Assembly: GCA_018697095.1 (NCBI GenBank)
Contig: JABHSG010000003.1
Span: 285,505-349,504, forward strand
Direction: 5' to 3'
Source: an archaeon
Lineage (GTDB): Archaea; Nanobdellota; Nanobdellia; Woesearchaeales; GW2011-AR9
Length of the DNA: 64,000 nucleotides
In this document: positions 1 through 64,000 of the stretch, in pieces
How positions within the stretch are numbered: the first letter of the stretch is position 1
How the letters are laid out: each line of letters begins with the position of its first letter
The notes under the pieces: model-generated
Told to the model about the DNA's origin: nothing
Databases searched by the model: none
What the model saw: the letters and a program-made list of their open reading frames with translations, nothing else
Made by a program: the position numbers and the translations under genes

Positions 1-219
1 GGTACAGATATTGGTGCTGGAAGAATAGTTGAAGTTCCACTTTTTGGTAGGTCTTCAAGAACAAAGCGTCTTTATGTAAACCATTCAGTTGGGTCACTTC
101 AATTTTTAACATTTAGTGGTGCTATAGGGAATGGACAAAGTGTTTTAGATCAAAGAGGCCTTGAAACCAGAATGGCTTTTTCAGGAAAAATAACAGAAAC
201 AATGTATAGTTATTTCTAA
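1..219 (+). CDS. 3' end of an uncharacterized protein, truncated by the window start
   Basis: Open frame 1 from position 1 to TAA at 217-219; no recognisable motif. Confidence 0.3.
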   Translation, partial: GTDIGAGRIVEVPLFGRSSRTKRLYVNHSVGSLQFLTFSGAIGNGQSVLDQRGLETRMAFSGKITETMYSYF

Positions 220-227
220 GGTGAAAA

Positions 228-725
228 ATGTTAGAATTATATGTGAGTGCGAAAACACCAATCCCTTCAAGACAGAGAGTTTATTTGCATAATCTTCTTG
301 ATACGCCTAGTTCCCCTTTAACTCGTTCTTCTGGTGAAGTCTTTCTTTCAAAAGAAGGGGGCCTTTATCAAGTTAGCAGAGTAGGAAATATTTGTAGTTT
401 GTTAACTAACCCAGTCCACCTAAACCCAATTGCAAGTTTAGCAATAACTCCAGCTTCTGTAGTTAGGTCAGAAAATGCAGGGATGGATGAAGTAATAGAT
501 TTTGCAAGAAAAAACGGTTTTGGAGCTTACCTGATTTATAATGGCCGTTTTACATATGGTTTTTCTGCGGCAGATAGCCAAAATCAAAGACAAGTTTTAT
601 CTTTAGACGGAGGAGAAAGACATCTTGCACTATCTTTTGCTCATAGAGATACTCCACAAGAACATGTTAGTTGGCATCCAAGAAAAGTAGCTAGTCCAGA
701 AAACATAAAACCAAGTTACGATTAA
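228..725 (+). CDS. hypothetical protein
   Basis: 165-aa ORF; no recognisable family motif. Confidence 0.35.
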   Translation: MLELYVSAKTPIPSRQRVYLHNLLDTPSSPLTRSSGEVFLSKEGGLYQVSRVGNICSLLTNPVHLNPIASLAITPASVVRSENAGMDEVIDFARKNGFGAYLIYNGRFTYGFSAADSQNQRQVLSLDGGERHLALSFAHRDTPQEHVSWHPRKVASPENIKPSYD

Positions 726-1180
726 ATATCTAAAAGAACTTGACACTCCCAGCCACTCTCTCCATTATCAAATTCTTTTTCAGAAACATCAAATAAGTGA
801 AGTGTGATTGCTTTAACATCCACAGTAAGTTCATGCTTGCCTTCTACAATCTCTTCACCATAGCATTTAGCAGATAACACATATTCTTCAACGCCAAAAT
901 CATTTTTTTCAACATGTACATCAATTTCAAATCGATTAAAAAACAAAATTTCAGAATCTTTATACAGAAGTAAATCATCTAGAAAATCAAATAATAAATA
1001 CTCTACACTCTTGTTTTTACCAGTAATTGTACGAACAACTTTTTCTTCAACAAGTTCCAAATCAGTTTGGGTATCAAAAACAGCTAGAGCTGCCTGTACA
1101 AACAAACCAGAAAGCGTACCAGCTTCAGCTCGAAATAACACATCAGCTGTGTGATCAATAAAGTAATACCTATCTTTCAT
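722..1180 (-). CDS. archease, the tRNA-ligase RtcB activator
   Basis: N-terminal MKDRYYFIDHTADVLF matches the archease DHTAD signature; ~150 aa is typical. Confidence 0.8.
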   Translation of the reverse strand: MKDRYYFIDHTADVLFRAEAGTLSGLFVQAALAVFDTQTDLELVEEKVVRTITGKNKSVEYLLFDFLDDLLLYKDSEILFFNRFEIDVHVEKNDFGVEEYVLSAKCYGEEIVEGKHELTVDVKAITLHLFDVSEKEFDNGESGWECQVLLDI

Positions 1181-1214
1181 TATTTCTCCTCAAAAACATC
1201 AATCTAATAAAAAC

Positions 1215-3800
1215 CTAACTAGCAAACTCACTACTTCTACTCTCGAACTCTTTAGCCTCATTTAAAAATCTCTCAATTGTTTTAACAACATGCTCCTTTT
1301 GAGTCCCAAGAATCCCAGCAACTTTCTCAACAATTGCTGCATTATCCAATTCTTCAGTAGCACCATCGCTTCCAGTAGAGCCAACTACTGATAACTCAAA
1401 CACAAATGGCTTTTTCTTCTTAACAGCTTTCTTACCTTTCTTCCATAAAACAAAAAGTGCAGCAGCATAATCTACTAACTCAGATGTTTTACAACCAAGT
1501 AATTCGCAAGCCTTCACCAGTACTTCATCTCCCTTAGACATGTAATCAGCAGCAGCATCGCCAGCCAAATAATGCAAGCGCACAACTCCATCGCTAATCT
1601 TAGATGAAGAAACAATTACAATCTGTAAAGCCTCAAGTGTGTTATTCAAATGTGTTCCACCACAAGCTTCAACATCAACTCCATCAATATCTACTATACG
1701 TAAACTTTTTCCTGGAGCAACTCCTCCCTGATAGATTCGAACACCAAAGGTTCTTTCAGCTTCTGTTCGTGGCATGAAAAAATTCCCAATATCAATTCCA
1801 CTTTTAACAATTCTATTTGCTTCATCTTCAATAGCTTTTTCCTGCAAAGCCGATAACGAAGAATAGTGAGTTACATCTAAATGTGCACGGTCAAGTTTTT
1901 TAACAGCGCCAGCTTGGTTAATGTGATTACCCAGTACAGTGCGCGCAGCAGCATTTACAATATGTGCAGATGTATGATGTTGACTAAGCTGTTTACGTCT
2001 ATCAAAATCAATTTCACATGAAACTTCATCGCCAACAGAAAAAGAAGCAGCAGAAGATAATTCATGTACAATGTATTTTCCATACCTAAACAATCCAGCT
2101 ACCTTAATCCCAGCAATACTCCCAGTATCATAATCTTGTCCGCCAGACTTTGGGTAAAAATAAGTTTCATCTAAAACAACTAAGCGATCATTAACATAAA
2201 CAACTCGGGAACTAAACTCTGTAGTTGACCAATTCTTGTAATACGACACCTTCGTTTCAATTAGAGCAGATAACACTGATTCACTCACAAGCTGCTCTTC
2301 CTTGGCACCAACTACTTTTTTACTTTCACGCGCCGCCTGCCGTTCAGAAACTAGCATGTAAAAGTTCTCGGGGACATCTACATGGCCACCATTCTCCTTA
2401 GCATAAGAACTAACCATTTCCGGAGTTATTCCTTGGCTATCATAAAGTTCAATTAACTTATCAGAATCCAAAGAACCAAAAGAAATATTTTTCAAAACTC
2501 CAGCAGCCTTTAATTTAGACATCCTATATTTTTCTTCTTCAACATCAAGTATTTTCAAAGTATCATCAATATTAGAAAGTAACTCAGGGTAAAAGCTTTC
2601 CAATTCCAAAGCATGCCACTTAGCAATTTCTTGTAAACTAACATCCCACTTAAATTTGTCAATAAAAGAAAGTGCCCTACGTAAGATAGCTCGTAAATTA
2701 TATCCTCCACCAGTATTACTAGGCAATTGCCCATCGTTAATAGAAATTAGTAGTGCACGAGAATGTTCAATCACAGAATATGCAGCCGCCATTGGCAAAA
2801 CTTTTTCCTGCAAACCAATTCGTCCACCAACAAAACCAAGCTTTTTTGCAACATCTTCCCATGCTTTCTCAATATCATCTACTTCATCGATATTCAAACT
2901 ACCTGCATAAACACTAAATCTACTAAGCAATTCTAAGTCATAATCAAGCGAAACCTTTTCTCTAAACTTCCCTAACACTTCTGGAAAAACTGCTTCATAA
3001 GAATTAGCAGTCCCTTGACTAAACCATGCAATCCTCTCCATTCCAAGACCCATGTCAAGTACTTTAATTCCAAGTTCCTTTCTACCAGTAGAGGTTTGCT
3101 CATACATCATATAGACTTGGTTAAATAATTCAAGTCCGCCAGAAAAAAATTCCATACAAGGTCCAAAATTTCCGCCACCAGCCCATGCATCTTCATGCAA
3201 GACCAACTCTTCTTTTGGAACCCCAACAACAGTTATTAAAAAATCAAATACATCTTTGAAAGCTTTATTCAAATCCCACTCGTCATGACCAACAAATTGA
3301 TGTTGTCCAATCATTACAAAACCCGTATAATGCGCTCCAGTAATTCCAACGTTATCAACATCTCCAAAACGTAAACAAAATTGTGGAATCACGAGCCTTT
3401 TTGCAGGAGGATCAACTTCTCCACTAATCACAAACGGTTGAAATGCAGCAATTGAAGCAATAGTAAAGTCAACTGTTGGATTCCACCTAGCTACTACTGG
3501 ATACCTATCAACACCTTGGTAACCACGTGATTCAAAATGAGATTTAAATTTCTCCCAAACTTGAATGTAAGATAATGAATTAACTCCTTCCTTTTTTCCT
3601 GCAACTGAGAACTCACCAACACATGCAGAATCTCCACAAACAGTTCGAGATGAATCAACAGACCAAAAATTCATCCCACACAAAGAACAGCTATCTCGAG
3701 AATATCCTTCAGCGCGCAATACTTCTACAGCATAAAACGAATCAGGTGAAGCTCCAGCCTCAACCTTAAACTCCTTTTTAATCTCCTTATCACTTTTCAT
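1215..3800 (-). CDS. alaS: alanyl-tRNA synthetase, archaeal type
   Basis: 861 aa; editing-domain HxxxH (HTSAHIVNAAARTVLGNH) and CGGTH motifs; N-terminal Cys-rich segment typical of archaeal AlaRS. Confidence 0.93.
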   Translation of the reverse strand: MKSDKEIKKEFKVEAGASPDSFYAVEVLRAEGYSRDSCSLCGMNFWSVDSSRTVCGDSACVGEFSVAGKKEGVNSLSYIQVWEKFKSHFESRGYQGVDRYPVVARWNPTVDFTIASIAAFQPFVISGEVDPPAKRLVIPQFCLRFGDVDNVGITGAHYTGFVMIGQHQFVGHDEWDLNKAFKDVFDFLITVVGVPKEELVLHEDAWAGGGNFGPCMEFFSGGLELFNQVYMMYEQTSTGRKELGIKVLDMGLGMERIAWFSQGTANSYEAVFPEVLGKFREKVSLDYDLELLSRFSVYAGSLNIDEVDDIEKAWEDVAKKLGFVGGRIGLQEKVLPMAAAYSVIEHSRALLISINDGQLPSNTGGGYNLRAILRRALSFIDKFKWDVSLQEIAKWHALELESFYPELLSNIDDTLKILDVEEEKYRMSKLKAAGVLKNISFGSLDSDKLIELYDSQGITPEMVSSYAKENGGHVDVPENFYMLVSERQAARESKKVVGAKEEQLVSESVLSALIETKVSYYKNWSTTEFSSRVVYVNDRLVVLDETYFYPKSGGQDYDTGSIAGIKVAGLFRYGKYIVHELSSAASFSVGDEVSCEIDFDRRKQLSQHHTSAHIVNAAARTVLGNHINQAGAVKKLDRAHLDVTHYSSLSALQEKAIEDEANRIVKSGIDIGNFFMPRTEAERTFGVRIYQGGVAPGKSLRIVDIDGVDVEACGGTHLNNTLEALQIVIVSSSKISDGVVRLHYLAGDAAADYMSKGDEVLVKACELLGCKTSELVDYAAALFVLWKKGKKAVKKKKPFVFELSVVGSTGSDGATEELDNAAIVEKVAGILGTQKEHVVKTIERFLNEAKEFESRSSEFAS

Positions 3801-3867
3801 AACACAAATTCAAGAGAAGCACACTTTTTAAATCTAGCTTTATAGTTTAACTACTACACCAACAGAA

Positions 3868-4599
3868 TTACTTTTTCCGAGCCTTAGCCATGCTCCATAA
3901 AATCTCAAAGTATTTTCTATATGCGTCAGCCACAGCTTTGCTATGCATCACAATCCCATGCATCGGCTGACCCCAAAGTATCAATGCAACTTTATCCCCA
4001 TAGATATGGGTAGGGTTTGGATTAAACAAATTGTCAGGTAACAGTTTATACTTAGATTGTTTTCCTTCAAAAAATGTAACTGCGCTCTCACGAGACAAAA
4101 GTTTCTCAACAAATCCAGCACGCTGCATTTTTGCAATATGCTGCTTGATCGCAATCGGATCAAAATCTAAAAACAGTTCTTCATCAATTCCCATAGCACA
4201 TAACTGACCACCGCAAGAAGACAAAGTTTTGAAAATGTCAGTATAAATATTACGTAGTACCAATTTACCTTTAATCACTTCAACTTGTGTTTCATCATGA
4301 TCCTTAAGATACATCTCTTTAAGTTTTGGAAGTACGGAATCAAATTCTAATTTTTTCTCATCCAAATAATCATGAATTTTTTCAGGATCCATTGCTTTGA
4401 AGTGTTTTGTTTTTCCAATTAGGACATATGATACAAATCCTTTCTCCAGTAATCTCTCCAAAGCATCATAGCAAACTTGTCGATGTAATCCCGACTTCCC
4501 CGCAAGCTTATACGCAGTAATCTCACCAACACTAATCAAGGTCAAATAAATTTCAACTTCATTAGCTGTTAGTCCAAGTTTTTTAAGTACGAGTCTCAT
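3868..4599 (-). CDS. TrmB-family transcriptional regulator (paralog 1)
   Basis: N-terminal winged HTH (LGLTANEVEIYLTLISVGEITAYKLAGKSGLHRQVCYDALERLLEKGFV) plus a C-terminal TrmB-like domain; paralogous to 61423..62175. Confidence 0.8.
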   Translation of the reverse strand: MRLVLKKLGLTANEVEIYLTLISVGEITAYKLAGKSGLHRQVCYDALERLLEKGFVSYVLIGKTKHFKAMDPEKIHDYLDEKKLEFDSVLPKLKEMYLKDHDETQVEVIKGKLVLRNIYTDIFKTLSSCGGQLCAMGIDEELFLDFDPIAIKQHIAKMQRAGFVEKLLSRESAVTFFEGKQSKYKLLPDNLFNPNPTHIYGDKVALILWGQPMHGIVMHSKAVADAYRKYFEILWSMAKARKK

Positions 4600-4712
4600 A
4601 GAGTTCTAAAAACCTTCATTCAATTAAAAGCCTTACTGCCGTAAAGATTCTTACGACTATCCTTTTTCTACAAGCTAATGCTCCACTCAAAAAACAAAAT
4701 GGAGAATAGAAT

Positions 4713-4949
4713 ATGATTGAATACAAACTAGAAGACGCAAATCTACCGTACGTAATCCCAACCACTAAAGGCATTGACCCAAATCAGCTAAACCCTAGTA
4801 TAGAAGTGGTGCCAAGAGTTATGTATGAGGCTCGCACAGCACCAACAAATGTGCCAATAGAAAGTACCGCAGCGGCAGCAGTTTTAGCAGGGTTAGTTTT
4901 TGCTGGAGTTTATGTTGCATCAAACATAGATAAGTGGAGAGGTAAATAA
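4713..4949 (+). CDS. small hypothetical protein with C-terminal transmembrane segment
   Basis: 78-aa ORF with a GGAGA RBS-like sequence upstream; hydrophobic C-terminus AAAAVLAGLVFAGVYVA. Confidence 0.35.
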   Translation: MIEYKLEDANLPYVIPTTKGIDPNQLNPSIEVVPRVMYEARTAPTNVPIESTAAAAVLAGLVFAGVYVASNIDKWRGK

Positions 4950-4964
4950 ACCAATAATTTACTT

Positions 4965-5951
4965 ATGGCACTCACAAAACTACTAATCACTTTCTTCAAC
5001 AAACATTTACTAAGAGATTTCTTTAAAGTAGATCTTAGTGGTATAGAGCGCAGTATCGCCGTAGACTCAGTTAAACAAAAATATGCCAAAGGTACTGGTT
5101 CTGCAATTCTTTCAGGCATTTTTCTAATTCCTGCAATTTTATTTTTAGACACAACTGTTCTGGTTTCTGTATTAATTCCAATAACTATGGTAGCAGGAAC
5201 TGCTTGGTTTGCAATTTCGCTAGCAAATGTTAGAAAAAAGTTCGAAGACTTTGGTTTAGAATTAACTACTGATATGTTTGAAGCTTTCGCAGCTTCACTA
5301 ATTATGCTTGCAATGCTAACCTTTTTCTCCTTACTACCTTTGCCAAAAAATCACTTAATAACCATAGCACAAACCAATCAACTAATCCCAATACTTGCAG
5401 CAGTTTTAGGGATTTGTGTAGTTTTCAGACTTCTGTACAAAGTTTTTCAAGGCTCAGTCAAGTATGATATAAACGATGCTATGTTAACAGGTCAAAACGA
5501 ATCAGCAGAACGTTTTTTCAAAAAATCACTTTCCTTATTACACACTTCAGCTGACAATCTACGTTCTGGCAAAGGACTTGAAGTAGCAAATTATTATCTT
5601 GGATTATCATTTTATGAGATCTACGCTTTTATTCAAGAGACTGGTATTTTGAATGGGAAACTTAAGGGTCTTATGAATAAAGCGCTTTTACTAAAACAAA
5701 ATCCAACAATGGAACAACTTCAAGCAGATGAAATTTCAATAGATCTGATTGAAAATTTTGTTTTTTATTCTAAAAATATTGAAGGTCAAAAATCAAACAA
5801 ATGTTTTGACCATATTAAAGATGAACTTCACTGCATTAAAAGCAACAAAGATGAACCTCAAGAGATAGTGGATGCCAGGCTTTCAACTATTTTCTCTGAA
5901 ATTGCAGAACTTCTAGAATTGCAAGGTGAATCACTTTTCAAAGCTAATTAA
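4965..5951 (+). CDS. integral membrane protein of unknown function
   Basis: 328 aa with several predicted TM helices in the N-terminal half. Confidence 0.5.
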   Translation: MALTKLLITFFNKHLLRDFFKVDLSGIERSIAVDSVKQKYAKGTGSAILSGIFLIPAILFLDTTVLVSVLIPITMVAGTAWFAISLANVRKKFEDFGLELTTDMFEAFAASLIMLAMLTFFSLLPLPKNHLITIAQTNQLIPILAAVLGICVVFRLLYKVFQGSVKYDINDAMLTGQNESAERFFKKSLSLLHTSADNLRSGKGLEVANYYLGLSFYEIYAFIQETGILNGKLKGLMNKALLLKQNPTMEQLQADEISIDLIENFVFYSKNIEGQKSNKCFDHIKDELHCIKSNKDEPQEIVDARLSTIFSEIAELLELQGESLFKAN

Positions 5952-6021
5952 TTGGTTTTTAACTACGTGTTAAATAATAAAATTCAGTCATTTTATATAC
6001 GGAAATCACCTTTCTTTTACT

Positions 6022-6360
6022 ATGAATGTCACTTCCCCAGAATTTCTTTCAACTATCGCAGGGCCAATTGCTGATACTGTAGGCTCAGTTGTAGCACCAT
6101 TCATGCAATGGATCAGTGTGGGAATAGGTGGGCTTTTTGGTTTGTATACTATATACTTTATTATCAAAATCTTAATAGATAAGCATCGGTTATCTGTACT
6201 TAACGAAGTAAAGGCTGAAGTTGATAGTTTAAGACAGCAAATGCCCAGTAAAGATGACATAAGAAAATTAACAGCCCTTTTAGAAAAAGACGCAAGGTTA
6301 AAATCAAATAACAAAAAAATCACGAAAACCAAATCCACTAAAACAAAAAAACGTAAATAG
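6022..6360 (+). CDS. small membrane protein with coiled-coil and Lys-rich C-terminal tail
   Basis: 112 aa with one TM helix (GIGGLFGLYTIYFIIKILI) and a KKITKTKSTKTKKRK tail. Confidence 0.4.
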   Translation: MNVTSPEFLSTIAGPIADTVGSVVAPFMQWISVGIGGLFGLYTIYFIIKILIDKHRLSVLNEVKAEVDSLRQQMPSKDDIRKLTALLEKDARLKSNNKKITKTKSTKTKKRK

Positions 6361-6367
6361 GTATTAC

Positions 6368-7066
6368 ATGGTCAAAATAACAATCCAAAAAGAGGTTTTC
6401 CAAAAAATCCCTGATCTAAAAATAGCTTTTTTCCATCTAACAAATGCAGACAATCAAAAAAATATCAAAGAATCAAAAATTCTAATTGAAGAAACTGCGC
6501 AGCTTGTAAGACTTCTTTATCATAAAGATTCAATTAGAACACATCATTTGATTTCGCCCTGGGAACTTGCCAGGCTCGATATGAAAAAAAAAATGGTTCC
6601 AATGCATTCTGCTGTTGAACACTTTTTTAGTATGGCGCTTCACTCTCAAAAAGTTTCTATCAATTCAAGTGCTGAAAACATCTTAAGGCACATTCTTTTT
6701 CGTCATATTGTTCCAGGCTCTACTGATGACTTGGATAAAATTCAAGGTGATATCACTTTCAAACTCGCAAAAAAAAATCAAAAACTTTCTTGGTTTACGC
6801 AGCTTAGTAAAAACGATTTGATTTACAAAGACCAATCAAATACTAATCCATACATTGGCGCTAAATTAGATTTTGCAAAAAGCCCTAGAACCAGAACCAG
6901 TAAATATTCTAAAAACATATTACTGCATCTTGATTTTCTTCCAATCATATCGCCAAGTAAACAAAGACAAATTATTACAGAAACAAAAAACCTTTTAGAA
7001 GCTTTTACAGATGCTAAAGTCAAAACAGCAATTCTCACTCAAAACAAGAACACTCACAGCTTCTAA
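6368..7066 (+). CDS. possible stand-alone B3/B4-domain (PheT-like tRNA-binding domain) protein
   Basis: N-terminus MVKITIQKEVFQKIPDLKIAFFHLTNADN resembles solo B3/4-domain proteins; weak and unverified. Confidence 0.4.
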   Translation: MVKITIQKEVFQKIPDLKIAFFHLTNADNQKNIKESKILIEETAQLVRLLYHKDSIRTHHLISPWELARLDMKKKMVPMHSAVEHFFSMALHSQKVSINSSAENILRHILFRHIVPGSTDDLDKIQGDITFKLAKKNQKLSWFTQLSKNDLIYKDQSNTNPYIGAKLDFAKSPRTRTSKYSKNILLHLDFLPIISPSKQRQIITETKNLLEAFTDAKVKTAILTQNKNTHSF

Positions 7067-7075
7067 AAATAATCC

Positions 7076-7828
7076 CTAAGCAGTAAAACTTTTGTTATTT
7101 TCATATGATTCCCTTGCAAACATATCTTCTGCCTCTGTTGCAAAATCAAGTAGTGTTGCTCTATAAGTCCGAACACCTTTTTCTCTTAATCGTTCATACA
7201 AATTATTGTAATCTGCATAAACATGATTCAATCCTGCACAATGCACAACACGCCCCTCTTTTTGCATAATAGTATCAATTGTAACATCATCTCGTTCATG
7301 TATAGATCTAGCATGTTCAGTATTGATATGTTTTGCAGGATTATCTAGAAACCAAAAATAATCTCTATCTACAATTAGTTGATGATTTTCATGGAAATTA
7401 GTCTCTTTATCAACAATTATATTTTGTATTCTTCTAAGAAATTTAACATAGTCATCTAATTGACCACTATAGGTGCCTTGTACCTTTTCATTTTCTGACC
7501 ACGTTATACTCTCTTCAAAGTTTCCTCTAAAGTATGCCATTGCGGCCATCCACGTACCACCAAGCATATTCAAAATCACATCTTTTTGAAATATAGTTAA
7601 TTCTGATTGTAGTAATTCTTCAAACAGGCATATTCTATCTTGAAGATATTCTGGTGTGCGAGCAGAGGTTTCAGTTGTTACATGATCTGGTTGGAAAGTT
7701 TCAAATGCCCTAAGGTAACGTCTTGCTAAACTAGGATCAATGTGCTGTTCTCCAATTAAAATCACTTCTGATGGTGGCATAACAACCAAAAACAAGCCTG
7801 TTTTAAAACAATTTTCAAAAAACAGCAA
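7076..7828 (-). CDS. possible TraB/GumN-family protein; start may be the internal Met near 7780
   Basis: VILIGEQHIDPS...FQPDHVTTE resembles the TraB/GumN N-terminal GTAH..PD..VavE motif; weak. Confidence 0.35.
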   Translation of the reverse strand: MLFFENCFKTGLFLVVMPPSEVILIGEQHIDPSLARRYLRAFETFQPDHVTTETSARTPEYLQDRICLFEELLQSELTIFQKDVILNMLGGTWMAAMAYFRGNFEESITWSENEKVQGTYSGQLDDYVKFLRRIQNIIVDKETNFHENHQLIVDRDYFWFLDNPAKHINTEHARSIHERDDVTIDTIMQKEGRVVHCAGLNHVYADYNNLYERLREKGVRTYRATLLDFATEAEDMFARESYENNKSFTA

Positions 7829-7884
7829 AAAAACAATGAACTAAGTTTAAATACTGTGATTTGTAAATTCACTGGATTAAAATT

Positions 7885-9720
7885 TTGCTTCAGCACAATT
7901 TAAATATAATCTCTAGCCCTTCGATCTCCATGTCATTCAAAACTAAACTGATCTTGCTTTTAGAACAAAATACCTCTATCCCTCAAGAAGATATCGCCAA
8001 CCTTCTAACAACTCCACCAAACCCTAAACTAGGTGACTTCGCTTTTCCTTGTTTCAAACTTGTGGATAAACAAGATCCCAAAAATAACAATCCAAAACTA
8101 GCCTCAGAAAATCTCAAAAAACTTTTAGAATCAAAAAAGCTCCCAAACTTCATTAAAGAAACAAAGGTAGTGGGGCCATACCTTAACTTCTTTCTTTCCC
8201 AAAGCACTTTAGCTAAATCTACTCTTACAAACATCCAAAAGCAAAAAGAAACTTACGGACACAATACCCCAGATAAAAAAAATCATATCTTAATAGAATT
8301 CTTTCACGCTAATACTCATAAGGCAGTACACATTGGTCATTTCAGAAACATTTGTACTGGAACCAGTATTGCTAAACTTCTTGAAGCGCAAGGTCACAAA
8401 GTCACTAGAATTAATTATCAAGGTGACGTTGGTCCACATGTAGCAAAAGCCATGTATGCTTACATGAATCTTGCAGACACAAAGAAAGCAGAGCTTTCTT
8501 GTGCAAGTGAGCAGAGCTCACTTTGCAAAAGTGAAGAACCAAAAACAAACAAAGGTATTTGGATTGGTAAACTCTACGCTCAAGGTTCTAAGGCAGGCAA
8601 AGAAGACCCCAAAATAGCACAAAAAATCAAAGAACTAAATACTACGATCTATTCACACAAAAACAAAGAAGTTGAAGCTGTTTGGCAAAAAACCAGGCAG
8701 TGGTGCCTTGACGACTTAGAAGAATTTTACAAAGAATTCGGCGTGAAATTTGACAAACTATATTTCGAAAGTGAAACCATTGAACCAGCAAAAAAGATTT
8801 TCCAAGAATTAATTGAAAAGAAAATTGCAGAGCATAGCGAAGGTGCAATCATTGTAAACCTTGAAGCTGAAAAATTAGCCATTTATGTGGCAATTACTTC
8901 TCAAGGTAATCCTACTTACAACGGAAAAGAAGTTGGTCTTGCAACAATTCATCAAAAAGATTTCAAATTCGATCAAATAATTCATGTGACTGGGTCAGAG
9001 CAAGAACTTTTCTTCAAGCAAGCTTTCAAAACTTATGAAAAAATGAATTGGGATTTGGCAAAAAAATCAACTCATGTCTCCTACGGTCTTGTAACTCTTC
9101 CACATGGGAAGATGAGTTCACGTGAAGGTACAGTTATCCTCTATAGGGAACTCTTCGACACTGGTTTTGAAAAAGCTAAAGAAGAAATAAAAAAACGTCA
9201 TCCAGATCTAAATTTAGGACAAACCAATAAACGTGCAAGGCAAATTTGTTTTGCAGCATTAAAGTACACTATGCTTCATACCAACAACAAACAAACAATT
9301 GTTTTTGATTGGAATACAGCTCTTGACATGGAAGGAAATTCTGGTCCATATCTGCAGTACGCTCACGCAAGATGTAACAGTATTCTCAAAAAAGCAAAAC
9401 TAAGTGAACTCAGCCCAGCAGATCCTAAAAGCACAGATTTCGATCTTTTCACAACAGATCAAGAAAAACAATTAATTCTGCAACTCAGTAAACTTCAAGA
9501 TACAGCTACTGAATCTGCAACCAAATACAAACCATATCTTTTAGCAATTTATACATATGAATTAGCAAAACTCTTCGCTAGTTTTTACGCAGCTTGTCAA
9601 GTCATTGATGAAAATAACAAAGAACTAACAGCGGCAAGGCTACTATTAACGCAGTCCACAAAACAAGTTCTCAAAAACGCACTAAACTTACTGGGAATTG
9701 AAGCGCCAGAGCAGATGTAA
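7885..9720 (+). CDS. argS: arginyl-tRNA synthetase
   Basis: 611 aa; class I HIGH motif (AVHIGHFRN); size and C-terminal DALR-like anticodon-binding region. Confidence 0.9.
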   Translation: MLQHNLNIISSPSISMSFKTKLILLLEQNTSIPQEDIANLLTTPPNPKLGDFAFPCFKLVDKQDPKNNNPKLASENLKKLLESKKLPNFIKETKVVGPYLNFFLSQSTLAKSTLTNIQKQKETYGHNTPDKKNHILIEFFHANTHKAVHIGHFRNICTGTSIAKLLEAQGHKVTRINYQGDVGPHVAKAMYAYMNLADTKKAELSCASEQSSLCKSEEPKTNKGIWIGKLYAQGSKAGKEDPKIAQKIKELNTTIYSHKNKEVEAVWQKTRQWCLDDLEEFYKEFGVKFDKLYFESETIEPAKKIFQELIEKKIAEHSEGAIIVNLEAEKLAIYVAITSQGNPTYNGKEVGLATIHQKDFKFDQIIHVTGSEQELFFKQAFKTYEKMNWDLAKKSTHVSYGLVTLPHGKMSSREGTVILYRELFDTGFEKAKEEIKKRHPDLNLGQTNKRARQICFAALKYTMLHTNNKQTIVFDWNTALDMEGNSGPYLQYAHARCNSILKKAKLSELSPADPKSTDFDLFTTDQEKQLILQLSKLQDTATESATKYKPYLLAIYTYELAKLFASFYAACQVIDENNKELTAARLLLTQSTKQVLKNALNLLGIEAPEQM

Positions 9721-9750
9721 ACAAATAATACAACAACAAATATAATCAAA

Positions 9751-10299
9751 ATGACACTATATTTCATTACTGGAAACAAACATAAACTTGACGAAGCTAA
9801 ATTAATTTTAGGAGATGACCTTCAATCCACAAAACTTGACCTAACTGAAATCCAAAGTATGGATTCAAAAGTTATAATCTCGCATAAACTAAAAGAAGCA
9901 ATCAAACTTCATCCTGATAAACACTTATTTTGCGAAGACGTTTTCTTTAACATTAAATCATTAAATAATTTTCCTGGACCACTAATCAAATGGTGGAACC
10001 AAACAATCAATAATCAATTAACTTCTGACCTCATCAAACAATTTGATGACTACTCAGCAATTGCTGGGGCTATGATAGGTTATTGGGATACAAAAAAGAT
10101 GCATTTTTTCGAAGGGAAGGTAGAAGGAATTATTACGCAGCCAAAAGGAGAATCTGGTTTTGGTTTTGACCCAATTTTCCAGCCAGATGGTCACAATCAA
10201 ACTTTTGCTCAAATGGGGATCGAAAAAAAATCTAAGGTCAGTCATCGTGCAGCAGCCCTTAAAAACTTCCAAATATTCTTAAATCAGAACAAAAAGTAA
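9751..10299 (+). CDS. non-canonical purine NTP pyrophosphatase (Ham1/RdgB/ITPase family)
   Basis: MTLYFITGNKHKLDEA N-terminus, GFGFDPIF and SHRAAA motifs typical of ITPases. Confidence 0.85.
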   Translation: MTLYFITGNKHKLDEAKLILGDDLQSTKLDLTEIQSMDSKVIISHKLKEAIKLHPDKHLFCEDVFFNIKSLNNFPGPLIKWWNQTINNQLTSDLIKQFDDYSAIAGAMIGYWDTKKMHFFEGKVEGIITQPKGESGFGFDPIFQPDGHNQTFAQMGIEKKSKVSHRAAALKNFQIFLNQNKK

Positions 10300-10306
10300 C
10301 TTCTCC

Positions 10307-10891
10307 ATGGATAATCAACCTAATCTTTCAAAACCCCAAAACGAAGTGAATGGTGGTTTAAAAATTTTAACCGAATTTTCAAAACCGTACGCTCCATCAA
10401 TTCTTTGCCAATTAAATGGTGGCTGCATGGGCTGTTGTGGTCACAGTTTTGAAAATGAAAAATCAATTAAATATGCGATTCATAAAAACACATTAGAATT
10501 CAACAATAAAATCCCAAAAACAAAACAAGAGTTCGAAGAATTCAGAGACCGCGAACTTTCTCAAAACTTAAGAAATGGTGTTTGTAGAAATCTGATCCAA
10601 ATAAATAATCAAGAAGTACAAACTAATAACAAACCTTCTTGTCAATTTCTTTGTCCACTTCACCCAACCCGTCACAAAAGTAAAGAGGATTTAAGACTTG
10701 GTCATTGCGATATACACTATCTTTGTAAATCCGCTAAAATTTTCAAAGATTGGGACAAAAAAACTCAAGAAGAATTTCTCAATTACATCAAAACAAAACA
10801 ACTCAGCAATATTCAATATTCTTTAAAGATGGACGACAATAGCATACTTGAAGAGTTTCAACACCTTCAAAACAATCATTCAAAAGACTAA
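10307..10891 (+). CDS. Cys-rich hypothetical protein
   Basis: 194 aa; unusual CQLNGGCMGCCGH cluster plus four more Cys/His pairs; no known family recognised. Confidence 0.45.
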   Translation: MDNQPNLSKPQNEVNGGLKILTEFSKPYAPSILCQLNGGCMGCCGHSFENEKSIKYAIHKNTLEFNNKIPKTKQEFEEFRDRELSQNLRNGVCRNLIQINNQEVQTNNKPSCQFLCPLHPTRHKSKEDLRLGHCDIHYLCKSAKIFKDWDKKTQEEFLNYIKTKQLSNIQYSLKMDDNSILEEFQHLQNNHSKD

Positions 10892-10925
10892 GTTTTATAA
10901 AGCACCTAATTTCAACAAACAATTC

Positions 10926-11159
10926 ATGGCAACTACAATCTTTACTTCCCCAATTTGTCCTTGGTCACAAAAGGCAAAAGATTTTCTAACTAAGCAAAAA
11001 GTACACTTTGAAGAAAAGGATCTTAGCGAGGACAAACCAGCTAGAAAAGAAGTATTAGATTTAAGTGGTCAAGTAGGAACACCAGTAATTAAAATTGGTG
11101 ACGAAGTTCTTATTGGTTTCAATGAAGCAAAAATCAAAGAAGCTCTAAAAAAGCTGTAA
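10926..11159 (+). CDS. glutaredoxin/NrdH-like thioredoxin-fold protein
   Basis: CPWS redox motif near the N-terminus and a TPVIKIGDEVLIGF C-terminal signature; start moved to the internal ATG to avoid overlap with the upstream ORF. Confidence 0.7.
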   Translation: MATTIFTSPICPWSQKAKDFLTKQKVHFEEKDLSEDKPARKEVLDLSGQVGTPVIKIGDEVLIGFNEAKIKEALKKL

Positions 11160-11241
11160 GTTTTTTTAGCGGCTTAGAAATAGCATATTTCAAAGACTCT
11201 CAAGAAAGACAGTAACTAAACAGTTCTTAATTTAATAATAT

Positions 11242-11994
11242 TCATTTTGAATCAATTCTTTGGTAATGTCTTCCCCATCCAACTGCTCTCATAATTCCAG
11301 ATGTTTTTGCAATTACTCCTTTCCCATACCAGCTTTGTCCAAGTCGTAAATTATTCCAGGTTTTTGTTTCAGAATCAAAACACCATGGGCCAAAAGGGAA
11401 AAGGGTTTCAAGATAACTATCAAAAGAATCTGGGTTTCCAATTTCAATTACTCCACTATCTTTAATCATTCTCAAATCATGGCGTAATGCGACCTGTACT
11501 GCATAGTTTGTAGCAATTACCATAATTCCTCTATCTTCAGCAGCAGAAGCTACTGGTTCTAGTGAAACCCTATCTCCAAGAACATAATCACCGCACAATT
11601 TAACTCTAGTCTTTGCAATGGTGTCGCAAACAAAACCAACTCTTGAAGGTTCTACACCTAAAGCAGCCCATTTTTTTGCACTATAAATTAAACAGCTAAG
11701 GCCATCAAGTCCTTTGTCTTCAACGATAACTCTATCTCTATTAACTCCTTCCTTTAAGAGAATTTCACACATAATATTAGCTTCTACATAACTTGGAGTT
11801 TCTTCTTGATCAAGAAGTAGCCCAGAATGTTTTCCTGTAACTGTAATTGGGCCAGAGTAATTTGTGTCGTGAATAAACTTTGCAGCTTGTAGTGCTCTTT
11901 GCTCTGTAAGATCTTTTCCTCCACCAAACACTAGTAACATGTCAATACCCATGAGTGCTTCAAGTTCACTTTCCATTAAAAATCTTCTCATCAA
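11242..11994 (-). CDS. possible DUF218 (YdcF/SanA-like) protein
   Basis: LLVFGGG...SYVEANIM...VCDTIAKTRV pattern resembles DUF218; moderate confidence. Confidence 0.45.
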   Translation of the reverse strand: MMRRFLMESELEALMGIDMLLVFGGGKDLTEQRALQAAKFIHDTNYSGPITVTGKHSGLLLDQEETPSYVEANIMCEILLKEGVNRDRVIVEDKGLDGLSCLIYSAKKWAALGVEPSRVGFVCDTIAKTRVKLCGDYVLGDRVSLEPVASAAEDRGIMVIATNYAVQVALRHDLRMIKDSGVIEIGNPDSFDSYLETLFPFGPWCFDSETKTWNNLRLGQSWYGKGVIAKTSGIMRAVGWGRHYQRIDSK

Positions 11995-12057
11995 AAAAAT
12001 AATCTGTCTCTTTTTTTATCCCCAAACTTTATTAACAGTCTAAATTCCCCATATAAA

Positions 12058-12636
12058 ATGAGAATAGCATTTATTATAGCTAATGATGGTTACCAAGATA
12101 ATGAATATCTATTGCCAAAAGAATTTCTAACAAATAAAGGACACATTGTTACAACAGTTGCTAAAGAACTAGGAACTGCAAAAGGATCCCTTGGGGGAAC
12201 TACAGAAGTTAACCTTACTTTAGATGAATTAAACATAGAAGAATTCAAAGCTATTGTTTTTGTCGGCGGACCTGGTGCGCCAGTTTATCAAGAAGACTCA
12301 AAAGCACATGAGATAATCAAACAAACCTTAGAACAAAATAAACTTCTAGCAGCTATTTGTATCGCTCCTATGACGCTAGCAAAAGCTGGCGCTCTAAGAG
12401 GAAAAAATACAACTGTTTGGAATGGTGACACTCAGCAAGCAGTTGCAATAGAATCTTTTGGCGCAACTTATCTTAAAGGTCCAGTTGTAATAGATAATAA
12501 CATAATTACTGCAAATGGTCCAGAAGCTGCTAAAGAATTCGCAAAAGCAATCTCTAAATATTTAGAAGAACAAGAATCACTTAATCAAGTGCAAGAAAGC
12601 CAAATACAAGATATTCAAGAAGAAAATAATGATTAA
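12058..12636 (+). CDS. DJ-1/PfpI-family protein
   Basis: MRIAFIIANDGYQD N-terminus; nucleophile-elbow Cys in AAICIAP; ~190 aa. Confidence 0.8.
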   Translation: MRIAFIIANDGYQDNEYLLPKEFLTNKGHIVTTVAKELGTAKGSLGGTTEVNLTLDELNIEEFKAIVFVGGPGAPVYQEDSKAHEIIKQTLEQNKLLAAICIAPMTLAKAGALRGKNTTVWNGDTQQAVAIESFGATYLKGPVVIDNNIITANGPEAAKEFAKAISKYLEEQESLNQVQESQIQDIQEENND

Positions 12637-12721
12637 AACTCAAATTATGCTTAATTTAAGCTGATTTTTCTATGCTCACCCGTAAGCTTTATAAACTGGC
12701 ATTAATCCAAGCGCATTACCG

Positions 12722-13033
12722 ATGAAAATTCCTAAAGTACAAAAACGTCACTGTAAATATTGTAAAAAGCATACCCAAACAAAGGTTGCTCCAAACAAGA
12801 AAAAAACAGCTAGTTCTCTAAAACAAGGATCAAAGTATAGAGCTAAAAAGCGTGGTTTAGCTAGAGGAAATGGGAATCTTGGCCGTTATTCAAAACCGGC
12901 TGTAACTAAGTTTAAACGCTCAGGTGCAAAATCCACTAAAAAAACAGATTTAAGGTTTACTTGCCAGTCATGTAAGAAAACTTCTGTTCAAGCAGGTGGC
13001 GGTATCCGTGCAAAGCGTGTTGAAATGATTTAA
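12722..13033 (+). CDS. rpl44e: ribosomal protein eL42 (L44e)
   Basis: C4 zinc ribbon (CKYCKKHT...CQSCKK) in a very basic 103-aa protein; conserved archaeal neighbourhood eL42-eS27-aIF2a-Nop10. Confidence 0.85.
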   Translation: MKIPKVQKRHCKYCKKHTQTKVAPNKKKTASSLKQGSKYRAKKRGLARGNGNLGRYSKPAVTKFKRSGAKSTKKTDLRFTCQSCKKTSVQAGGGIRAKRVEMI

Positions 13034-13050
13034 ATTAAGGAAAATTCAAA

Positions 13051-13227
13051 ATGAAAGCAGAAACCAGATCAAAATTTATCAAATGCCGTTGCCCTAATTG
13101 TAAAAACGAACAAATCGTTTATGGGAACGCTTCAACAAAAGTAACCTGCCTTGTTTGCGATCGTGAACTTGTTTACCCAACAGGTGGAAAAAGCAAGATC
13201 TCAGCACGCGTTTTAGAAGTTCTCTAA
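13051..13227 (+). CDS. rps27e: ribosomal protein eS27 (S27e); absent from the ORF track (<60 aa)
   Basis: Translation MKAETRSKFIKCRCPNCKNEQIVYGNASTKVTCLVCDRELVYPTGGKSKISARVLEVL has the C4 ribbon and PTGGK motif of eS27; position matches the conserved operon. Confidence 0.8.
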   Translation: MKAETRSKFIKCRCPNCKNEQIVYGNASTKVTCLVCDRELVYPTGGKSKISARVLEVL

Positions 13228-13296
13228 ATAGTCAAACAAGCTTTATAAAGAACCTTTATTCTTTTACCTTTATTCAAGATAAATTAAACTCATAAA

Positions 13297-14094
13297 ATGT
13301 TATATCGAAAAACAACCCCAGTTAAAGAAGGAGAAATAGTTCTTTGTAAAGTTACTAAGATCTTTCACAGTTCTGTTTTTGCAGAGATTATAGAACATGG
13401 GAACAAATCTGGGATGATCCACATCTCAGAGATCGCTCCAGGACGTATTAGGAACCTTCGAGACTACGTTAAAGAAGGTAAGCAGATTATCTGTGTTATT
13501 TTAAGAATCAACAAAGAGCGGGGCCATATCGACCTTTCCTTAAGGCGTGTAGGGTCAAACCAGCAACGTGAAAAGTTAGAACAAATCAAACAAGAGCTAA
13601 AAGCTGAGAAAGTAATCGCTAAGTTAGCTGGTGAGATGAAATTAAAATCACTTGAACTCTACAAAAAGATTTCTCCAAAAATTCTTGAAGAATACGATTA
13701 TATTCATGATGCATTCAAAGAAGTAGTTAGTTCAGAAGTAACTTTAGAAGAATTAGGTGTAGATAAAGAAATAGCAGAAAAATTAACTTTAGCAGTTAAG
13801 GATCGTTTCAAAGAGCCAATTGCACTTCTTAAAGGAGATATTACTCTTAAGACATATGAACCTAACGGCATTGATAAAATTAAAACACTTTTAGCAAAAG
13901 TTCAAACAGTCCGTGAAGACCTTAACATTAAATACATGGGTGCTGGTAAATACAATTTCACTTTCAAAGATAAAGACATCCAGCATGCTGAAAAAGATCT
14001 TGCTAAGATGGAAAAAATTGTAATGGGCTTTTCTGATGGTAAAATAAATACATCAGCGTTTGATCGTCAACGTGCAACCATGGAAGAGCAGTAA
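13297..14094 (+). CDS. eif2a: translation initiation factor 2 alpha subunit (aIF2-alpha)
   Basis: N-terminal S1 domain (GEIVLCKVTKI...GMIHISEIAPGRIRNLRDY); 265 aa; operon context. Confidence 0.9.
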   Translation: MLYRKTTPVKEGEIVLCKVTKIFHSSVFAEIIEHGNKSGMIHISEIAPGRIRNLRDYVKEGKQIICVILRINKERGHIDLSLRRVGSNQQREKLEQIKQELKAEKVIAKLAGEMKLKSLELYKKISPKILEEYDYIHDAFKEVVSSEVTLEELGVDKEIAEKLTLAVKDRFKEPIALLKGDITLKTYEPNGIDKIKTLLAKVQTVREDLNIKYMGAGKYNFTFKDKDIQHAEKDLAKMEKIVMGFSDGKINTSAFDRQRATMEEQ

Positions 14095-14109
14095 ACCTTT
14101 CTATTCAAA

Positions 14110-14295
14110 ATGAAAAAAATCCATAAGTGCACAAACAAAGAATGTAACACTTACACTATCAAAGAAATTTGTCCTAAATGTAATTCTAAAACTCTAAGGC
14201 CTATGCCACCAAAGTTTTCTCCAGAAGACAAGTATGCAGATTTAAAACGCCAAGCAAAAGAACAAGAGAGAAAACAAAAAGGTCTAATCAAGTAA
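14110..14295 (+). CDS. nop10: H/ACA RNP protein Nop10
   Basis: CxxC...CPKC ribbon followed by [10 protein letters not shown], the Nop10 signature; follows aIF2a as in most archaea. Confidence 0.8.
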
Positions 14296-14317
14296 AAAAA
14301 TCTAAACAAATTCTAAA

Positions 14318-14965
14318 ATGCCAATTTATCAAATTACAGATGACACTCAAATTCTGATTCCAAGAACAACTGGTCCTGAGATATTTGATAAATTTCTAGA
14401 AAACGACACTGATAATTTTCTTCAAGAAGCATGGTTAGATGCCCTTACACCAATAGATCAGCAAATGATTCTTAGTGCGCTAGGATTTTTTGGAACGTCC
14501 ATTGTTAAAAATTTAGAAAATTTAAATGATCGTTGTAATTGGCCTCAAAGGTATGGTGCGCTATATGCAATTGGCAGCACAGCCAGGCTTGCACATCAAA
14601 GGTTAAGTTGTTCTCCGAGGATTGAAGAAAGCTCAGGTGGCACAACAAGAACTTATGGTGATATAGATTTACTTTTTGTAACAAACGAACTCACAAGAGA
14701 CATTGGCGAACTTATAACTCCATTTCCTATTCCTGTTGGTTGGAGATATGAATGGAAAACTTTTCCAGAAGAAGCGTATAAACACCCAGAGAGAATTAGT
14801 GGGCAAGGAGAAAGATCTATTGCCAGAATAACTTCGCCAATTGACGGAGCATCTACAATTCATTTAACAATTCAACCAGAAGTAAGAAGTAAAGAATATT
14901 GGGATCAAGTAGACACGAAAGAAAAAGTATTCATCTATGAATTGAACGATTTATTATTTGACTAA
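14318..14965 (+). CDS. putative polymerase-beta-superfamily nucleotidyltransferase with N-terminal extension
   Basis: IGSTAR...GDIDLLFV fits the hG[GS]...DxD NTase pattern; no further family assignment. Confidence 0.45.
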   Translation: MPIYQITDDTQILIPRTTGPEIFDKFLENDTDNFLQEAWLDALTPIDQQMILSALGFFGTSIVKNLENLNDRCNWPQRYGALYAIGSTARLAHQRLSCSPRIEESSGGTTRTYGDIDLLFVTNELTRDIGELITPFPIPVGWRYEWKTFPEEAYKHPERISGQGERSIARITSPIDGASTIHLTIQPEVRSKEYWDQVDTKEKVFIYELNDLLFD

Positions 14966-15433
14966 TTTCTCTTTTTCAACTACAAATTTCTTAATTACTT
15001 CTTTCATTTGTTCAATTGGCATACGCTCTATTGCCTCAGAAACATCAACCCATTCATATTTAGTGTGCTCAGAAGAAATTACAACTTCTTTCTCGCCTAA
15101 ATATTTGCACCCAAAAAGTACTCCAATGACTTCGTTCTCAGGAACCTTCTCTCCACGATGCAAATGCGCAACATCAATAACTTTTACAATCTCTACATCA
15201 AGTCCAGTTTCTTCATGAACTTCGCGTAGTAGCCCTGTAGCGCAATCTTCTCCTTGCTCTAATCTACCCATCGGGTATTCCCAAACACCGCCAGAGAAGT
15301 CATTCTCTTCGCTTCTCCACATAACTAGAATTTGTCCTGAAGAGTTTTCAATAACTCCTCCAACAGCCACCATAAATTTCCCTGCCATGATATCTTCACA
15401 AACTAGCAACTTAAAAAGATTGCCACTGGTCAC
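14954..15433 (-). CDS. NUDIX hydrolase
   Basis: Nudix box GGVWEYPMGRLEQGEDCATGLLREVHEETGL (GX5EX7REUXEEXGU). Confidence 0.85.
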   Translation of the reverse strand: MTSGNLFKLLVCEDIMAGKFMVAVGGVIENSSGQILVMWRSEENDFSGGVWEYPMGRLEQGEDCATGLLREVHEETGLDVEIVKVIDVAHLHRGEKVPENEVIGVLFGCKYLGEKEVVISSEHTKYEWVDVSEAIERMPIEQMKEVIKKFVVEKEKLVK

Positions 15434-15482
15434 TGGTCAACCTCAGATAGTCCTTATATACCTTCATTTCTAATATGTATAT

Positions 15483-16373
15483 GTGGCAGATAGAATCTTA
15501 ACAGAAAATAACCCAAATAATCAAAATAACAGCATTTCTATTTTTGAAGACAAACAAGTTCGTAAAATTTGGCACAATGATGAGTGGTGGTTCTCAGTAG
15601 TAGATATTGTAGGAGTACTTACTGGAAGTCCAGATGGAAGAAATTACTGGAAAGTTCTTAAACATCGCTTAAACAAAGAAGGAAGCGAGGTGGTTACAAA
15701 TTGTAACCAACTGAAATTATCAGCTTCAGATGGAAAATCCTACAAGACAGATTGCTGTAACACAGAAGGTGCCTTTCGTATCATCCAATCAATTCCTTCT
15801 AAAAATGCTGAACATTTCAAATTATGGCTAGCTAAAACAGGTTATGAAAGAATTCAAGAAATAGAAAATCCTGAACTTGCAAGAATCAGGGCCAGAAAAT
15901 ACTATGAAACAAAAGGTTATCCAAAAGATTGGATTAATCAAAGAGTAGATTCAATTGAAGCTCGACAGAATCTTACCAAAGAATGGAAACAGCGTGATGT
16001 CAAAGAAGGAAAAGAGTTTGCTATTCTCACAAATGAAATTCATAAGGCTACTTTTGATAAAGATGTAAAAGAACATAAAGAGCACAAAAATCTACCAATA
16101 AAAAACAAAAACCTAAACCTTAGGGACAACATGACTAAACTAGAGTTAGCATTCGCAAAACTTGCAGAAACAGCAACAAAGGAAATTGCCAAAGCAAAAG
16201 ACGCCCAAGGGTTTAACCAAAACAAAACTGCAGCCCATAAGGGTGGTACAATAGCAGGAAACGCAAGAAAGGCACTAGAAAAAGAAACAAATACTATTGT
16301 TATAAGCAAAAACAATTCTCAGCATCTTGTAGAAACAAAACAAATCAAGAAGATAAAAAACAATAAAATCTAA
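15483..16373 (+). CDS. Bro-N domain protein, DinD-like (DNA-damage-inducible protein D / phage antirepressor-like)
   Basis: N-terminal Bro-N signature (ISIFEDKQVRKIWHNDEWWFSVVDIVGVL); C-terminal half resembles the E. coli DinD C-terminal region. Confidence 0.55.
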   Translation: MADRILTENNPNNQNNSISIFEDKQVRKIWHNDEWWFSVVDIVGVLTGSPDGRNYWKVLKHRLNKEGSEVVTNCNQLKLSASDGKSYKTDCCNTEGAFRIIQSIPSKNAEHFKLWLAKTGYERIQEIENPELARIRARKYYETKGYPKDWINQRVDSIEARQNLTKEWKQRDVKEGKEFAILTNEIHKATFDKDVKEHKEHKNLPIKNKNLNLRDNMTKLELAFAKLAETATKEIAKAKDAQGFNQNKTAAHKGGTIAGNARKALEKETNTIVISKNNSQHLVETKQIKKIKNNKI

Positions 16374-17314
16374 TACTCAAGCCCCATTCGCGAATCTGTT
16401 AAATCAAGAAGTATCTCAAGTATCTGTTTGTGACTTGTCAAATACAGTAGTTCTTCTACTGGAACATTTTTTGCTTTTTTCTGAAGTAAGTTTTTAGTTT
16501 TATCACGGTTTTCACTTAGTTCATCAACTTTTTTGTAATTAAATTTGTAAAATAGTTCATAATACTTAACCAGCGAATCGTGTATCAAAAATAATATCTT
16601 AACGCTGTCTTTGTGAAAATTTTTATCATACTTAATAGCATCACGCGCATTATATTTCAGAATATCCACAATTTTATCTAGTGATGCAATGATGTGATAA
16701 TAAAAACAAGTTTTCTTCACGTCAGGGTAGCCATGCACATTCAAAAGTCGCAAACAATAAGTTACAAATTTGGTGATGTTATCATGTTTCTCTTCAACAC
16801 TTGAAATTAGGTTGTGGTCATTTATGCGAATTCCTTCAAGTAAACTTGCTGATGTTTCTTTCATTAGTAAAAACACTCTACGTAAAATAACTGTGAAGTC
16901 TTCACCAGCTTCTTTTGCGACTTGTTTAATTAAAATTCTTTTAGGACTTTGCTCTACTATTTCAAAACCAATCAAACGATTCATTGTATAATGCATCAGT
17001 GTTGATATACTCACTTCTTCGCCTTTGCGGTAATGCACAGTTTTTGGTTTACGAAAATTCACTTCAATTTCGTTGTATCCAAACCGATACAAACTTTGAA
17101 TATACAAAAGCGCTGAAGTTCTATCTAAATGACTTATATCAACAGAGATCTTACCAATTTTAGTAGATTGATCAGTACTCACAATCAATTGCTGTCCTTC
17201 TTCAGACACATATACACTCTCACCTTTCAAGAGCCCATACTGTTTAATCCATTTAGCGGGCAGAGCAATTGTCAGGCTTGATCTCCCATGCTGTATTAGT
17301 TTACGTTGCTCCAT
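16370..17314 (-). CDS. SpoVT/AbrB-domain plus PhoU-domain regulator (archaeal phosphate-uptake-regulator family)
   Basis: N-terminal swapped-hairpin motif (RKLIQHGRSSLTIALPAKWIKQYGLLKGESVYVSEEG) as in archaeal PhoU homologs; helical C-terminal PhoU-like repeats. Confidence 0.7.
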   Translation of the reverse strand: MEQRKLIQHGRSSLTIALPAKWIKQYGLLKGESVYVSEEGQQLIVSTDQSTKIGKISVDISHLDRTSALLYIQSLYRFGYNEIEVNFRKPKTVHYRKGEEVSISTLMHYTMNRLIGFEIVEQSPKRILIKQVAKEAGEDFTVILRRVFLLMKETSASLLEGIRINDHNLISSVEEKHDNITKFVTYCLRLLNVHGYPDVKKTCFYYHIIASLDKIVDILKYNARDAIKYDKNFHKDSVKILFLIHDSLVKYYELFYKFNYKKVDELSENRDKTKNLLQKKAKNVPVEELLYLTSHKQILEILLDLTDSRMGLEY

Positions 17315-17437
17315 ATATTCACCAAGCTTACTTATTATTCTAAACTAACTCTCTTTTATTAATTTTCCCTAAAAATGTACATAAAATACATTTTCTATGC
17401 AAAAAGTACATATTTGGACCTAATTATTACTATCAAT

Positions 17438-17542
17438 ATGAATTGCGCACACTGCGATTATAATTGGCTACCTCGGGTACAAATGCCCAAAAGTTGTCCA
17501 CGTTGCAAACTGCGCTTTGATTACGATAGGTGGGCTGGTTAA
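17438..17542 (+). CDS. small zinc-ribbon protein (34 aa); not in ORF track
   Basis: ATG..TAA ORF encoding MNCAHCDYNWLPRVQMPKSCPRCKLRFDYDRWAG with a CxxC-x17-CxxC arrangement. Confidence 0.3.
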   Translation: MNCAHCDYNWLPRVQMPKSCPRCKLRFDYDRWAG

Positions 17543-17586
17543 AATCAGATCTGGTGTTTAGAAAAGATATTAGGAGACACAAAAAA

Positions 17587-17820
17587 ATGACAAATGAAAG
17601 AAAATACCAAGGAGTTGCAATAATTAAAGATCCATCTGAAGGACATTGTAGTACATTATATGGGGCTCATGAAAAAAGAGATTATGATTTAGATGTTCAA
17701 GATGGAAGACAACCTTGTGGGCGGCCAATTATAAAAGCAAAATGGCTTGATAATCCAACTGATTTTGAAGGGATTGGTAAATTAGCAAATAGCTTATTTC
17801 AAGATTCATACAAAAGATAA
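17587..17820 (+). CDS. hypothetical protein
   Basis: Internal Met of ORF 17530..17820 chosen to avoid overlap; no recognisable motif. Confidence 0.35.
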   Translation: MTNERKYQGVAIIKDPSEGHCSTLYGAHEKRDYDLDVQDGRQPCGRPIIKAKWLDNPTDFEGIGKLANSLFQDSYKR

Positions 17821-17856
17821 TTTTTTTCTTTCTTATTCTAATTTTTTAAATTAACA

Positions 17857-18729
17857 CTACCCAATATAACTATGGCCTGGGTCTTTCAATTTAGCACCAG
17901 CTTCACTTCCGCCAGTTTGCATTTCTTTAAGCCACTCTTGTGTTTTAGCCATCATTTCTTTTTCCAAGTCAATGATTTCTCTATTGATTTTCTCAACTTT
18001 AACACCAATTTTATACTTTAAGTCAAGTACTTTTACAATTGCAGCAGCTCCTTTAACCCCAAGATACATCTGATGAGAAAAAGTTTCAGCAAGTAGCGCA
18101 GCAGCTTTTACTGAATGCCGTGAAGCTACTCCTAATAAAACTCCAGAGACGCCAATAATAGGTCCAACAACTCCAAAAATTTCAGTAGCAACTCCAAGTT
18201 TCTTAACTTTAAACTGTTTTAGAAAATCAGCATCGTTTGCTGTAGCGTAAACAAGTGGTTCTTCAGGAAGGCTACTAAGTCCAATCCCTCCAGTGGTTAT
18301 GATCTCAGTACATCCAAAATCCATTACAACTCCAAGTATCTGTTCACAAAAAGTATGGCAACTAACTTCATCAATTGGTTGTACATCTCCAACTAGTAGC
18401 AGTAAATCCCTTTTTTTAGGATCTTTGAATTTTTTATAGTAAAGTTCAATTTTTGGACTTTCAATTAGATTTTGCTCATTCACAAAAACTGAATGTGGGA
18501 ATTTGTAACTAAAAAAACTGCATAGCTTTTTTGCCTTCAAATCAGATACTAAAAAGTCCACAGCTATTTTTCCAACATTTGCAATTCCTGGAAGCCCCTC
18601 TATCAACAAAGGCTTACTCAGTGTAGGCATTTTTTTAACAAAATACTCTACTTTCCAAGAACCAGCATTAATTTGGGAATCCATAAAAACAAGAAGCAAT
18701 TCACAGTTTATATACTTATTTAAAATCAA
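17857..18729 (-). CDS. PAC2-family protein (proteasome-assembly-chaperone-like)
   Basis: LIEGLPGIANVGKIAVDFLV matches the conserved PAC2 N-terminal motif of archaeal PAC2 (PbaA/PbaB-type) homologs. Confidence 0.55.
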   Translation of the reverse strand: MILNKYINCELLLVFMDSQINAGSWKVEYFVKKMPTLSKPLLIEGLPGIANVGKIAVDFLVSDLKAKKLCSFFSYKFPHSVFVNEQNLIESPKIELYYKKFKDPKKRDLLLLVGDVQPIDEVSCHTFCEQILGVVMDFGCTEIITTGGIGLSSLPEEPLVYATANDADFLKQFKVKKLGVATEIFGVVGPIIGVSGVLLGVASRHSVKAAALLAETFSHQMYLGVKGAAAIVKVLDLKYKIGVKVEKINREIIDLEKEMMAKTQEWLKEMQTGGSEAGAKLKDPGHSYIG

Positions 18730-18735
18730 TAAAAA

Positions 18736-19437
18736 CTAAGCACTTTGTAAATATTCAGATACTCTCAATAATCTTCCATCGCGATAAAAATCAGATAAAA
18801 AGTAGCTCCTATCTTCTACACCACTTAACTTAGTTTCAATGCCAAAATAACCTTTCTTAGTCAACACTAAATTTTTACTAACTTCAACTGCTTCTCCATC
18901 TTTGTTAACAATTGCTGTAAATCCTTTTAATGATCCAACGTGACTATTTATTTTACTTTTGATTTTATCTTCAGCAGTTTTTCTTCTGCGGCAGCTAAAA
19001 TCATCCACATAATTTGTTAACCAATCAAAGCCTCTCTGAAACAATCTATAGTCAGAAGAAATAAGTTCCTTGACATTTTCTACTCTTCCATAAGTAAATG
19101 AGTGATTTTTCCTAAATATCTCAAAAAGATCAGCATCTGTCGTAATCCCAAAAGGTATAACTCCTCTCTCTTTTAGCACACCTTCAACAACTGTTTTATT
19201 GTATCTGCTCAAAGTTTCTTGGGATGGCAAGATTGCAGCATTTCTTAAATTTTGAATCTGTCCATACAATATTAAAAAAGGAGAGAGTACTTTTTCCGTA
19301 TAATCATAACCTCTATTTGTTGCCTCTCCCAAAGAAACAACAAAATCTAAAGAAACATCGCTAGTATAAACCCCTTCTTCAAAAAGACCAGGCAAGGAAT
19401 TTTCATCAATTTCTGACATAACATCAAAATAATTCAC
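18736..19437 (-). CDS. hypothetical protein
   Basis: 233-aa ORF co-directional with, and 6 nt from, the PAC2-like gene; no motif recognised. Confidence 0.45.
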   Translation of the reverse strand: MNYFDVMSEIDENSLPGLFEEGVYTSDVSLDFVVSLGEATNRGYDYTEKVLSPFLILYGQIQNLRNAAILPSQETLSRYNKTVVEGVLKERGVIPFGITTDADLFEIFRKNHSFTYGRVENVKELISSDYRLFQRGFDWLTNYVDDFSCRRRKTAEDKIKSKINSHVGSLKGFTAIVNKDGEAVEVSKNLVLTKKGYFGIETKLSGVEDRSYFLSDFYRDGRLLRVSEYLQSA

Positions 19438-19455
19438 TCATTTAAAAAACCAATA

Positions 19456-20256
19456 TCAACTTCTTACATTATATCCAATTCTAAACAGATACGTTGCCCA
19501 AAAAAAGAACAAGGTAGTCAAACCCAAAAGTACCAGCAAACTAATCCAAACTGGGCTGTAACTAATCCCTAAAAATCCATATCTGAATGCATCTACAATG
19601 TAATATATCGGATTAAACAAACTAACTGTCTTCCAAAAAGAAGGCAACATATCAATTGAGTAAAATACTCCACCTAAATATGTGAGCGGAGTTACAACAA
19701 ATACAGCAAACACATTCATCTGATCAAAACTTTGCGCCCATAATGCAGTCACAATTCCAGCAAGACCAAACAAAAGTGATGTCAAAACCATTACAGTCAC
19801 AATCACAAATATGTTACTAATAGTCAAACCAGCAAAAAACGATCCAATAAAGATTGTCCCAAGCGCTACAATTACTCCTCTAACTAAACAAGAAAGACAT
19901 ATTGCTCCAATAATACTCATGTAAGATATTGGTGCCACAAGAAGTTCTTGGATATTTCCAGCGAACTTACTAATATAAAGTGAAGCTGAACTGTTAGCGT
20001 AACTTGCACTAATAACTCCCATAATAATCAAACCTGGGAAAATAAAAGAAAGATACGATACACCACCAATCTCAGTAATACGTGAACCAAGACTATACCC
20101 AAAGATCAAAATGTAAAGTAGTGATGTGATGATTGGAGGAACTAATGTCTGTTTCCAAACTCGAAGTAAGCGCCTAACTTCTCGATCAGCAAGGCTCCAA
20201 AAAGCAGTCCATTCTTTGCCATCTACTCCTAAACTATGATTTTTATTTTCTGCCAT
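19456..20256 (-). CDS. ABC-2-type transporter permease
   Basis: 266 aa with six predicted TM helices; immediately downstream of the ABC ATPase gene. Confidence 0.8.
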   Translation of the reverse strand: MAENKNHSLGVDGKEWTAFWSLADREVRRLLRVWKQTLVPPIITSLLYILIFGYSLGSRITEIGGVSYLSFIFPGLIIMGVISASYANSSASLYISKFAGNIQELLVAPISYMSIIGAICLSCLVRGVIVALGTIFIGSFFAGLTISNIFVIVTVMVLTSLLFGLAGIVTALWAQSFDQMNVFAVFVVTPLTYLGGVFYSIDMLPSFWKTVSLFNPIYYIVDAFRYGFLGISYSPVWISLLVLLGLTTLFFFWATYLFRIGYNVRS

Positions 20257-20272
20257 AATAATTCCAATTATT

Positions 20273-20330
20273 TCTTACAATGTAAACTTTGTTTACATGT
20301 ACAAGTGAGTTAGTTCACTTTGTATTTGTC
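20273..20330. repeat. bipartite palindromic element, copy A
   Basis: Same core as 41127..41182; lies between the ABC ATPase stop (20315) and permease start (20256), overlapping the last codons of the ATPase gene. Confidence 0.85.
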
Positions 20331-21274
20331 AATTTTACAAATATATCTTCAAGTCTTGTTTGCCGCATTTCAATTTTTTCAACAGGCAAATCAATAATAC
20401 GTTTCAAAAATTTCTTATAATCAAAATCTCCTTTTGGTACTCGCACAATAAGCTCCTTGCCACGTGCTTCAACTGGGTAACCAAATTGCTCAGAAGACAA
20501 TTTTTTAATTGCAGAAGATAAAGTCACTACAATCTCTTGTGATCCAAAATCCTTCATAATCTTGTCTTTAGAATCAAGAGCTATAATTTTCCCATTATTG
20601 ATAATGGCAATTCGTGAACAAAGCTGCTGTGCTTCTTCAATGTAATGTGTTGTCAAAAAAATAGTTTTCCCAGCAAGATTCAACTTACGTACATATTCCC
20701 AAATGCTACGTCTGGATTCCACGTCAACGCCTGCTGTTGGTTCATCAAGTATCAATATGTCAGGGTTATGTAAAAGAGCACGTGCAATCATCAGTTTACG
20801 TTTCATTCCACCACTTAGCTGCATCACTTTCGCATCTCGCTTGGACCATAAACCAAGTTCATGAAGTAAACTATCAACTCGAGCAATTCTAGCAGTTCCA
20901 CTCAATCCAAAATAGCCAGCGTTAAAAAGTAAAACCTGGCGAACTTTCTCAAATTTGTCCATGTTAAGTTCTTGGGGAACAAGCCCAATACGCGATCGCG
21001 CCAATTTATAATCAGATTCAACATCAGATCCAAAAACACGAACTTCGCCTGAAGTCTTATTCACAAGTCCACAAAGTGACCCAATAGTACTAGATTTTCC
21101 TGCCCCATTAGGTCCAAGTAGCGCAAAGAATTCTCCAGGCATTATGTCTAAACTAATTCCACTCACTGCACTTAATTTCCCATACTTCTTAACTAAATTC
21201 TTAATATGAATAGCTGGTACAACCTTACTAGCATCATCTTTTTTTACAGAAATAACCTTCTCCTCTTTCCCCAT
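20315..21274 (-). CDS. ABC transporter ATP-binding protein; start set at internal Met (MGKEEK)
   Basis: Walker A GPNGAGKSS, ABC signature LSGGMKRKL, Walker B ILILDEPT. Confidence 0.9.
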   Translation of the reverse strand: MGKEEKVISVKKDDASKVVPAIHIKNLVKKYGKLSAVSGISLDIMPGEFFALLGPNGAGKSSTIGSLCGLVNKTSGEVRVFGSDVESDYKLARSRIGLVPQELNMDKFEKVRQVLLFNAGYFGLSGTARIARVDSLLHELGLWSKRDAKVMQLSGGMKRKLMIARALLHNPDILILDEPTAGVDVESRRSIWEYVRKLNLAGKTIFLTTHYIEEAQQLCSRIAIINNGKIIALDSKDKIMKDFGSQEIVVTLSSAIKKLSSEQFGYPVEARGKELIVRVPKGDFDYKKFLKRIIDLPVEKIEMRQTRLEDIFVKLTNTK

Positions 21275-21378
21275 GAAAAGAAAAACCATCACTCGTCTTG
21301 ATAAAGCTTTTGATCCTGTGACCTGTAGCAGCAAGAAAATAACAATAAGATCTACTAAAAAATGAATTAAATTTTTTC

Positions 21379-21891
21379 TTAATATATCATATCTGGTAAT
21401 AATAATCTCTTATCTTCTACTTTCACTTGTCCACCTAATTGCTCAAAAGCAGATTCCAAAGCTAAATTAATGTAAGCTCTGCCCCAGTTCAGGTATCCTA
21501 CTGCCTGTGAATGGGAATCAACATTATTTTGCCTATATCCAAAAAGAAATCCTTCTTTGCCAGGCGGTCCAATTAAACCAACTTTTTCCCAGGGTATTTT
21601 AGAACAATAATTGTATGGCACAGATATGTGCTCACTGCCTACCTGTCCTGGAATAAAATCAATCCCATTCCCACCACCTAAATTCAAAACATTAGCAAAT
21701 CCATTTGCTAGATAACGAAGAGTTGGGCTTCCACCTCTTCCAAATGCTTCTCTATAAGCTTGGATCACCAGGTCTTTTGGAACTTCAATATCTGCTCGAA
21801 GTAGCATTGCAGGAATTGGCACCAGTACCACTGATTCTCCTTCAGGAACAAACAGTTCTGATTCTGTAAACAATAATTCTTCTAATTCCAC
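21379..21891 (-). CDS. hypothetical protein
   Basis: 170-aa ORF; no family recognised. Confidence 0.45.
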   Translation of the reverse strand: MELEELLFTESELFVPEGESVVLVPIPAMLLRADIEVPKDLVIQAYREAFGRGGSPTLRYLANGFANVLNLGGGNGIDFIPGQVGSEHISVPYNYCSKIPWEKVGLIGPPGKEGFLFGYRQNNVDSHSQAVGYLNWGRAYINLALESAFEQLGGQVKVEDKRLLLPDMIY

Positions 21892-21961
21892 AAACTAAAC
21901 CAAAAGCAAGAGTACAAAAAAGTTATTGTCTTCAAAAGATAAGGAAACAAAAAAAATAAAG

Positions 21962-22089
21962 TGCGAGGGACGTGATTTGAACACGCGTACCCACTAAGGG
22001 ACAGCCCGTTTGAATCGAAGATTCAAAACTCAAAAGCTTTGCTCTTCGTTGCCTCAAGGCTGCGGATTTGACCACTCTCCCACCCTCGC
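21962..22089 (-). tRNA. tRNA-Leu (anticodon GAG), type II with long variable arm and ~44-nt intron
   Basis: Reverse complement folds as: acceptor GCGAGGG/CCCUCGC; D arm GGA-GAGUGGUCAAA-UCC; anticodon stem CAGCC...GGCUG with loop UUGAGG interrupted after position 37; variable hairpin CCCUUAGUGGG; T arm GCGUG-UUCAAAU-CACGU; discriminator A. Confidence 0.75.
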
Positions 22090-22115
22090 ATAAAGATAAA
22101 ATCACAAATGCTTCT

Positions 22116-22123
22116 TTAAAAAT
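22116..22123 (-). promoter_or_regulatory. TATA-like box upstream of tRNA-Leu
   Basis: TTTTTAAA on the minus strand about 27-34 nt upstream of tRNA position 1. Confidence 0.4.
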
Positions 22124-22138
22124 CTTGCTCATAACAAT

Positions 22139-22744
22139 TCAAATTCTCTTAAGTCCAGCTAAGTCTTCTGCGATATGTCTAGCAGTTTCTTCAAGTTCAC
22201 TTTCTAAATTATCTACATTACTATATTCTATTTCAGAATCGCTAACATCAAAGGTATTAGCCACTTTCATTCTCTTTTCAACAAAAGATAAATCACTTCC
22301 TCTTTTGAGCATCCTCTCCCTCAACACATCTTCACCTGGATTATTAATCAAAATAGGTAAAATCAAATTAGTATCATATCCATTTGAACTAGCATAATTA
22401 AACAAATCTACAACTGCACTTGGAACAAGTACCATGATTTTTGGCAGCCCAGAACTACTTGCAAAAGCAAAATCAAGGTACTCTTTTTTTGTACAATAGC
22501 TAGCCAAAGAAAATTCCTTGAACCATGCAAAAGCACCAGAAAATTTCAAAGTTTCAAATTCTTTAGAACTAATAAACTCATAATCACAATACATATTTTT
22601 AGAATCAATAATGTCATCAAAACGAGGTTTACGAGTAGTAGTACTTAGAATATAACGCAGCCCATACTTCTCAATCAATATCTGTGCAATACTACTTTTC
22701 CCAGTTCCAGAAGTCCCAGTGATCGTAATAATTTTTGGTATCAT
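22139..22744 (-). CDS. guanylate-kinase-like P-loop kinase
   Basis: P-loop ITGTSGTGKSS and STTTRKPR...YEFISSKEF, matching the GMP-kinase S.TTR.PR / Y.F motif. Confidence 0.6.
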   Translation of the reverse strand: MIPKIITITGTSGTGKSSIAQILIEKYGLRYILSTTTRKPRFDDIIDSKNMYCDYEFISSKEFETLKFSGAFAWFKEFSLASYCTKKEYLDFAFASSSGLPKIMVLVPSAVVDLFNYASSNGYDTNLILPILINNPGEDVLRERMLKRGSDLSFVEKRMKVANTFDVSDSEIEYSNVDNLESELEETARHIAEDLAGLKRI

Positions 22745-22751
22745 AATATAC

Positions 22752-23444
22752 TTACACTACTATCCCAAAAACAAATCCAACTAAGTAACCAAGAAGTCCA
22801 GCGCCCATTCCAACTACTACCATCTCAAGGCCAGAGCGTAGCCAGTCCCTATGGCTCACAGCTGATTTTCCAACACCAACTAAAAATAATGTTACAATTG
22901 TCAAACAAGCGCTAACAACCATCATAGAAAAGTTAGCTCCAAAAAAAAAGGGTACGATTGGAAATAACGAACCAATTCCAAAAGCCAAAAACATTACAGT
23001 AGCATCATGAAATGGGTTATTTGCAGCGCTTGGATTCAAACACATTTTTTTTTGAATATAATTAATTGCAAAAGTTTTTGAGTTATGCTTCAAAAAATGT
23101 CTCATCATCACATCAATTTCATTTTTATCAAACATCTCTTGTTTCAAAAATTTCCTCATTTCACTTCCAGCTTTTTTAGGTTTGGAGCGAACAAGTTTCT
23201 CAGCACGCGCAATTTCTGCTTGGTAAACTTCTTTTACAGATTTAGAAGAAAGATAAGACCCAGCTGCCATAGAAAGTGCTCCAGCAAACATTGAAGCCAT
23301 TCCTGCAAGTAAAACCGCAGAACGTGAACCTGTAGCAATATAAACAGCAAACACAATTCCAAAGTTAGATACAAGTCCATCTTCCATCCCAAATACGAGT
23401 TCACGCATAAAATTTCGAAGTCCTTGCATTGCTTTTTCTTTCAT
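22752..23444 (-). CDS. VIT1/CCC1-family (iron/manganese transporter-like) membrane protein
   Basis: MEDGLVSNFGIVFAV motif and the VIT-family TM topology. Confidence 0.65.
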   Translation of the reverse strand: MKEKAMQGLRNFMRELVFGMEDGLVSNFGIVFAVYIATGSRSAVLLAGMASMFAGALSMAAGSYLSSKSVKEVYQAEIARAEKLVRSKPKKAGSEMRKFLKQEMFDKNEIDVMMRHFLKHNSKTFAINYIQKKMCLNPSAANNPFHDATVMFLAFGIGSLFPIVPFFFGANFSMMVVSACLTIVTLFLVGVGKSAVSHRDWLRSGLEMVVVGMGAGLLGYLVGFVFGIVV

Positions 23445-23461
23445 TTACAATTCACCAACAC

Positions 23462-23734
23462 TTATTCAACTAAAACAACCGTGCAACTGTTCTCAATACA
23501 TTTAGCCTTTGCAAATCCGCAATCAAGAGTTCCTTCTTCGCAACTAGCAGTACATAAAACTCCTTGGCAATCAGGTGCGTTATCACGATTAACACTTTCA
23601 GTACTATGACAACAAGACGCTGCAATACAATCATTGTCTTCAGTGCAATAATTTTCAGAAATAGTAGTGCTACAAGAAACAATAAATAATAAACTAAAAA
23701 TTAATAAAACTCCAATCAATATTTTTTTCATCAT
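23462..23734 (-). CDS. small secreted Cys-rich protein
   Basis: Start at MMKKILIGVLLIFSLLFIVSC (signal peptide); mature part holds 12 Cys in about 70 aa. Confidence 0.5.
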   Translation of the reverse strand: MMKKILIGVLLIFSLLFIVSCSTTISENYCTEDNDCIAASCCHSTESVNRDNAPDCQGVLCTASCEEGTLDCGFAKAKCIENSCTVVLVE

Positions 23735-23768
23735 CACACCTCTCAAATAATAATATTTTTTCAAACAA

Positions 23769-25076
23769 CTAATTATCAGGACTAAATTTTTCACTATACG
23801 CTAACTTACTACTTATCTCTCCACGCAAATTTAAAGCAAGCATCTTCTTAGCCTCAGGAGCACTGTAATTTCCTAGGAGCCACATAAGTTTCATAAAAGC
23901 AGTTTCAGAAAACATATCACTACAAAACACAACTCCAATCTTACCTAAACGTCTAGTATTTGAATAAATATGTTCATGTACAGTTCCATATAAACAACTT
24001 GAAGTAATGCCAACCACGCCTCCATTATCAATAAAACGCTTAAGTGCAAGATAATTTCCTTCGTTTGCAGCGCTGTTTGTTGGTGCATGACCAATTCCTG
24101 TTCCTTCAAGTATCATACCTTTGTATCCACTATCAGTGTAATAATCAAACACTGATGATTTCATCCCAGTATAAGTTTTAACAAGTGCAACCTCACTGCT
24201 AAGCCCACCTTTCAATTCTAATTCTTCTTTAACACTATCAGCTTTAACATAATCATTATCTAATATTTCAACTTCTCCACTAGGATATAAAACCCGAGCA
24301 ACAATTTTAGAATTAATTGCCTTAAACGCATCCCGGCGGCTTGTGTGCATTTTACGTGTTTTTGTTCCAGGTAAAATTACGCAACTTGTATCATCACTAT
24401 TTTCATGCATGCACAAATAAACTCCAGCAGCATCACTTGAAGCAATAAATTTAGCAGCGCAAATAAGATTCATGGCAGCATCCGAGCTACCCCGATCAGA
24501 ACTACGTTGCGAACCAACAAATACTACTGGGATGTTTAAGTTTTTAATCATAAATGAAATTACTGCAGAACTCATTGATAATGTATCAGTTCCATGACCA
24601 ATAATTATCCCTTTAACGCCTTTACTAGCTTCCGCGCAAATAGCATCTGCAAGAACACCATATTCATGTGGGCTCATATCTTCACTCATCATGTTAAAAA
24701 TGGTTTTACTTTCAATATTACAAAATTCAGCTAATTCAGGAACCATCTCAACCAGGTCATTTGCAGAAATTTTTGCAACTACCCCTCCTGTTTTATAATC
24801 AATTTTTGAAGCGATAGTTCCTCCAGTATGCAAAATAGCAATTGTTGGAAGTTTAGAGTTTTTTGAAACTACATTTTCTTCTTTAGGTGCGTGTTTTGCT
24901 TTTGACAATAATTCGACTTTCAAAACATCACAATTCTCAAAACCAACATTGTACCCATTATCTAATTTAATCATAATTATATCTGAGTCAGTACTTGGCA
25001 TTAAACGTCCCTCTTCACTGTGATCCTTCAAAACCACGCTCACGCGATCTCCAACATCTACTTTGCCAAATTCCAT
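23769..25076 (-). CDS. gatD: Glu-tRNA(Gln) amidotransferase subunit D (GatD)
   Basis: Asparaginase-like domain with HTGGTIAS; N-terminal GatD-specific domain; ~435 aa; archaea-specific enzyme. Confidence 0.85.
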   Translation of the reverse strand: MEFGKVDVGDRVSVVLKDHSEEGRLMPSTDSDIIMIKLDNGYNVGFENCDVLKVELLSKAKHAPKEENVVSKNSKLPTIAILHTGGTIASKIDYKTGGVVAKISANDLVEMVPELAEFCNIESKTIFNMMSEDMSPHEYGVLADAICAEASKGVKGIIIGHGTDTLSMSSAVISFMIKNLNIPVVFVGSQRSSDRGSSDAAMNLICAAKFIASSDAAGVYLCMHENSDDTSCVILPGTKTRKMHTSRRDAFKAINSKIVARVLYPSGEVEILDNDYVKADSVKEELELKGGLSSEVALVKTYTGMKSSVFDYYTDSGYKGMILEGTGIGHAPTNSAANEGNYLALKRFIDNGGVVGITSSCLYGTVHEHIYSNTRRLGKIGVVFCSDMFSETAFMKLMWLLGNYSAPEAKKMLALNLRGEISSKLAYSEKFSPDN

Positions 25077-25262
25077 AATACTAATGGCCAGAAGAAACAA
25101 CTATTTATAGCTTATGATAAGTCCTTGAATCTAAACTTCGCACCAAAATATGCTCCAAAATCTTTATATACCTCTCAAAGCAAAAACGCAGCAGACCAAA
25201 CTAGTATAAATCAATAATCGTCAAATATACATGAAACAACAAAATAATACATAACAACAAAG

Positions 25263-26753
25263 GTGGAAAAAATGCAAGAACAAACAAATACATTTCACAG
25301 TAAATTAACTCATCCAGAATCTAAAATTGATTTCAAAGTAAGAGATCTATCTTTAGCAAGTTGGGGAAGAAAAGAACTTGATATTGCTCAAAAAGAAATG
25401 CCAGGACTTATGGCTCTTCGTGAAAAATATGGCCAAAGCAAACCTCTAGCTGGCGCAAAAATCATGGGTTCACTTCACATGACCATCCAAACTGGTGTTT
25501 TAATTGAAACCTTAACCCAATTAGGTGCAGATGTACGTTGGGTTTCTTGTAACATCTTTTCAACTCAAGATCACGCAGCAGCAGCTGCAGTTGTTGGGCC
25601 TAGTGGAGATGAAAAATCAAGCAATTTTCAAGGAGTCCCTGTTTTCGCATGGAAAGGAGAATCACTTGAAGAGTACTGGCATTGCACTATGACTTCCTTA
25701 AGGTGGCCTGATGGATCTGGTCCAGATTTGATTGTTGATGATGGTGGTGATGCAACACTTTTCATTCACCGTGGTGCACAAGCAAAGTTAACTCCACAAA
25801 TTCTTGATAACGATGAAGGTAATGAAGAACTGGCGCAAGTAAACAAACACATCAAAGAAGTCATGGCAATTGATCCAGATTATTTCACCACTACTTTAAA
25901 CAAAATGAAAGGAGTAAGTGAAGAAACAACTACTGGAGTTCACAGACTTTACCAAATGATGGAAAAAGGAGAATTAAAAATCCCAGCAATCAATGTGAAC
26001 GATTGTGTAACTAAATCCAAATTCGATAATCTTTACGGTTGCCGAGAATCACTTGTTGACGGAATTAAACGCGCAACTGATGTAATGCTTGCTGGTAAAG
26101 TAGCTGTTGTGGCTGGTTATGGCGATGTTGGTAAAGGCTGCGTACAATCTTTGAAAGGTTACGGTTGCCGTGTTATTGTTACTGAAATCGATCCAATTAA
26201 TGCTCTTCAAGCAGTTATGGAAGGTTTTGAAGTTATGCCAATGGACAAAGCAGCTCCTCAAGCAGACATTTTTGTAACAACTACTGGTAACAAAGATATT
26301 ATTGTTGATAGACATTTTTTGGCAATGAAAGATCAAGCAATTGTATCTAACATTGGTCATTTTGATAACGAAATTGATATGCATTGGTTAAACAATAGTT
26401 CTGGCTCTTCCAGAATGGAGATTAAACCTCAGTATGATAAATACACTTTTTCAAACGGCAAAGAAATTTATGTTCTTGCTGAAGGAAGATTAGTGAACTT
26501 AGGTTGCGCGACCGGGCACCCTAGTTTTGTTATGAGTGCATCTTTTACAAATCAGGTTCTAGCACAAATCGAACTTTGGACCAAGCCTCATGAGGTTGGA
26601 GTTACTGTACTTCCTAAGATTCTTGATGAAGAAGTTGCAAGATTGCACCTAAGTAAACTTGGAATACAATTAGAAGTACTTAGTGATGATCAAGCAAAAT
26701 ATCTAGGAATTCCAAAAGAAGGCCCATACAAAGCAGAACACTACAGGTATTAA
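25263..26753 (+). CDS. ahcY: S-adenosyl-L-homocysteine hydrolase
   Basis: NAD-binding [14 protein letters not shown]; strong overall AhcY features; 496 aa. Confidence 0.95.
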
Positions 26754-26819
26754 GTAAATCACCAAACTACCAAAACACCAAACTTATTTTTATTTTTTAA
26801 TTATTTTTTCTTCCAATCT

Positions 26820-27947
26820 CTACAACTTATACTCTCTACCTTTCCATTCTACTTTAGAAAATACAGAGTAAAAAAAAGAGTGAAGTCCAACAACATAAAA
26901 TAAAGTTATCTGCACTGGGTAAAATATAATATTAAACCAAAAATCTTCTCCTGCCAAACGCCAAAAGATCAATTGCTGCAATACAACCCAAAAAGTCAAT
27001 GGTAAAAACATCAAAGAAAAAAATGGCCCAATATATGCTAATAAAGAAATGATGAAAATAACTGTATATAAAAACAAAAAGACAGACCAATGCACTTTTG
27101 TTGCAGTGAATGTATTTTTAGAAAAACCCATAAATGATTCTTTTAAACTCCGATACATTCTACAATTAATTACTTCTTTAGCAGTCCCAATTAAAATGTT
27201 GAATCCTTTTTTTTTAAATTCAATAGCAAGTTGTGCATCATCAAGTATCGCTGATCTAACGCATTCATGCCCCCCTACACTAAAGTATGCTTTTTTAGTA
27301 ACTAAAACGCATTGTCCTTGTGCAACTGCAAAAAATGAACTATTATCATTATTTGTCAGCCATAACGGAAGAAAAGACAAGAGCCCCCAATTTACTAAAG
27401 GAACTAATAATCTCTCACCAAAACTGATCTTTATCTGCTGCGTAAAAAAACTCATTAAATCAACATTTTCTTTTATCTTTGCAGCTAGTAATTTTAGCAA
27501 AGCATTTTTTGTAACAAAAACATCAGCATCTAAAAATAAGTATAATTCTCCAGTTGCATGTTTTGCTCCTTGGTGCAATGCCCACTGTTTTCCCATCCAT
27601 CCATCTGGTAATTTTTTCCCTTTGATCAAACGAACTTTATTCCTTTGAGCATGTGGGCCAATAATAGATTGGCATAACTCATATGTATCATCAGTAGAAT
27701 TATCATCAACTAAAATAACTTCAAAATTAGGATAATTTAAATTCAATATTTTTGGTAATGTTTGAATTATATTATGCGCTTCATTACGCATTGGAACCAT
27801 TATTGTAACTTTTGGCAATGAATCAAGTTTTTTCAAATTAGATATAGGATATTTAGACAAAACTGGTGTTGAAAACAAATTCCATAAAGGAATAAAAAGT
27901 AAAAGTTCAGCAGCAATAATTGAAGCTGTTAAAATAAATTGTGACAT
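26820..27947 (-). CDS. family 2 glycosyltransferase with TM segments (Dol-P-sugar-synthase-like)
   Basis: IMVPMRNEAHNI...ILVDDNSTDDT GT-A fold motifs; paralog of the adjacent gene. Confidence 0.8.
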   Translation of the reverse strand: MSQFILTASIIAAELLLFIPLWNLFSTPVLSKYPISNLKKLDSLPKVTIMVPMRNEAHNIIQTLPKILNLNYPNFEVILVDDNSTDDTYELCQSIIGPHAQRNKVRLIKGKKLPDGWMGKQWALHQGAKHATGELYLFLDADVFVTKNALLKLLAAKIKENVDLMSFFTQQIKISFGERLLVPLVNWGLLSFLPLWLTNNDNSSFFAVAQGQCVLVTKKAYFSVGGHECVRSAILDDAQLAIEFKKKGFNILIGTAKEVINCRMYRSLKESFMGFSKNTFTATKVHWSVFLFLYTVIFIISLLAYIGPFFSLMFLPLTFWVVLQQLIFWRLAGEDFWFNIIFYPVQITLFYVVGLHSFFYSVFSKVEWKGREYKL

Positions 27948-27977
27948 AAGTGCTCAAATTAGCATTTCATTATAAAC

Positions 27978-29450
27978 CTAATCTCTGCGCTTGAAACTAG
28001 ATTTCATGGACGCTACTTTCCGTTTAGCTTTTTTTGTCGCATTTTTTGCTTTTTGTTTAGCTCCATTTTTTGCACTAGAAAATTTAACTAAAGCAGCCTC
28101 CTTGGCCTCATGAACATACTCAGATACGCTCTCAGAAACCTGGCTTGCTTTTTCTTGCACTTCATGCATTCGACTAAGTAGGTGCTTTCTAAGCTTCCAT
28201 GAACCCAATTTGCGTGCTAATTCAGAACTGATATTAAGTTTAGAACGTAGAACTGACAAATCCCAACGCACAGAGATACTATCATCTCCAAGTACATATG
28301 CGCGCCCTTTCCATTCCACAGAACCAAAATGACTTTTCACAAAAGAAATTAATGCTAAACTAGGAAATACAATTAAAACAAGTGGAAATAGCAAGATACT
28401 CCAAAACAGATTCTCTCTAGAGGTGACAGAAATAATTGTTCTTTGCAACAATAGTGCAATCCCAAGTGGCAAAATCCAACTCCATATAAACATTCCAAAA
28501 AAGCCAACGATATAAATTCCAAAAACAATGGTAAATGAAGCAGCATAAAGTAGTGGGTGCATTTTTGCCCCTCTGAAAATACTTTTGATGAATCCCAATG
28601 CCCCACTTTTGAAATCATGATACATTCTGCAAGAAACAAGTTTTTCTCCAAAACAAATCCCATAATCAAAATTCACTTTTTTAACCATTCGGGCCATAGA
28701 TACATCATCTACTATTTCGTGGCGAATAGCTTTATGTCCACCAATTTTATCATAACAAGAGCGTTTAATAAGAATACATTGTCCATTGGCTACTGCAGTC
28801 TTTTTCCATTTTTTGGATCCAATAAGTATCACTGGCATAAATGCAAAAACGCCCCAACTAATAATTGGAACAGTCAATTTTTCTCCAATACTTTTCATAA
28901 TTTGTTTTGGAAAACAGCTAAGCATACAAAGTGAGCGATTTTTCATCTCATATACTAAACTTCTAACTGCGCCTTTATCTACATAAACATCAGCATCAAA
29001 AAACAAATACAACTCTCCACTGGCCAATTTTGATGTTTGCCAAAGTGCCCATGATTTTCCCATCCACCCGCGAGGAAGTGTCTTGCCAGAAACAACTTTA
29101 GCTTTACTCTCAGCATTATATTCTTTAATCAACTTTTTACAAACCTTGTAAGTGTTATCATCACTATGGTCATCAATTAAAATAATCTCTAAGTTAGGGT
29201 AATCTTGTGATAAAAATTTAGGTAAAGTCTTAATCAGATTGTGAGCTTCATTACGCATAGGGATCATCAAACTAACCTTTGGAAGGTACAAGTCACCAAA
29301 GTTTCCAGCAGACCCTTGACTTCTGTCAAATATTTTTTTTAAATCCTTCAAAGAAATCTTTTGCAACCTATGCAAAGTAAAAAAATTAAGTACAGGAATT
29401 ACCAAGAACAAAACTCCAACAATAAAACTTATCCAAAAAAGCCATTCCAT
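27978..29450 (-). CDS. family 2 glycosyltransferase with TM segments and Lys-rich C-terminal extension
   Basis: LMIPMRNEAHNL...ILIDDHSDDNT; tandem paralog of 26820..27947. Confidence 0.8.
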   Translation of the reverse strand: MEWLFWISFIVGVLFLVIPVLNFFTLHRLQKISLKDLKKIFDRSQGSAGNFGDLYLPKVSLMIPMRNEAHNLIKTLPKFLSQDYPNLEIILIDDHSDDNTYKVCKKLIKEYNAESKAKVVSGKTLPRGWMGKSWALWQTSKLASGELYLFFDADVYVDKGAVRSLVYEMKNRSLCMLSCFPKQIMKSIGEKLTVPIISWGVFAFMPVILIGSKKWKKTAVANGQCILIKRSCYDKIGGHKAIRHEIVDDVSMARMVKKVNFDYGICFGEKLVSCRMYHDFKSGALGFIKSIFRGAKMHPLLYAASFTIVFGIYIVGFFGMFIWSWILPLGIALLLQRTIISVTSRENLFWSILLFPLVLIVFPSLALISFVKSHFGSVEWKGRAYVLGDDSISVRWDLSVLRSKLNISSELARKLGSWKLRKHLLSRMHEVQEKASQVSESVSEYVHEAKEAALVKFSSAKNGAKQKAKNATKKAKRKVASMKSSFKRRD

Positions 29451-29539
29451 AAAAAAATATTGATAAACCCATCTAAAAAGCTTTCTAATTTTCTAATTCT
29501 ATCAAAATCCTTTTAAAAAAGAGTGAATAAAACGCATAA

Positions 29540-30778
29540 ATGAAACTTAGATCACTTGCACCAATAATGTTTTTTCTTTCTACTGCGCCAACTTATGCTT
29601 CACCAGGTACCAGTCTAGAGCAAATAGAATCAAATGATCAAATTTTAGAAGGCCTCCCAATACCTTGCCAAAACTATCTTGAGCGAGCAAGACAAATAAC
29701 TGGCAGCGAAGATTTAATTGTACTTGATGAAGGGAGGCAACATGAAGTTGCGTTAGTTGACAGAAGTACTTATTCAACAACTCCAACAGCTTCAACAACT
29801 CCAAACTCACTTGAGCAAGCATTTCTTTGTACAATAAATTATGAAAATAACAATAATGCTTCAACTACAAATTCTCTCTCAACAACTATCGATTACTCTT
29901 CAACGACTCTTGCATACTTTTGGGATCACACGCAAAACAGCCAAAGTAAGCGTCACACATTAAGAGCAAATACTGAACTCTCTTTAAAAGACGGACAAAT
30001 AAGCCAAGAACTTGAGTTAAAAAAGATTTTACCTACAGTCCCTGAAATATCAGTTCTTTTATATCAAAGAACAATAACAAAACTGCGCAGCACCCCTAGT
30101 GATGGGTCGGGAAATACTTCTGGAAATAGCTCCGCAGGTCACACTTTTGATTTTGAAATCACCTCTGACATTATGTGTAGTAATGGGAGTGGTATGATCA
30201 TTGGCGAATATCAAACTGACCAAGTTGGGAGAATAAAAAATACGGATTTTTTAATTGGTTGTCCAAAAAGAACTGGTCCAGATCCAAATGGGCCAAGAAT
30301 GCAAAGAGTAAATCTTGATTTTTTATATTTTGATGGATACCAACAAAATACAGGCGCGGCAACTAATACTAGTCTAGTAGCAAAAGTTAGAGAACAAGTT
30401 TTCGAAGTTCGAAATATTCCAACAAAAATCAATCTTCCAGGCAGAGACAATGGTCCAACTCCAACTAAAGTATGTATCACGCAACACATATTTACTTATG
30501 CTGCTGCCGCAGTACCTGGTTCTGAAATCAATGGTCAATTTGAAACTCCAAATATCCCTTGCCAAGATACAGTTACCTCTTCAGGAAATAGAAGTGGTAG
30601 CAGTGAATCTTTATCTGCAAGTGATGTCTGGGGAACATTTGTAGAAGGTCGCACAAGTAGACAAACAGAACTTTCAATTATCATTAAAACATTTGGATCA
30701 CAAACTGGTCACCTCACCGGTCGCTTCACCGATATTCCAACTGGAGTGCCACTGGTCATTGACACCCTTTCTGATTAA
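29540..30778 (+). CDS. secreted Ser/Thr-rich protein of unknown function
   Basis: Signal peptide MKLRSLAPIMFFLSTAPTYASPG; 412 aa; no family recognised. Confidence 0.5.
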   Translation: MKLRSLAPIMFFLSTAPTYASPGTSLEQIESNDQILEGLPIPCQNYLERARQITGSEDLIVLDEGRQHEVALVDRSTYSTTPTASTTPNSLEQAFLCTINYENNNNASTTNSLSTTIDYSSTTLAYFWDHTQNSQSKRHTLRANTELSLKDGQISQELELKKILPTVPEISVLLYQRTITKLRSTPSDGSGNTSGNSSAGHTFDFEITSDIMCSNGSGMIIGEYQTDQVGRIKNTDFLIGCPKRTGPDPNGPRMQRVNLDFLYFDGYQQNTGAATNTSLVAKVREQVFEVRNIPTKINLPGRDNGPTPTKVCITQHIFTYAAAAVPGSEINGQFETPNIPCQDTVTSSGNRSGSSESLSASDVWGTFVEGRTSRQTELSIIIKTFGSQTGHLTGRFTDIPTGVPLVIDTLSD

Positions 30779-30837
30779 AAAAACAAAACACACCAAAAAA
30801 CACAATCCTTATATTATACTAAAATCAAAACCCAGCA

Positions 30838-31829
30838 TGAAAAAAACAATTGATGTAATGGGTCTTGGTTCAGCCTTAATGGACTTTCTAGTAGAAGTTG
30901 ACGATAATACACTTATGGAATTCGATCTTAAAAAAGGCGAAATGCATTTAGTTGATCAAGAAAAAACAAAATCTGTTCTTCAAAAAATCAAAGATAAAAA
31001 CCTCGAAATAGAAATCATCCCTGGTGGTTGTGCTTCAAACACTCTTAAAGGAATCGCACTTCTTGGCGGCCACGTTATTTTTTGTGGGGCTGTTGGTAAA
31101 GATGAGCATGGGGAAATCTATGAACAAGAAATACAAAAACTCGGAGTTCAATCAAAAGTTTCTCCAACTCCACCTAATATGACTGGACACGCTGTAACTT
31201 TTATCACGCCAGATTCAGAGCGTACTTTTTCAACGCACTTAGGTGCTGCAATCCATTTAAGACCAGAACACGTTCTTGAAGATGACATTAAAAAATCTCA
31301 AGTACTTCATTTGGAAGGTTACCAATTAGAAGGAGATACCAGAGCCACAGTACTTCACGCAATTGAATTTGCAAAAAAACATAATACACTTGTTTCAATT
31401 GATCTAGCGGACCCTGGAGTTATCAGACGTAACAAAGAATTCATCGCAGACCTTGTAAAAAACAAAATTGATATTGTTTTCATGAACGAAATGGAAGCTA
31501 AAGAATTTACAGGTAAAGAAGAGCATGAAGCTTTAGCGCACGCCCAAGATCTCTGCCAAATAACAATAGTTAAACTTGGTGCAAAAGGTTCATTAATTGC
31601 TAGCCAAGGTGAGACTTTCACCATCGACCCAATCAAAGCAAATCCAGTAGATACAACAGGAGCTGGTGACAGTTACGCTGCGGGATTTTTGTATGGCCTA
31701 ACTCACAATTGGCCTCTTGACAAAGCAGGAAAACTTGGGTCACTTCTAGCAGCTAGAGTTATCGAGCAAAAAGGTGCAGGCATGAAAGACATTAGTGCAA
31801 AAGAATTAATTCACAAGGCCTTAGAATAA
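30838..31829 (+). CDS. PfkB-family carbohydrate/nucleoside kinase (adenosine-kinase or ribokinase-like)
   Basis: DTTGAGDSYAAGFLYG ribokinase-family signature; start set at MKKTIDVMGLGSA, the internal Met of ORF 30693. Confidence 0.85.
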
Positions 31830-31838
31830 ACAACTAAA

Positions 31839-32222
31839 ATGGATCCTGACTTAGAAATAAGAAAATCTAACATCAACGGTACTGGTGTGTTTGCAACTAA
31901 GGGAATCAAAAAAGGCGAGATGATTCTTGATTGGAAAGATGTTTCTGACATCATCACAAAAGAGCAGTTCCAAAATCTATCACTTGAAGAAAAAAAGCAC
32001 GTATCTGTAAATAACGATGAATACATATTATTCAAAGGTGTTGCACGTCATGTCAATCATTCTTGTGACCCAAACATGATCGGAAAAGATAAAAAAGATT
32101 TTGCCAAAAAAGATATAAACAAAGGTGAAGAAATAACTGTTGACTATGAATTAGAAAACAATCAAGTCCCATTCACTTGCAATTGTCAATCAAAGAACTG
32201 TAAAAAAATAATCTCTGCCTGA
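31839..32222 (+). CDS. SET-domain protein lysine methyltransferase with post-SET Cys cluster
   Basis: NINGTGVFATKGIKKGEMI, NHSCDPN, GEEITVDY and CNCQSKNC (post-SET CxCx4C). Confidence 0.85.
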   Translation: MDPDLEIRKSNINGTGVFATKGIKKGEMILDWKDVSDIITKEQFQNLSLEEKKHVSVNNDEYILFKGVARHVNHSCDPNMIGKDKKDFAKKDINKGEEITVDYELENNQVPFTCNCQSKNCKKIISA

Positions 32223-32299
32223 ATTTTAAAAACACCAAAATCGTTGTTCAAATCATAAAATAAAAATAATTATAATAATAAAATAGTTTTATTACAAGC

Positions 32300-32794
32300 T
32301 TAATCACACCATCCGTATGGGATCGTCCCTGCTGTGCTTGTATAACATTCAAGATCAATGTCAGAACAATCATAAATTACCTGGACAACTTCTGAGTTTT
32401 CATCACAATAATATTCCCTAAGATAAGTGGTGTCTACACAATTATCTCTGTAGGTCATAGATTCTCCTCCTCCTTCCTGGTAGTAATACACTTCTCCAGC
32501 TTGCAAAACATCAATTCCATCATCTAAATCAAAACAAACATAGGTTGGTTCCTCTTCAACTTCCTCTAAGCTGCCATCTAAATAAACTACCCCTGAAGAA
32601 TCAATGCTTCTACTAGAAACTTCACTAACTCTAATATCTTGCCTATGAGTAAATGTCAAAATTGCTTCGCCTGTAGAGGAAAACTCAGGTGACAAATAAT
32701 TGAAATCATAGGCTGCCCCAAAAAACATCAACAAAATTGCCAAAACTGCAACTCCAGAAACAAGAAACATACTTTTTTTTTCATTATTTACCAT
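32300..32794 (-). CDS. membrane-anchored or secreted Cys-rich hypothetical protein
   Basis: N-terminal signal-anchor MFLVSGVAVLAILLMFFGAA; C-terminal Cys-rich region. Confidence 0.45.
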   Translation of the reverse strand: MVNNEKKSMFLVSGVAVLAILLMFFGAAYDFNYLSPEFSSTGEAILTFTHRQDIRVSEVSSRSIDSSGVVYLDGSLEEVEEEPTYVCFDLDDGIDVLQAGEVYYYQEGGGESMTYRDNCVDTTYLREYYCDENSEVVQVIYDCSDIDLECYTSTAGTIPYGWCD

Positions 32795-32879
32795 CCATAA
32801 ATACCTCTGATTTAATAAACTAATTAATTTGCAAATTTAATACTTTCCTTTCTCTCTTCTGAAATTTAATAAACAAAAT

Positions 32880-34001
32880 TTACTCTCTCATTTTTTCAAT
32901 AGCACGATGAATCTCATCGCTAGGATTTTTAGGGGCTATCCGCGATGCCAAATCACTTAGACTTCCACCACTTTTCTTCTTTTTTCCTAAGCTTCCTTTT
33001 TTCTTAGAACCAATTTTTACAGTACCAATACTACTAGCTGCCTTAACGCCACTACTTCCTTTAGAACCACTTTTAGAACTTAAATCAAATTTCACTGCCC
33101 ACATCTCATCTTTAATTTGTTTTTGCACAGGGTCTAAATTATCTTGTGTCTGTTCAGCTTGCCAATTAATTTTGAATCCGTCGTCTTGCCAACGGCCAAA
33201 AACATGAAGTGCTAATCGGCCACTAGGATTATCATCAGATACTCCTGATTTCAAAACCATATTTGTTGCATGACAACCAAGTCCTTCAAAAATAGCTGTT
33301 GATGCAAAAGAAGCTGCAAACCAAAAATGCGCACATGAATCTTGCGATAAATTCTCAACATTACTTTTCTCCTCTTTTGAATAAACAATTAAATGAGCTT
33401 TATTTTCACAAAGAGTGGGAGCCACAACTAGAACCTTCTCATCTTGGTAAACTACATCTCCAGAAATATCATCCAAATGCGCAGCCGCAACTCCAGAACC
33501 ACTATGCCAAGAGGCAGGATGCCTTCCAAAATGATTTTTCATCATAATTGGCAAATTATTAGATAGCATTGTGGTTTGCTCCTTTGCCATTCTATCACCT
33601 TTGCCACGAAATTCGAATGTGGAAAACCCATCTCCTTTCTCTCGAGGAAGTAAATGAACTAAAAAGTGTGGTGACATTTGTCCAGCCACTCCACCAACAG
33701 CTACAAATACGTTAAATCCAGTTCTCACCATTCCTTTTTTAATCGCTTTAGCCAGCGGACTAATCAAAGCAAACATGTGAATGAACTCATCGCCTGGAAT
33801 ATACGCTGGCATGGGGTAATGCTCAGTTAACATGTAAGCCAAGTGCCCCTTAACAGCAGGATAAATATCAATCATAGATACTACTTTACTATCAGAATAA
33901 ACAGTTTTAGCTCCAGGCTGCTCACCTGAAATCAGTTTACAATGGATACACTGCGCCTTTTGCGCTTCCATTTGAGCTTTTTGCTCGGGACTAATTTCCA
34001 T
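32880..34001 (-). CDS. tandem HIT-like domain protein with degenerate histidine triad and Lys/Ser-rich tail
   Basis: First half aligns to HIT proteins (CIHCKLISGE...GGVAGQMSPHFLVHLLPR) but the HxHxH middle His is Leu; a second HIT-like half follows. Confidence 0.55.
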   Translation of the reverse strand: MEISPEQKAQMEAQKAQCIHCKLISGEQPGAKTVYSDSKVVSMIDIYPAVKGHLAYMLTEHYPMPAYIPGDEFIHMFALISPLAKAIKKGMVRTGFNVFVAVGGVAGQMSPHFLVHLLPREKGDGFSTFEFRGKGDRMAKEQTTMLSNNLPIMMKNHFGRHPASWHSGSGVAAAHLDDISGDVVYQDEKVLVVAPTLCENKAHLIVYSKEEKSNVENLSQDSCAHFWFAASFASTAIFEGLGCHATNMVLKSGVSDDNPSGRLALHVFGRWQDDGFKINWQAEQTQDNLDPVQKQIKDEMWAVKFDLSSKSGSKGSSGVKAASSIGTVKIGSKKKGSLGKKKKSGGSLSDLASRIAPKNPSDEIHRAIEKMRE

Positions 34002-34068
34002 AATAACGATAAAATAAAAACTCTAGAATAAAAAGATTGCCTAAGGCAAAGTAAAAAATAAAATATAA

Positions 34069-34311
34069 TCAAACCCAAACACTTTCAACATAAATTGTTT
34101 CTTCTCCACACTTGTATGTTGCAAAAAGTTTACCATCAAGTAACTTAGAGGCTTCAGTTTCAGGTCTAAATAAATCAGAAACCAATCCACCTATTCCTCT
34201 TTCAGCCACAGAATCTTGGATAGCAACAGCTCTACTCATAAAATAATCTTTTGCTGCGCCAACTGTGGCCTTTACTAAAATATAAGGCAACCTATCATCT
34301 GGAAAACTCAT
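34069..34311 (-). CDS. hypothetical protein
   Basis: 80-aa ORF overlapping the tfb start by 4 nt (ATGA). Confidence 0.4.
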   Translation of the reverse strand: MSFPDDRLPYILVKATVGAAKDYFMSRAVAIQDSVAERGIGGLVSDLFRPETEASKLLDGKLFATYKCGEETIYVESVWV

Positions 34312-35228
34312 TTTTTGTTCTTCATTTTCTCAACTTGTTTTGCAAGGTTAAGTTTCTTGATAAGTTCCTTGTAACGGTTTCTAATTGTAACTTCAGTAAC
34401 TCCTGCCACGTCAGCAACCTCTCGTTGAGTACGTTTCTCACCATGAATCAAAGACGAAACATAAAGTGCAGCAGCTGCAATTCCAGTAGGTCCACGACCA
34501 GAAGTAAGTTCAATTCGCCTAGCTTCTTCTAAAATTTCAACAGCCTTACTCTGAGTCTCAGGACTTAACTTAAGTGCTGAAGCGAACCGTGGGATATAAT
34601 CAGATGGATTACTAGGTCTAATACTAATTCCAAGTTCACGAGTAATGAACCGATAAGTTCTACCGATTTCTTTTTTCTCAATACCACTTGCTTCTCCCAT
34701 TTCATCAAGTGTTCTAGGAACTTCATGGCGCCTACAAGCAGCATACAAAGCACCAGCAACAACTGATTCCATTGATCGACCACGTACAAGTCCTTTTTGA
34801 ACAGCGAGTCTATAAATTCTCGCAGCTTCTTCTTCAACTTGTTTTGGTAATTTCAAATATGATCCAATTCTTTTTAATTCTGCAAGTGCAACTTTTAGGT
34901 TCCGCTCAATTGCTGTACTAATTCTGTATTGCCACTTTCGCAAACGAAAGAATTTATCTTTATCTTTACCTAATTTATAATAGTCACTTGTCATTCCAAT
35001 TTCAGTTCCCATTCCTTTATCGAAACTAGTCTCTGAGCTTGGAGCTCCTGCACGTCTTCGGCTTCCACCACGATCATCATCAAAACTACGCCATTCTTGG
35101 CCAAAATCAATCATTCTATCTTCAAGAACAAGTCCACACTCTCGGCAAGTAACTTCTCCTTTTTCTGAATTACGGAAAATCTCTTTACTTGCACAATCTG
35201 GACATTCTTTAATTGCTGGTTTTCTCAT
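34308..35228 (-). CDS. tfb: transcription initiation factor IIB (TFB)
   Basis: N-terminal Zn ribbon CPDCASKEI...CRECG plus two cyclin-fold repeats; 306 aa. Confidence 0.95.
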   Translation of the reverse strand: MRKPAIKECPDCASKEIFRNSEKGEVTCRECGLVLEDRMIDFGQEWRSFDDDRGGSRRRAGAPSSETSFDKGMGTEIGMTSDYYKLGKDKDKFFRLRKWQYRISTAIERNLKVALAELKRIGSYLKLPKQVEEEAARIYRLAVQKGLVRGRSMESVVAGALYAACRRHEVPRTLDEMGEASGIEKKEIGRTYRFITRELGISIRPSNPSDYIPRFASALKLSPETQSKAVEILEEARRIELTSGRGPTGIAAAALYVSSLIHGEKRTQREVADVAGVTEVTIRNRYKELIKKLNLAKQVEKMKNKK

Positions 35229-35448
35229 TTTCTTATCCTCACCAAAACCTCTTTATTCATAATCAAATATTATTATCTTAAGAATCACCTTAATGGTTAA
35301 CTTTAAATATCTTGAACGCAATTTACTTATAAATGTTTTGCTTTTTTAGCTTTGAAACCTATATTGTCTTAAATCTATTCTAAACACAATCCTTATATAT
35401 CAAAAAACAACTCTTAGAAACTAGTAATTCAAATTCACAGGTGATAAA

Positions 35449-35619
35449 ATGGTTATAAAAAAAATAAAGTCTCTTTTCAACAAAAAAGCACAATTAGGTA
35501 TGATTGAGTTCAAATTCTTTATGTATGGTATGGTTTTAGGTTTAATTGTAGCACTTGTACTAGTTTTACTAGGTTCAAAAGGAATTATCCCCTTTGAGAT
35601 CCCATTGGTTTGCGGATAA
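35449..35619 (+). CDS. possible small membrane protein (56 aa)
   Basis: ORF preceded by AGGTGATAAA; hydrophobic core FFMYGMVLGLIVALVLVLLG; not in ORF track. Confidence 0.3.
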   Translation: MVIKKIKSLFNKKAQLGMIEFKFFMYGMVLGLIVALVLVLLGSKGIIPFEIPLVCG

Positions 35620-35812
35620 GCCAACAAATTTTATTTTTTTTAATTCTTTTTTCATTTTCATTTTTATCTCTCTACTATTGTCATTTTTTAATTATCTAAC
35701 TACTACCTCTTCTTCAGCACCAAAAAGCATTAAAAGAATCTTGTCTGCAAATCCATGGAAGTGATGATGGGTTAATCAATAAGTACTTCTAATAAATCAA
35801 TATTTCAAACAG

Positions 35813-36406
35813 GTGAATAGCATGGATGTAGAGAAAATTCAAAGAATTAATAATTTGGCAGTAGAACTGCAAAAACAAGGTTTAGCAAAAGATAAAGAAG
35901 ATGCAGTAGCTCAAGCAGAACGCATTTTTAACGTCGAGAAAAAAACAGTTCTTTCTCAAAATTCCATGCACGGTGGAACATTAGCTGCAAACTCGCAATC
36001 TCTTGCAAGTTCTGATCCTCAAAGTACCAAAAATTCAAATTTAAATCAAGAAAAAATTGAGCAAATATTAGAAAAAAACACTAAGTTTTTGGTATCCACT
36101 ATCAAGGATTTTTCTGCAAAAATGCAATCCATGCAGGACCAAATTGGTAAATTGCAACATCGTCTTCTTAATATGCCAAGGCGTCAAGCACCAGGTAGAG
36201 GTTCCATGCAAAACCAAGGTATGCCTCAAACAAATAATCCTCAGGCTCAGTTTCAACAGCAAAACGCTCAAAATTCTCAAGCACAGCCACAAGCATCTCA
36301 GTCCCCAGCACCAAATAAACCAGTTCCAGCGGCGCATCCTCGTTCAGGCAGGTTCAAAGACACAGATGTAAGTATTGAGAAGTTCTTTTATGCAGGTAAT
36401 AAATAA
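35813..36406 (+). CDS. Gln/Asn-rich low-complexity hypothetical protein
   Basis: 197-aa ORF with helical N-terminus and a Q/N/P-rich C-terminus. Confidence 0.45.
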   Translation: MNSMDVEKIQRINNLAVELQKQGLAKDKEDAVAQAERIFNVEKKTVLSQNSMHGGTLAANSQSLASSDPQSTKNSNLNQEKIEQILEKNTKFLVSTIKDFSAKMQSMQDQIGKLQHRLLNMPRRQAPGRGSMQNQGMPQTNNPQAQFQQQNAQNSQAQPQASQSPAPNKPVPAAHPRSGRFKDTDVSIEKFFYAGNK

Positions 36407-36580
36407 ATTACTTTTTTTCTTCCTTTTCATTAATATTAAACTGACAAAATTCTCTTTTCTACACACACAAACTCATCAGCAACATTTATATAATAAGAAT
36501 CGTGTGAACTGCTACTCTAGAATACTAACAACTTTGATTTTTAGGGCATTACAATAAATACTCATTCGGGGGAATATAAC

Positions 36581-38044
36581 ATGAACAAAACAATTCTTAG
36601 CGTATTAGCATTAGTTCTAATTCTAATCTCTTCTGCACTAGTTACTGCAGATGTAGGGTTAACTACTGATGTGAGCGTAGCTTTTGAAATTGACCAAGGA
36701 ACTTTGGTTGATGATGAAGAAGAAATAACAATTGATATTGCACTAGCTTTTACAGAATCAGCTTCAATAAACGAATCTGAAGTAAATTTTAGTGTTTCAT
36801 CTAGTAGCAGTCTTTTTGATGTAGAAATACTATCAACTGAAGCTGACACAAGAGATATTGAGGCTGATGCTTCTGAGACAGTAACTCTTGAACTAACAGC
36901 TGATCTTTCAAGTGGCCTTGATAGTGGTCTTTACGAAGACTTAATCACTGTAACTTGGGTAGATTCCACTGGAACTAACTCAGCAACACTTGACTTAGAT
37001 ATTCTAACTATGCTTGAAATTAATGAAGCATACCTTCACATCGATGATGACGAAGAAGAAAAAATTGATGAGAGTGACGCAACTGATGATAATGTGGACT
37101 TAACAGTTGCACCAGGTGACAAAATTTCAATCTACTTTAACTTAATCAATCTTTTTGACGAAGATTATGATAATGGTGAGTTAGAAGTTGAAGTAACTGC
37201 AGAAATGGACGACGATGATTGGACTGATGACATTGACGAAGATTTTGATGTTGACATTGAAGCTGACGAAGAAATTGACGATGGCGATGATGAATACGTA
37301 ATTGAGTTCAATGTTCCTTTAGAAGCTGAATCAAATGACGATTATGAATTAGTTGTTACTTTTGAAGCTGAAGACGAGAATGGCGCAGCTTACACGAACG
37401 AATGGATCATTGTTCTTGAAGTAGAACGTGATGATGATGATGTTCGAATTGATAGTGTTGATTTTGCAACCACTGCTCGTTGTGATGAAGCTCCAAGGCT
37501 TGTTGTAAAAGTAAGTAACTACGGTGAAGACGCACAAGATGACATGTATGTTCACGTATCTCAAGAAGATCTTGACATTTCAGAAACTTCAGCTCTTTTT
37601 GATATCGAAGAAGGAACTGATGAAGATGACAATGAAGTGACTGTTAATTACTACATTGACATGCCAAATAGTGCTGAAGAAACAAGTTATGAACTTGAAG
37701 CTAATCTTTACTATGATGACGGAGATTTAGCAGACAGACTACTTTTTAATTTTGATTTGTCTTGCGAAGATACTAGTAGCAGCAGTGATGATTCAAGCAG
37801 CGATAGTGATGATAGTGATGAGCAAGAAGATAGCAGTTCAACTGTAATTGTTCTTAGTTCAGACGATCTTAGCGATAACAGCGACAGTGAGAGCACAAGT
37901 TCAGAATCTTCTGAAGATCGTGTTGTAACTGTTGAGAAAAGCTACACCATTAAAGATACTCAATTAGGACTAACTATTGTTTTAATTGTCTTAGTGGTAC
38001 TTGCTTTAATCGCACTACTTGTTGTTGGATTAAGACGCAAGTAA
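36581..38044 (+). CDS. extremely acidic cell-surface protein with signal peptide, Ser/Asp-rich linker and C-terminal TM anchor
   Basis: Signal MNKTILSVLALVLILISSALVTA; very high D/E content; SSSSDDSSSDSDDSDEQEDSSS linker; C-terminal TM LTIVLIVLVVLALIALLVVGLRRK. Confidence 0.6.
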   Translation: MNKTILSVLALVLILISSALVTADVGLTTDVSVAFEIDQGTLVDDEEEITIDIALAFTESASINESEVNFSVSSSSSLFDVEILSTEADTRDIEADASETVTLELTADLSSGLDSGLYEDLITVTWVDSTGTNSATLDLDILTMLEINEAYLHIDDDEEEKIDESDATDDNVDLTVAPGDKISIYFNLINLFDEDYDNGELEVEVTAEMDDDDWTDDIDEDFDVDIEADEEIDDGDDEYVIEFNVPLEAESNDDYELVVTFEAEDENGAAYTNEWIIVLEVERDDDDVRIDSVDFATTARCDEAPRLVVKVSNYGEDAQDDMYVHVSQEDLDISETSALFDIEEGTDEDDNEVTVNYYIDMPNSAEETSYELEANLYYDDGDLADRLLFNFDLSCEDTSSSSDDSSSDSDDSDEQEDSSSTVIVLSSDDLSDNSDSESTSSESSEDRVVTVEKSYTIKDTQLGLTIVLIVLVVLALIALLVVGLRRK

Positions 38045-38183
38045 ATAACAAAAGGCATTTTGCCTATTTTTTTATTTTTCTTAATTTTTATTTTTTAAAC
38101 TAAATCTTTTAAACTACAAACTAGTTTGTCGATTTCAAAATTACCCAGTAATTTTAAAAACAACCTCGCTTCTAAAACTCTAG

Positions 38184-38945
38184 ATGCCAACTCCAAAAAA
38201 ACCAGTTATTAAATTAATCTTAAAAGATATTCGTACAGGTCAAACTTATTTGGTAAAAGACTTATGTACTTCTTATCTAACCTCATACGGGAAAATTTCA
38301 AAAGACGATTTAAACAATAACAAAAAAACCATCATCGAATCAGACAAAAAGCGTATTTTTGCAAAATATAAACCAACATTTTGTGACTTCAAAGAAAACC
38401 TTCTAAGAGCTCCTCAGATTATGCAAGATAAAGACATTGGACTTATCATTGCAAAGACAGGAATTAACAAAACAAGTACGGTAGTAGATGCTGGGGCAGG
38501 CAGTGGTGCACTAACTCTAAGCCTAGCTAATATCTGTAAACACGTAACTTCCTACGATACAAACAAAGAACATTTGGATGTTGTAAAAAAAAATGCAATT
38601 CTTACAAACCTAACTAATGTGACACTCAAACAAGGCGACGTTGCAAAAGACTTATCTGAAACAAATTTGGATCTTATTACCCTTGATCTTCCAAGGCCTT
38701 GGGAAGTTCTAACTAAAGCATCCATTGCGCTTAAACAAGGAGCTCACTTAGTTGTTTATCTTCCAAATATTATCCAAATTCAAACAACTTTAAAAGAATT
38801 ACAAAACCACAAAAACCTCTCATTAATTGAAATGACTGAACTTATCAAACGCGATTGGAAAGTAGCACCAAAACAAGATACGCTTAGGCCAGAACATACT
38901 CAAAATGTGCATACTGGCTTTTTACTTTTCATTCGTAAATTTTAA
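38184..38945 (+). CDS. trmI: tRNA (adenine-N1)-methyltransferase TrmI (GCD14 family)
   Basis: SAM-binding VVDAGAGSGALT and the GCD14 motif LDLPRPWE. Confidence 0.75.
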   Translation: MPTPKKPVIKLILKDIRTGQTYLVKDLCTSYLTSYGKISKDDLNNNKKTIIESDKKRIFAKYKPTFCDFKENLLRAPQIMQDKDIGLIIAKTGINKTSTVVDAGAGSGALTLSLANICKHVTSYDTNKEHLDVVKKNAILTNLTNVTLKQGDVAKDLSETNLDLITLDLPRPWEVLTKASIALKQGAHLVVYLPNIIQIQTTLKELQNHKNLSLIEMTELIKRDWKVAPKQDTLRPEHTQNVHTGFLLFIRKF

Positions 38946-38993
38946 TCATCTCTTTCCTAAATTTTAATTTATAATAGCAAAGAAAAAAAATAA

Positions 38994-39434
38994 TTGGTGG
39001 AAATAATGACTGTACTAATCAAAAAGTTAAATGAAAATGCTAAACTCCCAGTTTATGCGCACCAAGGCGATGCTGGCATGGATTTTTTTTCTTCAGAATC
39101 TCTTACTATTAAATCAAAACAAAGAGCCCTTGTATCAACTGGTATCTCTATGGCGATTCCAAATGGCTTCGTAGGTTTAATCTGGGACAAATCTGGTCTT
39201 GCAGCAAAACAAGGTCTAACAGCTTTAGGTGGTGTAATAGACTCTGGTTATCGCGGAGAAATAAAAATCATCATTTACAACACAAATGATCAAGACTACC
39301 AGATAGAAGCTGGCCAAAAAATAGCTCAGATGCTAATTCAAAAAATAGAATCTCCTCAATTAGTGCAAACAACTGATTTTGACCAAGATACTAGCCGTGG
39401 TGAAGGCGGCTTTGGCTCAACAGGCCTTCAATAG
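38994..39434 (+). CDS. dut: dUTP diphosphatase (trimeric dUTPase)
   Basis: Motifs GDAGMDF, GVIDSGYRGEI and RGEGGFGSTG. Confidence 0.85.
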   Translation: MVEIMTVLIKKLNENAKLPVYAHQGDAGMDFFSSESLTIKSKQRALVSTGISMAIPNGFVGLIWDKSGLAAKQGLTALGGVIDSGYRGEIKIIIYNTNDQDYQIEAGQKIAQMLIQKIESPQLVQTTDFDQDTSRGEGGFGSTGLQ

Positions 39435-39490
39435 CAATGAAAATCTTTATAACTTTGGTCAAAGCCCACAGTTTAAAAATATGATAGATA

Positions 39491-39500
39491 TTTTTATAAA
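39491..39500 (+). promoter_or_regulatory. TATA-like box upstream of tRNA-Asn
   Basis: TTTTTATAAA about 31-40 nt upstream of tRNA position 1; a second A/T box sits at 39472-39483. Confidence 0.35.
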
Positions 39501-39530
39501 CAACCCACTCTCAAAGCAACTCAATTCAAT

Positions 39531-39629
39531 GCCCCGGTGGCTTAGCGGTTATAGCAGTCGGCTGTTATTCGTATTAATTCAATACGACAAGATACCGACA
39601 GATCGCCAGTTCAAATCTGGCCCGGGGCG
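39531..39629 (+). tRNA. tRNA-Asn (anticodon GUU) with ~26-nt intron in the anticodon loop
   Basis: Acceptor GCCCCGG/CCGGGGC; D arm GCU(U)-AGCGGUUA-(U)AGC; anticodon stem GUCGG...CCGAC with loop CUGUUA then a hairpin-containing intron; T arm GCCAG-UUCAAAU-CUGGC; discriminator G. Confidence 0.75.
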
Positions 39630-39637
39630 CTTTTTTT
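39630..39637 (+). terminator. oligo-T run after tRNA-Asn
   Basis: CTTTTTTT immediately 3' of the tRNA, fitting the archaeal oligo-T terminator pattern. Confidence 0.45.
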
Positions 39638-39658
39638 CCTAAATTAAGGGAGATTTTC

Positions 39659-40399
39659 TTACATCCATTTATCAAACCATGAAACAGTCAAATCTATTGC
39701 CTTGTACATGTTTTCTCCACTAAATCTATGTCCCGCTCCCAAAATAATCTCTAGTTTAGAATCAGAATTAAAATATTCCATTGCTTTTTTGGAATCAGAA
39801 ATGTTTACTACTTTGTCAGTATCGCCGTGGATTGTCAAAACAGGAAAATCAATAGGAGAACAAAGAATTTTCTGATTAACATCTAATTGTTCTTGGATAA
39901 AATTTTTTGAAATAAAATATTTTTTTTCATTATAGGTAAAAACATAATCTTCTTTTTCTTTTTGCCATTTAGATAATCTCTGTTTTATCCATTGTTTTTT
40001 ACGTGCTGCGATTGCAGGTGCCCACAAAACAATGGTTCTACTTATCTCCTTATTACTTGCTTTTAAGACAGTTTGGCCACCTAAACTGTTTCCAAGAAAA
40101 CCAAATTCTTTGCAACCTTTGGATTTCATAAAAAAAATTGCACTTTGTAAATCAACTACTTGGTCAGAAACAAGAATTGGTCTTTTCTCACTTTCACCAC
40201 AGCCACCAAAATCAAATCTAAGTACACTAAATCCTAATTCATTGCATTTTTTAGCAATGAAAACATATTTTTCTCCATCCTTTTTACTAGCAAACCCATG
40301 ACACAAAATGATCCCTTTACTCTTCCGCTCATTACTTCCAGCATAATAAACTCCAGATAGTTTCAAGCCATTTGAATTTGTAAATGTAACTTTCTCCAT
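39659..40399 (-). CDS. alpha/beta-fold hydrolase
   Basis: Nucleophile elbow GNSLGG; candidate catalytic His in GAGHRF; 246 aa. Confidence 0.7.
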   Translation of the reverse strand: MEKVTFTNSNGLKLSGVYYAGSNERKSKGIILCHGFASKKDGEKYVFIAKKCNELGFSVLRFDFGGCGESEKRPILVSDQVVDLQSAIFFMKSKGCKEFGFLGNSLGGQTVLKASNKEISRTIVLWAPAIAARKKQWIKQRLSKWQKEKEDYVFTYNEKKYFISKNFIQEQLDVNQKILCSPIDFPVLTIHGDTDKVVNISDSKKAMEYFNSDSKLEIILGAGHRFSGENMYKAIDLTVSWFDKWM

Positions 40400-40526
40400 G
40401 GTAAACTTCAGCGTTTAGAATATAAAAAATAATGTGTTACAAACTTTTATTTAAAGTCATTTCTGGGCAACATTTATATACCCACAACCATTGATTCCAA
40501 TACGTACATTTGAGGTGATAGGTTAA

Positions 40527-40976
40527 GTGGCGATCAAAAAAAGATCAAGTAAAAGATCAACTTCCAAACGTAGTTCTGTAAAAAGAGCTCCGGCAAGACT
40601 TTCAGACGCAAGTTCATTTATTCAAAAAGAAAAAATGGAATTGCACAAAGTAGCACATTACTGTTTTTTAATAGGGCTTTTAATTGCACTAGTAGCAGGA
40701 CTTCCATGGTTTGCAAAAACTATTGATTCTCGTGCACTTATGACAACACTAGTTCTTCTAGGTTTCATTGTGGGTTTATTCAATCTAACAACTAAAGATA
40801 CAATGCCATTTTTAGTGGCATCAATTGCACTTATGCTGGCTGGAATTGTAAATCTTTCTTTAATTCCAGTAATTGGTGAAGCTTTGCGTTCAATGCTTAG
40901 TAATATTGTTGTCTTTGTGGTTCCTGGAGCAATCGTTCTGGCAGTGAAAACTGTATATACTCTTGCTTCTAAGTAA
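40527..40976 (+). CDS. membrane protein with Lys/Ser-rich N-terminus; GTG start
   Basis: GTG preceded by GAGGTGATAGG; three to four TM helices; the 3' end is duplicated downstream. Confidence 0.5.
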   Translation: MAIKKRSSKRSTSKRSSVKRAPARLSDASSFIQKEKMELHKVAHYCFLIGLLIALVAGLPWFAKTIDSRALMTTLVLLGFIVGLFNLTTKDTMPFLVASIALMLAGIVNLSLIPVIGEALRSMLSNIVVFVVPGAIVLAVKTVYTLASK

Positions 40977-41127
40977 GCAAACTTTTTTCTTTTATTCTTT
41001 TTCCTTTATTTTGCAAGACTAAACGAACGTAGTGAGTGCATGTCTGCTCAGATGTCAACCGGCTGTGGCAGTTGGCAGTGAAAACTGTATATACTCTTGC
41101 TTCTAAGTAAGCAAACTTTTTTCTTTC
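40941..41127. repeat. 53-bp perfect direct repeat (40941-40993 and 41075-41127) flanking an 81-bp spacer
   Basis: GGCAGTGAAAACTGTATATACTCTTGCTTCTAAGTAAGCAAACTTTTTTCTTT occurs twice; the first copy contains the stop codon of the 40527..40976 gene. Confidence 0.9.
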
Positions 41128-41182
41128 TTATTTTACAATGTAAACTTTGTTTACATGTACAAGTGAGCTTGCTCACTTTGTA
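41127..41182. repeat. bipartite palindromic element, copy B (TGTAAAC-TTT-GTTTACA plus CAAGTGAGC-TT-GCTCACTTG)
   Basis: 34-nt identical core TACAATGTAAACTTTGTTTACATGTACAAGTGAG shared with 20273..20330. Confidence 0.85.
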
Positions 41183-41323
41183 TCTAAATTTCTACTTTTT
41201 CAACATTAAAAATAAGCTCATTTTATTTCTTTTGTCCTCTAAAAATTCCTTTTTTCTCTACTCTTTAAGACTACACAATATTTATAAGGCAGTTAGTATG
41301 TAGTCATAATTGAGGTGGTACTT

Positions 41324-41449
41324 ATGCAGAAATTGCATTTGAACTGTGGGGCATGTAAATTTCAATTTACAAGTTTGTTTTTTTCAGGAGTTTCTGGAGC
41401 ATTCTGTCCACATTGTAGGTCAAAGGTAACAAACCTTGTGACTTCATAA
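41324..41449 (+). CDS. small zinc-ribbon protein (41 aa); not in ORF track
   Basis: GAGGTGG RBS then MQKLHLNCGACKFQFTSLFFSGVSGAFCPHCRSKVTNLVTS with CxxC-x18-CxxC. Confidence 0.3.
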   Translation: MQKLHLNCGACKFQFTSLFFSGVSGAFCPHCRSKVTNLVTS

Positions 41450-41485
41450 ACAACATTTAAATACACTTTAGTTCGCTTCAGTAAC

Positions 41486-42361
41486 ATGAAGCGCATTTTT
41501 TCTTTTTCAAAAATAAAACCAACTATTAATTTATTTCTAAAAGGTCTTCTGATGGGCGCAGCTGACATTGTGCCTGGAGTTTCTGGTGGGACTATTGCGT
41601 TTATCGTAGGAATCTATGAAAGGCTTCTAACAGCAATTTCAAATGTACTTCCAATCACAAAATCAATTTTCCAAACAAGAACTATTCAAAATACAAAAGC
41701 CCAAATAAAAAATCTTGATTGGCAATTTTTAATCCCTCTTGGGTCAGGTGTCGTGGTCTCTTTTCTCTCTCTCTCATCACTTATGACTCATCTACTAACA
41801 AATTACTCTGGTCAAACTTTTGCTTTTTTCACAGGACTTATTTTAGCTTCAGCCGGGATTCTAATCACTCATGCAAGAACTCACAAATTAAAACAATTTA
41901 TTCTAGTAATTCTTGGATTCATCGTAGCTTACCTAATTACTAGCCTAACAGCAACAGCACTCCCTTCTACTCTTCCAGTAGTTTTCATATCAGGAATAAT
42001 TGCGATTTGCGCTATGCTCTTACCTGGGATTTCAGGGTCATATCTTTTAGTTGTTCTAGGCCAATATCAATTCATCATTACTGCCATTCATGAAAAAAAC
42101 CTCAAAATCATCTCTACGTTTGGAGTTGGAGCAATCATCGGACTTTTAAGTATTGCAAAACTTCTAAATCATCTTTTTAAAAAGTTTCATGACAATATGA
42201 TTTACATTCTTACTGGTGTAATGCTTGGTGCCCTAAAAGCCCCCATTTTAAACATAACGCAAAGCAGCATTGCTCTTCCACAAACAATTTTATTCATCAT
42301 TTTAGGGATTATCCCTATCATTTCAATCAGTTTTCTTCGTCGCCAAAAGAGCAATTCTTAA
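41486..42361 (+). CDS. DUF368-family membrane protein (candidate polyprenyl-phosphate transporter, PopT-like)
   Basis: Two internal repeats carrying VPGVSGGTIAFIVG and LPGISGSYLLVVLG, characteristic of DUF368. Confidence 0.75.
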   Translation: MKRIFSFSKIKPTINLFLKGLLMGAADIVPGVSGGTIAFIVGIYERLLTAISNVLPITKSIFQTRTIQNTKAQIKNLDWQFLIPLGSGVVVSFLSLSSLMTHLLTNYSGQTFAFFTGLILASAGILITHARTHKLKQFILVILGFIVAYLITSLTATALPSTLPVVFISGIIAICAMLLPGISGSYLLVVLGQYQFIITAIHEKNLKIISTFGVGAIIGLLSIAKLLNHLFKKFHDNMIYILTGVMLGALKAPILNITQSSIALPQTILFIILGIIPIISISFLRRQKSNS

Positions 42362-42399
42362 AAAGAAAAAAATCTTCTATCAAAAAGAAGAGGGTAGGT

Positions 42400-45291
42400 G
42401 TGGGTTCTCACTTAAAAAAATCAATCAAATTAGTCATTTCTCTAGCTTTAGCAAAAAAATCTCCTTTTCATTTATTTATAAAAAAACCACGAAAATCAAG
42501 ATTCTCAAAAAACAAAATATTGTCTAGAAAAACCAAACCATCAAAAAATAAACCTAGTGGAAAAGTACCTCAAAAAATCCATTCTCTTTTCATTTTCATA
42601 GTACTCGTGATTTCAATAGTTTCTTTATTTTTATTCTCTAGTGGCCAATATGATTACTCTAATAATCTTTCAGGAGCAGCAGTAGGTGGCGGCACAGGAT
42701 ATATTGGCGTTATTGCATCAGTTCCCTCAATAAGTTCTGCAAACATTACTTCTTCTGATGTTTTTAGAAATGCTACAATTGATAACATTACTGCGCAAAT
42801 ATCTTCAGGTGCAAATAAAGATATTTTCAATTGGTATCTAAACTCTTCCTCAATAAATGTTCTGAACATGCCTTTTGAAAAAGTTAACTCTTCAATAACT
42901 TCAAATGCAAGAGATTATTCTCCTAATAGTTATGACGGTTCAATCTCGGGGGATCCTTTTTGGAATGCCACAGGTGGTTTTGATGGCAATGCCTCTTATG
43001 AGTTGGATGGGGATGCTGACTTTATCTCTTTTAGTAGCGCAGCAAATATATTCTCTTCAAGCCAAGGATCTTGGGTGTTTTGGTTTAAAACAAATGAAGA
43101 CACTGGGTCAAGTGGGCAAGCAATACTTGTTGCTTATACTTCTGGTTCAGTGTCTAACATTCAAAGGATTGAAATAAATGGGAGTAGTTTAAAATTTTTA
43201 AATAAAGCAAGCTCTGATAATTTCCGTGGACATATTGATATCTCAAATTTAATCGGGTCGTGGCATCATGTTGCCTTAACTGGCGGCCCAGGCGGAAATA
43301 ATGCTTATGTTGATGGTGTACAAGTAACTCCTGTTTATATCTCAGGATCATCATCAAGTGAACATTGGTTAGATGATTTAACTGAAAATACGTTTCAAAT
43401 TTCTGGCCACGACATTGGTGGCGGTCAAACAGCTTTATTCAATGGTTCAATTGATGAAGTTCAAATATTTAATGAAAAATTAACTGCTAATCAAGTAGCT
43501 GCAATGTACAACAACCAATCTAATCTAATCACAAGTAGCCAAACTGATGTAAATGATAATTGGTCTTATTGTGTTACTCCAAATAACGCTAATGTTGATG
43601 GAGCAACTGTTTGTTCTGATGGTTTAGTTGTTTTAGATCATATCCCTAGTATCTCATCTGTACTCGTTAATACTACGACTCCTACAACAAACTCTTCTTC
43701 AGCTAATATCACTTCTCATGTGACTGTTACTGATCCTACAAATGATCAATTAAAATTAATCTATGATTGGAAACTTAATGATTCTTCGATTGCTCATTTA
43801 ATTTTACCAATGGAAAAAATTAATGATTCGAACTCTAGTAACCTTAGGGATTATTCACAGTATAGTAATTCAGTGACAGAATATCAAGGTGTCCTTTGGA
43901 ACGCAACTGGCGGTTTTGATGGAAATGGAAGTTATGAGTTTGATGGAGTTAATGATTATCTTAATGTAACTGATTCTCAAAATCTTAACTTAACTTCGCC
44001 TATAACTATTTCATTTTGGATGGCAACTAGTGAAGATATTGATGTGACTTCTACTTGGGGAATGCAAATGGTTGGCCGAGGTGAATATGGTGACCCCAGA
44101 AACTCCATGGACGTTAGAATCAGAGCAACTGGTGATGTGGTCGCTTTTAATTATGAGCACGGTTCTGGAACAAACGAAAATTATGCTCTTGGTACAATAG
44201 ATATTGCTGATGGTACTTGGCACCATATCGCTGCTACTTGGACCGGTACAAGATGCCTAGCTTACGTTGATGGTTCTGTGGATTCTAATGTCTCTTGTAC
44301 AAATACTCCTGGTCCTTTTGATGAAGGTTTTTCTATTGGTAAATCATTTGCTTCAGATCAAGATAATTTTAGTGGGTCAATTGATGAAGTAATGATTTTC
44401 AATCAATCTTTGTCAAGCGGGCAAATAAATTCTATCTTTCTAAATAAAACAGATCTAGTTGTCAATTCACAAACTAGTGGCGCAGATAATTGGTCTGTTT
44501 GTGTAACTGCTAATGATGATGATGTTGATAGTGCAACTGTTTGTTCAAGTAACTTAGAAGTTAACGACCCTCCTTCAAGTCCTGTTCTTGTGACTGCTGC
44601 AAATGCTTCAACACAAACAAATAGGAGTATAAAGTTCATTTGGAATAATTCTTTAGATGCTAATCTTGATGATGTAACAACTTATTTTTTACAATTTTCA
44701 AACGATTCTACTTTTTCAGAACTTATTGAAGACCAAAGTAGTTTGCCTGAAGATAATCTTAATGATAGTAACTTCACTCATTTTCCTGATTTGAATGTTG
44801 ATACAACTTTTTATTGGAGGGTAAAAGCAAGTGATGGGAAAGAAAACAGTTCTTGGGCAGAGTACTATAACTTCCAAGTTCTTTCAAGTAACGTGATTAG
44901 TTTACCTGTTAGTTCAGTGAATTTTAGTACAGTTAACGATACTGAAGATAAAAATACTACAATGCCTCAGTATGATCCAATGATGGTTTCAAATGATGGA
45001 AACATTCCTTTGAATATTTCAATTAATGCAACTGCTATGTTTGATTCCGCGGGAAGTTTATGGCAGTATTTAATTGGGGCTAATGAAACAAACTCTTTTC
45101 TAACTGCAGAAAATAGTACTTGGACAAATTTAACTTCAATTCAAAGTCTTGCAATTACTTATTTTTGGCATGAAAATAATTCTAATAATGCAAACCGAGC
45201 GAATTTGAATCTATTGGTGCGCTCAGCTTCAGATGAATCTGGTGGAGAAAAATCTTCTACTATATATATCAGTTCGGAGGCTAGTGAGTAA
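42400..45291 (+). CDS. large cell-surface protein: N-terminal TM/signal anchor, two LamG/ConA-like lectin domains, FN3-like domain, many N-glycosylation sequons
   Basis: Two ~230-aa repeats with NATGGFDGN(A/G)SYE(L/F)DG...W(V/I)(F/S)FW...W(H)H(V/I)A(L/A)T...YVDG...GSIDEV(Q/M)IFN, matching the LamG_3 pattern; WRVKASDG FN3-like segment; abundant NxS/T. Confidence 0.7.
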   Translation: MGSHLKKSIKLVISLALAKKSPFHLFIKKPRKSRFSKNKILSRKTKPSKNKPSGKVPQKIHSLFIFIVLVISIVSLFLFSSGQYDYSNNLSGAAVGGGTGYIGVIASVPSISSANITSSDVFRNATIDNITAQISSGANKDIFNWYLNSSSINVLNMPFEKVNSSITSNARDYSPNSYDGSISGDPFWNATGGFDGNASYELDGDADFISFSSAANIFSSSQGSWVFWFKTNEDTGSSGQAILVAYTSGSVSNIQRIEINGSSLKFLNKASSDNFRGHIDISNLIGSWHHVALTGGPGGNNAYVDGVQVTPVYISGSSSSEHWLDDLTENTFQISGHDIGGGQTALFNGSIDEVQIFNEKLTANQVAAMYNNQSNLITSSQTDVNDNWSYCVTPNNANVDGATVCSDGLVVLDHIPSISSVLVNTTTPTTNSSSANITSHVTVTDPTNDQLKLIYDWKLNDSSIAHLILPMEKINDSNSSNLRDYSQYSNSVTEYQGVLWNATGGFDGNGSYEFDGVNDYLNVTDSQNLNLTSPITISFWMATSEDIDVTSTWGMQMVGRGEYGDPRNSMDVRIRATGDVVAFNYEHGSGTNENYALGTIDIADGTWHHIAATWTGTRCLAYVDGSVDSNVSCTNTPGPFDEGFSIGKSFASDQDNFSGSIDEVMIFNQSLSSGQINSIFLNKTDLVVNSQTSGADNWSVCVTANDDDVDSATVCSSNLEVNDPPSSPVLVTAANASTQTNRSIKFIWNNSLDANLDDVTTYFLQFSNDSTFSELIEDQSSLPEDNLNDSNFTHFPDLNVDTTFYWRVKASDGKENSSWAEYYNFQVLSSNVISLPVSSVNFSTVNDTEDKNTTMPQYDPMMVSNDGNIPLNISINATAMFDSAGSLWQYLIGANETNSFLTAENSTWTNLTSIQSLAITYFWHENNSNNANRANLNLLVRSASDESGGEKSSTIYISSEASE

Positions 45292-45292
45292 A

Positions 45293-45961
45293 ATGGTCAT
45301 AAAAAAACATTCCAGCAATCTCCTCATTATTTTCTTTCTAGTTTTATTTGCAATTCTGATCTCTTCATCTGTTTTCGCTATAGGTATTGCTCCAGCAAAG
45401 ACAATTGTTCCAGCTGAAATTGGAACACATACATATTCTGGATTAATTATTAACAATGAAGGTTTAGATACGATTGCAAAAATAGAATTAGTTGATTCTT
45501 ATGGGATGTTATCTCTTGACTTAAATGAAATCCAACTAAGTCCCACTATAAGTGAGTATCCTTTTACTTATCAAATTGAAGTAACTGAATCAAATATTTT
45601 GTATCTAGGTAAACTTGGTTATTTGAGTGTTTATTCAATTCAAGAAGTCGGGTCCCAGGTATCTGCTCAACTAACTGTCAAATCTTCAATCTACCTTGGG
45701 TCAGAGTCTGATGCAAGTCCAAATCTTTATGTTGAAACAAAAAATGAAGAAAAATCAAAAATAAATCCTCTTGATTATGTTTCTTTTGATGGGACGTACA
45801 CTCCACCTGAACTTGTCCAAAAAACAAAAAATGCATTTAGTGCTTCTACGTATTATCTAAAAAATAATCCTCGGGCACTTTTTGGGATACTCATATCTGT
45901 TATTCTTATAATCACAGCAACCTATGTCTTCTTGCCTTTATTCAAAAAAGACAACTTTTAA
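45293..45961 (+). CDS. surface protein with signal peptide and C-terminal TM anchor
   Basis: ATG at 45293 preceded by GGAGG; signal MVIKKHSSNLLIIFFLVLFAILISSSVFAIG; C-terminal TM ALFGILISVILIITATYVFLPLF + KKDNF. Confidence 0.5.
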   Translation: MVIKKHSSNLLIIFFLVLFAILISSSVFAIGIAPAKTIVPAEIGTHTYSGLIINNEGLDTIAKIELVDSYGMLSLDLNEIQLSPTISEYPFTYQIEVTESNILYLGKLGYLSVYSIQEVGSQVSAQLTVKSSIYLGSESDASPNLYVETKNEEKSKINPLDYVSFDGTYTPPELVQKTKNAFSASTYYLKNNPRALFGILISVILIITATYVFLPLFKKDNF

Positions 45962-46045
45962 TTTCAAATATCTTCAGAAACAAATAACTCGAAAATCAAT
46001 TCAAAAATTTACTCTTCTAACTAATAATTTCAGAAATAACTCTTC

Positions 46046-46438
46046 TTACATATGCAAATCAACTTCTTTTGCCATCTCAGATAAATGGTCCATTGTCGCT
46101 TCAATATCTCGTTTGATGTACTCTACAACTCCTTCAAGTGTTGTTGCACGTAAAATATAACCACCTTGTTCTCGAAGTACTATCCCTGAGTCCATAAGTG
46201 AATTCAAATGATGTACAACTGTTCCACGACTAAGTCCAAGTAGCAAAGCAATATCATCAGATGAAACTACTTCTCCACGTTTAGCGCGTTTAAGTAAAAC
46301 AATGAAGATTCTAAAACAGCTTTTGTTTTTGTCGCGCAGTGAAAATAACCCTAGGCTATTTCCAATCCATTGCAGCATGTCATTCACATTAGCGCTGTTG
46401 TCACGGCGCACTCGAATGATTGTAATTCTTGAACTCAT
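46046..46438 (-). CDS. winged-helix transcriptional regulator (ArsR/MarR-like), divergent from grpE
   Basis: HTH segment DIALLLGLSRGTVVHHLNSLMDSGIV; start set at MSSRIT. Confidence 0.55.
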   Translation of the reverse strand: MSSRITIIRVRRDNSANVNDMLQWIGNSLGLFSLRDKNKSCFRIFIVLLKRAKRGEVVSSDDIALLLGLSRGTVVHHLNSLMDSGIVLREQGGYILRATTLEGVVEYIKRDIEATMDHLSEMAKEVDLHM

Positions 46439-46513
46439 CTTATTAACAAAACACTTAAACATTATAAATGTGAGTAAAAAAAAGCTTAAAATACCAAAAC
46501 CTTTATATATCAA

Positions 46514-47143
46514 TTGCCTAAAAACAACATTGTCGATTTAAAGCCAACGAACAGAGGTAACTATATGTCAGAAAAAACAGACAAAAAATCAGAAAAATCA
46601 AACTCGGAAGAATGTAAGGGTCATTGCCATGATTCAGATGAATCATGTAAAAATGAATCAAAAAAGCAAGAATCCACTAAAGCAGCTGAACCTAAAAAAG
46701 TCAGTAAAATGGATAAGTCTGAACTTCTTGATCTATTACAACACACTCAAGCGAATTTTGAAAACTTCAAAAAACAAAACGATGAACACTTCAAAAGTGC
46801 AATTAAATTTGCAAACAAGCGTTTACTAACAGAACTCTTGCCAACTCTTGATAGTTTTGAAATGGCTCTACGTGGTTCAGATAACGCAACTGGAGAACTC
46901 AAAAACTTTTTAGTTGGTATGAAAATGGTTCTAGATCAATTTGTAAAAACTTTAGCTAGTAATAAAGTGCACAAAATCGCGCAGCTAAAAACTTTCGATC
47001 CAAAACTTCATGAAGCAATGGAAAAACTAGTATCAGAAAAACCTGAAGATACTATCTTAGAAGTTGTACAATCAGGTTACATGATTGGAGATAAGGTAAT
47101 TAGAGCGGCAAGAGTAAAAGTTAGCTCAGGGAATAAAGAATAA
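46514..47143 (+). CDS. grpE: nucleotide exchange factor GrpE (alternative start at 46565)
   Basis: Coiled-coil then the GrpE core (FENFKKQNDEH...LLPTLDSFEMAL...YMIGDKVIRAARVKV); precedes dnaK. Confidence 0.85.
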   Translation: MPKNNIVDLKPTNRGNYMSEKTDKKSEKSNSEECKGHCHDSDESCKNESKKQESTKAAEPKKVSKMDKSELLDLLQHTQANFENFKKQNDEHFKSAIKFANKRLLTELLPTLDSFEMALRGSDNATGELKNFLVGMKMVLDQFVKTLASNKVHKIAQLKTFDPKLHEAMEKLVSEKPEDTILEVVQSGYMIGDKVIRAARVKVSSGNKE

Positions 47144-47212
47144 AATTAATAATAATTTATCAAAAAAACATAAGGAAATAATAATAAGAAATTAAAACTA
47201 TATGGAGAATAT

Positions 47213-49132
47213 ATGACTATGGCAGAAGAAAAACAAGCAGCAAAAGAAACTGAAACAAAAACTGAAAATAATAAAGAATCAAGCAAAGTATCAGGGGCAA
47301 CAATTGGAATAGATTTAGGAACAACTTTTTCCGCAATCGCAGTTCTTGAAGCAGGGAAACCAAAAATTATGACTAACGCTGAAGGAGCTAGAACAACTCC
47401 TAGTGTAATTCACTTAAAAGACGGTGATGTAACTGTTGGACAAATTGCAAGAAACCAAGCAATCACTGATCCACTTCACACAATTAGGTCCATTAAAAGA
47501 AAAATGGGTACTTCTGAACGTGTAACTATCGATGGAAAAGAATATTCTCCAGAACAGCTCTCAGCAATGACTCTTCAAAAATTAAAAAGAGACGCTGAGG
47601 CTTACTTAGGTCAACCAGTTAAAAACGCAGTAATTACTGTTCCTGCATATTTTAACGACGCAGAAAGGCAAGCAACTAAAAATGCAGGAAAAATCGCTGG
47701 ACTTAATGTTCTAAGAATTATTAATGAGCCTACAGCAGCAGCACTTGCTTACGGTCTTGATAAAAAAGAAACAGAACAAACCATTTTAGTATTTGACTTT
47801 GGTGGTGGAACTTTTGACGTATCTATTCTTGAACTTGGAGATGGTATCTTCGAAGTAAAATCAACTGCTGGGGATAACATGCTTGGTGGAGATGATGTTG
47901 ATGATTTAATTATTAATTTCATTGCGGACTCTTTCAAAGCTGCTAATGGAATTGACTTAAGAAAAGATCCAACTGCACTTCAGCGTCTTAAAGAAGCAAG
48001 TGAAAAAGCAAAAATTGAACTTTCCACAAAGATGAAAGTAGAAATTTCAATTCCTTTTATCACTGCAGATCAGAACGGACCAAAGCACGTGAAAGAAGAA
48101 ATTACTCGTGCTAAGTTTGAAGAGATGCTAGCACCTATAATTAAAAAACTTGAAGGTCCTGTAAAACAAGCAATTAAAGATGCTAATGTTTCAATTAGCG
48201 ACATAAACAAAGTTATTTTCGTTGGTGGTTCCACTAGGATTCCTTCAGTGCAAGAACTTGTGAAAAAAATTACTGGTAAAGAAGGAGACAAATCAGTTAA
48301 CCCTGATGAAGCAGTTGCTGTAGGAGCTGCAATTCAAGCAGGAGTTATTGCTGGAGATGTTAAAGACGTACTACTTCTTGACGTGACTCCTCTTTCTTTA
48401 GGAATTGAAACTCTTGGTGGAGTTTTCACAAAACTAATTGAAAGAAACACAACTATTCCAACTAAGAAGTCTCAGATCTTTAGTACAGCAGCTGACAATC
48501 AGCCTGCAGTAACAATTCGTGTAGCACAAGGTGAACGTTCCATGTTTAACGATAACAAAGTTTTAGGACAATTCGATTTGACTGGAATCCCTCCAGCACC
48601 ACGTGGTGTACCTCAAATTGAAGTAGCTTTTGACTTAGATGCTAACGGAATTATTCAGGTTTCGGCAAAAGATATCGCGACCAGTAAAGAACAATCTATC
48701 AAAATCACTGGGTCAAGTAACCTAAGTGATGAAGAAGTTCAAAAAATGCGTGATGAAGCTGCAGAAAATGAAGAATCTGATAAGCTTAAAAAAGATTTAA
48801 TTGAAGCACAAAATACTGCTGAGTCAACAATTTATCAAACTAACAAACTTATTGATGAAAACAAAGATAAAATTGACAAAAAAGTAAAAGCTGATATTGA
48901 AGAAAAAGTAAAAGCTCTTGAAGCAGTAAAAGGCAGCGAGGATGCAGATACAATTAATGCAGCTCTTGAAGACTTGAACAAATTGGTTCAGGAATTTTCA
49001 ACTAAGATGTATCAAGATGCAGCAGCAGCGCAAGGTGCAGCACCAGGCGCAGATGCAAAAGCAGCAAGTAGCGACTCATCTAATAAAGATGAAAAAGTTG
49101 TAGATGCTGAGTTTGAAGAGAAAAAAGAATAA
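47213..49132 (+). CDS. dnaK: molecular chaperone DnaK (Hsp70)
   Basis: [22 protein letters not shown] and other Hsp70 signatures; 639 aa. Confidence 0.97.
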
Positions 49133-49216
49133 GTTTTTTCATCAATATTATTTTTTTTTATTTTTTACTATATTTTATAACTAATATTAACTAAAATTTA
49201 TATTCGAAAACTGGCC

Positions 49217-50338
49217 ATGGCACAAAACAAAGACTATTACAATCTTTTAGGCGTTGACAAAAGCGCAACTAAAAAAGAGATAAAAAAAGCTTACAAAAAG
49301 CTTGCTATGAAGTATCACCCAGATCGTGCTCCTGAAGAAAAAAAAGTAGAGTACGAAGAAAAGTTCAAAGAAATTAGTGAGGCAGCATCTGTACTGGGTG
49401 ACGACACAAAACGTTCTAAATATGATCAGTTTGGTAGTTCAGCCTTTAGTGGTGGCGGCGCTGGTGGTTCTGGTTTTCAAGGTTTTGATTTTTCTGACAT
49501 CATGTCTCAGTTTCGTTTTGGTGGTGGTGGCGGTGATGATATTTTTGATTCTTTATTTGGTGGCAGAGGTCAACGTGGGCGCCGAGTTTACCAAGGTTCA
49601 GATCTTCTTTACGAAATGACTATAACTCTTGAAGAAGCAGCTACTGGTACAACTAAAACAATTCAAATCAATAAATTAGATCATTGTGGTGAATGTAAAG
49701 GAAAAGGTGGAACTAATATCTCTTCTTGTTCTACTTGTAATGGTTCAGGCCAAACAAGTACTGTGCAACGAACACCTTTTGGTGCATTCAGGCAACAACG
49801 TCCATGTCATGCATGTGGTGGGGAAGGAGAAGTTCCAGAAAATGTTTGCGGACCATGCGGTGGCGAGGGACTTCAAAGAAAGAAAAAGAAACTTGACGTG
49901 AAAGTTCCAAAAGGAATAGAATCAAATATGCGTTTAAGATTAACAAGAGAAGGGGAAGCAGGTAAAAATGGCGGACCTTACGGGAATCTGTTTGTCCAAA
50001 TATCTATCTCTGCTCATAAATACTTTGAAAGACGGTCTGACAATTTACATATCACAGTTCCAATTAGTTTTCATCAAGCAGTTTTAGGAGACGAAATTGA
50101 AGTGCATACAATTACTGGAAAAGCAATTTTAAAAATTCCAAAAGGCACAGATTCAGAGACTATTTTTAGAATGAAAGGTAAAGGTATGCCTCACTTACGT
50201 TCAACTACTATTGGTGATCAGATGGTTAAAGTCCACATTGAAGTTCCTAAGAAAGTTTCTAAAAAACAAAAAGAAGCGCTTGATAAGTTCAAAGACAACC
50301 CAAGTAAAGGTTTCTTCGCAGATTTGTTCAGCAAGTAA
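49217..50338 (+). CDS. dnaJ: molecular chaperone DnaJ
   Basis: J domain with HPD (YHPDR), G/F-rich region and four CxxCxGxG repeats. Confidence 0.95.
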   Translation: MAQNKDYYNLLGVDKSATKKEIKKAYKKLAMKYHPDRAPEEKKVEYEEKFKEISEAASVLGDDTKRSKYDQFGSSAFSGGGAGGSGFQGFDFSDIMSQFRFGGGGGDDIFDSLFGGRGQRGRRVYQGSDLLYEMTITLEEAATGTTKTIQINKLDHCGECKGKGGTNISSCSTCNGSGQTSTVQRTPFGAFRQQRPCHACGGEGEVPENVCGPCGGEGLQRKKKKLDVKVPKGIESNMRLRLTREGEAGKNGGPYGNLFVQISISAHKYFERRSDNLHITVPISFHQAVLGDEIEVHTITGKAILKIPKGTDSETIFRMKGKGMPHLRSTTIGDQMVKVHIEVPKKVSKKQKEALDKFKDNPSKGFFADLFSK

Positions 50339-50373
50339 ACGCTGTATTATTATCTTTTATTAGAATTATTTCT

Positions 50374-50889
50374 CTAAAACCAGTCTCTCACATAACCATG
50401 CATTTCTTCGTGTACTATCCATAGAATCAAAAGTATCGCGTCAATACTAGCAGCGTGATCCTGGACTCCCCATTGTGGACAGAAATTTGTTGCAATTTGT
50501 AGTGGCCATAAAAAAGATTTGTATCCACCATACAAACAATCCAAAAATAAATGCATCGTCCATCCAAATGCAATCACAAAAAAGATACTGCTCCATTTAC
50601 GCCGATCTGCTTTATGTTTAAACACATAGTCAGACGAAAAAATAATTCCAATTAATCCAAATAATAATACAAATGTAAGTGAATGTGAAAATACTCCATG
50701 CAAATCAACATGTCCAGAAGAAAAAAACGAAACAATCCAGGAGATTACAATGTCAAAATCAGGTGCTAAGCCAGCTACTCCACCAACTACAATCAAATAG
50801 CGAGGAAAATGCTTCTTTCCAAAAACGTAGTGCCGAAGTAAATCTAAAACAACAATTGTGATTAGAACATGTGTTACTGCAAGCGCCAT
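50374..50889 (-). CDS. possible membrane-bound metal-dependent hydrolase (DUF457/YdjM-like)
   Basis: 171-aa polytopic membrane protein with conserved His/Asp (HVLITIV...GHVDLHG...HSL...H); moderate. Confidence 0.45.
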   Translation of the reverse strand: MALAVTHVLITIVVLDLLRHYVFGKKHFPRYLIVVGGVAGLAPDFDIVISWIVSFFSSGHVDLHGVFSHSLTFVLLFGLIGIIFSSDYVFKHKADRRKWSSIFFVIAFGWTMHLFLDCLYGGYKSFLWPLQIATNFCPQWGVQDHAASIDAILLILWIVHEEMHGYVRDWF

Positions 50890-51023
50890 ATTATCTACTT
50901 GTAGTCTCGGACGCCTTAAGAATCTTTTCCTTATTTTTCAGGCAGTTACCGTTAAATTTATAAATAAACTGCTTACCTACTCAGTATTCCATTATCACTA
51001 GCTAAGCTAGGAGGAAATTAATC

Positions 51024-51668
51024 ATGAATCATAAAAAAGCACTCGCTGCAATCAAAGCAGCAAAAGAAGCTCGTAAAGAGCGAAAATTCTCTGAATCCTA
51101 CGATTTAGTAATCAATCTTAAGAACTTAAATGTTAAGTCAAACCCAGTTAAAGTGGCAGTTGTTATGCCTCATACAACTGGACGTAGTATCAAAGTTTGC
51201 GCTTTTGTTGGTCAAGAACTAGCAGAGCAATCAAAAAAATTCTGTGATAAAACAATTACTGATTTCGAATTCGCTAGCTGGAAAGGCAAAATTAAAGAAA
51301 TCAAAAAATTAGCAGAAGAATATGACTTTTTTATCGCTCAAGCAACTGTTATGGCAAAAATGGCAGGTACATTTGGGAAAACTCTTGGTATGAAAGGGAA
51401 AATGCCTAATCCTAAAGCAGGTCAAGTAGTACCTCCAAACGCGAACCTTCAGCAATTAGTTGAACGTCTTGGAAAAACAGTTAGTGTTGTAGCACGTAAA
51501 GCAACCAATTTACAATGTATCGTTGGAAAAGACTCTATGAGTGATGACGAAGTTGCAGAAAACATTGAAACAGTCTACAAGACAGTTGTAAAAGCACTTC
51601 CAAATGAAGAGCAAAATGTCAAAAAAGTCCTACTCAAATTAACAATGGGAAAACCGGTGATTCTATAA
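51024..51668 (+). CDS. rpl1: ribosomal protein uL1
   Basis: Clear uL1 similarity including GKMPNPKAG; AGGAGG RBS upstream. Confidence 0.95.
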   Translation: MNHKKALAAIKAAKEARKERKFSESYDLVINLKNLNVKSNPVKVAVVMPHTTGRSIKVCAFVGQELAEQSKKFCDKTITDFEFASWKGKIKEIKKLAEEYDFFIAQATVMAKMAGTFGKTLGMKGKMPNPKAGQVVPPNANLQQLVERLGKTVSVVARKATNLQCIVGKDSMSDDEVAENIETVYKTVVKALPNEEQNVKKVLLKLTMGKPVIL

Positions 51669-52510
51669 TGCCATCCGAAGCGAAATTAAGCCTAGTTAAA
51701 TCCTTAATCAAGGATATGAAGGAGTTTCCAGTAGTGGCTGTTGTAGATATTGAATCACTTCCTGCACAACAGTTTCAAAAAATGCGTGCAACTCTTAGAA
51801 AAAAAGATGTAAAAATTGTTGTAGCAAGAAAAAAACTTCTAACTTTAGCTCTTAAAGAGGCAAAAAAGCCACAGATGGATCAACTTGAAGCAAAATACAA
51901 ACGTATGCCTGCTTTATTATTTGCAAAATCAAACCCGTTTGCTCTTTATGCAACTATTCAAAAAAACAAATCAGATGCACCTGCAAAAGCTGGAAACATC
52001 GCTCCAAAAGATATCGTAATCAAAGAAGGACCAACTAATTTCGTACCAGGCCCTATTATTTCAGAATTAGCAGCTGTTGGAATTAAAACCAAAGTTGACT
52101 CAGGAAAACTTGCAATCGTTCAAGATGCTGTTGTAGCAAAAGAAGGCGATGAAATTTCCGCAGCATTAGCTAGTATGCTTAAACGTCTTGATGTTAAACC
52201 AATGGAAATTGGTCTTAATCTTGTAGCAGTTTGGGAAGACGGATTTGTTTTCGACGCTAAAACTTTAGCAATCGATGAAGATGAATTCAGAGCAACCATT
52301 GTGCAAGCAGCTCAGTGGGCAACTAACCTTTCAGTTGAAGTGGTTTACCCAACTAAAGATAATGCTAACTTACTAATTCAAAAAGCATTTAGAAACGCAA
52401 AAGCTGCTGCAATTGAAGCTGCTTATCTTTGTGATGATACCAAAGAAAGTATTCTTGCAAAAGCAGATGCTCAGGCAAGCGCAGTTAAAGCAAAGGCTAA
52501 AATGGAATAA
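51668..52510 (+). CDS. rplP0: ribosomal stalk protein uL10 (acidic ribosomal protein P0)
   Basis: 280 aa; start overlaps the uL1 stop (ATAATG); P0 N-terminal domain and Ala-rich C-terminus. Confidence 0.9.
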   Translation: MPSEAKLSLVKSLIKDMKEFPVVAVVDIESLPAQQFQKMRATLRKKDVKIVVARKKLLTLALKEAKKPQMDQLEAKYKRMPALLFAKSNPFALYATIQKNKSDAPAKAGNIAPKDIVIKEGPTNFVPGPIISELAAVGIKTKVDSGKLAIVQDAVVAKEGDEISAALASMLKRLDVKPMEIGLNLVAVWEDGFVFDAKTLAIDEDEFRATIVQAAQWATNLSVEVVYPTKDNANLLIQKAFRNAKAAAIEAAYLCDDTKESILAKADAQASAVKAKAKME

Positions 52511-52613
52511 GTAAGAAAAAGTTTCAAAAATCACAGTTATTAATATAACAACTAAAAAAAACAAAAAAACATAATTCGAAAATACGAAACAAAATATCGT
52601 GAGGAATAATACC

Positions 52614-52919
52614 ATGGAATACGTTTATGCTGCAATGCTACTACATAAAGCAGGCAAAGAAGTAAAAGAAGATACAATTAAAGCAGTTTTAACAGCTGCT
52701 GGTGTAACAATTGATGAAGCACGAGTAAAAGCTCTTGTGGCTGCTCTAGATGGAGTAGACATTGAAGAAGCAATTAAAAGTGCTGCTGTAGCCGCTCCTG
52801 TAGCTGCTGCACCTGCAGCCGCTCCTGCTGCAGAAGAGAAAAAAGAAGAAAAGAAAGAAGAAGATAACAAAAAAGCCGATGAAGCAGCAGCTGCTGGTCT
52901 TGGCGCACTCTTCGGATAA
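52614..52919 (+). CDS. rpl12: ribosomal stalk protein P1 (archaeal L12)
   Basis: [17 protein letters not shown]-terminus, Ala/Pro hinge, acidic [14 protein letters not shown], and C-terminal GLGALFG. Confidence 0.9.
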
Positions 52920-52950
52920 ATTTTCTTTTATCTTTAATTTTTTATTTTCA

Positions 52951-52967
52951 TTTTTTTTTTTTTTTTT
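52951..52967 (+). terminator. 17-nt oligo-T tract after the L1-P0-P1 operon
   Basis: Uninterrupted T run about 30 nt after the P1 stop, fitting an archaeal oligo-T terminator. Confidence 0.55.
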
Positions 52968-53016
52968 AAGTGAAAATAATGTGGATATGTCAAATATAAT
53001 AAGAAGTGATCTTTAA

Positions 53017-53973
53017 GTGGAAGAAAAAAATACTGATTCTAAAAATACATCTTCAGAGACTAACTCGCACTCTAAAGATCCTACTGCTCTGCGTTCAGAA
53101 CTTCGCGAATTACAATCACAATCATCTATTCTAAAAAAAGATTTATCTGCTTTGAATAAAAGTAAAGAAGAAGCTTACCGTGCTCTTAGGTCTTTAAAAG
53201 ATAAAATGAAAGCACGTAATCAAAAAATTCAAGATCTAAAAACAAAACGTAACGAGTTTTCAACTAAAGTAAAAGAAAACAAAGTTCAAAGAGACACATT
53301 AAACACTACTGTTAGAAAAACAGGTTCTCAAGTTCAAGATGTTAAAGATAAGTTTGGTGAAGACTCTCTTAAAACAGCACGTTCAAGTTCACATTCAAGT
53401 TCACGTGGGTATCAAAGAAGAAATAAAGAAAAGACTGCTCCTCAAATTAAAAAAGAGATAGAAGACTTAGAAACAAAAATTGAAACTGAGCCTATGCCTT
53501 TCTATAAAGAAAAAGAAATCAGAAAAACCATCAAAGAATTAGCATCAAAACTCAAAAAAATGCAAGTAAAAGTAACTGCGCAAGCAGTAGCTGGTGTTGC
53601 AGTAAAAGAGCATCATCATGCTCGTAAAAAAGCCCAAGTAGCTCATCAAAAAGTACAAGAGTTTGCAAAGTTAAGTCAAGAAAAACATGAAGAAATTAAT
53701 CTTGCACTAAGCGAAGTAAAAAACTTTCGTAAAGAAAAAGATAATTCTGCAAAAACTTATGGCGAACATAAAGATCAGTGGCAAGGCAAAAAAGAAGAGT
53801 TAGACAAGATTCAATTAAGAATTAAGGAATTAAAAGAAGCTCTTGGTGAAAAAAGTCAAGCAAATTTCAAGGAGCAATTAAAAGAACGTGCATCTGCAGC
53901 CCGCCAAAAATTAAAAACCGGTGGTAAACTAACTGTAGAAGACTTGTTAGCAATGCAAGCTTTAGATCCTTAA
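53017..53973 (+). CDS. Lys-rich coiled-coil protein of unknown function (GTG start)
   Basis: 318 aa with heptad-like charged repeats throughout; no catalytic motif. Confidence 0.5.
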   Translation: MEEKNTDSKNTSSETNSHSKDPTALRSELRELQSQSSILKKDLSALNKSKEEAYRALRSLKDKMKARNQKIQDLKTKRNEFSTKVKENKVQRDTLNTTVRKTGSQVQDVKDKFGEDSLKTARSSSHSSSRGYQRRNKEKTAPQIKKEIEDLETKIETEPMPFYKEKEIRKTIKELASKLKKMQVKVTAQAVAGVAVKEHHHARKKAQVAHQKVQEFAKLSQEKHEEINLALSEVKNFRKEKDNSAKTYGEHKDQWQGKKEELDKIQLRIKELKEALGEKSQANFKEQLKERASAARQKLKTGGKLTVEDLLAMQALDP

Positions 53974-54029
53974 GTTTTAAAATTTTCTTAAACTATTTTT
54001 TTAACACCTTTCAAAAATAACAATTATTC

Positions 54030-54578
54030 TCACAAGGCATCAAGCAAATCAGCTTTACTCACAAGTCCCACAATATCTCCTTTTTGCGAAACAAGTACGA
54101 TAGAATATTCTTTGAGCATTTCAACAATCATTTTCTGTCCAGTATTTATTGTCACAATCGGTGGGCATTCATCCATTACATCTTCAGCTTTCTTACTTCC
54201 AATGCTTGCTCCAAATTTTCCAATTGCTTCAAGAACTGCTCGCTCACTTACGACTCCTAAAACTCTAGATTTTTCGAGAACTGGGACTTGGGAGATCCCC
54301 TTCTTCTTCATCACACTTACTACATCAAGTAATTTATCACGCGCAGCGCAAAATACTACTTTTTTATTCATCAGTTGCTTTGCCTTTTTTTCATGTTTAC
54401 CATTCAATTCTTCAAGTGCTACAAATATTGCTTTGGCCTTACTAAAACTTGGTTCCAAATCACCTTTCTCTACTTTAGCAATCAGTGACTGCGAAACTCC
54501 TGAGGCCTCAGCCAATTCTTTTTGACTAAGTCCATAACGCCGACGCAAACTACGAATTTGTGATAAATCTTCTATCAT
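54030..54578 (-). CDS. XRE-type HTH plus CBS-pair domain regulator
   Basis: N-terminal HTH (YGLSQKELAEASGVSQSLIAKVEKG) followed by two CBS motifs. Confidence 0.8.
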   Translation of the reverse strand: MIEDLSQIRSLRRRYGLSQKELAEASGVSQSLIAKVEKGDLEPSFSKAKAIFVALEELNGKHEKKAKQLMNKKVVFCAARDKLLDVVSVMKKKGISQVPVLEKSRVLGVVSERAVLEAIGKFGASIGSKKAEDVMDECPPIVTINTGQKMIVEMLKEYSIVLVSQKGDIVGLVSKADLLDAL

Positions 54579-54697
54579 GTTACTACCAAAACGTCCTGTA
54601 TTTAATAATATTTCGCAAATAGGATTATTCGTATGGGAATATTCTAATCAAGAGCCTTTATAATGAAACAAGCTAAAAAACGCCTAAGTACAGTTCA

Positions 54698-54743
<46 letters not shown>

Positions 54744-54763
54744 AATAAACAGAGGCAATAACA

Positions 54764-55981
54764 ATGGCAAGAAAACAATTATTTACAAGTGAAAGTGTTA
54801 GTGAAGGACATCCAGATAAAATCTGTGATCAAATTAGTGATGCAATCTTAGATGAGATGCTTCGTCAGGACCCAGAATCCCGTGTAGCTGTTGAAACATT
54901 CACTAAAACTGGTTTTGTAGTAGTGGGTGGAGAAGTAACAACCAAAAGTTATGTTGACATTCAAAAAATAGTACGTGAAACAATTCTAGAGATCGGTTAC
55001 AACAAACCAGACTTTGGTTTTGAAGGTTCTACTTGTGGAGTACTTTCTGCAATTTCTGAGCAATCTCCAGACATCGCTCAAGGTGTTAACGAAGGCGAAG
55101 GTTTGCATGAAGAACAAGGAGCAGGAGATCAAGGTATGATGTTTGGTTATGCAACAAATGAAACACCAGAATTAATGCCACTTCCAATTACACTAGCACA
55201 CAAACTTACAGCGCGTCTAGCTTCAGCAAGAAAACGCGGGGAAATTTGGTATCTTCGCCCAGACGCTAAGGCTCAAGTAACTGTAGAGTATCTAGATGAC
55301 AAACCGGTACGCGTTGACACTGTTGTTTTATCAACTCAGCATCATCCTGACGTAGACTTAGAAACAATTCGTCGTGATATGGTTGAAAAAATCATTAAAC
55401 CAATTTGTGGATCATGGATTGATGATTCTACAAAATATTTTGTAAACCCAACTGGTAAATTCGTTATTGGTGGGCCAGTTGGAGATGCAGGTCTTACTGG
55501 ACGTAAAATTATTGTAGACACTTATGGTGGAATGGGTCGTCATGGTGGAGGAGCATTTTCTGGAAAAGATCCAAGTAAGGTTGATCGAAGTGCTGCTTAC
55601 GCAGCAAGGCACATTGCAAAAAATATTGTGGCAGCTGGCCTTGCGCAAAGATGTGAAGTCCAATTAGCTTACGCAATTGGTGTTGCTCAACCTGTATCAG
55701 TTCATATAGATTGTTTTGGAACTAGTACTATCTCTGAAGAAAAGATCAGTGAACTTGTATTAAAACATTTCAGCTTAACTCCAAAAGGAATTATTGATGG
55801 ATTAAATCTTAAAAGACCAATTTACAAAAAGACTGCAAGCTATGGTCATTTTGGTCGAAGTGATCCTGATTTTACTTGGGAAAAAACAGACAAAGCTGAT
55901 ATTTTGCGGCAAGGGGCAGCTAGTTTTCAAACACCAAGCGCAGAACCAATCAGCCAAGCACCAGAGCAACACAGTTTCTAG
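54764..55981 (+). CDS. metK: S-adenosylmethionine synthetase, bacterial/eukaryal (MetK) type
   Basis: [22 protein letters not shown]-terminus (GHPDK) and [19 protein letters not shown]; not the archaeal MAT family. Confidence 0.95.
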
Positions 55982-56041
55982 AAACTAAAATTTCATTATT
56001 TTTTTATTTTTATTTTTTCCAATTATTGACTCTTCCATAAA

Positions 56042-56803
56042 ATGTATACTTCAATTGATCCAAATGAACTTCAAAGTTTAGGAAAAGGTACTAGGGTTGT
56101 TTTAGATACTTCTTGGGCTATGGCTTATGTAGGTAGTGTAAATCCAAACAGGTATTGTGGAGGGAATTTCACTGCACCTCCGAAGGTTATTGCAGAATGT
56201 ATAGATCAAGGTATATCTCCTAGATTCCTTGAAGATGTTAGAAAAGTATCAATCTCTTATGATGGGCAGTCAGTTAAGCGTGAAAGAAAAATCATAAGGT
56301 CATTAGAAAGACATAGTGCAAAATATCTTGCTTATTCAGCTGCTTTAGATTGTGTTGAAGAATTTTTATATTTTGCAAGACGTGTTAATCAAAAAGGATT
56401 TCTTACATTAAAATCTGTTCAAAAAGAAGATCCAAGATGGCTTGGGAAAGAACAACGTTATGTTAGAAAATATTTTGATTTTGCATGTGAACGGCAAAAA
56501 CAAAGTAGTAAAGAACATTTGATTCGTCATGGAATGATTCATAGTTATGCTTCTTCTCCATTATATTTTAATGATCTTAAAAGAAAATTTATTGCAAGAG
56601 ATTTTGGAAGTGGTGGTGAAGAGCAAGCAAAATATTTTTTAACAAAACAAAGAAAATTAAGTGAGGCAGATCTTTCTGTTCTTTTAATAGCGGGAATCAT
56701 TGGTACAAACCCAGTTATTGCAACAAGCGACCATCAAATCATTGAAATTGCGGACCTTAGACGCAGGGTTTCTTCAAATTATTTAGAATCAATAGTTGAT
56801 TAA
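56042..56803 (+). CDS. uncharacterized protein with PIN-like terminal motifs (paralog A)
   Basis: N-terminal TRVVLDTSWAM and C-terminal IATSDHQIIEIADLRRR resemble PIN first and fourth acidic motifs; paralogous to the next gene. Confidence 0.45.
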   Translation: MYTSIDPNELQSLGKGTRVVLDTSWAMAYVGSVNPNRYCGGNFTAPPKVIAECIDQGISPRFLEDVRKVSISYDGQSVKRERKIIRSLERHSAKYLAYSAALDCVEEFLYFARRVNQKGFLTLKSVQKEDPRWLGKEQRYVRKYFDFACERQKQSSKEHLIRHGMIHSYASSPLYFNDLKRKFIARDFGSGGEEQAKYFLTKQRKLSEADLSVLLIAGIIGTNPVIATSDHQIIEIADLRRRVSSNYLESIVD

Positions 56804-56882
56804 CTCATAAAATCATGTCCTAAGCCATAATTAAGTGAAAATTTGTCATAATCTTTATATCTAAATGCTTTAAAAAGACTAA

Positions 56883-57794
56883 ATGTACAGTAGATTTAAT
56901 GGAAACAGTGCTATCAGAAATGTTTATACTAAAAAACCCAATGGGTCACCTGGGTCTACAAAACATGTAGTTTTAGATTCTTGCGTTTTAATAGGTAGTA
57001 ATATTAACTGGGTTTCAAATAAATTATCTTCTAAGAGTTTGTATGTAATTAATGGGGTGCGTGAAGAAGTAACTGTTCCTGATAATCTGGGAATAACTGA
57101 TTTTGATGCTGACCATGGTGTTTCAGAAAGAGTAAGATTAGAAAACGAAGTTCTAAAGGCCATCTCCTATGGTCTTGGTAAAACATTATTTCATCGTGCT
57201 GCCTTGCCATATCTTGATGAAATTGCTCCAATCATCTCAGGGATTTGTAATTCAGAAAAAAATATGGGTGGTAGGTTGCACGGGAGATTATTGTCTGCAA
57301 TTATAAGTCCAAATTCTGAACCAGGATTTGAAAGAAAGTATCATTCTGAATTCGCTTCATTAAGAGGAATTGTGGGACAAATAAAACAAAATGCCACTGA
57401 GTTTAAAGCAAAATTAAAAGGTCCATTTTGTGATCTTCTTGGGCTAAAACCATTTAAGTATGATCAGCACATGAGACAAATTAGAACTTTCGATCCTTCA
57501 TCTCTTTTTGAGACATTAATTACTTATGGTACATTAAGAGATTTTGATCTAGCAAAAGAAGTTTATCGAACTAAAAAAGGCTCTACTAGGTCAACAGATA
57601 GAAAAAATGTATTAGCAGCAGAAATGTTAGTACACACTACTGATTCTAAAGTTAATGTTTTATCAATAGATAAAGATATTCCTGAGATTGTGGATTTAAG
57701 AAAAAAATGCAGGATTGACTATGGCAGATTTGGAAGAAAAATAGCTGAGAGTTCTGTACGTGAAAGATTGGAAGAAGTTCTTAGGGCAGCATAG
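56883..57794 (+). CDS. uncharacterized protein with PIN-like terminal motifs (paralog B)
   Basis: N-terminal KHVVLDSCVLIGS and C-terminal LSIDKDIPEIVDLRKK; shares termini with 56042..56803. Confidence 0.45.
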   Translation: MYSRFNGNSAIRNVYTKKPNGSPGSTKHVVLDSCVLIGSNINWVSNKLSSKSLYVINGVREEVTVPDNLGITDFDADHGVSERVRLENEVLKAISYGLGKTLFHRAALPYLDEIAPIISGICNSEKNMGGRLHGRLLSAIISPNSEPGFERKYHSEFASLRGIVGQIKQNATEFKAKLKGPFCDLLGLKPFKYDQHMRQIRTFDPSSLFETLITYGTLRDFDLAKEVYRTKKGSTRSTDRKNVLAAEMLVHTTDSKVNVLSIDKDIPEIVDLRKKCRIDYGRFGRKIAESSVRERLEEVLRAA

Positions 57795-57903
57795 TTTATT
57801 CTAATATTTTAAAAAAAAAGTTTAACTGGTCTCAAATCTATTCTGATCTTTATCTTTTCATAACCAAAAGATATAAAACTAGTAAATCTTCAAAAATATA
57901 ATC

Positions 57904-58569
57904 ATGAAATACTCAGCAGCATTAACTAATATAGTAGCAGGAGCAGTTCTAGCAGCAACTCTAGCACCAAGTACTTCTATTGCTGGTGATGAATATCATA
58001 CAAACCCTTGTACTAATGGATACACTATTGTAACTTCTCAAGATGTCGTTGCTGCATATGATGCTGGAAAAAAAGAATTTTCTTGTATCAAGTTCGCAGA
58101 TACACACACGACATTTCAAAGATCTTTTAGTGGAAAAGATTTGTCAGGAATTAGACTTACAAATGTTTCTTTGCCAGGAGTAACTTTTGAAGAAGCAAAC
58201 CTTTCAGGTGGATATCTACAAGGAGATTTTGGCGCAACAACAAATGATACCTCTTTTCATGGAGCTAATCTTTCTGGTGCAACAGTTAAAGGGAATCTTA
58301 ATTTTGCAGATTTATCTAATACGAATTTAACTGGTACAAATTTAATTTATTCTAATTTAACTCACGCTGATTTAACTGATGCAACTGTGTCTTATGGCAC
58401 TAGGCTTCCAGCAGCTATGCTTTGCGTTAAATTAACCGGCATTAGGGGACTCAGGCCTCAAAGGGAAAGAAGAAATAATCCTCCAAAAAGAATAGAAACA
58501 GCATTAAGTGGAGTTACATGCCCAACAGGAATTCTAGTCCCTAGGACTCTTGAAGATACAGTACAATAA
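57904..58569 (+). CDS. secreted pentapeptide-repeat protein
   Basis: Signal peptide MKYSAALTNIVAGAVLAATLAPSTSIAG; tandem A(D/N)LxG-type pentapeptide repeats (ANLSGGYLQGDFGATT...ADLSNTNLTGTNLIYSNLTHADLTDATV). Confidence 0.7.
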   Translation: MKYSAALTNIVAGAVLAATLAPSTSIAGDEYHTNPCTNGYTIVTSQDVVAAYDAGKKEFSCIKFADTHTTFQRSFSGKDLSGIRLTNVSLPGVTFEEANLSGGYLQGDFGATTNDTSFHGANLSGATVKGNLNFADLSNTNLTGTNLIYSNLTHADLTDATVSYGTRLPAAMLCVKLTGIRGLRPQRERRNNPPKRIETALSGVTCPTGILVPRTLEDTVQ

Positions 58570-58594
58570 TAACTTTCTAGAAAAAAATATTTAT

Positions 58595-59086
58595 TCACTG
58601 CTGATTTTCTTTTTTCATCTTGTCATGTTCACGAAGCCACATTAAACCAACTTTAATCATAACTTTATTGAACCGATCTGAAACGCGATATGTTTTTTTA
58701 TACATATCATAATCAATTAAACCTAAACTTTTCATTGGAGTTAATATCCGATCATAAAACTGACGCCTATTATACGAAACTCGTTGTTCTTTACTCATTG
58801 GCCCTCTTGCTTCAGATAGAACTACTTTTCCTTCATGCAAATTTGTTGCAAATAGGCTCATTTCAGTTTTGCCAATTTCTCCTTCATTTGCCATCATGTG
58901 CTTTAGAAGGAGTTTACCTACAATCTCTTGCTGTTCTGTTGCAAAGATTACTTTGTAGATATCTTCGGGCATATTGTATAGATCAAAGAGGATAACCATA
59001 CATAAATAATAGAAAAACGCTATATAAATGTTACCTAATCGTATACTAAACTGGCCTAAGGTGACATGATAGTCAAAATAAACCAC
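58595..59086 (-). CDS. hypothetical protein (true start possibly the internal MPEDIYK near 58972)
   Basis: ORF only; no motif. Confidence 0.4.
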   Translation of the reverse strand: MVYFDYHVTLGQFSIRLGNIYIAFFYYLCMVILFDLYNMPEDIYKVIFATEQQEIVGKLLLKHMMANEGEIGKTEMSLFATNLHEGKVVLSEARGPMSKEQRVSYNRRQFYDRILTPMKSLGLIDYDMYKKTYRVSDRFNKVMIKVGLMWLREHDKMKKENQQ

Positions 59087-59095
59087 TAAGAAGTC

Positions 59096-59425
59096 TCAAA
59101 TCAACCAAGCATCTGGCCTATTATATTGTAATACAAGGTCAAGATTTTCAGGTTCAACAGGGCAATAATGCATATGGCTATCTGGATTATTGTCTGGGCA
59201 CCCTTCAACATAGGGTTCTGGTGCTCCTTCACAAATACCTTCAGGATCATATGATCTAAATTCTGTCACTGGCCCACATTCGAATGCTGGTCTAAACTGT
59301 TCTGCATCACTATAACAAGCAGGAAGTCCCAAAGAAAAAACCACTCCTCTAACTAATCTGTCTATGCTCATACTACTTTTCATAACCGAATTATTATAAA
59401 GCTGCTGACAAATAATACAACACAT
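59096..59425 (-). CDS. small Cys/Pro-rich hypothetical protein (true start probably internal, about 59383)
   Basis: The ORF's first codon overlaps the divergent radical-SAM start, so an internal Met (MKSSMSIDRL) is more plausible; 6 Cys. Confidence 0.35.
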   Translation of the reverse strand: MCCIICQQLYNNSVMKSSMSIDRLVRGVVFSLGLPACYSDAEQFRPAFECGPVTEFRSYDPEGICEGAPEPYVEGCPDNNPDSHMHYCPVEPENLDLVLQYNRPDAWLI

Positions 59426-60932
59426 GCATTATACTATCCTTGACTGTTATACTGATGAAGCATCAGGCCTAGGTGTTCCACCATACTTAGGGACCTATCC
59501 AAGATACCTTTACGCAAAACTCAAACATGATTATCCTAAAGCTACAATCTCATATCTAACTATCGATGACCTAAGACTTTGGAAAAAATACAAAGGTAAA
59601 ATCAAACCAACAACTACTAAAGATACAACTAATCTGAAAATATACAACTTAACAAATAACAGCGCAAAAGAAATAATTAAATCTACAAATAAATTGTTCA
59701 TCGTTTTAGGAGTTCACGTTCCAGGAAAATACCTAAGTGCACTCCCAGGTACAATCAAAGAACTTCTTCCATTAATTAAAGATATTAGAAAAACAAAAGT
59801 ACTAACAGGTCCAGCAATTTACGGAACCCAACTAGAAGGTGGAAAGTTTGCCGAAATTCTCTCTTCAAAACAGCAAGGCCAATTAAATATTCAATTAGAA
59901 GAATATAATCAATCTTTTGAAGAGTTAGCTACATACGCACATCTTGGTGCAGAATTACTAACTCAAATCCCTCAGCGTAGAATTATTGAAATTGAAACTG
60001 GACGTGGTTGCAAAGTTGGTAAATGTTCATTTTGTACAGAACCACTAAAATCAAGATTTCAAAACAGACCAAATGAAGACATTCTAAAAGAAGTGAAGGC
60101 GTACTACGAAGCTGGAGCTAGGTTCTTCAGACTTGGAAAACAAGCGGATTTTTACGCTAGTGAAGACCCAATCAACTTACTCAAAGAAATAAATAAACAT
60201 TGTCCTGATTTAGAAATGCTGCACATTGATAATGTTAATCCAAATAGTGTGGTCGCTGATAAAGATCACGCCATTACAAAAGCCATTGTAAAATACTGCA
60301 CAGAAGGAAACATCGCAGCTTTTGGTGTAGAATCATTCGACCCAGATGTAGTTAAAGCAAATCTTCTAAATACACATCCAATTATTGCACGTAAAGCAAT
60401 TGAAATAATTAACCAGTATGGGGCAGTTCGAGGCAAGAATGGGCTTCACAAATATCTCCCAGGAATCAATATCATCTTCGGTCTTCTAAAAGAAACAAAG
60501 ACTTCCCATAAACTCAACATAGCGGCCCTCCAAAAATGTTTAGATAATAACTTACTCTTACGACGAATCAACGTACGTCAAGTTGCGGTTCTGCCTGATA
60601 CCTTTCTAGAAAAACATGGTGGTAACAAGTACTTACGAAAAAACAAACACCTTTATTGGAAATGGAGAAACCAAATTCGTCAAGAGATTGATTCACCAAT
60701 GCTAAAACGTTTATTTCCAATTGGAACAATTCTAACAGATGTCTACACTGAGATTTATGATGGGTACACAACCTTTGGAAGGCAAATGGGGACTTATCCT
60801 ATTGTTATCGGTATTCCTCACAAGGACAAAGAAACAGGCAAACCCAAAAGAATTCCTCTAAACAAAAAAATAAAAGTAAGAATCACAGCTCATATGCTTA
60901 GGTCAATCACCGCAGAATTAGTGGAAGAATAG
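59424..60932 (+). CDS. radical-SAM-like Fe-S enzyme with non-canonical Cx4Cx2C cluster motif
   Basis: IEIETGRGCKVGKCSFCTEP lies where radical SAM enzymes carry CxxxCxxC; a GGE-like region sits downstream; 502 aa. Confidence 0.55.
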   Translation: MHYTILDCYTDEASGLGVPPYLGTYPRYLYAKLKHDYPKATISYLTIDDLRLWKKYKGKIKPTTTKDTTNLKIYNLTNNSAKEIIKSTNKLFIVLGVHVPGKYLSALPGTIKELLPLIKDIRKTKVLTGPAIYGTQLEGGKFAEILSSKQQGQLNIQLEEYNQSFEELATYAHLGAELLTQIPQRRIIEIETGRGCKVGKCSFCTEPLKSRFQNRPNEDILKEVKAYYEAGARFFRLGKQADFYASEDPINLLKEINKHCPDLEMLHIDNVNPNSVVADKDHAITKAIVKYCTEGNIAAFGVESFDPDVVKANLLNTHPIIARKAIEIINQYGAVRGKNGLHKYLPGINIIFGLLKETKTSHKLNIAALQKCLDNNLLLRRINVRQVAVLPDTFLEKHGGNKYLRKNKHLYWKWRNQIRQEIDSPMLKRLFPIGTILTDVYTEIYDGYTTFGRQMGTYPIVIGIPHKDKETGKPKRIPLNKKIKVRITAHMLRSITAELVEE

Positions 60933-61335
60933 CTGGTCTATCACGCGGTTTAATTTCTATTTTCAAAAATGTCTTTTTAGATTCATTACGTGCCTTAGAG
61001 ATATTTTGTGCTCTTAGTTTCAAACCAAGTACTAAAACTGTCATACCTAGTGTCAAACTAATTCCTACAACTATACTAAGTAGTAAGTCTGAAAGTACAA
61101 AAGCAGCATATGAAAAAGAAATGGTATTGCCAACACTCCAAAGAGCATACGAATAAACATTAGCACTAGATTTTTTATGAAAATACAAATCACGAATAGT
61201 TGGGAGATACGCACTAACAGAAATTACAGCAACGCCAGCGTATAAAATACTCAAAAGTCCAATAAACCATCCATTCATAAAAAAGAAAATGTAATGAGAT
61301 ATAAAAACAAACTGACACATAGTTCTATAAGACAA
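60907..61335 (-). CDS. 3-TM membrane protein, possibly PQ-loop/SemiSWEET-like (start likely internal, about 61278)
   Basis: LPTIRDLYFHKKSSANVYSYALW resembles the PQ-loop motif with Q replaced by T; weak. Confidence 0.35.
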   Translation of the reverse strand: MSYRTMCQFVFISHYIFFFMNGWFIGLLSILYAGVAVISVSAYLPTIRDLYFHKKSSANVYSYALWSVGNTISFSYAAFVLSDLLLSIVVGISLTLGMTVLVLGLKLRAQNISKARNESKKTFLKIEIKPRDRPAILPLILR

Positions 61336-61422
61336 ACTGACATATACTTTGCCTAAGCAAAGGTTTAGGGGTCTCGAAGAGTTCCCAAAAAGTTATAGAA
61401 CAGTAATTCTTTTTCTAAACTT

Positions 61423-62175
61423 TCACTTCTTCACAGCAATTTTCCATAACTGTTCGAAATGCTCAAGGTAAGTTTTAGCAACTCCTGAATTTTTAATCAT
61501 CACAGCGGTAACTGGTGTTCCCCAAGTGACAATTACTACTCTATCTCCATAGACAAATGTATTGGTTGGATTAAAATCACTAGTTTCTAAAAACCGATAT
61601 TTTGTTGTACTCGCAACTTTCTTACCAAAAGAAAATGCTTCTCCACCGCGACGTACAGAAATTACTCGCTCCTTAATTTTCTTCAAACGTAAATCTCTAA
61701 AATATTGTGGCATGAAATATGGGAGTGCTTCACTATATCTTGAGTCATCAAGTCCTGTAACGCAAACCTCAGTCCCAACATTTATTACATCTTTTAGAAA
61801 ATATTTGAGCCCTTCAGGCCCTTGGAACACTTCAACAAAAGTATCATCTCGCGGCAAGGCTTGCAGATGAGATAATTCAGGAAGTATCTGTCTCAATTTT
61901 TCTTCACGGCGCAAAAGCTTTTCTTTTTTCTCTTCTACATAATGGATCAACTTTTCAGGGTCAGCTGCTCTAAATATTTTCTTATTCCCTTTCAAAACAT
62001 AAGAAACAAGCCCTCTGGAAATTAGCTGTTCTAACTTATCATAAACATGCACTCGATAAATACTTGTACCTTTGCCTATGTCATATGCGCTTTGGCTTCC
62101 TTTTTGCAGCAAATAGACATAGATCGCAACCTCGTTTTGAGTAAGTCCTAATTCTCTAAGCGCTTCCAATTCCAT
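61423..62175 (-). CDS. TrmB-family transcriptional regulator (paralog 2)
   Basis: LGLTQNEVAIYVYLLQKGSQSAYDIGKGTSIYRVHVYDKLEQLISRGLV; paralog of 3868..4599. Confidence 0.8.
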   Translation of the reverse strand: MELEALRELGLTQNEVAIYVYLLQKGSQSAYDIGKGTSIYRVHVYDKLEQLISRGLVSYVLKGNKKIFRAADPEKLIHYVEEKKEKLLRREEKLRQILPELSHLQALPRDDTFVEVFQGPEGLKYFLKDVINVGTEVCVTGLDDSRYSEALPYFMPQYFRDLRLKKIKERVISVRRGGEAFSFGKKVASTTKYRFLETSDFNPTNTFVYGDRVVIVTWGTPVTAVMIKNSGVAKTYLEHFEQLWKIAVKK

Positions 62176-62297
62176 AACCTAGCAAATACTTCTCTCCAAT
62201 AAAAAGCTTTCGTACTAATCTGGTACGACTAGCTTTATTAAATAACTAGAAACCACTATGGAGTAACAACAAGTAACTCACTAAGAGGTGACAAACG

Positions 62298-62495
62298 ATG
62301 TGTAAGAAAAAATGTGATGGATGGTTCAAATGTAAGGAGTTTGCCAAAAAAGTGGTTGAAGAATCATCAAAAAAAATTGCAGAACTAATCATTGTAGGGC
62401 TAATACTTGGTGTTAGTCTCAAAATGCTACTTGCAATTCCAGCGGTACTTGTTGGAGTTACAGCAGCAAAGGCAATCACAACAAAACTCCTCTAA
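62298..62495 (+). CDS. small Cys/Lys-rich protein with C-terminal TM
   Basis: 65-aa ORF MCKKKCDGWFKCKEF... followed by a hydrophobic segment. Confidence 0.3.
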   Translation: MCKKKCDGWFKCKEFAKKVVEESSKKIAELIIVGLILGVSLKMLLAIPAVLVGVTAAKAITTKLL

Positions 62496-62540
62496 GAAGG
62501 AGCAACGAACAAAAACAAACAAAATCAAACAGGTGATAAA

Positions 62541-63480
62541 AATGAATGAAGACACAATCGCAGATACATATGTACAATTAGCTCATGAGCATGCAGATGC
62601 ACTAATTGCTGTAGGTGTGGCACAAGACATTAATCATTACAAACCATACTCTGATCAAACTCTTACTGTTCACCATTCTGTTGAATCTCTTATCTCTGGA
62701 GAAATAGATGCAGAAGATATCAAAGAACAAGTAAGGAAAATATATGATTCTGATAGGGTGTCCAATCTAAAAAAGGCAATTTCTACAGATCTTACTGCAA
62801 TGCCATTAGATCTTGCAGGTTTTGCTAAGGTAGTTAGTGGCCTACTTGTAAGTCCAGTATATAGTCGTAGAAAAACTGAAGCAGGTTTAGAAGGATTAAG
62901 TATGCCAGAAGAAATTGAATTTGGTTTAATTCAGAGCTATGCAAGGCATCTTGAAGAAGACGATTTTTCAAAAGGAAATCTAACACTTGGGGCAGAAGGA
63001 ATTGAATTTCTATTATCTCATGCACATTTAGAAAATTATCTTGCTGTTGTGGAAGATAGCACAAAACGCGAATCAATAAGGGATTATGTTTGTGCAGAAA
63101 ATCCATACAATCCACTAATGGTTCTCAAAAAAGTTCATGCAGATATTGCTGATGTTTCATTATCTAACGAAGAAAAAAAAGCATGGGAAGAAATCAGTAG
63201 ACAAGAAATTTACCTTAAAGAACGGGTAATGGAACCTCATTTCAACCATTTTTCAAATAGGAACAAAATTCCAGACCCTAATTCTCTGCCGACTGGATAT
63301 GAAAGAGAAGTTGCAAAAGATGCCATCATAATTCGAGAAGCAGTTGACTCTAGTCTCTTACAAGTGAGTGCAAATGACTTTGGACATTATGTGAAAAACC
63401 CAAACATTGCAAGTGTTATCGCAGGCCATGTTATTTTTGGAAGAGAAAAGAGTAACGTGTCCTATTATCCAGAAGACTAG
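62541..63480 (+). CDS. hypothetical protein
   Basis: Start at the ATG preceded by AGGTGATAAAA; 313 aa; no motif recognised. Confidence 0.5.
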
Positions 63481-63530
63481 TAGAGGACAAAATCAACAAA
63501 GACAAAACACAAAAAAATAGGTGATAAAAA

Positions 63531-64000
63531 TGACAGAAGAAAAAAATGAAATTGAAGCAAAAAAAGACTTCACAATTGAATTAAGAAAAGATATGAAAGA
63601 AAAATTCATCTCTGTGAACGCAAATAAAAATCAATTTGCAGTGGACTTAGACAAACTAACAGCGTACCAACTAGCACAATTAGTTAGTCAATACAATCAC
63701 TTCCCAAAAGAGATTGTTAGTTTTCTAATTTGGGCTCGTAAAAATTCAATCAAGCAAAATTGGCATGCAGTTACAAATGAACTTACAAGGAACATTGGTG
63801 AAGAATTAGGGACCCAGAGTCTTGGATTTACACATTACCAAATTTTGCTTGACGGATTAAAAAATGGACTTGGTGCAAATTTTCATGGATCATTTCCAAG
63901 TACCTACACTACTGGTTTTGTAAATGGAATAACAAATGTTATGCAAAATGAAAGCGCAGAGTTCACTACTGGTGCAGCTTATGCTTTGGAAGCTTCAGCA
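63531..64000 (+). CDS. hypothetical protein, 3'-truncated by the window end
   Basis: ATG preceded by AGGTGATAAAA; open frame runs to the window end. Confidence 0.45.

Follow-up and report, generated by a model that had tools for sequence, protein, structure and literature searches.

Genomic context of the repeat

The window (the whole 64-kb stretch of DNA that was analysed) comes from a low-GC (about 35 %) DPANN-type archaeon of the Woesearchaeota/Nanoarchaeota-like kind. Nop10, eIF2-alpha, S27e, L44e, PAC2, TFB and archease are encoded in it, and the closest named homologues are Woesearchaeota or Nanoarchaeota proteins. The window also encodes several helix-turn-helix regulators (TrmB-like, ArsR-like and HTH_3-CBS). 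Neither a transposase or integrase gene nor a RAYT (Y1/HUH) gene was found in the window or its flanks. Rfam alone detected a tRNA gene with an intron, at 39531-39629. In DPANN archaea, genomes are very small, and few repeats or mobile elements have been recognised in them.

Two copies of a short palindromic repeat, designated A and B, lie in the window, the first at the junction of two ABC transporter genes (site A) and the second in the spacer behind a membrane protein gene (site B). The features of the two sites are as follows.

19456..20256, minus strand: ABC-2 permease gene, 266 aa, with its ATG at 20256, 19 nt from the end of copy A
20275..20325, plus strand: copy A, 51-nt unit, with palindrome 1 at 20276-20301 (TACAATGTAAAC-TTT-GTTTACATGTA) and palindrome 2 at 20300-20324 (TACAAGTGAG-TTAGT-TCACTTTGTA)
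20315..21274, minus strand: ABC transporter ATPase gene, 319 aa (PF00005)
40527..40976, plus strand: 149-aa membrane protein gene, upstream of copy B
40939..41126, plus strand: population polymorphism adjoining copy B, with 54-nt perfect direct repeats (40939-40992 and 41073-41126) around an 80-nt insert
41133..41183, plus strand: copy B, 51-nt unit, with palindrome 1 at 41134-41159 and palindrome 2 at 41158-41182
41324..41449, plus strand: 41-codon zinc-ribbon ORF (CxxC...CxxC), downstream of copy B, conserved and also present in relatives that lack the element
41486..42361, plus strand: DUF368 (PF04018) membrane protein gene, used as the synteny anchor for site B

Extent and anatomy of the repeat unit

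A preliminary description of this DNA had claimed a 34-nt core that is identical at two loci. This core, TACAATGTAAACTTTGTTTACATGTACAAGTGAG, was found exactly twice in the 64-kb window (20276-20309 and 41134-41167, both on the plus strand), and none of 100 dinucleotide-preserving shuffles contained a match to it, even with up to 3 mismatches. A repeat finder widened the core to the 51-nt unit listed above, in which 48 of 51 positions (94 %) are identical. The two units have the same orientation and are spaced 20,858 bp apart. The coordinates given in the preliminary description were a few bases too wide. When 200-nt segments were aligned, the flanks of the two copies were unrelated and the boundaries of the unit were sharp; to the left of the unit, an extra TTATTT is perhaps common to both copies if a 2-nt indel is permitted.

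Copy A is unchanged in 9 SPAdes/MEGAHIT contigs from different samples, and copy B is unchanged in 9 independent assemblies. An assembly artefact was ruled out, as SPAdes and MEGAHIT (k141) independently assembled both copies, and both alleles of a 134-nt indel next to copy B (see below), from different samples.

The unit consists of two abutting imperfect palindromes of 25-26 nt with a central TA common to both, and their centres are ~23 bp apart. Palindrome 1 reads TACA[A]TGTAAAC-TTT-GTTTACATGTA and palindrome 2 reads TACAAGTGAG-(loop)-TCAC[T]TTGTA. A single half-site, TACAA(N)GTRARC, recurs with variations in all four arms, in the order -> <- -> <-, so that the element termini are imperfect inverted repeats. 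By half-site scan and direct reading, 10 of 13 positions agree when TTACAATGTAAAC and ATACAAAGTGAAC, the outer half-sites, are compared as inverted repeats, a short and imperfect match. The hairpin of palindrome 1, earlier described as a perfect 7-bp inverted repeat, is present but longer, with 8 bp plus 3 more past a 1-nt bulge. Palindrome 2 is more perfect in copy B, where its centre is GAGC-TT-GCTC. The stem with a 2-nt loop that had been drawn for copy B is not feasible: the right arm is GCTCACTTTG, and a 9-bp stem requires a 1-nt bulge.

RNA folding of both copies gave two hairpins on either strand, as the preliminary description had proposed (-12.8 to -16.4 kcal/mol; z = -2.5 to -3.8 against shuffled controls), and DNA folding also gave two hairpins (-8.7 to -10.5 kcal/mol). 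The copies differ at 3 positions, all inside 5 nt at the apex of palindrome 2 (clustering p = 0.014), which suggests that the stems and half-sites are either constrained or very recently copied. Among the 19 pairs of the two-hairpin structure, none is changed on both sides and one is changed on one side (G-C in B, G.U in A), while the other two differences fall in the loop. The covariation that had been reported for the second hairpin is not borne out by these counts, and the comparison of the stems of A and B says only that the stems are unchanged.

No relevant Rfam match to the unit was obtained, either at gathering thresholds or at a permissive E <= 5. A tRNA fragment and a CRISPR repeat were also considered and rejected on the grounds of AT-rich composition, the lack of an array, and the location of the sole tRNA elsewhere.

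Site A: the ABC transporter junction

Copy A had been described as lying between the ATPase stop and the permease start and overlapping the last ATPase codons. The overlap was confirmed; the stop codon itself, however, is inside palindrome 2, and both genes are on the minus strand. The last two sense codons of the ATPase and its stop (ACA AAG TGA, 20323-20315; TGA at 20317-20315) all lie within this palindrome. Compared with relatives, the ATPase ends 2-4 residues earlier (…FVKLTNTK*), and the permease has an N-terminal extension of 11-12 residues. When the upstream region was tabulated, no Shine-Dalgarno sequence was observed ahead of the permease ATG at 20256. A relic of an older start is found inside the present permease gene.

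20220..20230, minus strand: relic translation start, with the Shine-Dalgarno sequence AGGAG at 20230-20226 and an ATG at 20222-20220

The relic ATG aligns with the permease start of the relatives; here it is one base off frame and opens an ORF of only 26 codons. With a fourth A in the AAA run after GCA, the relic start would encode M-A-K-E-W-T-A-F-W, and the relative at locus L022 has M-S-R-E-L-I-A-F-W. The new permease ATG is 34 nt upstream of the old start. Insertion of copy A has remodelled the ATPase/permease junction.

Site B: the spacer behind the membrane protein gene

The 149-aa membrane protein gene ends in a terminator-like hairpin (TTGCTT 40963-40968 / AAGCAA 40976-40981) followed by a T6 run (40983-40988), and copy B lies beyond both. 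Downstream, the zinc-ribbon ORF is preceded by a TATA of its own (41281-41288) and by the Shine-Dalgarno sequence GAGGTGG. Copy B lies past that terminator, with about 100 nt between it and the next TATA, and it overlaps no promoter.

The spacer is polymorphic in the population. In some strains (loci L017 and L021) 134 nt are missing, and in these copy B is located 30 nt past the stop codon. The 80-nt insert between the 54-nt repeats (40993-41072) is GC-richer than its surroundings, and no second copy of it was found in the window or in IMG/VR. The polymorphic 134-nt indel with its 54-nt repeats indicates that the spacer of copy B undergoes illegitimate recombination.

Orthologous sites in relatives

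Site A is empty in three relatives. In L025 and L026 (permease 66 % identical) the ATPase and permease genes share 4 nt (ATGA), and in L029 (permease 69 % identical) they are 8 nt apart. L022 and L023 (permease 78 % identical) have a 297-nt gap at the junction, which is occupied by a different insert. That insert is about 250 nt long and highly structured, has 20-nt terminal inverted repeats and is unrelated to the element.

At site B, the element is lacking from L027, L034 and L035, whose membrane protein is 71-78 % identical, and MAFFT placed all of it in a gap in each of the three. These relatives retain the layout of the site, with the stop codon, the T-rich terminator ACTTTTTT(T)CTTT..., the TATA, the GAGGTGG Shine-Dalgarno sequence, the zinc-ribbon ORF and the DUF368 gene. 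In L027 the conserved flanks ACTTTTTTCTTTCTT and TAAATTTCTA are separated by just 8 nt. By these alignments, copies A and B are lineage-specific insertions. Alleles lacking the element were not seen within the species at either site, and all cluster members were equal in protein lengths. The unit starts and ends with TA and its flanks are T-rich; the empty sites of the relatives are too diverged to define a target-site duplication.

Copy number and distribution

No extra copy, even a degenerate one, was found in ~81 kb of this genome (the window plus about 17 kb of flanks, L032/L033). The scans used a half-site regex, a hairpin search and BLAST-short, and beyond the two copies they returned isolated half-sites only. 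No other composite or single full palindrome was present in the window. The count of the 34-nt core that the preliminary description had proposed for the whole genome thus stands at two for the ~81 kb sampled, in two contexts, an ATPase/permease junction and a spacer at the 3' end of a gene.

The larger collections gave no related sequence. Exact patterns (palindrome 1 plus the junction, and palindrome 2) had 0 matches in 185,579 GTDB species representatives. The palindrome 1 pattern had one match in JGI metagenome contigs, which was unrelated (L012), and two unrelated matches in IMG/VR, where palindrome 2 had none. Plasmids yielded 0 matches to the element patterns, and phages nothing beyond a 20-nt match, due to chance, in Vibrio ICP1 phages. 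A parent IS with matching ends was not found in the sampled DNA, the GTDB representatives, IMG/VR, plasmids or phages. The lack of further copies and of conservation in relatives, which the preliminary description had counted against its own reading, leans towards recent local copying and away from a widespread family.

A candidate promoter in palindrome 1

Most genes of this genome, as judged from 64 upstream regions, have the motif AAAGCTTTATAAA(C) beginning 33-39 nt ahead of the ATG, a position which implies that the mRNAs are largely leaderless. A position weight matrix was built from the upstream regions of 64 genes with the permease left out (consensus AAAGCTTTATAAAC), and a similar site was located within copy A.

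20278..20291, minus strand: BRE/TATA-like site CAAAGTTTACATTG inside palindrome 1, starting 35 nt before the permease ATG

The score of this site is 5.1 bits, the 99.65th percentile of all positions, and the site stands at the modal promoter position (-35). The match is moderate by comparison with the best upstream sites, whose median is about 7 bits. The chance of such a score in 7 modal positions is <= 0.05 on the intergenic background. Palindrome 1 of copy A may therefore be regarded as a candidate promoter of the permease. An identical site occurs in copy B, where it has no ORF in front of it and is directed back at the 3' end of the upstream gene, so promoter activity cannot explain why both copies exist.

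Interpretation of the element

We favour, with an even degree of confidence, the explanation that copies A and B represent a non-coding miniature palindromic insertion element of about 49-51 bp, REP/MITE-like in character, whose mobility and mechanism we infer from the sequence. The near-identical loops, spacers and junction, the boundaries that coincide with the palindrome feet and the lack of the unit at both orthologous sites together argue for a discrete unit that was inserted at least twice. The unit would have been inserted or copied into two unrelated chromosomal spots after the lineage split from its known relatives. Either DNA strand could extrude two hairpins, the architecture recognised by hairpin- or inverted-repeat-binding transposases (REP/BIME elements, the ends of IS200/IS605 and MITEs are examples), and a putative enzyme of this kind may have moved the unit. 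At site A, the element would have landed in a formerly overlapping ATPase/permease junction and separated the genes, and it would now supply the last two codons and the stop of the ATPase. At site B, it would sit harmlessly between a terminator and the next promoter. As a secondary and more speculative step, palindrome 1 might have taken on the role of promoter for a leaderless permease mRNA. Of the three roles proposed in the preliminary description (terminator or attenuator, regulator operator, and miniature repeat element), the last is the best fit to the sharp boundaries, the unrelated flanks and the empty orthologous sites.

The two copies could instead stem from a one-off, non-mobile duplication, in which a functionless patch was copied once or twice via double-strand-break repair or template switching and the palindromes are incidental or merely prone to copying. 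We consider this doubtful but worth serious attention. There are two copies in ~81 kb and none in any collection searched, no transposase is encoded nearby, templated repair can yield two copies without dedicated mobility, and the 134-nt indel with 54-nt direct repeats adjoining copy B attests to illegitimate recombination at that very place. However, both sites are empty in relatives, which requires at least two insertions, or one import and one copy; moreover, the clean boundaries coincide with the feet of the palindromes and one loop apex holds all the differences (p = 0.014). Copies A and B, as direct repeats, raise the question of attL/attR sites bounding a 20.9-kb integrated element or genomic island, since they are ~51 bp long, 20,858 bp apart and in the same orientation, with a tRNA gene within the interval. 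This idea is effectively refuted and retains hardly any probability: the interval is made up of housekeeping genes (TFB, GatD, AdoHcy hydrolase, dUTPase, tRNA methyltransferase and others), contains no integrase or viral genes and is uniform in GC content, and boundary A would split an ATPase-permease pair that is adjacent in all relatives.

Two functional readings were also weighed. A dimer-of-dimers transcription factor could bind the four half-sites as an operator and so regulate the ABC permease together with a gene close to site B. The four related half-sites in two palindromes with centres about 23 bp apart fit such an operator, copy A overlaps the putative permease promoter, and the helix-turn-helix regulators mentioned above are encoded in the window. 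We nevertheless hold the operator to be unlikely, because the identity of 48 of 51 positions extends over loops, spacers and the inter-palindrome junction, far beyond the needs of a binding site, and neither orthologous position is conserved in relatives. Copy B, about 100 nt upstream of a TATA and past a terminator, overlaps no promoter; there is no adjacent regulator gene, nor another full palindrome in the window. Transcript hairpins acting as an intercistronic terminator or attenuator, a processing site or a stabiliser of mRNA 3' ends are more improbable still. Archaeal termination generally relies on oligo-T tracts and not on hairpins. The folding does beat shuffled controls (z = -2.5 to -3.8), copy A is intercistronic in location and copy B is past the 3' end of a gene, and the sole change in a stem retains pairing on the plus strand (G-C against G.U). 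Yet the copies are read in opposite orientations relative to transcription (minus-strand genes at A, a plus-strand gene at B), on the gene strand at A the hairpins lead into GTAAGAAATAATTGG and not into a T-run, and copy B is beyond the upstream gene's own conserved hairpin and T6 terminator. Compensatory changes and an Rfam match are lacking, and the element is missing from relatives. The terminator or attenuator role is poorly supported. The operator role keeps its fit to the half-sites and leaves the extended identity unexplained.

To return to the miniature insertion element, a bolder version would take it as a two-hairpin REP- or IS200-like cassette of DPANN archaea, ~50 bp long, that carries its own BRE/TATA, which would make it the smallest known archaeal mobile element and a portable operon-rewiring promoter of streamlined genomes. 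We regard this version as a long shot. If true, landing in an overlapping junction would break translational coupling, and the downstream gene would become separately transcribed and leaderless. On present sequence data the element looks like a low-copy, species-specific and modest curiosity and not like a conserved regulatory signal. A genome-wide family, a cognate transposase or promoter activity would add to its importance. For DPANN archaea, a tiny palindromic insertion that remodels a gene junction would mean that streamlined genomes still evolve by insertion.

Comparison with known systems

Archaeal leaderless promoters with BRE/TATA offer one point of comparison. The gene strand of palindrome 1 likewise reads CAAAG-TTTACATT, beginning 35 nt ahead of a start codon without a Shine-Dalgarno sequence, and about a third of the genes of this genome share this arrangement of BRE/TATA and Shine-Dalgarno-less start. 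Unlike an established promoter of this type, the match here is moderate and the identical site of copy B faces no gene.

IS200/IS605 elements are common in archaea, and the haloarchaeal palindrome-associated transposable elements are their derivatives. The element resembles the ends of IS200/IS605 in having two similar hairpins on the same strand, as in the left and right ends of the IS608 type, and no long inverted repeats. The two copies are also alike in orientation and in the TTATTT(CT) and TTAC that precede them. IS200/IS605 elements insert 3' of a fixed target of 4-5 nt without duplicating it; with n = 2, the target and the element end are inseparable here. HUH enzymes recognise hairpins (PMC6006769). 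On the other hand, IS200/IS605 elements have a minimum length of 100 bp and retain a further 20-100 nt of specific sequence beyond their hairpins, and a TnpA/TnpB gene was not found in the window or flanks here.

REP, BIME and REPIN sequences are short imperfect palindromes (20-40 nt) that form stem-loops, are often paired, lie at gene 3' ends or between cistrons, and are sharp-edged and non-coding (PMC2817692, PMC3733652, PMC3116915). In all of these respects the element is similar, as its palindromes of 25-26 nt form stem-loops, are joined into a composite, occupy gene-end and intercistronic sites, do not code for protein and have sharp boundaries. REPs are usually present in >100 copies per genome (PMC2817692), in contrast to the two copies of the element seen in the ~81 kb sampled. 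REPs further have a conserved terminal tetranucleotide tag, GTAG or CGTC (PMC3733652), whereas the termini of the element are TTACAA... and ...TTTGTAT, with neither tag on either strand or at either end. The REP/RAYT systems, in which RAYT Y1 transposases mobilise the palindromes, are described in bacteria, while the host here is archaeal and has no RAYT in the window or flanks. Compared with a BIME, the two palindromes of the element abut and are only partly alike, and they do not form two inverted copies of one REP. The element was not filed as a REP because it has no tag, a high copy number was not seen, no RAYT is known and the host is archaeal.

MITEs, which include the Correia elements of Neisseria and the Rickettsia palindromic elements (RPE), are non-autonomous elements with inverted-repeat termini. 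Correia and RPE elements can donate stop codons or promoters when they insert by or into gene ends. A prokaryote-wide MITE survey (PMC11602168) served as our comparison source. The element is at or under the usual MITE size range at ~50 bp, and its terminal inverted repeats are imperfect (10/13). It is MITE-like in that the orthologous sites in relatives are empty (A in L025, L026 and L029; B in L027, L034 and L035) and in that the inserted element gives the ATPase its stop codon at A. By analogy, we suggest that the element would work most like a REP/BIME or a MITE.

Insertions at the ATPase/permease junction

The junction of the ABC ATPase and ABC-2 permease genes, which carries copy A of the 51-nt two-palindrome repeat unit, was compared with that of relatives. 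The closest relative (L022, permease 78% identical) contains an insert that differs from copy A at the same junction, which suggests that the junction is a recurrent insertion site.

L022 9712-9985; L023 6365-6640; also in L024: GC-rich insert at the ATPase/permease junction of relatives
20220-20256 region, minus strand: relic permease start, with Shine-Dalgarno AGGAG and an ATG at 20222

The insert in L022 is about 250-275 nt in length, is predicted to form a very stable fold (-94 kcal/mol) and has at its two ends perfect inverted repeats, each about 20 nt long (ACAAAAAAGATTAATGCTGTC / GACAGCATTAATCTTTTTGT). When it was compared with Rfam, no match was obtained. A MITE and an unknown structured RNA are both candidate readings of it.

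In the window itself, the relic ATG (20222) lies out of frame by one base, and the ORF that starts from it has 26 codons. The working permease ATG (20256) starts ATGGCAGAAAAT and shares 10 of 12 positions with the relic ATGGCAAAGAAT. This likeness hints at a small local duplication while the ATPase/permease junction was remodelled.

Polymorphic block beside copy B

Length variation was observed next to copy B, the other copy of the repeat unit.

40939-40992 and 41073-41126: perfect 54-nt direct repeat pair, bracketing an insert at 40993-41072

The 54-nt repeat duplicates the last 12 codons of the 149-aa membrane protein gene together with its terminator, and the 80-nt insert between the repeats is GC-richer. 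The resulting 134-nt block (repeat plus insert), which ends 7 nt from copy B, is absent in two loci of the same species (L017 and L021) and present in seven other loci. It is a real population polymorphism, as both SPAdes and MEGAHIT assemblies show the alleles. Several contig breaks are located at this block. Separately, one public contig (L019, ERZ4200980 NODE_5599) begins with an Illumina adapter (ACGCTCTTCCGATCT, positions 1-15) that directly abuts the spacer beside copy B.

Small genes, promoters and simple repeats

39531-39629, plus strand: intron-containing tRNA gene, 99 nt (Rfam tRNA model, 56.5 bits)
41324-41449, plus strand: zinc-ribbon ORF of 41 codons (CxxC...CxxC), with a TATA of its own and the Shine-Dalgarno sequence GAGGTGG
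52951-52967: T17 homopolymer, separating a ribosomal P1/P2-like gene from the next gene
54698-54742: (AAT)15 microsatellite, about 20 nt 5' of the S-adenosylmethionine synthetase gene

The tRNA gene was missed by ARAGORN. The zinc-ribbon ORF is conserved 5' of DUF368 in three relatives (L027, L034 and L035); the gene calls for the same-species loci L013-L021 list no gene at this position, and the cutoff for ORF listing was 50 aa, above the length of this ORF. Across the window, about 20 of 64 genes share a strong upstream promoter consensus specific to this genome, AAAGCTTTATAAA(C), beginning 33-39 nt 5' of the start codon. Roughly one gene in three appears to be leaderless; others have a GGTG/GAGG Shine-Dalgarno instead.

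Virus- and mobile-element-like signals

The search with palindrome 1, the first palindrome of the unit, matched a viral contig (L011, IMG/VR UViG 3300028888_001860) containing at least two copies of the palindrome ATGTAAAC-TAA-GTTTACA (7725-7745 and 8245-8266). These are probably a phage operator. The viral contig is unrelated, and the resemblance to palindrome 1 was dismissed as a chance match.

15483-16373, plus strand: Bro-N domain protein, 296 aa
L027 1557-2798: tyrosine integrase and neighbouring genes, 5' of the orthologues of the membrane-protein and DUF368 genes

Neighbours of the L027 integrase include an HVO_A0114-family protein. Given these genes, the membrane-protein/DUF368 neighbourhood is a possible hotspot for integration within the clade. 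The Bro-N gene lies among housekeeping genes and is kept in all assemblies of the window's species. Bro-N domains bind DNA and typically occur in viruses and mobile elements.

Follow-up and report, generated by a model that had tools for sequence, protein, structure and literature searches.

Introduction

Single-domain SET proteins of prokaryotes and the coupling of S-adenosylhomocysteine (SAH) hydrolase to adenosine kinase in eukaryotes are both already known. In archaea, Go1-SET of Methanosarcina mazei methylates the chromatin protein MC1-alpha (Manzur & Zhou 2005, reviewed in PMC3980110). Coupling between AHCY and adenosine kinase is established in eukaryotes, and an interaction between the two enzymes, SAHH and ADK, has been described in Arabidopsis (PMC8044520).

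Here we analyzed a stretch of 64,000 nucleotides of a Woesearchaeales genome (GC about 35%), referred to as the window, where the gene for a small SET protein closely follows that for a PfkB-family kinase. Compared by description, this SET protein is like Go1-SET in that it is a stand-alone archaeal protein without eukaryote-type partner domains and a presumed lysine methyltransferase. In contrast to the Go1-SET case, no MC1 gene was seen by eye in the 64-kb window, and the relatives of the window SET protein with readable genomic contexts, those on contigs L004, L166, L001, L205 and L170, include no methanogen records. Among solved structures, the SET and post-SET domains of KMT2/MLL (4z4p, 2w5z) are the best match in both sequence and fold. 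The two have in common the GxG, NHSCxPN and ELTYDY-like motifs and the post-SET CxCx4C zinc site. They differ in that the window protein is 24-28% identical to MLL, has a Val in place of the switch Tyr and comes from a prokaryotic host; it also lacks the N-flanking and WRAD-binding (WDR5-RbBP5-ASH2L-DPY30) regions of MLL, and its SET-I (iSET) region is much shorter. The vSET protein of Paramecium bursaria chlorella virus (1n3j, 3kma), with 119 aa, is similarly minimal and gave a target-normalised Foldseek TM-score of 0.81. However, its sequence similarity is weak (E = 7e-4) and the alignments end at residue 103 of the window protein, before the post-SET cysteines.

The closest described counterparts of the kinase are 4e3a from Rhizobium etli and 3ubo from Sinorhizobium meliloti, which are adenosine-bound or adenosine-kinase-like by name. 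The window kinase aligns with them over its full length and shares their N-terminal lid, GG...N ribose site and DTTGAGD catalytic loop, but it has an archaeal (DPANN) host and its gene lies in an AhcY cluster. The pairing of AhcY with this kinase would follow the same logic as the Arabidopsis SAHH-ADK pair, namely that adenosine removal drives SAH hydrolysis. The Arabidopsis case concerns an interaction, whereas the archaeal coupling is seen as operon linkage and gene fusion.

Results

The features relevant to this analysis are listed below in window coordinates.

25263..26753, + strand: AhcY (S-adenosylhomocysteine hydrolase), conserved kinase partner (TIGR00936, 615.6 bits)
26820-27947 and 27978-29450, - strand: GT2 glycosyltransferases in the AhcY-kinase insert (Pfam Glycos_transf_2)
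29540-30778, + strand: 412-aa hypothetical protein in the AhcY-kinase insert
30809..30816, + strand: TATA-like box (TTATATTA), candidate promoter of a leaderless or short-leader kinase(-SET) transcript (read from sequence)
30837..31829, + strand: 330-aa nucleoside kinase of the PfkB family, most likely an adenosine kinase (Pfam PF00294, neighbourhood, fusions)
31830..31838, + strand: spacer of 9 nt (acaactaaa) that contains neither a Shine-Dalgarno sequence nor an oligo-T run (read from sequence)
31839..32222, + strand: predicted minimal SET + post-SET protein lysine methyltransferase, 127 aa, lineage-specific (Pfam PF00856)
32300..32794, - strand: hypothetical protein of 164 aa, likewise lineage-specific, hydrophobic near the N-terminus and rich in Cys towards the C-terminus; gene convergent with SET
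32880..34001, - strand: HIT-family protein, downstream synteny anchor of the variable slot described below (Pfam HIT, 1.8e-14)
34308..35228, - strand: transcription factor B (TFB), synteny anchor and archaeal marker (homologues up to 94% identical)
54764..55981, + strand: MetK (SAM synthetase, bacterial/eukaryal type; TIGR01034, 603.5 bits)

The original prediction had described a kinase gene that ends 9 nt before a gene for a 127-aa SET protein, and both open reading frames and the spacer were confirmed on the + strand. AhcY and MetK were likewise found exactly where it had placed them. The kinase start given as 30838 was one base off, since the frame runs from an ATG at 30837 to a TAA at 31827-31829. 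With an in-frame TTG at 30693 as its start, the kinase gene would be longer and would extend into the gene before it. This start is improbable, given that orthologues have 323-348 aa and align from MKKT/MxKTND.

The kinase matched the Pfam PfkB family (PF00294) at 185.7 bits against a cut-off of 25.8 (1.7e-54) and carries the motif DTTGAGDSYAAGFLYG, as read from the sequence. Its top relatives among solved structures were 4e3a and 3ubo (162-166 bits, 1e-47, aligned from residue 5); ribokinase, KDG kinase and the eukaryotic adenosine kinases reached only about 70-78 bits. When aligned with human adenosine kinase, residues D16, G63-G64, N68 and D278 corresponded to human D18, G63-G64, N68 and D300. 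The PfkB signature with its catalytic Asp (DTxGAGD) is present, D278 being the residue aligned to human D300, and the ribose-binding residues and the N-terminal lid of nucleoside kinases were both matched. Alignments to adenosine kinases and to the inosine/guanosine kinase Gsk begin at residues 5-7 and include the lid, while those to ribose-1-phosphate (R1P) kinase and ribokinase models begin only around residue 50. No NCBIfam equivalog model scored above its own cut-off. The top match was the Thermococcales ADP-dependent R1P kinase model (122.9 bits against a cut-off of 500), and no adenosine-kinase model was among the 24 NCBIfam matches listed. With no model above its cut-off, adenosine specificity was assigned from similarity, neighbourhood and fusions, on the basis of which the protein is most likely an adenosine kinase. 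Orthologues with 55-79% identity occur throughout Woesearchaeota and Nanoarchaeota and are labelled 'adenosine kinase' in NCBI records. Together with the TFB gene and the GC content, these orthologues mark the window as archaeal. Literature searches brought up no work on a woesearchaeotal adenosine kinase, nor on fusions of this kinase.

The genomic context provides the strongest evidence for the function of the kinase. Neighbourhoods were counted over 80 species-level loci with a kinase orthologue, using 6-kb flanks. An AhcY homologue was present within 6 kb in 57/80 loci and was on the same strand as the kinase every time; it was upstream in 42 of them (immediately so in 20) and downstream in 15. 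A phosphorylase resembling methylthioadenosine phosphorylase (MTAP-like) was near the kinase in 31/80 loci, in 20 of which it was immediately downstream or fused, and adenine phosphoribosyltransferase (APRT) was within 6 kb in 26/80. By Pfam, L015 and five similar loci encode a triple fusion of PfkB, PNP_UDP_1 and Pribosyltran domains, L010 encodes a PfkB and PNP_UDP_1 fusion and L066 one of PfkB and AdoHcyase. What AhcY, the MTAP-like enzyme and APRT have in common is that they process the adenine moiety released from by-products of SAM. The most likely role of the kinase is therefore that of an adenosine kinase which draws the AhcY reaction forward. Removal by the kinase of the adenosine made by AhcY, as the original prediction had envisaged, is strongly backed by the linkage and the domain fusions. 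The adenosine-kinase-like assignment that it had made is supported by the same observations and by 4e3a and 3ubo as the best structural relatives. Within 6 kb of the kinase orthologues, none of the 80 loci showed a MetK homologue, and the MetK gene of the window is unlinked to the kinase-SET pair, from which it is 22 kb away. The AhcY of the window is of the long, insert-bearing type.

The kinase loci follow a conserved order of three minus-strand genes, AhcY and the kinase, a slot, and then the HIT and TFB genes on the minus strand. A HIT homologue was found downstream of the kinase in 24/80 loci and TFB homologues in 32/80 (31 by an ORF-based count), the one in L248 being annotated as Zn_Ribbon_TF and TFIIB. 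In the window, AhcY and the kinase are separated by an insert of about 4 kb (26820..30778), which is partly shared with a relative whose kinase is 66% identical (L006/L248), where a GT2-containing insert is also found.

The slot after the kinase is hypervariable and holds unrelated cargo in other lineages. It is near-empty in five loci and contains an MTAP-like gene, with or without APRT, in many. Other cargo, nearly all of it singletons, includes an AbiEii/AbiEi toxin-antitoxin pair, ORF6N, Schlafen/AlbA_2, a GNAT acetyltransferase, YdjM and a class-I methyltransferase. A recurring theme of SAM enzymes in the slot was considered and rejected, the class-I methyltransferase of L029 being a singleton. 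In the nearest relatives outside the population of the window, with kinases 79% (L246, L247) or 66% (L006, L248-L250) identical to that of the window, the kinase is followed by PNP_UDP_1 and then Pribosyltran. No MTAP or APRT homologue was found anywhere in the 64-kb window. Here the cargo of the slot is the SET gene and the convergent gene for the 164-aa hypothetical protein. The latter has no Pfam family and no homologue at the 80 kinase loci, and its gene accompanies SET on L005 as well.

Conservation of the pair was examined from both sides. A SET profile returned no match at E ≤ 1 over the 80 species-level kinase loci. A kinase profile, which recovered 80/80 positive controls, returned no PfkB match over 80 metagenomic and 80 viral SET loci. 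Given that no surveyed locus had a kinase-SET pair and that the slot is hypervariable, the SET gene appears to be a lineage-specific acquisition. Neither direct nor inverted repeats worth considering as insertion scars were seen around it, and no mobile-element scar was found. Its composition is unremarkable, with GC of 0.331 and GC3 of 0.305 compared with window means of 0.356±0.022 and 0.235±0.041.

The junction itself was inspected for signs of joint expression. The kinase and SET reading frames are in one common frame. An identical junction, stop codon included, is found in two further independent assemblies (L005 and L251), and because of this repetition it is not an assembly artefact. 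The TTATATTA box is located at -28 to -21 relative to the kinase ATG, and many other genes of the window are preceded, at a distance of about 25-35 nt, by similar TTTATA/TTATAT boxes. For SET, sequence inspection showed no consensus TATA box between -30 and -23. An AT-rich stretch, gaattaatt, lies at -36 to -28 of SET within the 3' end of the kinase gene and could be a weak SET-specific promoter. It is plausible from this arrangement that SET is co-transcribed with the kinase by read-through. The 9-nt spacing, which is kept in three assemblies of one population, is tight enough to make some functional coupling conceivable in that one lineage.

The SET protein matched Pfam SET (PF00856) at 56.2 bits against a gathering score of 22.4 (5.3e-15), over positions 1-104 of the 105 in the profile. 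All hallmark motifs reported in the original prediction are present, namely G14-T-G16, N73-H-S-C-D-P-N79, E98-I-T-V-D102-Y103 and C114-x-C116-x4-C121, and they are invariant or nearly so among 34 homologues. G16, N73-C76 and N79 are invariant in these sequences and G14, D102 and Y103 nearly so; C76, C114, C116 and C121, which form the predicted post-SET zinc site, are all invariant. The SET domains of KMT2D/MLL matched the protein at 5e-12. A SET fold is predicted: the AlphaFold2 model has a pLDDT of 91.7, and Foldseek matched it to the MLL, ASH1L and NSD SET domains with probability 1.00 and TM-scores of 0.7-0.8. Residue V101 aligns with the first Tyr of the TYDY motif of MLL1 and MLL4, a position that we take to be the Phe/Tyr switch. 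A Val at this switch suggests that the SET protein is not limited to monomethylation.

The family to which the SET protein belongs is large, with 3615 cluster representatives at E ≤ 1e-3 and 221 at E ≤ 1e-10 in a 50%-clustered library, no representative of which is more than 50% identical to it. Many members are 120-135 aa long. The metagenome scan for SET loci was based on an alignment of the nine closest sequences. The nearest homologues, 40-53% identical, are on archaeal and bacterial contigs in unrelated contexts. On the archaeal contig L166 (53% identity), SET lies 6 nt after the gene for aIF5B and upstream of those for S6e and aIF2-gamma; L004, another archaeal contig with a homologue, contains an aCPSF1-like gene. 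Homologues on bacterial contigs include those of L001 (Moranbacteria, CPR), L205 (RecA present) and L170, on which SET and a class-I methyltransferase form a fusion. A DPANN record (Aenigmatarchaeota) is already annotated as a SET-domain protein-lysine N-methyltransferase. A search with a 34-sequence SET profile was dominated by a bacterial SET clade of about 167 aa and did not return Go1-SET by name. In the viral contigs scanned, SET relatives were only distant (38% identity or less), and there is therefore no sign of a viral source.

To find a conserved neighbour of SET, the ORFs within 3 kb of it were clustered at 80 metagenomic loci. No cluster that appeared real spanned more than 4 loci, and the larger ones seemed to consist of antisense ORFs that overlap SET. 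A Pfam scan of the SET neighbours at ten loci showed unrelated functions. Since the neighbours differ everywhere, genomic context points to no SET substrate. Inspection of small ORFs by eye recognised no histone, Alba or MC1-like ORF in the 64-kb window, an absence that means little because most of the genome lies outside. Small basic ORFs of the window resemble, by eye, the ribosomal proteins L44e, S27e and P1.

Discussion

We consider it likely that the two genes are neighbours with separate histories, one for an adenosine kinase from a conserved cluster and the other for a slot-borne SET protein that is probably transcribed by read-through. The kinase would be the adenosine kinase of a SAM by-product salvage cluster conserved in Woesearchaeota and Nanoarchaeota, in the order AhcY, kinase and then often the MTAP-like phosphorylase and APRT. 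AhcY cleaves SAH to homocysteine and adenosine, and the kinase would convert the adenosine to AMP and thereby pull the reversible AhcY reaction forward, which would relieve SAH inhibition for every methyltransferase of the cell. In the present lineage, the MTAP-like and APRT genes seen in the nearest relatives are absent from behind the kinase and SET lies there, 9 nt downstream, with transcripts probably reading through from the kinase promoter. The SET protein is predicted to bind SAM through G14-x-G16 and N73-H74, to hold one zinc ion with C76, C114, C116 and C121 and to methylate protein lysine with the use of Y103.

What the SET protein methylates bears on the chromatin reading alone. It is possible, although we consider it doubtful, that it acts on the translation apparatus or on other abundant proteins instead of chromatin. 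SET-family Rkm enzymes of yeast methylate ribosomal proteins, and the closest homologue with a readable context is the one on L166, beside the genes for aIF5B, S6e and aIF2-gamma. That the eye recognised no chromatin protein gene in the window points the same way, but this carries little weight for a window that leaves out most of the genome. Moreover, L166 is a single locus while other SET homologues have unrelated neighbours, and Go1-SET, the sole characterised archaeal SET protein, methylates MC1-alpha (PMC3980110).

The original prediction interpreted the pair as a dedicated methylation module. In such a module, selected as a two-gene unit, local removal of adenosine would spare the SET protein from inhibition by SAH. 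The 9-nt gap, the shared strand, a junction with no clear promoter or terminator in it and the stability of that junction in three assemblies are all in its favor, as is the fact that SET took the place of other SAM by-product genes right after the kinase and 5 kb from AhcY. However, the pair was present in 0/80 kinase loci and 0/160 SET loci, the nearest kinase relatives have MTAP-like and APRT genes there and no SET, and this position is hypervariable, with contents that are unrelated from one lineage to the next. Because its substrate is a freely diffusing metabolite, the kinase would serve all methyltransferases equally; in addition, this adjacency was chosen post hoc. A selected module is thus improbable. 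The original prediction had named two outcomes that would speak against it, a kinase that is an unrelated sugar kinase and a gene pair that is not conserved, and only the second was found. The logic of adenosine clearance fits AhcY and the kinase, not SET specifically. The kinase belongs with AhcY in ordinary methyl-cycle housekeeping. Its pairing with SET is best explained by chance, the two having become neighbours in this particular lineage at a slot whose content varies.

There is a slim chance that the kinase is another enzyme of the ribokinase family, such as an R1P kinase or a broad nucleoside kinase of a pentose-bisphosphate/RuBisCO pathway as in some DPANN archaea. A nucleoside phosphorylase reaction releases ribose-1-phosphate, and fusion to a nucleoside phosphorylase domain would also be compatible with a RuBisCO nucleoside pathway; the R1P kinase model is also the top NCBIfam match, although far below its cut-off. 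Against this, that model aligns from residue 50 only while adenosine kinases and Gsk align from residues 5-7, and the matches to the adenosine-kinase-like structures reach about 165 bits. Both the linkage to AhcY in 57/80 loci and the kinase-AhcY fusion indicate adenosine, and the APRT fusion indicates salvage of the adenine moiety, not of carbon. It is about equally unlikely that a horizontally acquired SET gene replaced the MTAP-like and APRT genes and formed a bicistron with the kinase, which would be an incipient methylation module at its origin.

The separate-histories reading of the pair teaches that genes packed closely together in a small archaeal genome do not have to form a functional module, and little else hangs on it. 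If an incipient module were nonetheless true, SET-dependent methylation would be transcriptionally tied to the clearance of SAH and adenosine. A more useful by-product of the analysis is the cluster of AhcY, adenosine kinase, MTAP-like phosphorylase and APRT, which together with the fusions gives a testable function to a widespread DPANN kinase. The large family of SET + post-SET proteins of 120-135 aa, whose members with readable contexts are on archaeal contigs and on those of CPR or other bacteria, could in turn bear on lysine methylation in ultra-small prokaryotes.

Gene context of the kinase cluster

In Woesearchaeota and Nanoarchaeota, salvage enzymes for SAM by-products are joined as multi-domain fusions (handles beginning with L denote loci or contigs of relatives; MTAP-like, PNP_UDP_1 domain; APRT, Pribosyltran domain; AhcY, S-adenosylhomocysteine hydrolase). 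The fusion genes are located within a conserved cluster of AhcY, kinase, MTAP-like and APRT genes. A literature search for fusions of kinase, MTAP-like, APRT and AhcY found no paper describing them.

Fusions of salvage enzymes in relatives
L015:6001-8286, also L016, L018, L020, L023 and L041: kinase+MTAP-like+APRT, about 780 aa
L010:6001-7815: kinase+MTAP-like
L066:6001-8520: kinase+AhcY, 840 aa
Slot ORFs of L009, L014, L017, L021, L022 and L048: MTAP-like+APRT, about 444 aa

Of the 80 species-level loci, 20 have AhcY and kinase genes that abut or overlap one another. In the window this pair is split by an insert of ~4 kb (26820-30778), which contains two GT2 glycosyltransferase genes on the minus strand and the gene for one 412-aa protein for which Pfam returned no family. 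A related GT2-containing insert is also present in L006/L248, a 66%-identical relative.

On the other side of the kinase, the slot between it and the HIT/TFB genes, which holds SET in the window, is a hotspot of lineage-specific cargo, and nearly every one of its cargo genes is a singleton.

Other cargo of the slot
L017:4135-5626: AbiEii/AbiEi toxin-antitoxin pair
L028:8084-8998: ORF6N protein
L042:7139-8458: Schlafen/AlbA_2 protein
L006:8968-9444: GNAT acetyltransferase
L029:6987-7718: class-I methyltransferase

A gene for the HIT-family protein (373 aa, window 32880-34001) is retained beside TFB and 3' of the kinase cluster; this holds for 24 of the 80 loci. Its proximity to genes of adenine-nucleotide salvage could be either significant or incidental.

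The SET gene and its homologues

The SET ORF is in frame with the kinase ORF, and only TAA and three codons lie between them (window 31827-31841). As judged from the reading frames, one substitution or read-through of the stop codon would yield a kinase-SET fusion protein. The kinase stop codon was found in three independent assemblies.

Among the SET homologues with readable context, the nearest (53% identity) is encoded on an archaeal contig (L166:3231-8511), 6 nt 3' of aIF5B and 5' of the genes for ribosomal protein S6e and aIF2-gamma. This neighbourhood, seen at one locus, may hint that SET acts on a substrate related to translation. Atypical SET architectures were also observed among the relatives. 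A 353-aa class-I methyltransferase+SET fusion (L170:4320-5381) adjoins UvrC and UvrA, and three relatives of 1415-1479 aa (proteins P0267, P0298 and P0410) each have 7-8 SET-like stretches. The Aenigmatarchaeota protein P0156, at 310 aa, is about twice as long as the single-domain forms, a length suggesting that it may contain two SET domains.

Type of the SAM-cycle enzymes

The window AhcY (25263-26753) aligned over its full length with long AhcY forms of 464-495 aa at up to 667 bits; these forms include the enzymes of Lupinus, M. tuberculosis and Plasmodium. Its matches to S-inosylhomocysteine hydrolase 7r3a and several AhcY entries of 407-441 aa, presumably of the archaeal or insert-less type, reached just ~275-330 bits. 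MetK (54764-55981) matched TIGR01034 and not the archaeal MAT family; an (AAT) microsatellite of ~17 copies (54698-54748) ends ~16 nt 5' of its start codon. From these sequence matches, AhcY and MetK of this archaeon both appear to be SAM-cycle enzymes of bacterial or eukaryal type.

Follow-up and report, generated by a model that had tools for sequence, protein, structure and literature searches.

A 134-bp insertion/deletion between 54-bp direct repeats at the 3′ end of a membrane-protein gene in a near-clonal population of an uncultured archaeon

The window considered here, by which we mean the whole 64-kb stretch of DNA that was analysed, comes from an uncultured marine DPANN-type (Woesearchaeota-like) archaeon with a GC content of 35%. 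Within it, the 3′ end of a membrane-protein gene is present twice, once in its expected place and once a short distance downstream in non-coding DNA. The locus raises the question of how such a duplication came about, and whether the DNA enclosed by the two copies has a role of its own. Site-specific integration, a scar or recombination hotspot, and a small structured RNA were all put forward when the locus was originally predicted to be of interest.

The direct repeat and its surroundings

The repeat is perfect over 54 of 54 nt (TGGCAGTGAAAACTGTATATACTCTTGCTTCTAAGTAAGCAAACTTTTTTCTTT), with copies R1 and R2 at 40939-40992 and 41073-41126, a period of 134 nt and a spacer of 80 nt. It is composed of the last 38 nt of the gene at 40527..40976, including the stop codon, followed by 16 nt of downstream sequence. 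This pair is the sole long perfect repeat across the 64-kb window, and none of 100 dinucleotide shuffles produced a match to it, even when up to three mismatches were allowed, so that a chance origin is excluded. The original prediction had correctly picked out a perfect direct repeat that duplicates the end of the gene, with 38 coding nt including the stop codon now found to lie inside it, and the offset of 134 bp between the copies is confirmed as the period. Its length was given as 53 bp and is 54 nt; the proposed intervals (40941-40993 and 41075-41127) are shifted and take in one mismatch (T vs C); the composition, described as 33 nt of gene plus 20 nt downstream, is 38 plus 16; and the spacer, reported as 81 bp, measures 80 nt. 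The features of the locus, together with the second copy of a neighbouring palindromic element, are as follows.

40527..40976, + strand: membrane-protein gene of 149 aa with its 3′ end duplicated; an ORF called on all contigs
40939..40992, + strand: repeat copy 1 (R1); gene 3′ end, stop codon, hairpin and oligo-T, a putative terminator module
40993..41023, + strand: spacer part S1; 31 nt, 23% GC, T-rich, resembling a native 3′ flank
41024..41072, + strand: spacer part S2; 49 nt, 55% GC, an orphan sequence ending in TGGCAGT, the first 7 nt of the repeat
41073..41126, + strand: repeat copy 2 (R2); non-coding, 100% identical to R1
40993..41126, no strand assigned: the 134-bp unit (spacer plus one repeat); present in 13 samples and absent from 2, its exact position being free to shift within the 54-nt repeat
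41133..41183, no strand assigned: palindromic double-hairpin element, copy B, 51 nt; in both alleles, adjoining the indel and outside it
20275-20325: palindromic element, copy A, 51 nt; 94% identical to copy B
41324-41449, + strand: zinc-ribbon ORF of 41 aa (MQKLHLNCGACKFQFTSLFFSGVSGAFCPHCRSKVTNLVTS); conserved, and called as a gene in no contig annotation

The content of the repeat suggests what was duplicated. Fold prediction places a small hairpin, TTGCTT-CTAAGT-AAGCAA, around the stop codon in R1, and this is accompanied by an oligo-T tract, CTTTTTTCTTT, of a type that we take to be a terminator from general knowledge of archaeal termination. Since relatives carry the identical stop codon followed by AACTTTTTTCTTT, the repeat is best read as the C-terminal codons of the membrane-protein gene together with its oligo-T terminator module, and R2 would then be a second terminator module.

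R2 lies within a non-coding stretch (40977..41323) that is bounded by the conserved small zinc-ribbon ORF, and the gene callers called nothing between 40976 and 41486 on any contig. The ORF has an SD-like sequence, GAGGTGGT, upstream, and its CxxC...CPxC motif and its position before a VCA0040-like gene are both kept in three other species (L011, L013 and L016). The palindromic element adjoins the repeat, as originally noted, although it starts 6 nt past R2 and not directly after it. All three differences between its copies A and B fall in hairpin 2 (GAGCTTGCTC vs GAGTTAGTTC). On the minus strand, copy A fills the 58 nt that separate the genes for an ABC-transporter ATPase and its permease, and provides the ATPase gene with its stop codon. 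Neither the viral collection nor the corresponding loci of related species contain the element, which could be REP- or MITE-like.

Homologues of the membrane protein number 426, almost all of them from MAGs that bear the label Woesearchaeota, Nanoarchaeota or 'archaeon', and the family, conserved in Woesearchaeota/Nanoarchaeota, matches no Pfam domain. Its gene neighbours in the window include those for TFB, aminoacyl-tRNA synthetases, ribosomal proteins, DnaK/DnaJ/GrpE and an intron-containing tRNA detected by Rfam only. This last is a 99-nt, apparently intron-containing tRNA gene at 39531-39629 (+ strand; Rfam, 56.5 bits), which is missed by ARAGORN, a program that reported no tRNA genes anywhere in the window. 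Annotating all 64 kb with Pfam revealed no integrase, transposase, Cas1 or reverse transcriptase. Two other genes deserve mention. A Bro-N domain protein, of a kind typical of viral and phage DNA-binding proteins, is encoded amid housekeeping genes at 15483-16373 (+ strand), and a Laminin_G_3 surface-protein gene (963 aa) contains repeats at 43438-43616 and 44368-44546 that are 930 nt apart and 74-77% identical, which indicates an internal domain duplication.

Long and short alleles in otherwise identical genomes

Contigs carrying this locus were gathered through exact-protein look-ups with the membrane protein and the products of both flanking genes, and they derive from many samples and several assemblers. 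They represent 15 independent metagenome assemblies (samples), all of them 99.95-100% identical to the window. In 13 of the 15 samples the repeat-spacer-repeat arrangement (the long allele) is present with identical sequence, and it was recovered in metaSPAdes, MEGAHIT k141 and JGI assemblies. The remaining two samples have a single repeat (the short allele), in which exactly 134 bp are missing and all else is unchanged. These are ERZ4200967, a SPAdes assembly at 3.6x coverage that is also deposited at NCBI, and ERZ27237566, a MEGAHIT k141 assembly from a different project; the contigs concerned (L006/L020 and L024) read upstream-R-downstream and are otherwise identical to the long form. The membrane-protein ORF is intact and identical in both alleles. 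The comparison of close relatives that was originally suggested has thus revealed an insertion polymorphism, with the exact 134-bp unit lacking in 2 of 15 samples.

The SNPs among the contigs are singletons only, and none is common to both short-form contigs or separates short from long forms; with genomes so nearly identical, this argues that the indel is either very recent or recurrent. We considered whether the long form might be an assembly artefact, and this was ruled out because the same sequence emerges from SPAdes, MEGAHIT k141 and JGI assemblies and from 13 samples.

Contigs break at the repeat in several assemblies (L008/L026, L027 and L033), as would be expected of an assembly graph that is mixed or repeated there. 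One case is GCA_018658095.1, in which contigs JABHVX010000002.1 (L008/L032) and JABHVX010000003.1 (L026) are adjacent and overlap by 71 nt across R1 (window 40925-40995): a 326-kb contig stops 3 nt past R1, and a 103-kb contig begins 14 nt before R1. The break point is 3 nt off the position at which the long and short alleles diverge, and the polymorphism leaves the break partly unexplained. Another contig, L027 (ERZ4200980 NODE_5599), starts at positions 1-15 with an Illumina adapter remnant, ACGCTCTTCCGATCT, joined directly to the oligo-T tract of R2; this start is adapter contamination in a public assembly.

Composition of the spacer and the locus in related species

The spacer is made up of two dissimilar parts, and its original description as GC-richer holds for the last 49 nt (55% GC) and not for the first 31 nt (23% GC). 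The first part, S1, taken together with the last 2 nt of R1 (40991-41023), aligns at 28 of 33 positions with 13255-13283, in the 3′ flank of the S27e gene and upstream of the eIF-2alpha gene. When compared against the whole window, the score of this alignment was reached by one of 200 dinucleotide shuffles (p about 0.005). The two sites have in common the T-rich motif TTTATTCTTTT[A/T]CCTTTATT..CAAGA.TAAA, a 20-mer of which occurs within the window at these two places only, and the motif could be one that recurs in the terminators or UTRs of this genome. On the strength of the alignment, S1 looks like native terminator-type intergenic DNA and not like foreign DNA; since the identity is only about 85%, it would not be a fresh copy of the S27e flank.

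The second part, S2, is compositionally foreign or at least atypical, its GC content of 55% compared with 35% for the genome placing it in the top 0.5% of 49-nt windows. The junction of S2 with R2 reads TGGCAGT/TGGCAGT, two tandem copies of the same 7 nt; annealing at a microhomology would leave a single copy of TGGCAGT and not two. The similarity of S1 to 13255-13283 is the only match found for the spacer. S2 has no similarity in the window or in the fetched loci by blastn-short, and there is no other copy of the spacer in the window. Exact-pattern scans with three sub-patterns of the spacer found it absent from viral contigs and likewise from genome and metagenome contigs; blastn against phages, plasmids and E. 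coli genomes (these to pick up conserved rRNA pieces) gave no match; and neither did a protein-database search with the peptides of both open frames in the spacer. A second, attP-like copy of the repeat core or of the spacer was found in none of the viral, genome, metagenome, phage and plasmid collections, a weak test given that these collections do not contain this lineage.

Two simple derivations of the spacer were tried and rejected. It might have decayed from a copy of the palindromic element, or of the DNA that follows R2, which appears plausible by eye and in a MAFFT alignment, but the local alignments are at chance level (p = 0.13-0.88). Replication slippage giving a simple tandem duplication is likewise excluded, since what follows R2 bears no resemblance to the spacer (p = 0.13-0.3).

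No duplication is present at this locus in relatives whose proteins are 66-78% identical. The order of the membrane-protein gene, the zinc-ribbon ORF and the VCA0040-like gene is kept among them, with nothing else between in L013-L018, and in these the gap from the membrane-protein gene to the VCA0040-like gene is 343-378 bp, compared with 376 bp in the short allele and 510 bp in the long allele. These gap lengths weakly favour the short form as the ancestral one. The relatives were also used to ask which junction is ancestral, R-to-spacer or R-to-palindrome, and no comparison beyond the repeat gave p below 0.1: L011 favours R-to-palindrome by 3 nt, and L013 and L016 favour R-to-spacer, all non-significantly.

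In L011, the closest relative (a species at 78% protein identity), the gap downstream of the membrane-protein gene holds an additional orphan gene of 294 aa, and there is a tyrosine integrase gene (PHROG integrase, E = 3e-24) 1.3 kb upstream of the homologous membrane-protein gene. The genes just upstream are those for the tyrosine integrase, a DUF7718 protein and an HVO_A0114-like protein, and features of this locus are listed at 502-1743 (−), 2058-2821 (+) and 3544-4428 (−). No att repeats were found in L011, and no repeat or tRNA ties either the integrase or the 294-aa gene to the 3′ end of the membrane-protein gene. The integrase thus gives no more than a hint of a variable neighbourhood in L011.

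Possible origins of the 134-bp unit and comparison with known systems

The 134-bp polymorphism is an ordinary strain-level micro-indel in which the repeats behave as a recombination site. In accounting for it, we tentatively prefer, as the leading candidate among several, a reading in which the locus is a recent 134-bp insertion/deletion whose long allele is the remnant of a Campbell-type integration and whose repeats permit its loss. Incoming DNA carrying its own copy of the 54 bp, flanked by S2 and by S1, would have recombined once with the chromosomal copy. The product would be R-S1...S2-R, with the geometry of attL and attR, and any interior would later have been deleted down to 80 bp to leave a gene-less, CIME-like remnant. 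From there, homologous recombination or replication slippage between 54-bp repeats lying 80 bp apart would remove the unit precisely, a well-known process for such repeats, and with two perfect repeats so close together the short allele could be either a surviving empty site or a recurrent revertant. In keeping with integration, the repeat spans and restores the 3′ end of the gene and its length is inside the range of archaeal att sites. Against it, no contig has a larger element between the repeats, and shrinking an element to 80 bp with both att copies kept perfect requires at least two events. A more elaborate form of the same idea treats the 134 bp as a minimal att-flanked cassette without genes, which an integrase encoded elsewhere in the genome, or by a virus or plasmid of the community, would insert and excise in trans at the 3′ end of the membrane-protein gene. 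We regard this as very improbable; if true, no smaller cis-mobilizable element would be known, DPANN archaea would have their first example, and the cassette might serve the downstream genes as a switchable extra terminator.

A competing account that we find possible, though less convincing, dispenses with mobile DNA altogether and has the long allele arise from an ancestral short allele in one step, through a replication or repair error (MMBIR/FoSTeS-like, or the fill-in of a staggered break with filler) involving serial template switches. Starting from a stalled fork or a broken end, these switches would have joined a native-type T-rich piece (S1), an unrelated GC-rich piece (S2) and a re-copied 54 nt, and the adjacent palindrome could be what stalled the fork. 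The tiny, gene-less insert of 134 bp and the lack of recombinase genes in the window fit this account, as do the patchwork nature of the spacer, with S1 related to an intergenic region of its own genome (p about 0.005) and S2 unrelated, the 7-nt identity (TGGCAGT) exactly at the S2/R2 junction, and the strong hairpin-forming element 6 nt downstream. It is also economical, in that a single event suffices if the short allele is ancestral, with which the gap lengths of the relatives agree. However, S1 is only about 85% identical to its sole known partner where a fresh copy should be about 100% identical, no template for S2 was found, the two tandem copies of TGGCAGT are one more than microhomology annealing predicts, the junction of R2 with downstream DNA has no microhomology, and a plain tandem duplication is excluded (p = 0.13-0.3). 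To our knowledge, this class of mutation is also poorly documented in archaea. A recent Campbell-type or repair-generated micro-insertion is our best reading overall. Two further possibilities were considered. One is that there is no real polymorphism, the long form being fixed and the two short contigs having arisen when low-coverage assemblies collapsed the 54-nt repeat. In its favour, assemblers that close gaps by overlap can fuse a pair of contig ends if each contains the repeat, coverage of the SPAdes short contig is only 3.6x, a number of contigs stop in or at the repeat, and no SNP distinguishes short-form from long-form contigs; the SPAdes short form could indeed be an overlap-join artefact, which would leave one firm short-allele contig. 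That contig, from another project, was assembled by MEGAHIT with a final k of 141, and as this exceeds the whole 134-bp unit, it is not easily explained as an overlap collapse; De Bruijn assemblers create no k-mers absent from the reads. Moreover, 11 other low-coverage assemblies resolved the long form correctly, and on balance we consider a collapse in both samples unlikely.

The other possibility, that the unit is maintained because it is functional, appears more doubtful still. The spacer and R2 might make up a small transcription unit for an sRNA of about 90 nt, its 3′ end at the duplicated oligo-T and its last 54 nt in common with the membrane-protein mRNA, or the second terminator might be selected because it insulates the zinc-ribbon and VCA0040-like genes downstream; in both cases gain and loss through the repeats would act as a switch. 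The long allele is in the majority (13 of 15 samples), R2 gives a terminator complete with hairpin and oligo-T, S2 is conspicuously GC-rich for an AT-rich intergenic region, and a weak TATA-like sequence, CTTTATTTTG, is located about 25 nt upstream of S2. The further tests speak against it. Rfam returned nothing at gathering score for the spacer and nothing relevant at E <= 10, and the fold energies of five segments on both strands are like those of shuffled sequences (z +1.3 to −1.4; for the two strands, +0.4 and 0.0 for S2 plus R2, and +0.8 and +1.3 for the spacer). The spacer was scanned with a TATA profile derived from the genome's own promoters, and its best TATA-like site has two mismatches to that consensus, a level at which there are 9.5 sites per kb. 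The unit is missing from all related species, with neither conservation outside the population nor covariation, and genomes that are otherwise identical retain the short allele. The small RNA that was originally suggested for the spacer thus finds no backing in Rfam matches, folding or promoter signals above background. Small ORFs through the spacer were considered and dismissed: a 24-aa frame running into R2, a 13-aa frame (MSAQMSTGCGSWQ) and a 42-aa frame on the minus strand have no SD sequence, homologues or conservation. The 134-bp unit codes for no recognisable RNA or protein. It gives no sign of function and has no coding effect, and it is probably neutral; the sole plausible physiological effect would be to place a second terminator in tandem after the membrane-protein gene and ahead of the zinc-ribbon and VCA0040-like genes.

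Returning to the reading of a recent micro-insertion that can be lost through its repeats, the original suggestion of a scar or recombination hotspot agrees with the finding that the repeats mark a recent gain or loss, with 2 of 15 samples lacking the unit. Site-specific integration proper is unsubstantiated, as there is no recombinase in the 64 kb, no attP-like copy and no larger element, and S1 looks native. The locus nonetheless provides a clean case of micro-scale structural variation, a gain or loss of 134 bp by 54-bp repeats in a clonal environmental archaeal population. The polymorphism accounts, in part, for breaks in assemblies at this position, such as that between contigs 2 and 3 of GCA_018658095.1, and it is usable as a convenient strain marker. 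If a partner element with the same 54-bp core turned up, the locus would be an integration target site in DPANN archaea.

Several known systems have features in common with this arrangement. As with the target site duplications (TSDs) of transposons and casposons and the repeat duplication of CRISPR arrays, an insert lies between duplicated copies of a target. At 54 bp, the repeat far exceeds the transposon and casposon TSDs known to us. A transposon, MITE or casposon with a TSD was rejected on account of this 54-bp duplication, the ends of the spacer (TATTCTTT... and ...GTGGCAGT), which are not inverted repeats, the lack of a transposase or Cas1 gene in the window, and the lack of another spacer copy there. 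A CRISPR array, even a minimal one, was similarly set aside, as 38 nt of the 54-nt repeat are coding, there is a single spacer of 80 nt and there are no cas genes in the 64 kb; both lengths are outside the usual ranges for CRISPR repeats and spacers. Nor is a diversity-generating retroelement a suitable candidate, the repeats being 100% identical, the similarity ending at the left edge of the repeat, and no reverse transcriptase being encoded in the window.

Further structural parallels are with the attL and attR sites of tyrosine recombinases and with CIMEs, cis-mobilizable elements that have lost their integration and transfer genes and kept attL and attR (PMC5704250). In both, perfect direct repeats flank inserted DNA, and here the repeat contains the 3′ end of a gene whose ORF remains intact. 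Crenarchaeal att sites are 29-69 bp long with a median of 45 (PMC6563490), a range that includes the 54-bp repeat, and an empty-site allele is present in near-identical genomes. Thaumarchaeal elements are located in the 3′-distal parts of protein genes in 14 of 68 cases, and casposons also favour the 3′ ends of archaeal protein genes (PMC6563490). Unlike CIMEs, which have been described in bacteria and not in archaea, the interior is 80 bp, far below that of any described CIME. The locus also differs from att-bounded elements in that there is no integrase in the 64 kb, no attP partner was found and the interior is partly native-looking; plain repeat-mediated deletion can explain the loss of the unit, and a recombinase-dependent excision is hypothetical. 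Such deletion, whether by slipped-strand or homologous events, accounts for the loss of the unit and not for the creation of the repeat-spacer-repeat arrangement, but the short allele is exactly the product expected of it, in a clonal background.

Follow-up and report, generated by a model that had tools for sequence, protein, structure and literature searches.

Two candidate PIN-like proteins and a pentapeptide-repeat protein in a variable slot beside metK in a woesearchaeal genome

[quoted passage not shown] The superfamily includes many small, archaeal-only families of unknown function, for example PIN_27 and PIN_28, which contain eight sequences each (PMC5499597). In HARP, the PIN-like metallonuclease core (a PIN_5 domain) is interrupted by a helical insert, an inserted two-helix domain which serves dimerisation and substrate handling (PMC8266387).

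This paper describes three neighbouring genes, designated A, B and PRP (pentapeptide-repeat protein), in a stretch of 64,000 nucleotides of archaeal DNA (the window). The three genes are co-directional, with spacers of 79 bp between A and B and 109 bp between B and PRP, and A is separated from the upstream metK gene by 60 bp. All three lie inside a variable slot bounded by metK and a 134-aa gene (Table 1). The ORF calls agree exactly with the coordinates and lengths given for the three genes in an earlier, sequence-only reading of this DNA, which had described A and B as paralogous proteins resembling PIN or NYN nucleases and the PRP as their secreted and possibly functional neighbour. The order and local context of the four acidic motifs in A and B are those of the VapC-like structural group of PIN domains (PMC5499597), and both proteins are likewise basic. 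However, about 100-120 extra residues before H4 make A and B two to 2.3 times as large as a typical domain of 130 aa, and no significant profile match was obtained for either. They also differ from VapBC, in which the toxin has about 130 aa compared with 253 and 303 aa here and follows a small antitoxin gene that overlaps or abuts it. No VapB-like antitoxin gene was found upstream; the metK-A and A-B spacers contain no ORF of at least 60 aa, and there was no PADLOC match.

We tentatively favour the reading that A, B and PRP are lineage-restricted accessory genes, of which B is PIN-like, A is a duplicate of B and the PRP is a separate, exported protein. They would be fast-evolving accessory genes occupying a metK-adjacent slot in marine Woesearchaeota (DPANN archaea).

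Table 1. Features of the locus, in positions of the window
Feature	Positions	Strand	Description	Basis or remark
metK	54764..55981	+	bacterial-type SAM synthetase; left border of the slot	Pfam domain annotation
Gene A	56042..56803	+	253 aa, pI 9.3, orphan	ORF
A motif 1	56096..56113	+	VVLDTS (D22); S1-like strand and Asp	PIN regex
A motif 2	56183..56200	+	KVIAEC (E52)	alignment A1, invariant columns V59 and E62
A motifs 3 and 4	56660..56767	+	SEADLSVLLIAG (D210), VIATSDHQIIEIADLRRR (D230)	hhalign
TATA-like box	56854..56860	+	TTTATAT	29 bp upstream of the B start codon
Gene B	56883..57794	+	303 aa, pI 9.4	ORF
B motif 1	56964..56987	+	HVVLDSCV (D32)	alignment A3; hhalign to PhNob1 S1
B motif 2	57039..57071	+	LYVINGVREEV (E62)	alignment A3
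B motifs 3 and 4	57585..57707	+	TRSTDRKNVLAAEMLV (D239), VNVLSIDKDIPEIVDLRKK (D263, D265)	alignment A3
PRP	57904..58569	+	221 aa, pentapeptide-repeat protein	ORF and Pfam PF00805
134-aa gene	58595..58999	-	conserved; right border of the slot	longest ORF extends to 59086

Acidic motifs of A and B and the comparison with PIN nucleases

The motifs on which the sequence-only reading was based, VVLDT (A) and VVLDS (B) near the N-terminus and TSDHQIIEIADLRRR and SIDKDIPEIVDLRKK near the C-terminus, are all present as described. Two further elements absent from that reading were also identified, an S2-like 'V..E' motif (E52 in A and E62 in B) and a helix start of the form 'D..(V/L)L.A' (D210 in A and D239 in B). 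The four PIN-like motifs are collinear in the two proteins, with D22, E52, D210 and D230 in A and D32, E62, D239 and D263/D265 in B. The distance from the first Asp to the S2-like Glu is exactly 30 residues in each protein, and about 100 (A) and about 120 (B) extra residues are located between motifs 2 and 3. Both A and B therefore carry the four acidic motifs of the PIN superfamily at the level of sequence motifs only, and these motifs would correspond to S1, S2, H4 and S4.

Searches of 1.84 billion representatives and of 5.8 billion clusters identified only two homologues of B, P0003 (32% identity) and P0004 (27%), and both are at the syntenic position of B. An exhaustive HMMER search returned one homologue, a profile search returned one more and a word-indexed search returned B itself only. 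A profile of the B family identified no further related loci in GTDB genomes, JGI metagenomes or IMG/VR, and no divergent relatives of A or B were present among the slot ORFs of 10 GTDB loci or 80 JGI loci. The four acidic positions of B are invariant in its two homologues (27-32% identical), an invariance of little weight in a family of three sequences. In alignment A3 the invariant residues are V30, L31, D32, C34 and V35 in motif 1, G58, V59 and E62 in motif 2, and T235-K241, L244-A246, S261, D263, D265 and I266 in motifs 3 and 4. The population variant P0002 of B lacks LSIDKDI. One contig (L009) was considered as a strain without B and was set aside as unreliable.

The specificity of these motifs was examined with a generic pair of PIN regular expressions, which places motif 1 within the first 60 aa and motif 4 within the last 60 aa. 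The pair was composed only after the sequences of A and B had been seen. In 263 kb from related genomes, with 263 ORFs that reach 150 aa, it occurs only in A, B and the two orthologues of B, and would be expected 0.12 times. Another 500 kb with 412 ORFs did not contain the pair, and the single motifs had frequencies of 1.2% and 1.5%. These frequencies give an estimated chance of about 2e-4 that one ORF contains both motifs. In total, about 760 kb of related DNA with 675 ORFs (150 aa or longer) were scanned, and the pair was seen in no protein other than A and the members of the B family.

In contrast to the motifs, profile searches did not place A or B in a known family. Neither protein matched the profiles of Pfam, NCBIfam, PADLOC, PHROG or the PDB at any threshold that was reported. 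In Pfam, no match with E up to 10 was obtained for A, B, P0003, P0004 or spliced cores from which the insert had been removed, and neither A nor B matched a profile of the PIN clan (PIN, PIN_2 to PIN_12, NYN and others). When the PDB was searched with hmmsearch and a profile of the spliced B core, a spurious match (E=0.14) was the only one obtained. The archaeal Nob1 of P. horikoshii (PhNob1, PDB 2LCQ), picked post hoc as an hhalign target, was matched by A and B with probabilities of 1-4% and P=0.01-0.05, which are not significant. The best match of B aligns residues 27-38 with S1 of Nob1 (58% identity over 12 columns, P=0.011-0.015), and the best match of A aligns residues 204-239 with PhNob1 residues 72-105, which cover H4-S4 (LSEADLSVLLIA compared with LSKADIEVLALA; 35% identity, P=0.054). 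Weak as they are, these matches fall on homologous elements. A custom VapC profile built from 30 IMG/VR sequences did not match the A or B cores in hhalign; this test was without power because it also missed the positive control, PhNob1, whose PIN domain is bona fide. No PIN or Nob1 genes that could provide a better profile were found in the related loci examined. The AlphaFold models (pLDDT 34 and 48) were too poor for a test of the fold. In the AF2 model of B helices predominate; they are predicted across residues 82-229 (pLDDT 38-80), and the helical middle is its sole moderately confident region.

The negative profile and structure searches, the VapC result and the helix-dominated model of B would all be expected if A and B were mostly alpha-helical orphans of another fold, without kinship to nucleases, and if the likeness to PIN domains were a coincidence; short 'hhhD(S/T)' and '(S/T)xD' strings would then simply be recurrent in the basic proteins of a low-GC genome. 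We consider this unlikely, though worth taking seriously. Coincidence would have to produce four motifs in the right order and context, invariant in the B family, a regular-expression pair found in 0/671 other ORFs, and best matches to the Nob1 PIN domain on homologous elements. In addition, the VapC test carries no weight against kinship, and the negative Pfam outcome is weakened by the HMMER filters and the extreme divergence of A and B. The likeness to PIN or NYN nucleases claimed in the sequence-only reading thus stands as regards four collinear acidic motifs in PIN order and context, and fails as regards profiles, with no match to PIN, NYN or HARP. We regard A and B as a probable PIN-like family of accessory genes that evolves fast and is restricted to its lineage, and their motifs are suggestive of a PIN fold and nuclease activity.

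The PIN domain of eukaryotic Nob1 is also interrupted by a large insertion; however, that insertion lies between H4 and S4, whereas in A and B it lies before H4. A and B further differ from Nob1 in having no C-terminal zinc ribbon, which in Nob1 has two CxxC pairs, with no CxxC pair in either sequence, and in not being universal in their clade. The candidate core of A and B, like that of HARP, would be interrupted by an inserted helical domain. However, HARP is a protein of about 23 kDa whose insert consists of just two helices, A and B gave no PIN_5 match, and A and B are accessory and missing from close relatives rather than housekeeping. The signature of the NYN (LabA-like) nucleases is 'SGDSDFxPLxxxLR', which motif 4 of the B family ('LLSxDSDIxxLRRLR') resembles. 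However, no match to PF01936 was found, and motif 1 of A and B does not have the 'DxxN' form.

In the reading of A, B and PRP as accessory genes, B would be the founder of a tiny, highly divergent PIN-like family. In its core, S1 would end at Asp32 and S2 would be followed by Glu62, an insert of about 120 residues (predicted helical, with low confidence) would come next, H4 would start from Asp239 and S4 would end at Asp263/Asp265. The acidic residues may bind Mg2+ or Mn2+ and cleave RNA. The helical insert could function in substrate recognition or oligomerisation, by analogy with the two-helix insert of HARP and the arch of FEN nucleases. If the PIN-like reading is true, a superfamily with more than 70 clusters gains a further archaeal family that is small and extremely divergent, and the position of its insert would be unusual. 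A more ambitious proposal, which we put forward as doubtful, is an unrecognised PIN-like nuclease architecture in which a helical domain of about 100-120 aa splits a minimal catalytic core before the crossover helix. It would occur only within a narrow group of marine Woesearchaeota, which are episymbiotic archaea, would be tandem-duplicated in one species and possibly heterodimeric, and would be located in a metK-adjacent hot spot of genes for accessory functions, defence or interaction with the host.

Relationship of A to B

The description of A and B as paralogues did not gain statistical support, as their similarity is significant by no alignment statistic. Pairwise BLASTP gave E=4.6, and the Smith-Waterman score was equalled by 64/500 shuffles. 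A scored -0.5 bits with the B-family HMM. Alignment of A with the B-family profile by hhalign gave E=0.22 and a probability of 0.3%, and the C-terminal stretch of motifs 3-4 was the sole part of A that aligned. A four-block motif test between A and B gave p=0.012, with A third among real proteins and equalled by two unrelated ones. Global alignment of A with B gave z=3.6, which was reached by 6/3000 shuffles, and 2/71 unrelated control proteins had z of at least 3. The corresponding alignment of A with the orthologues of B gave z=-0.3. That A is nearer to B than to its orthologues is as expected for a lineage-specific duplicate. A and B also have in common an EI.DLR(R/K)(R/K) patch that is not kept in the orthologues of B. 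Recent gene conversion was rejected as the origin of this patch because synonymous differences are present in most of the aligned codons, and recent horizontal transfer of A and B was rejected because their GC3 is host-like.

A itself is an orphan. The word-indexed search of 5.8 billion protein clusters matched A only to itself, no match was found in IMG/VR, and A was found neither in the syntenic relatives L011-L023 nor in 80 metagenome loci. It is confined to the lineage in which B is present, adjoining B on the same strand. The absence of any homologue in these searches, the HMM, hhalign and orthologue scores given above, and the unrelated cargo that the slot takes in other genomes would be accounted for if B alone were PIN-like and A were an unrelated orphan, acquired or formed de novo in the same hot spot, with motif matches due to chance or convergence. 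This is unlikely in our view, given that A contains both regular-expression motifs (by chance about 2e-4 per ORF), has the same D-to-E spacing as B, matches the Nob1 PIN domain best in its H4-S4 stretch, and is next to B in the same orientation. Paralogy of A and B is plausible but unproven. Under the favoured reading, A would most likely be a tandem duplicate of B that arose in this lineage only and then diverged until only the catalytic motifs and the C-terminal patch could still be recognised.

The pentapeptide-repeat protein

The third gene is a pentapeptide-repeat protein, as had been read from its sequence, with a match to Pfam PF00805, the family of tandem A(D/N)LXX repeats, of 59.7 bits (gathering cut-off 20.2, E=2e-16). 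The signal peptide that had been attributed to it may correspond to an N-terminal hydrophobic leader present in the PRP and all five orthologues, which in the PRP covers residues about 6-20, with possible cleavage after SIA. The PRP has four Cys residues, of which C36 and C61 are invariant in 6/6 orthologues, and further Cys residues are present in most. The leader and the conserved cysteines make export likelier than a role as a DNA-mimic partner. Some pentapeptide-repeat proteins, such as Qnr and MfpA, are DNA mimics. In NCBIfam, the PRP scored 12-18 bits with the Qnr/MfpA models, whose cut-offs are 240-500, and likewise did not reach the HetL cut-off. Thus, the suggestion of DNA mimicry was not borne out, and from its sequence features the PRP is probably exported and extracytoplasmic rather than a cytoplasmic DNA mimic.

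It is very improbable that A, B and PRP form one module, such as a nuclease pair with a DNA-mimic regulator or inhibitor or a toxin-immunity set, for several reasons. First, the three genes are adjacent and co-directional and B adjoins PRP in three genomes; however, these genomes are closely related and their synteny is fully conserved, which means that the adjacency is not independent. Secondly, L013, L014 and L019 have the PRP but not B. Third, although some pentapeptide-repeat proteins are DNA mimics, the PRP has a leader and conserved cysteines that point to export and reaches only 15-18 bits against the Qnr/MfpA cut-offs. In addition, there was no match to a PADLOC defence system. Lastly, the 79-109 bp spacers hold TATA-like boxes upstream of B and PRP, with that of the PRP about 30 bp upstream. 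The TTTATAT string upstream of B is a possible promoter of its own, read against a background of 2.8 such strings per kb per strand. The functional trio is not supported. In the favoured reading, the PRP would be an exported beta-helix protein, transcribed separately, which has the slot but not a function in common with A and B.

The slot between metK and the 134-aa gene

The junction between metK and the 134-aa gene is a recurrent variable slot in Woesearchaeota. In related genomes it is empty or contains the PRP only, a membrane protein and the PRP, B and the PRP, or RadC/MazEF cargo; it is empty or PRP-only in L013, L017, L022 and seven JGI loci. Its borders are conserved, as metK is 75-86% identical in related loci and the 134-aa gene is 63-82% identical across GTDB and Logan loci and 57-75% identical across 80 JGI loci. 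The 134-aa gene had no family match in Pfam or NCBIfam.

A housekeeping role of A and/or B in RNA processing, as a HARP-like protein-only RNase P or a Nob1 substitute, would suit the two-helix insertion in the PIN_5 domain of HARP (PMC8266387), the weak best matches to Nob1 and the L1-L10-P1 ribosomal-protein cluster 3 kb upstream, and is hardly credible given that A and B are missing in equally close relatives with the empty or PRP-only slots listed above, that only three family members were found among about 15 billion proteins, that no PIN_5 or Nob1 profile match and no zinc ribbon were detected, and that rare population variants lack motif 4 or the 5' end.

The findings on A, B and PRP settle no open question, and a nuclease-PRP module is unsupported. 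The more useful result is the slot, which may be used as a landmark when DPANN genomes are mined for accessory and defence cargo. B and PRP are the fastest-evolving genes of this neighbourhood. For example, B and PRP are 31% and 27% identical to their counterparts in L011, compared with 86% for metK, 82% for the 134-aa gene and 70% for a radical-SAM gene.

Acidic motifs and the candidate PIN fold of A and B

The two adjoining orphan genes A and B (NCBI "hypothetical protein HOC01_03265/03260 [archaeon]") and the pentapeptide-repeat protein (PRP) gene 3' of B matched exactly the three open reading frames of the sequence-only reading. The N- and C-terminal acidic motifs quoted there for A and B were present, and two further motifs were found in addition. 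In an alignment of the B family (B and its two homologues, P0003 and P0004; n=3, 27-32% identity), the invariant columns fall in four blocks, to which the motifs of A are collinear.

Conserved blocks of the B family and their counterparts in A
Block	B family	Acidic residue in B	A	Acidic residue in A
1	(V/L)VLD(S/T)CV	D32	VVLDTS	D22
2	L(Y/F)(V/I)..GV..E	E62	KVIAEC	E52
3	TRSTDRK..LAA	D239	SEADLSVLLIA	D210
4	(L/M)S.D.DI	D263 + D265	IATSDHQI	D230

The first Asp and the Glu are separated by 30 residues in both proteins. The Glu and the next Asp lie 158 residues apart in A and 177 apart in B; in two minimal PIN domains, those of Shigella VapC and P. horikoshii Nob1 (PhNob1), they are about 55 apart. 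The difference implies about 100-120 extra residues ahead of helix H4. B residues 82-229 are helical in a low-confidence AF2 model. In 263 kb of related genomes, with 263 ORFs of 150 aa or longer, a generic PIN pattern pair (motif 1 within 60 aa of the N-terminus, motif 4 within 60 aa of the C-terminus) matched A, B, P0003 and P0004 and no other ORF (0.12 expected). It was absent from all 412 ORFs of a further, independent 500 kb, in which the single motifs had frequencies of 1.2% and 1.5%. Since the pattern was composed after the sequences had been seen, its rarity supports a PIN-like pattern but does not prove it.

The claim of a PIN-like nuclease stands in part. In its favor, the acidic motifs are collinear and are invariant in the B family. 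In addition, weak hhalign matches to PhNob1 (PDB 2LCQ, sequence verified) on corresponding elements were the only positive fold signals: B 27-38 with strand S1 (58% identity, P=0.011-0.015) and A 204-239 with H4-S4 (35% identity, P=0.054). Against it, A, B and the orthologues had no match in Pfam, NCBIfam, PADLOC, PHROGs or PDB sequence searches, nor did A and B with the insert spliced out. AF2 models reached a pLDDT of 34 for A by itself and of 48 for B when its two homologues were included. Neither A nor B was picked up by a custom VapC profile built from 30 sequences, but this test had no power, since the true PIN domain of PhNob1 escaped it as well. A and B most likely represent a further very small and rapidly evolving PIN-like family, housed in an accessory slot of DPANN archaea.

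As a whole, the following mechanism is tentative, and we hold it with somewhat less than even confidence. B, and probably A, would be divergent PIN-like Mg2+/Mn2+ endoribonucleases with a split catalytic core, built from the N-terminal 80-100 and C-terminal 60-70 residues, and a helical insert that would help to select substrates or to form oligomers, as suggested by analogy to the insertion of eukaryotic Nob1, the spike-helix domain of HARP (PMC8266387) and the arch of FEN nucleases (PMC5499597). We infer the fold and the activity, as well as a duplication linking A and B. Separately, P0002, a population variant of B on one JGI contig, carries an in-frame 7-aa deletion of LSIDKDI (B residues 260-266) that removes precisely the stretch proposed as the S4 catalytic motif; either a rare allele or an error of assembly could account for it.

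Kinship of A and B

A and B had been proposed as paralogues, yet every standard similarity statistic fell short of significance. BLASTP gave E=4.6, the local alignment score was equalled by 64 of 500 shuffles, A scored -0.5 bits on the B-family HMM, and hhalign against the B-family profile aligned the C-terminal motif alone (E=0.22). The four-block ordered motif score of A had p=0.012 against 20,000 shuffles, and two unrelated real proteins equalled or exceeded it. Global alignment gave z=3.6 for A with B (6 of 3000 shuffles) and z=-0.3 for A with B's orthologues; a z of at least 3 was also reached by 2 of 71 unrelated control proteins. A is thus closer to its neighbor than to B's orthologues and was found only in the window lineage, both of which fit a duplication within this lineage and very rapid divergence thereafter. 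B shares 31% identity with its orthologue in L011, compared with 86% for metK. We place homology of A and B at roughly even odds, and their paralogy is unproven. The shared patch EI.DLR(R/K)(R/K) is not kept in B's orthologues, and recent gene conversion was ruled out as its origin because the codons differ at most synonymous sites.

A variable slot downstream of metK

Only two B homologues were found among 1.84 billion representatives and 5.8 billion clusters. The word-indexed cluster search returned none for A, and searches of JGI metagenomes, IMG/VR and GTDB species genomes found nothing related. The locus order shared with both B homologues is L1-L10-P1-DUF7121-(HTH-CBS)-metK-[B]-PRP-(134-aa gene)-radical SAM, with a single PIN-like gene at the B position in the P0003 and P0004 loci.

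Coordinates of features (window positions unless a locus is named)
Feature	Position	Strand	Length
tRNA	39531-39629	+	99 nt
SAM synthetase (metK)	54764-55981	+	
Slot, metK to 134-aa gene	55982-58594		
A	56042-56803		253 aa
B	56883-57794		303 aa
Interval between L009 and L151 breaks	56858-57014		
P0002 deletion	57660-57680		7 aa
PRP	57904-58569		221 aa
134-aa gene (ORF reaching 59086)	58595-58999	-	134 aa
502-aa protein	59424-60932	+	502 aa
Substitute at B position, L014	5333-6385	-	
Substitute at B position, L019	4162-5316	-	

With the flanking genes as landmarks, the slot contains A, B and PRP in the window, B and PRP in L011 and L012, PRP only in L013, an unrelated membrane protein and PRP in L014 and L019, RadC and unknowns in L015 and L016, and the same with MazE/MazF in L023; it is empty in L017 and L022. 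Among 80 further JGI loci with the 134-aa gene, none held relatives of A, B or PRP, and metK directly abuts that gene in seven. Among Woesearchaeota this interval recurs as a variable slot, possibly a hot spot at which accessory or defence genes integrate. Because its contents vary among relatives, A and B behave as accessory cargo, a pattern that speaks against a housekeeping function such as that of a HARP-like RNase P or a Nob1 substitute. GC3 of both genes resembles that of the host and thus shows no sign of recent transfer.

The L014 and L019 substitutes (350-384 aa) carry a transmembrane segment at the N-terminus together with serine-rich acidic regions, with no Pfam match and no similarity to A or B. 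The 134-aa gene, convergent with PRP, is strongly conserved and clade-specific (57-82% identity across >90 Woesearchaeota loci), and its product has no Pfam or NCBIfam match. In two contigs from sample ERZ508555, breaks flank the putative promoter of B and its first 44 codons. The match of L009 to the window is limited to 53196-56858, after which this contig, foreign at both ends, runs into a foreign minimal nucleotidyltransferase gene; L151 has 258 foreign bases at its start and matches the window from 57014 onward. These may represent a strain with a B-disrupting insertion or chimeric low-coverage assemblies.

The pentapeptide-repeat neighbor and the surrounding genes

PRP is a genuine pentapeptide-repeat protein (PF00805, 2e-16), far under every named NCBIfam subfamily cut-off, Qnr and MfpA included. 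Of the signal peptide ascribed to it, a hydrophobic segment of about 15 residues is present at the start of all six orthologues. Two N-terminal Cys positions are invariant in 6/6, and total Cys is four or six in 5/6; from these features we infer that PRP is probably exported. A nuclease/DNA-mimic module is unsupported, since PRP occurs without B in three genomes and B-PRP adjacency is confined to close relatives with wholly conserved synteny. The sequence-only reading was sound as an observation and over-interpreted: paralogy is unproven and a functional trio unsupported.

The spacers are 60 bp (metK-A), 79 bp (A-B) and 109 bp (B-PRP). TATA-like boxes 29 bp 5' of B and 32 bp 5' of PRP hint, weakly because such strings recur at about 2.8 per kb, that each may have its own promoter.

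The window (GC about 35%, archaeal DNA) also contains an L1-L10-P1 ribosomal-protein cluster, a TrmB regulator and a bacterial-type metK; judged by the neighboring HTH-CBS gene, its nearest genomes are Woesearchaeota/Nanoarchaeia MAGs of marine and groundwater origin. The MetK is the bacterial/eukaryotic three-domain enzyme (S-AdoMet_synt N, M, C), not the archaeal type, and shares 65-86% identity with counterparts in related DPANN loci. The tRNA, the sole Rfam match in the window, probably contains an intron because its span exceeds the 71-position model. The 502-aa protein shares 69-71% identity among relatives with a called orthologue and has sub-threshold radical-SAM matches only (Pfam 25.6 bits, cut-off 29.5; weak B12-rSAM/MiaB-like matches in NCBIfam); it may be a divergent radical-SAM enzyme.
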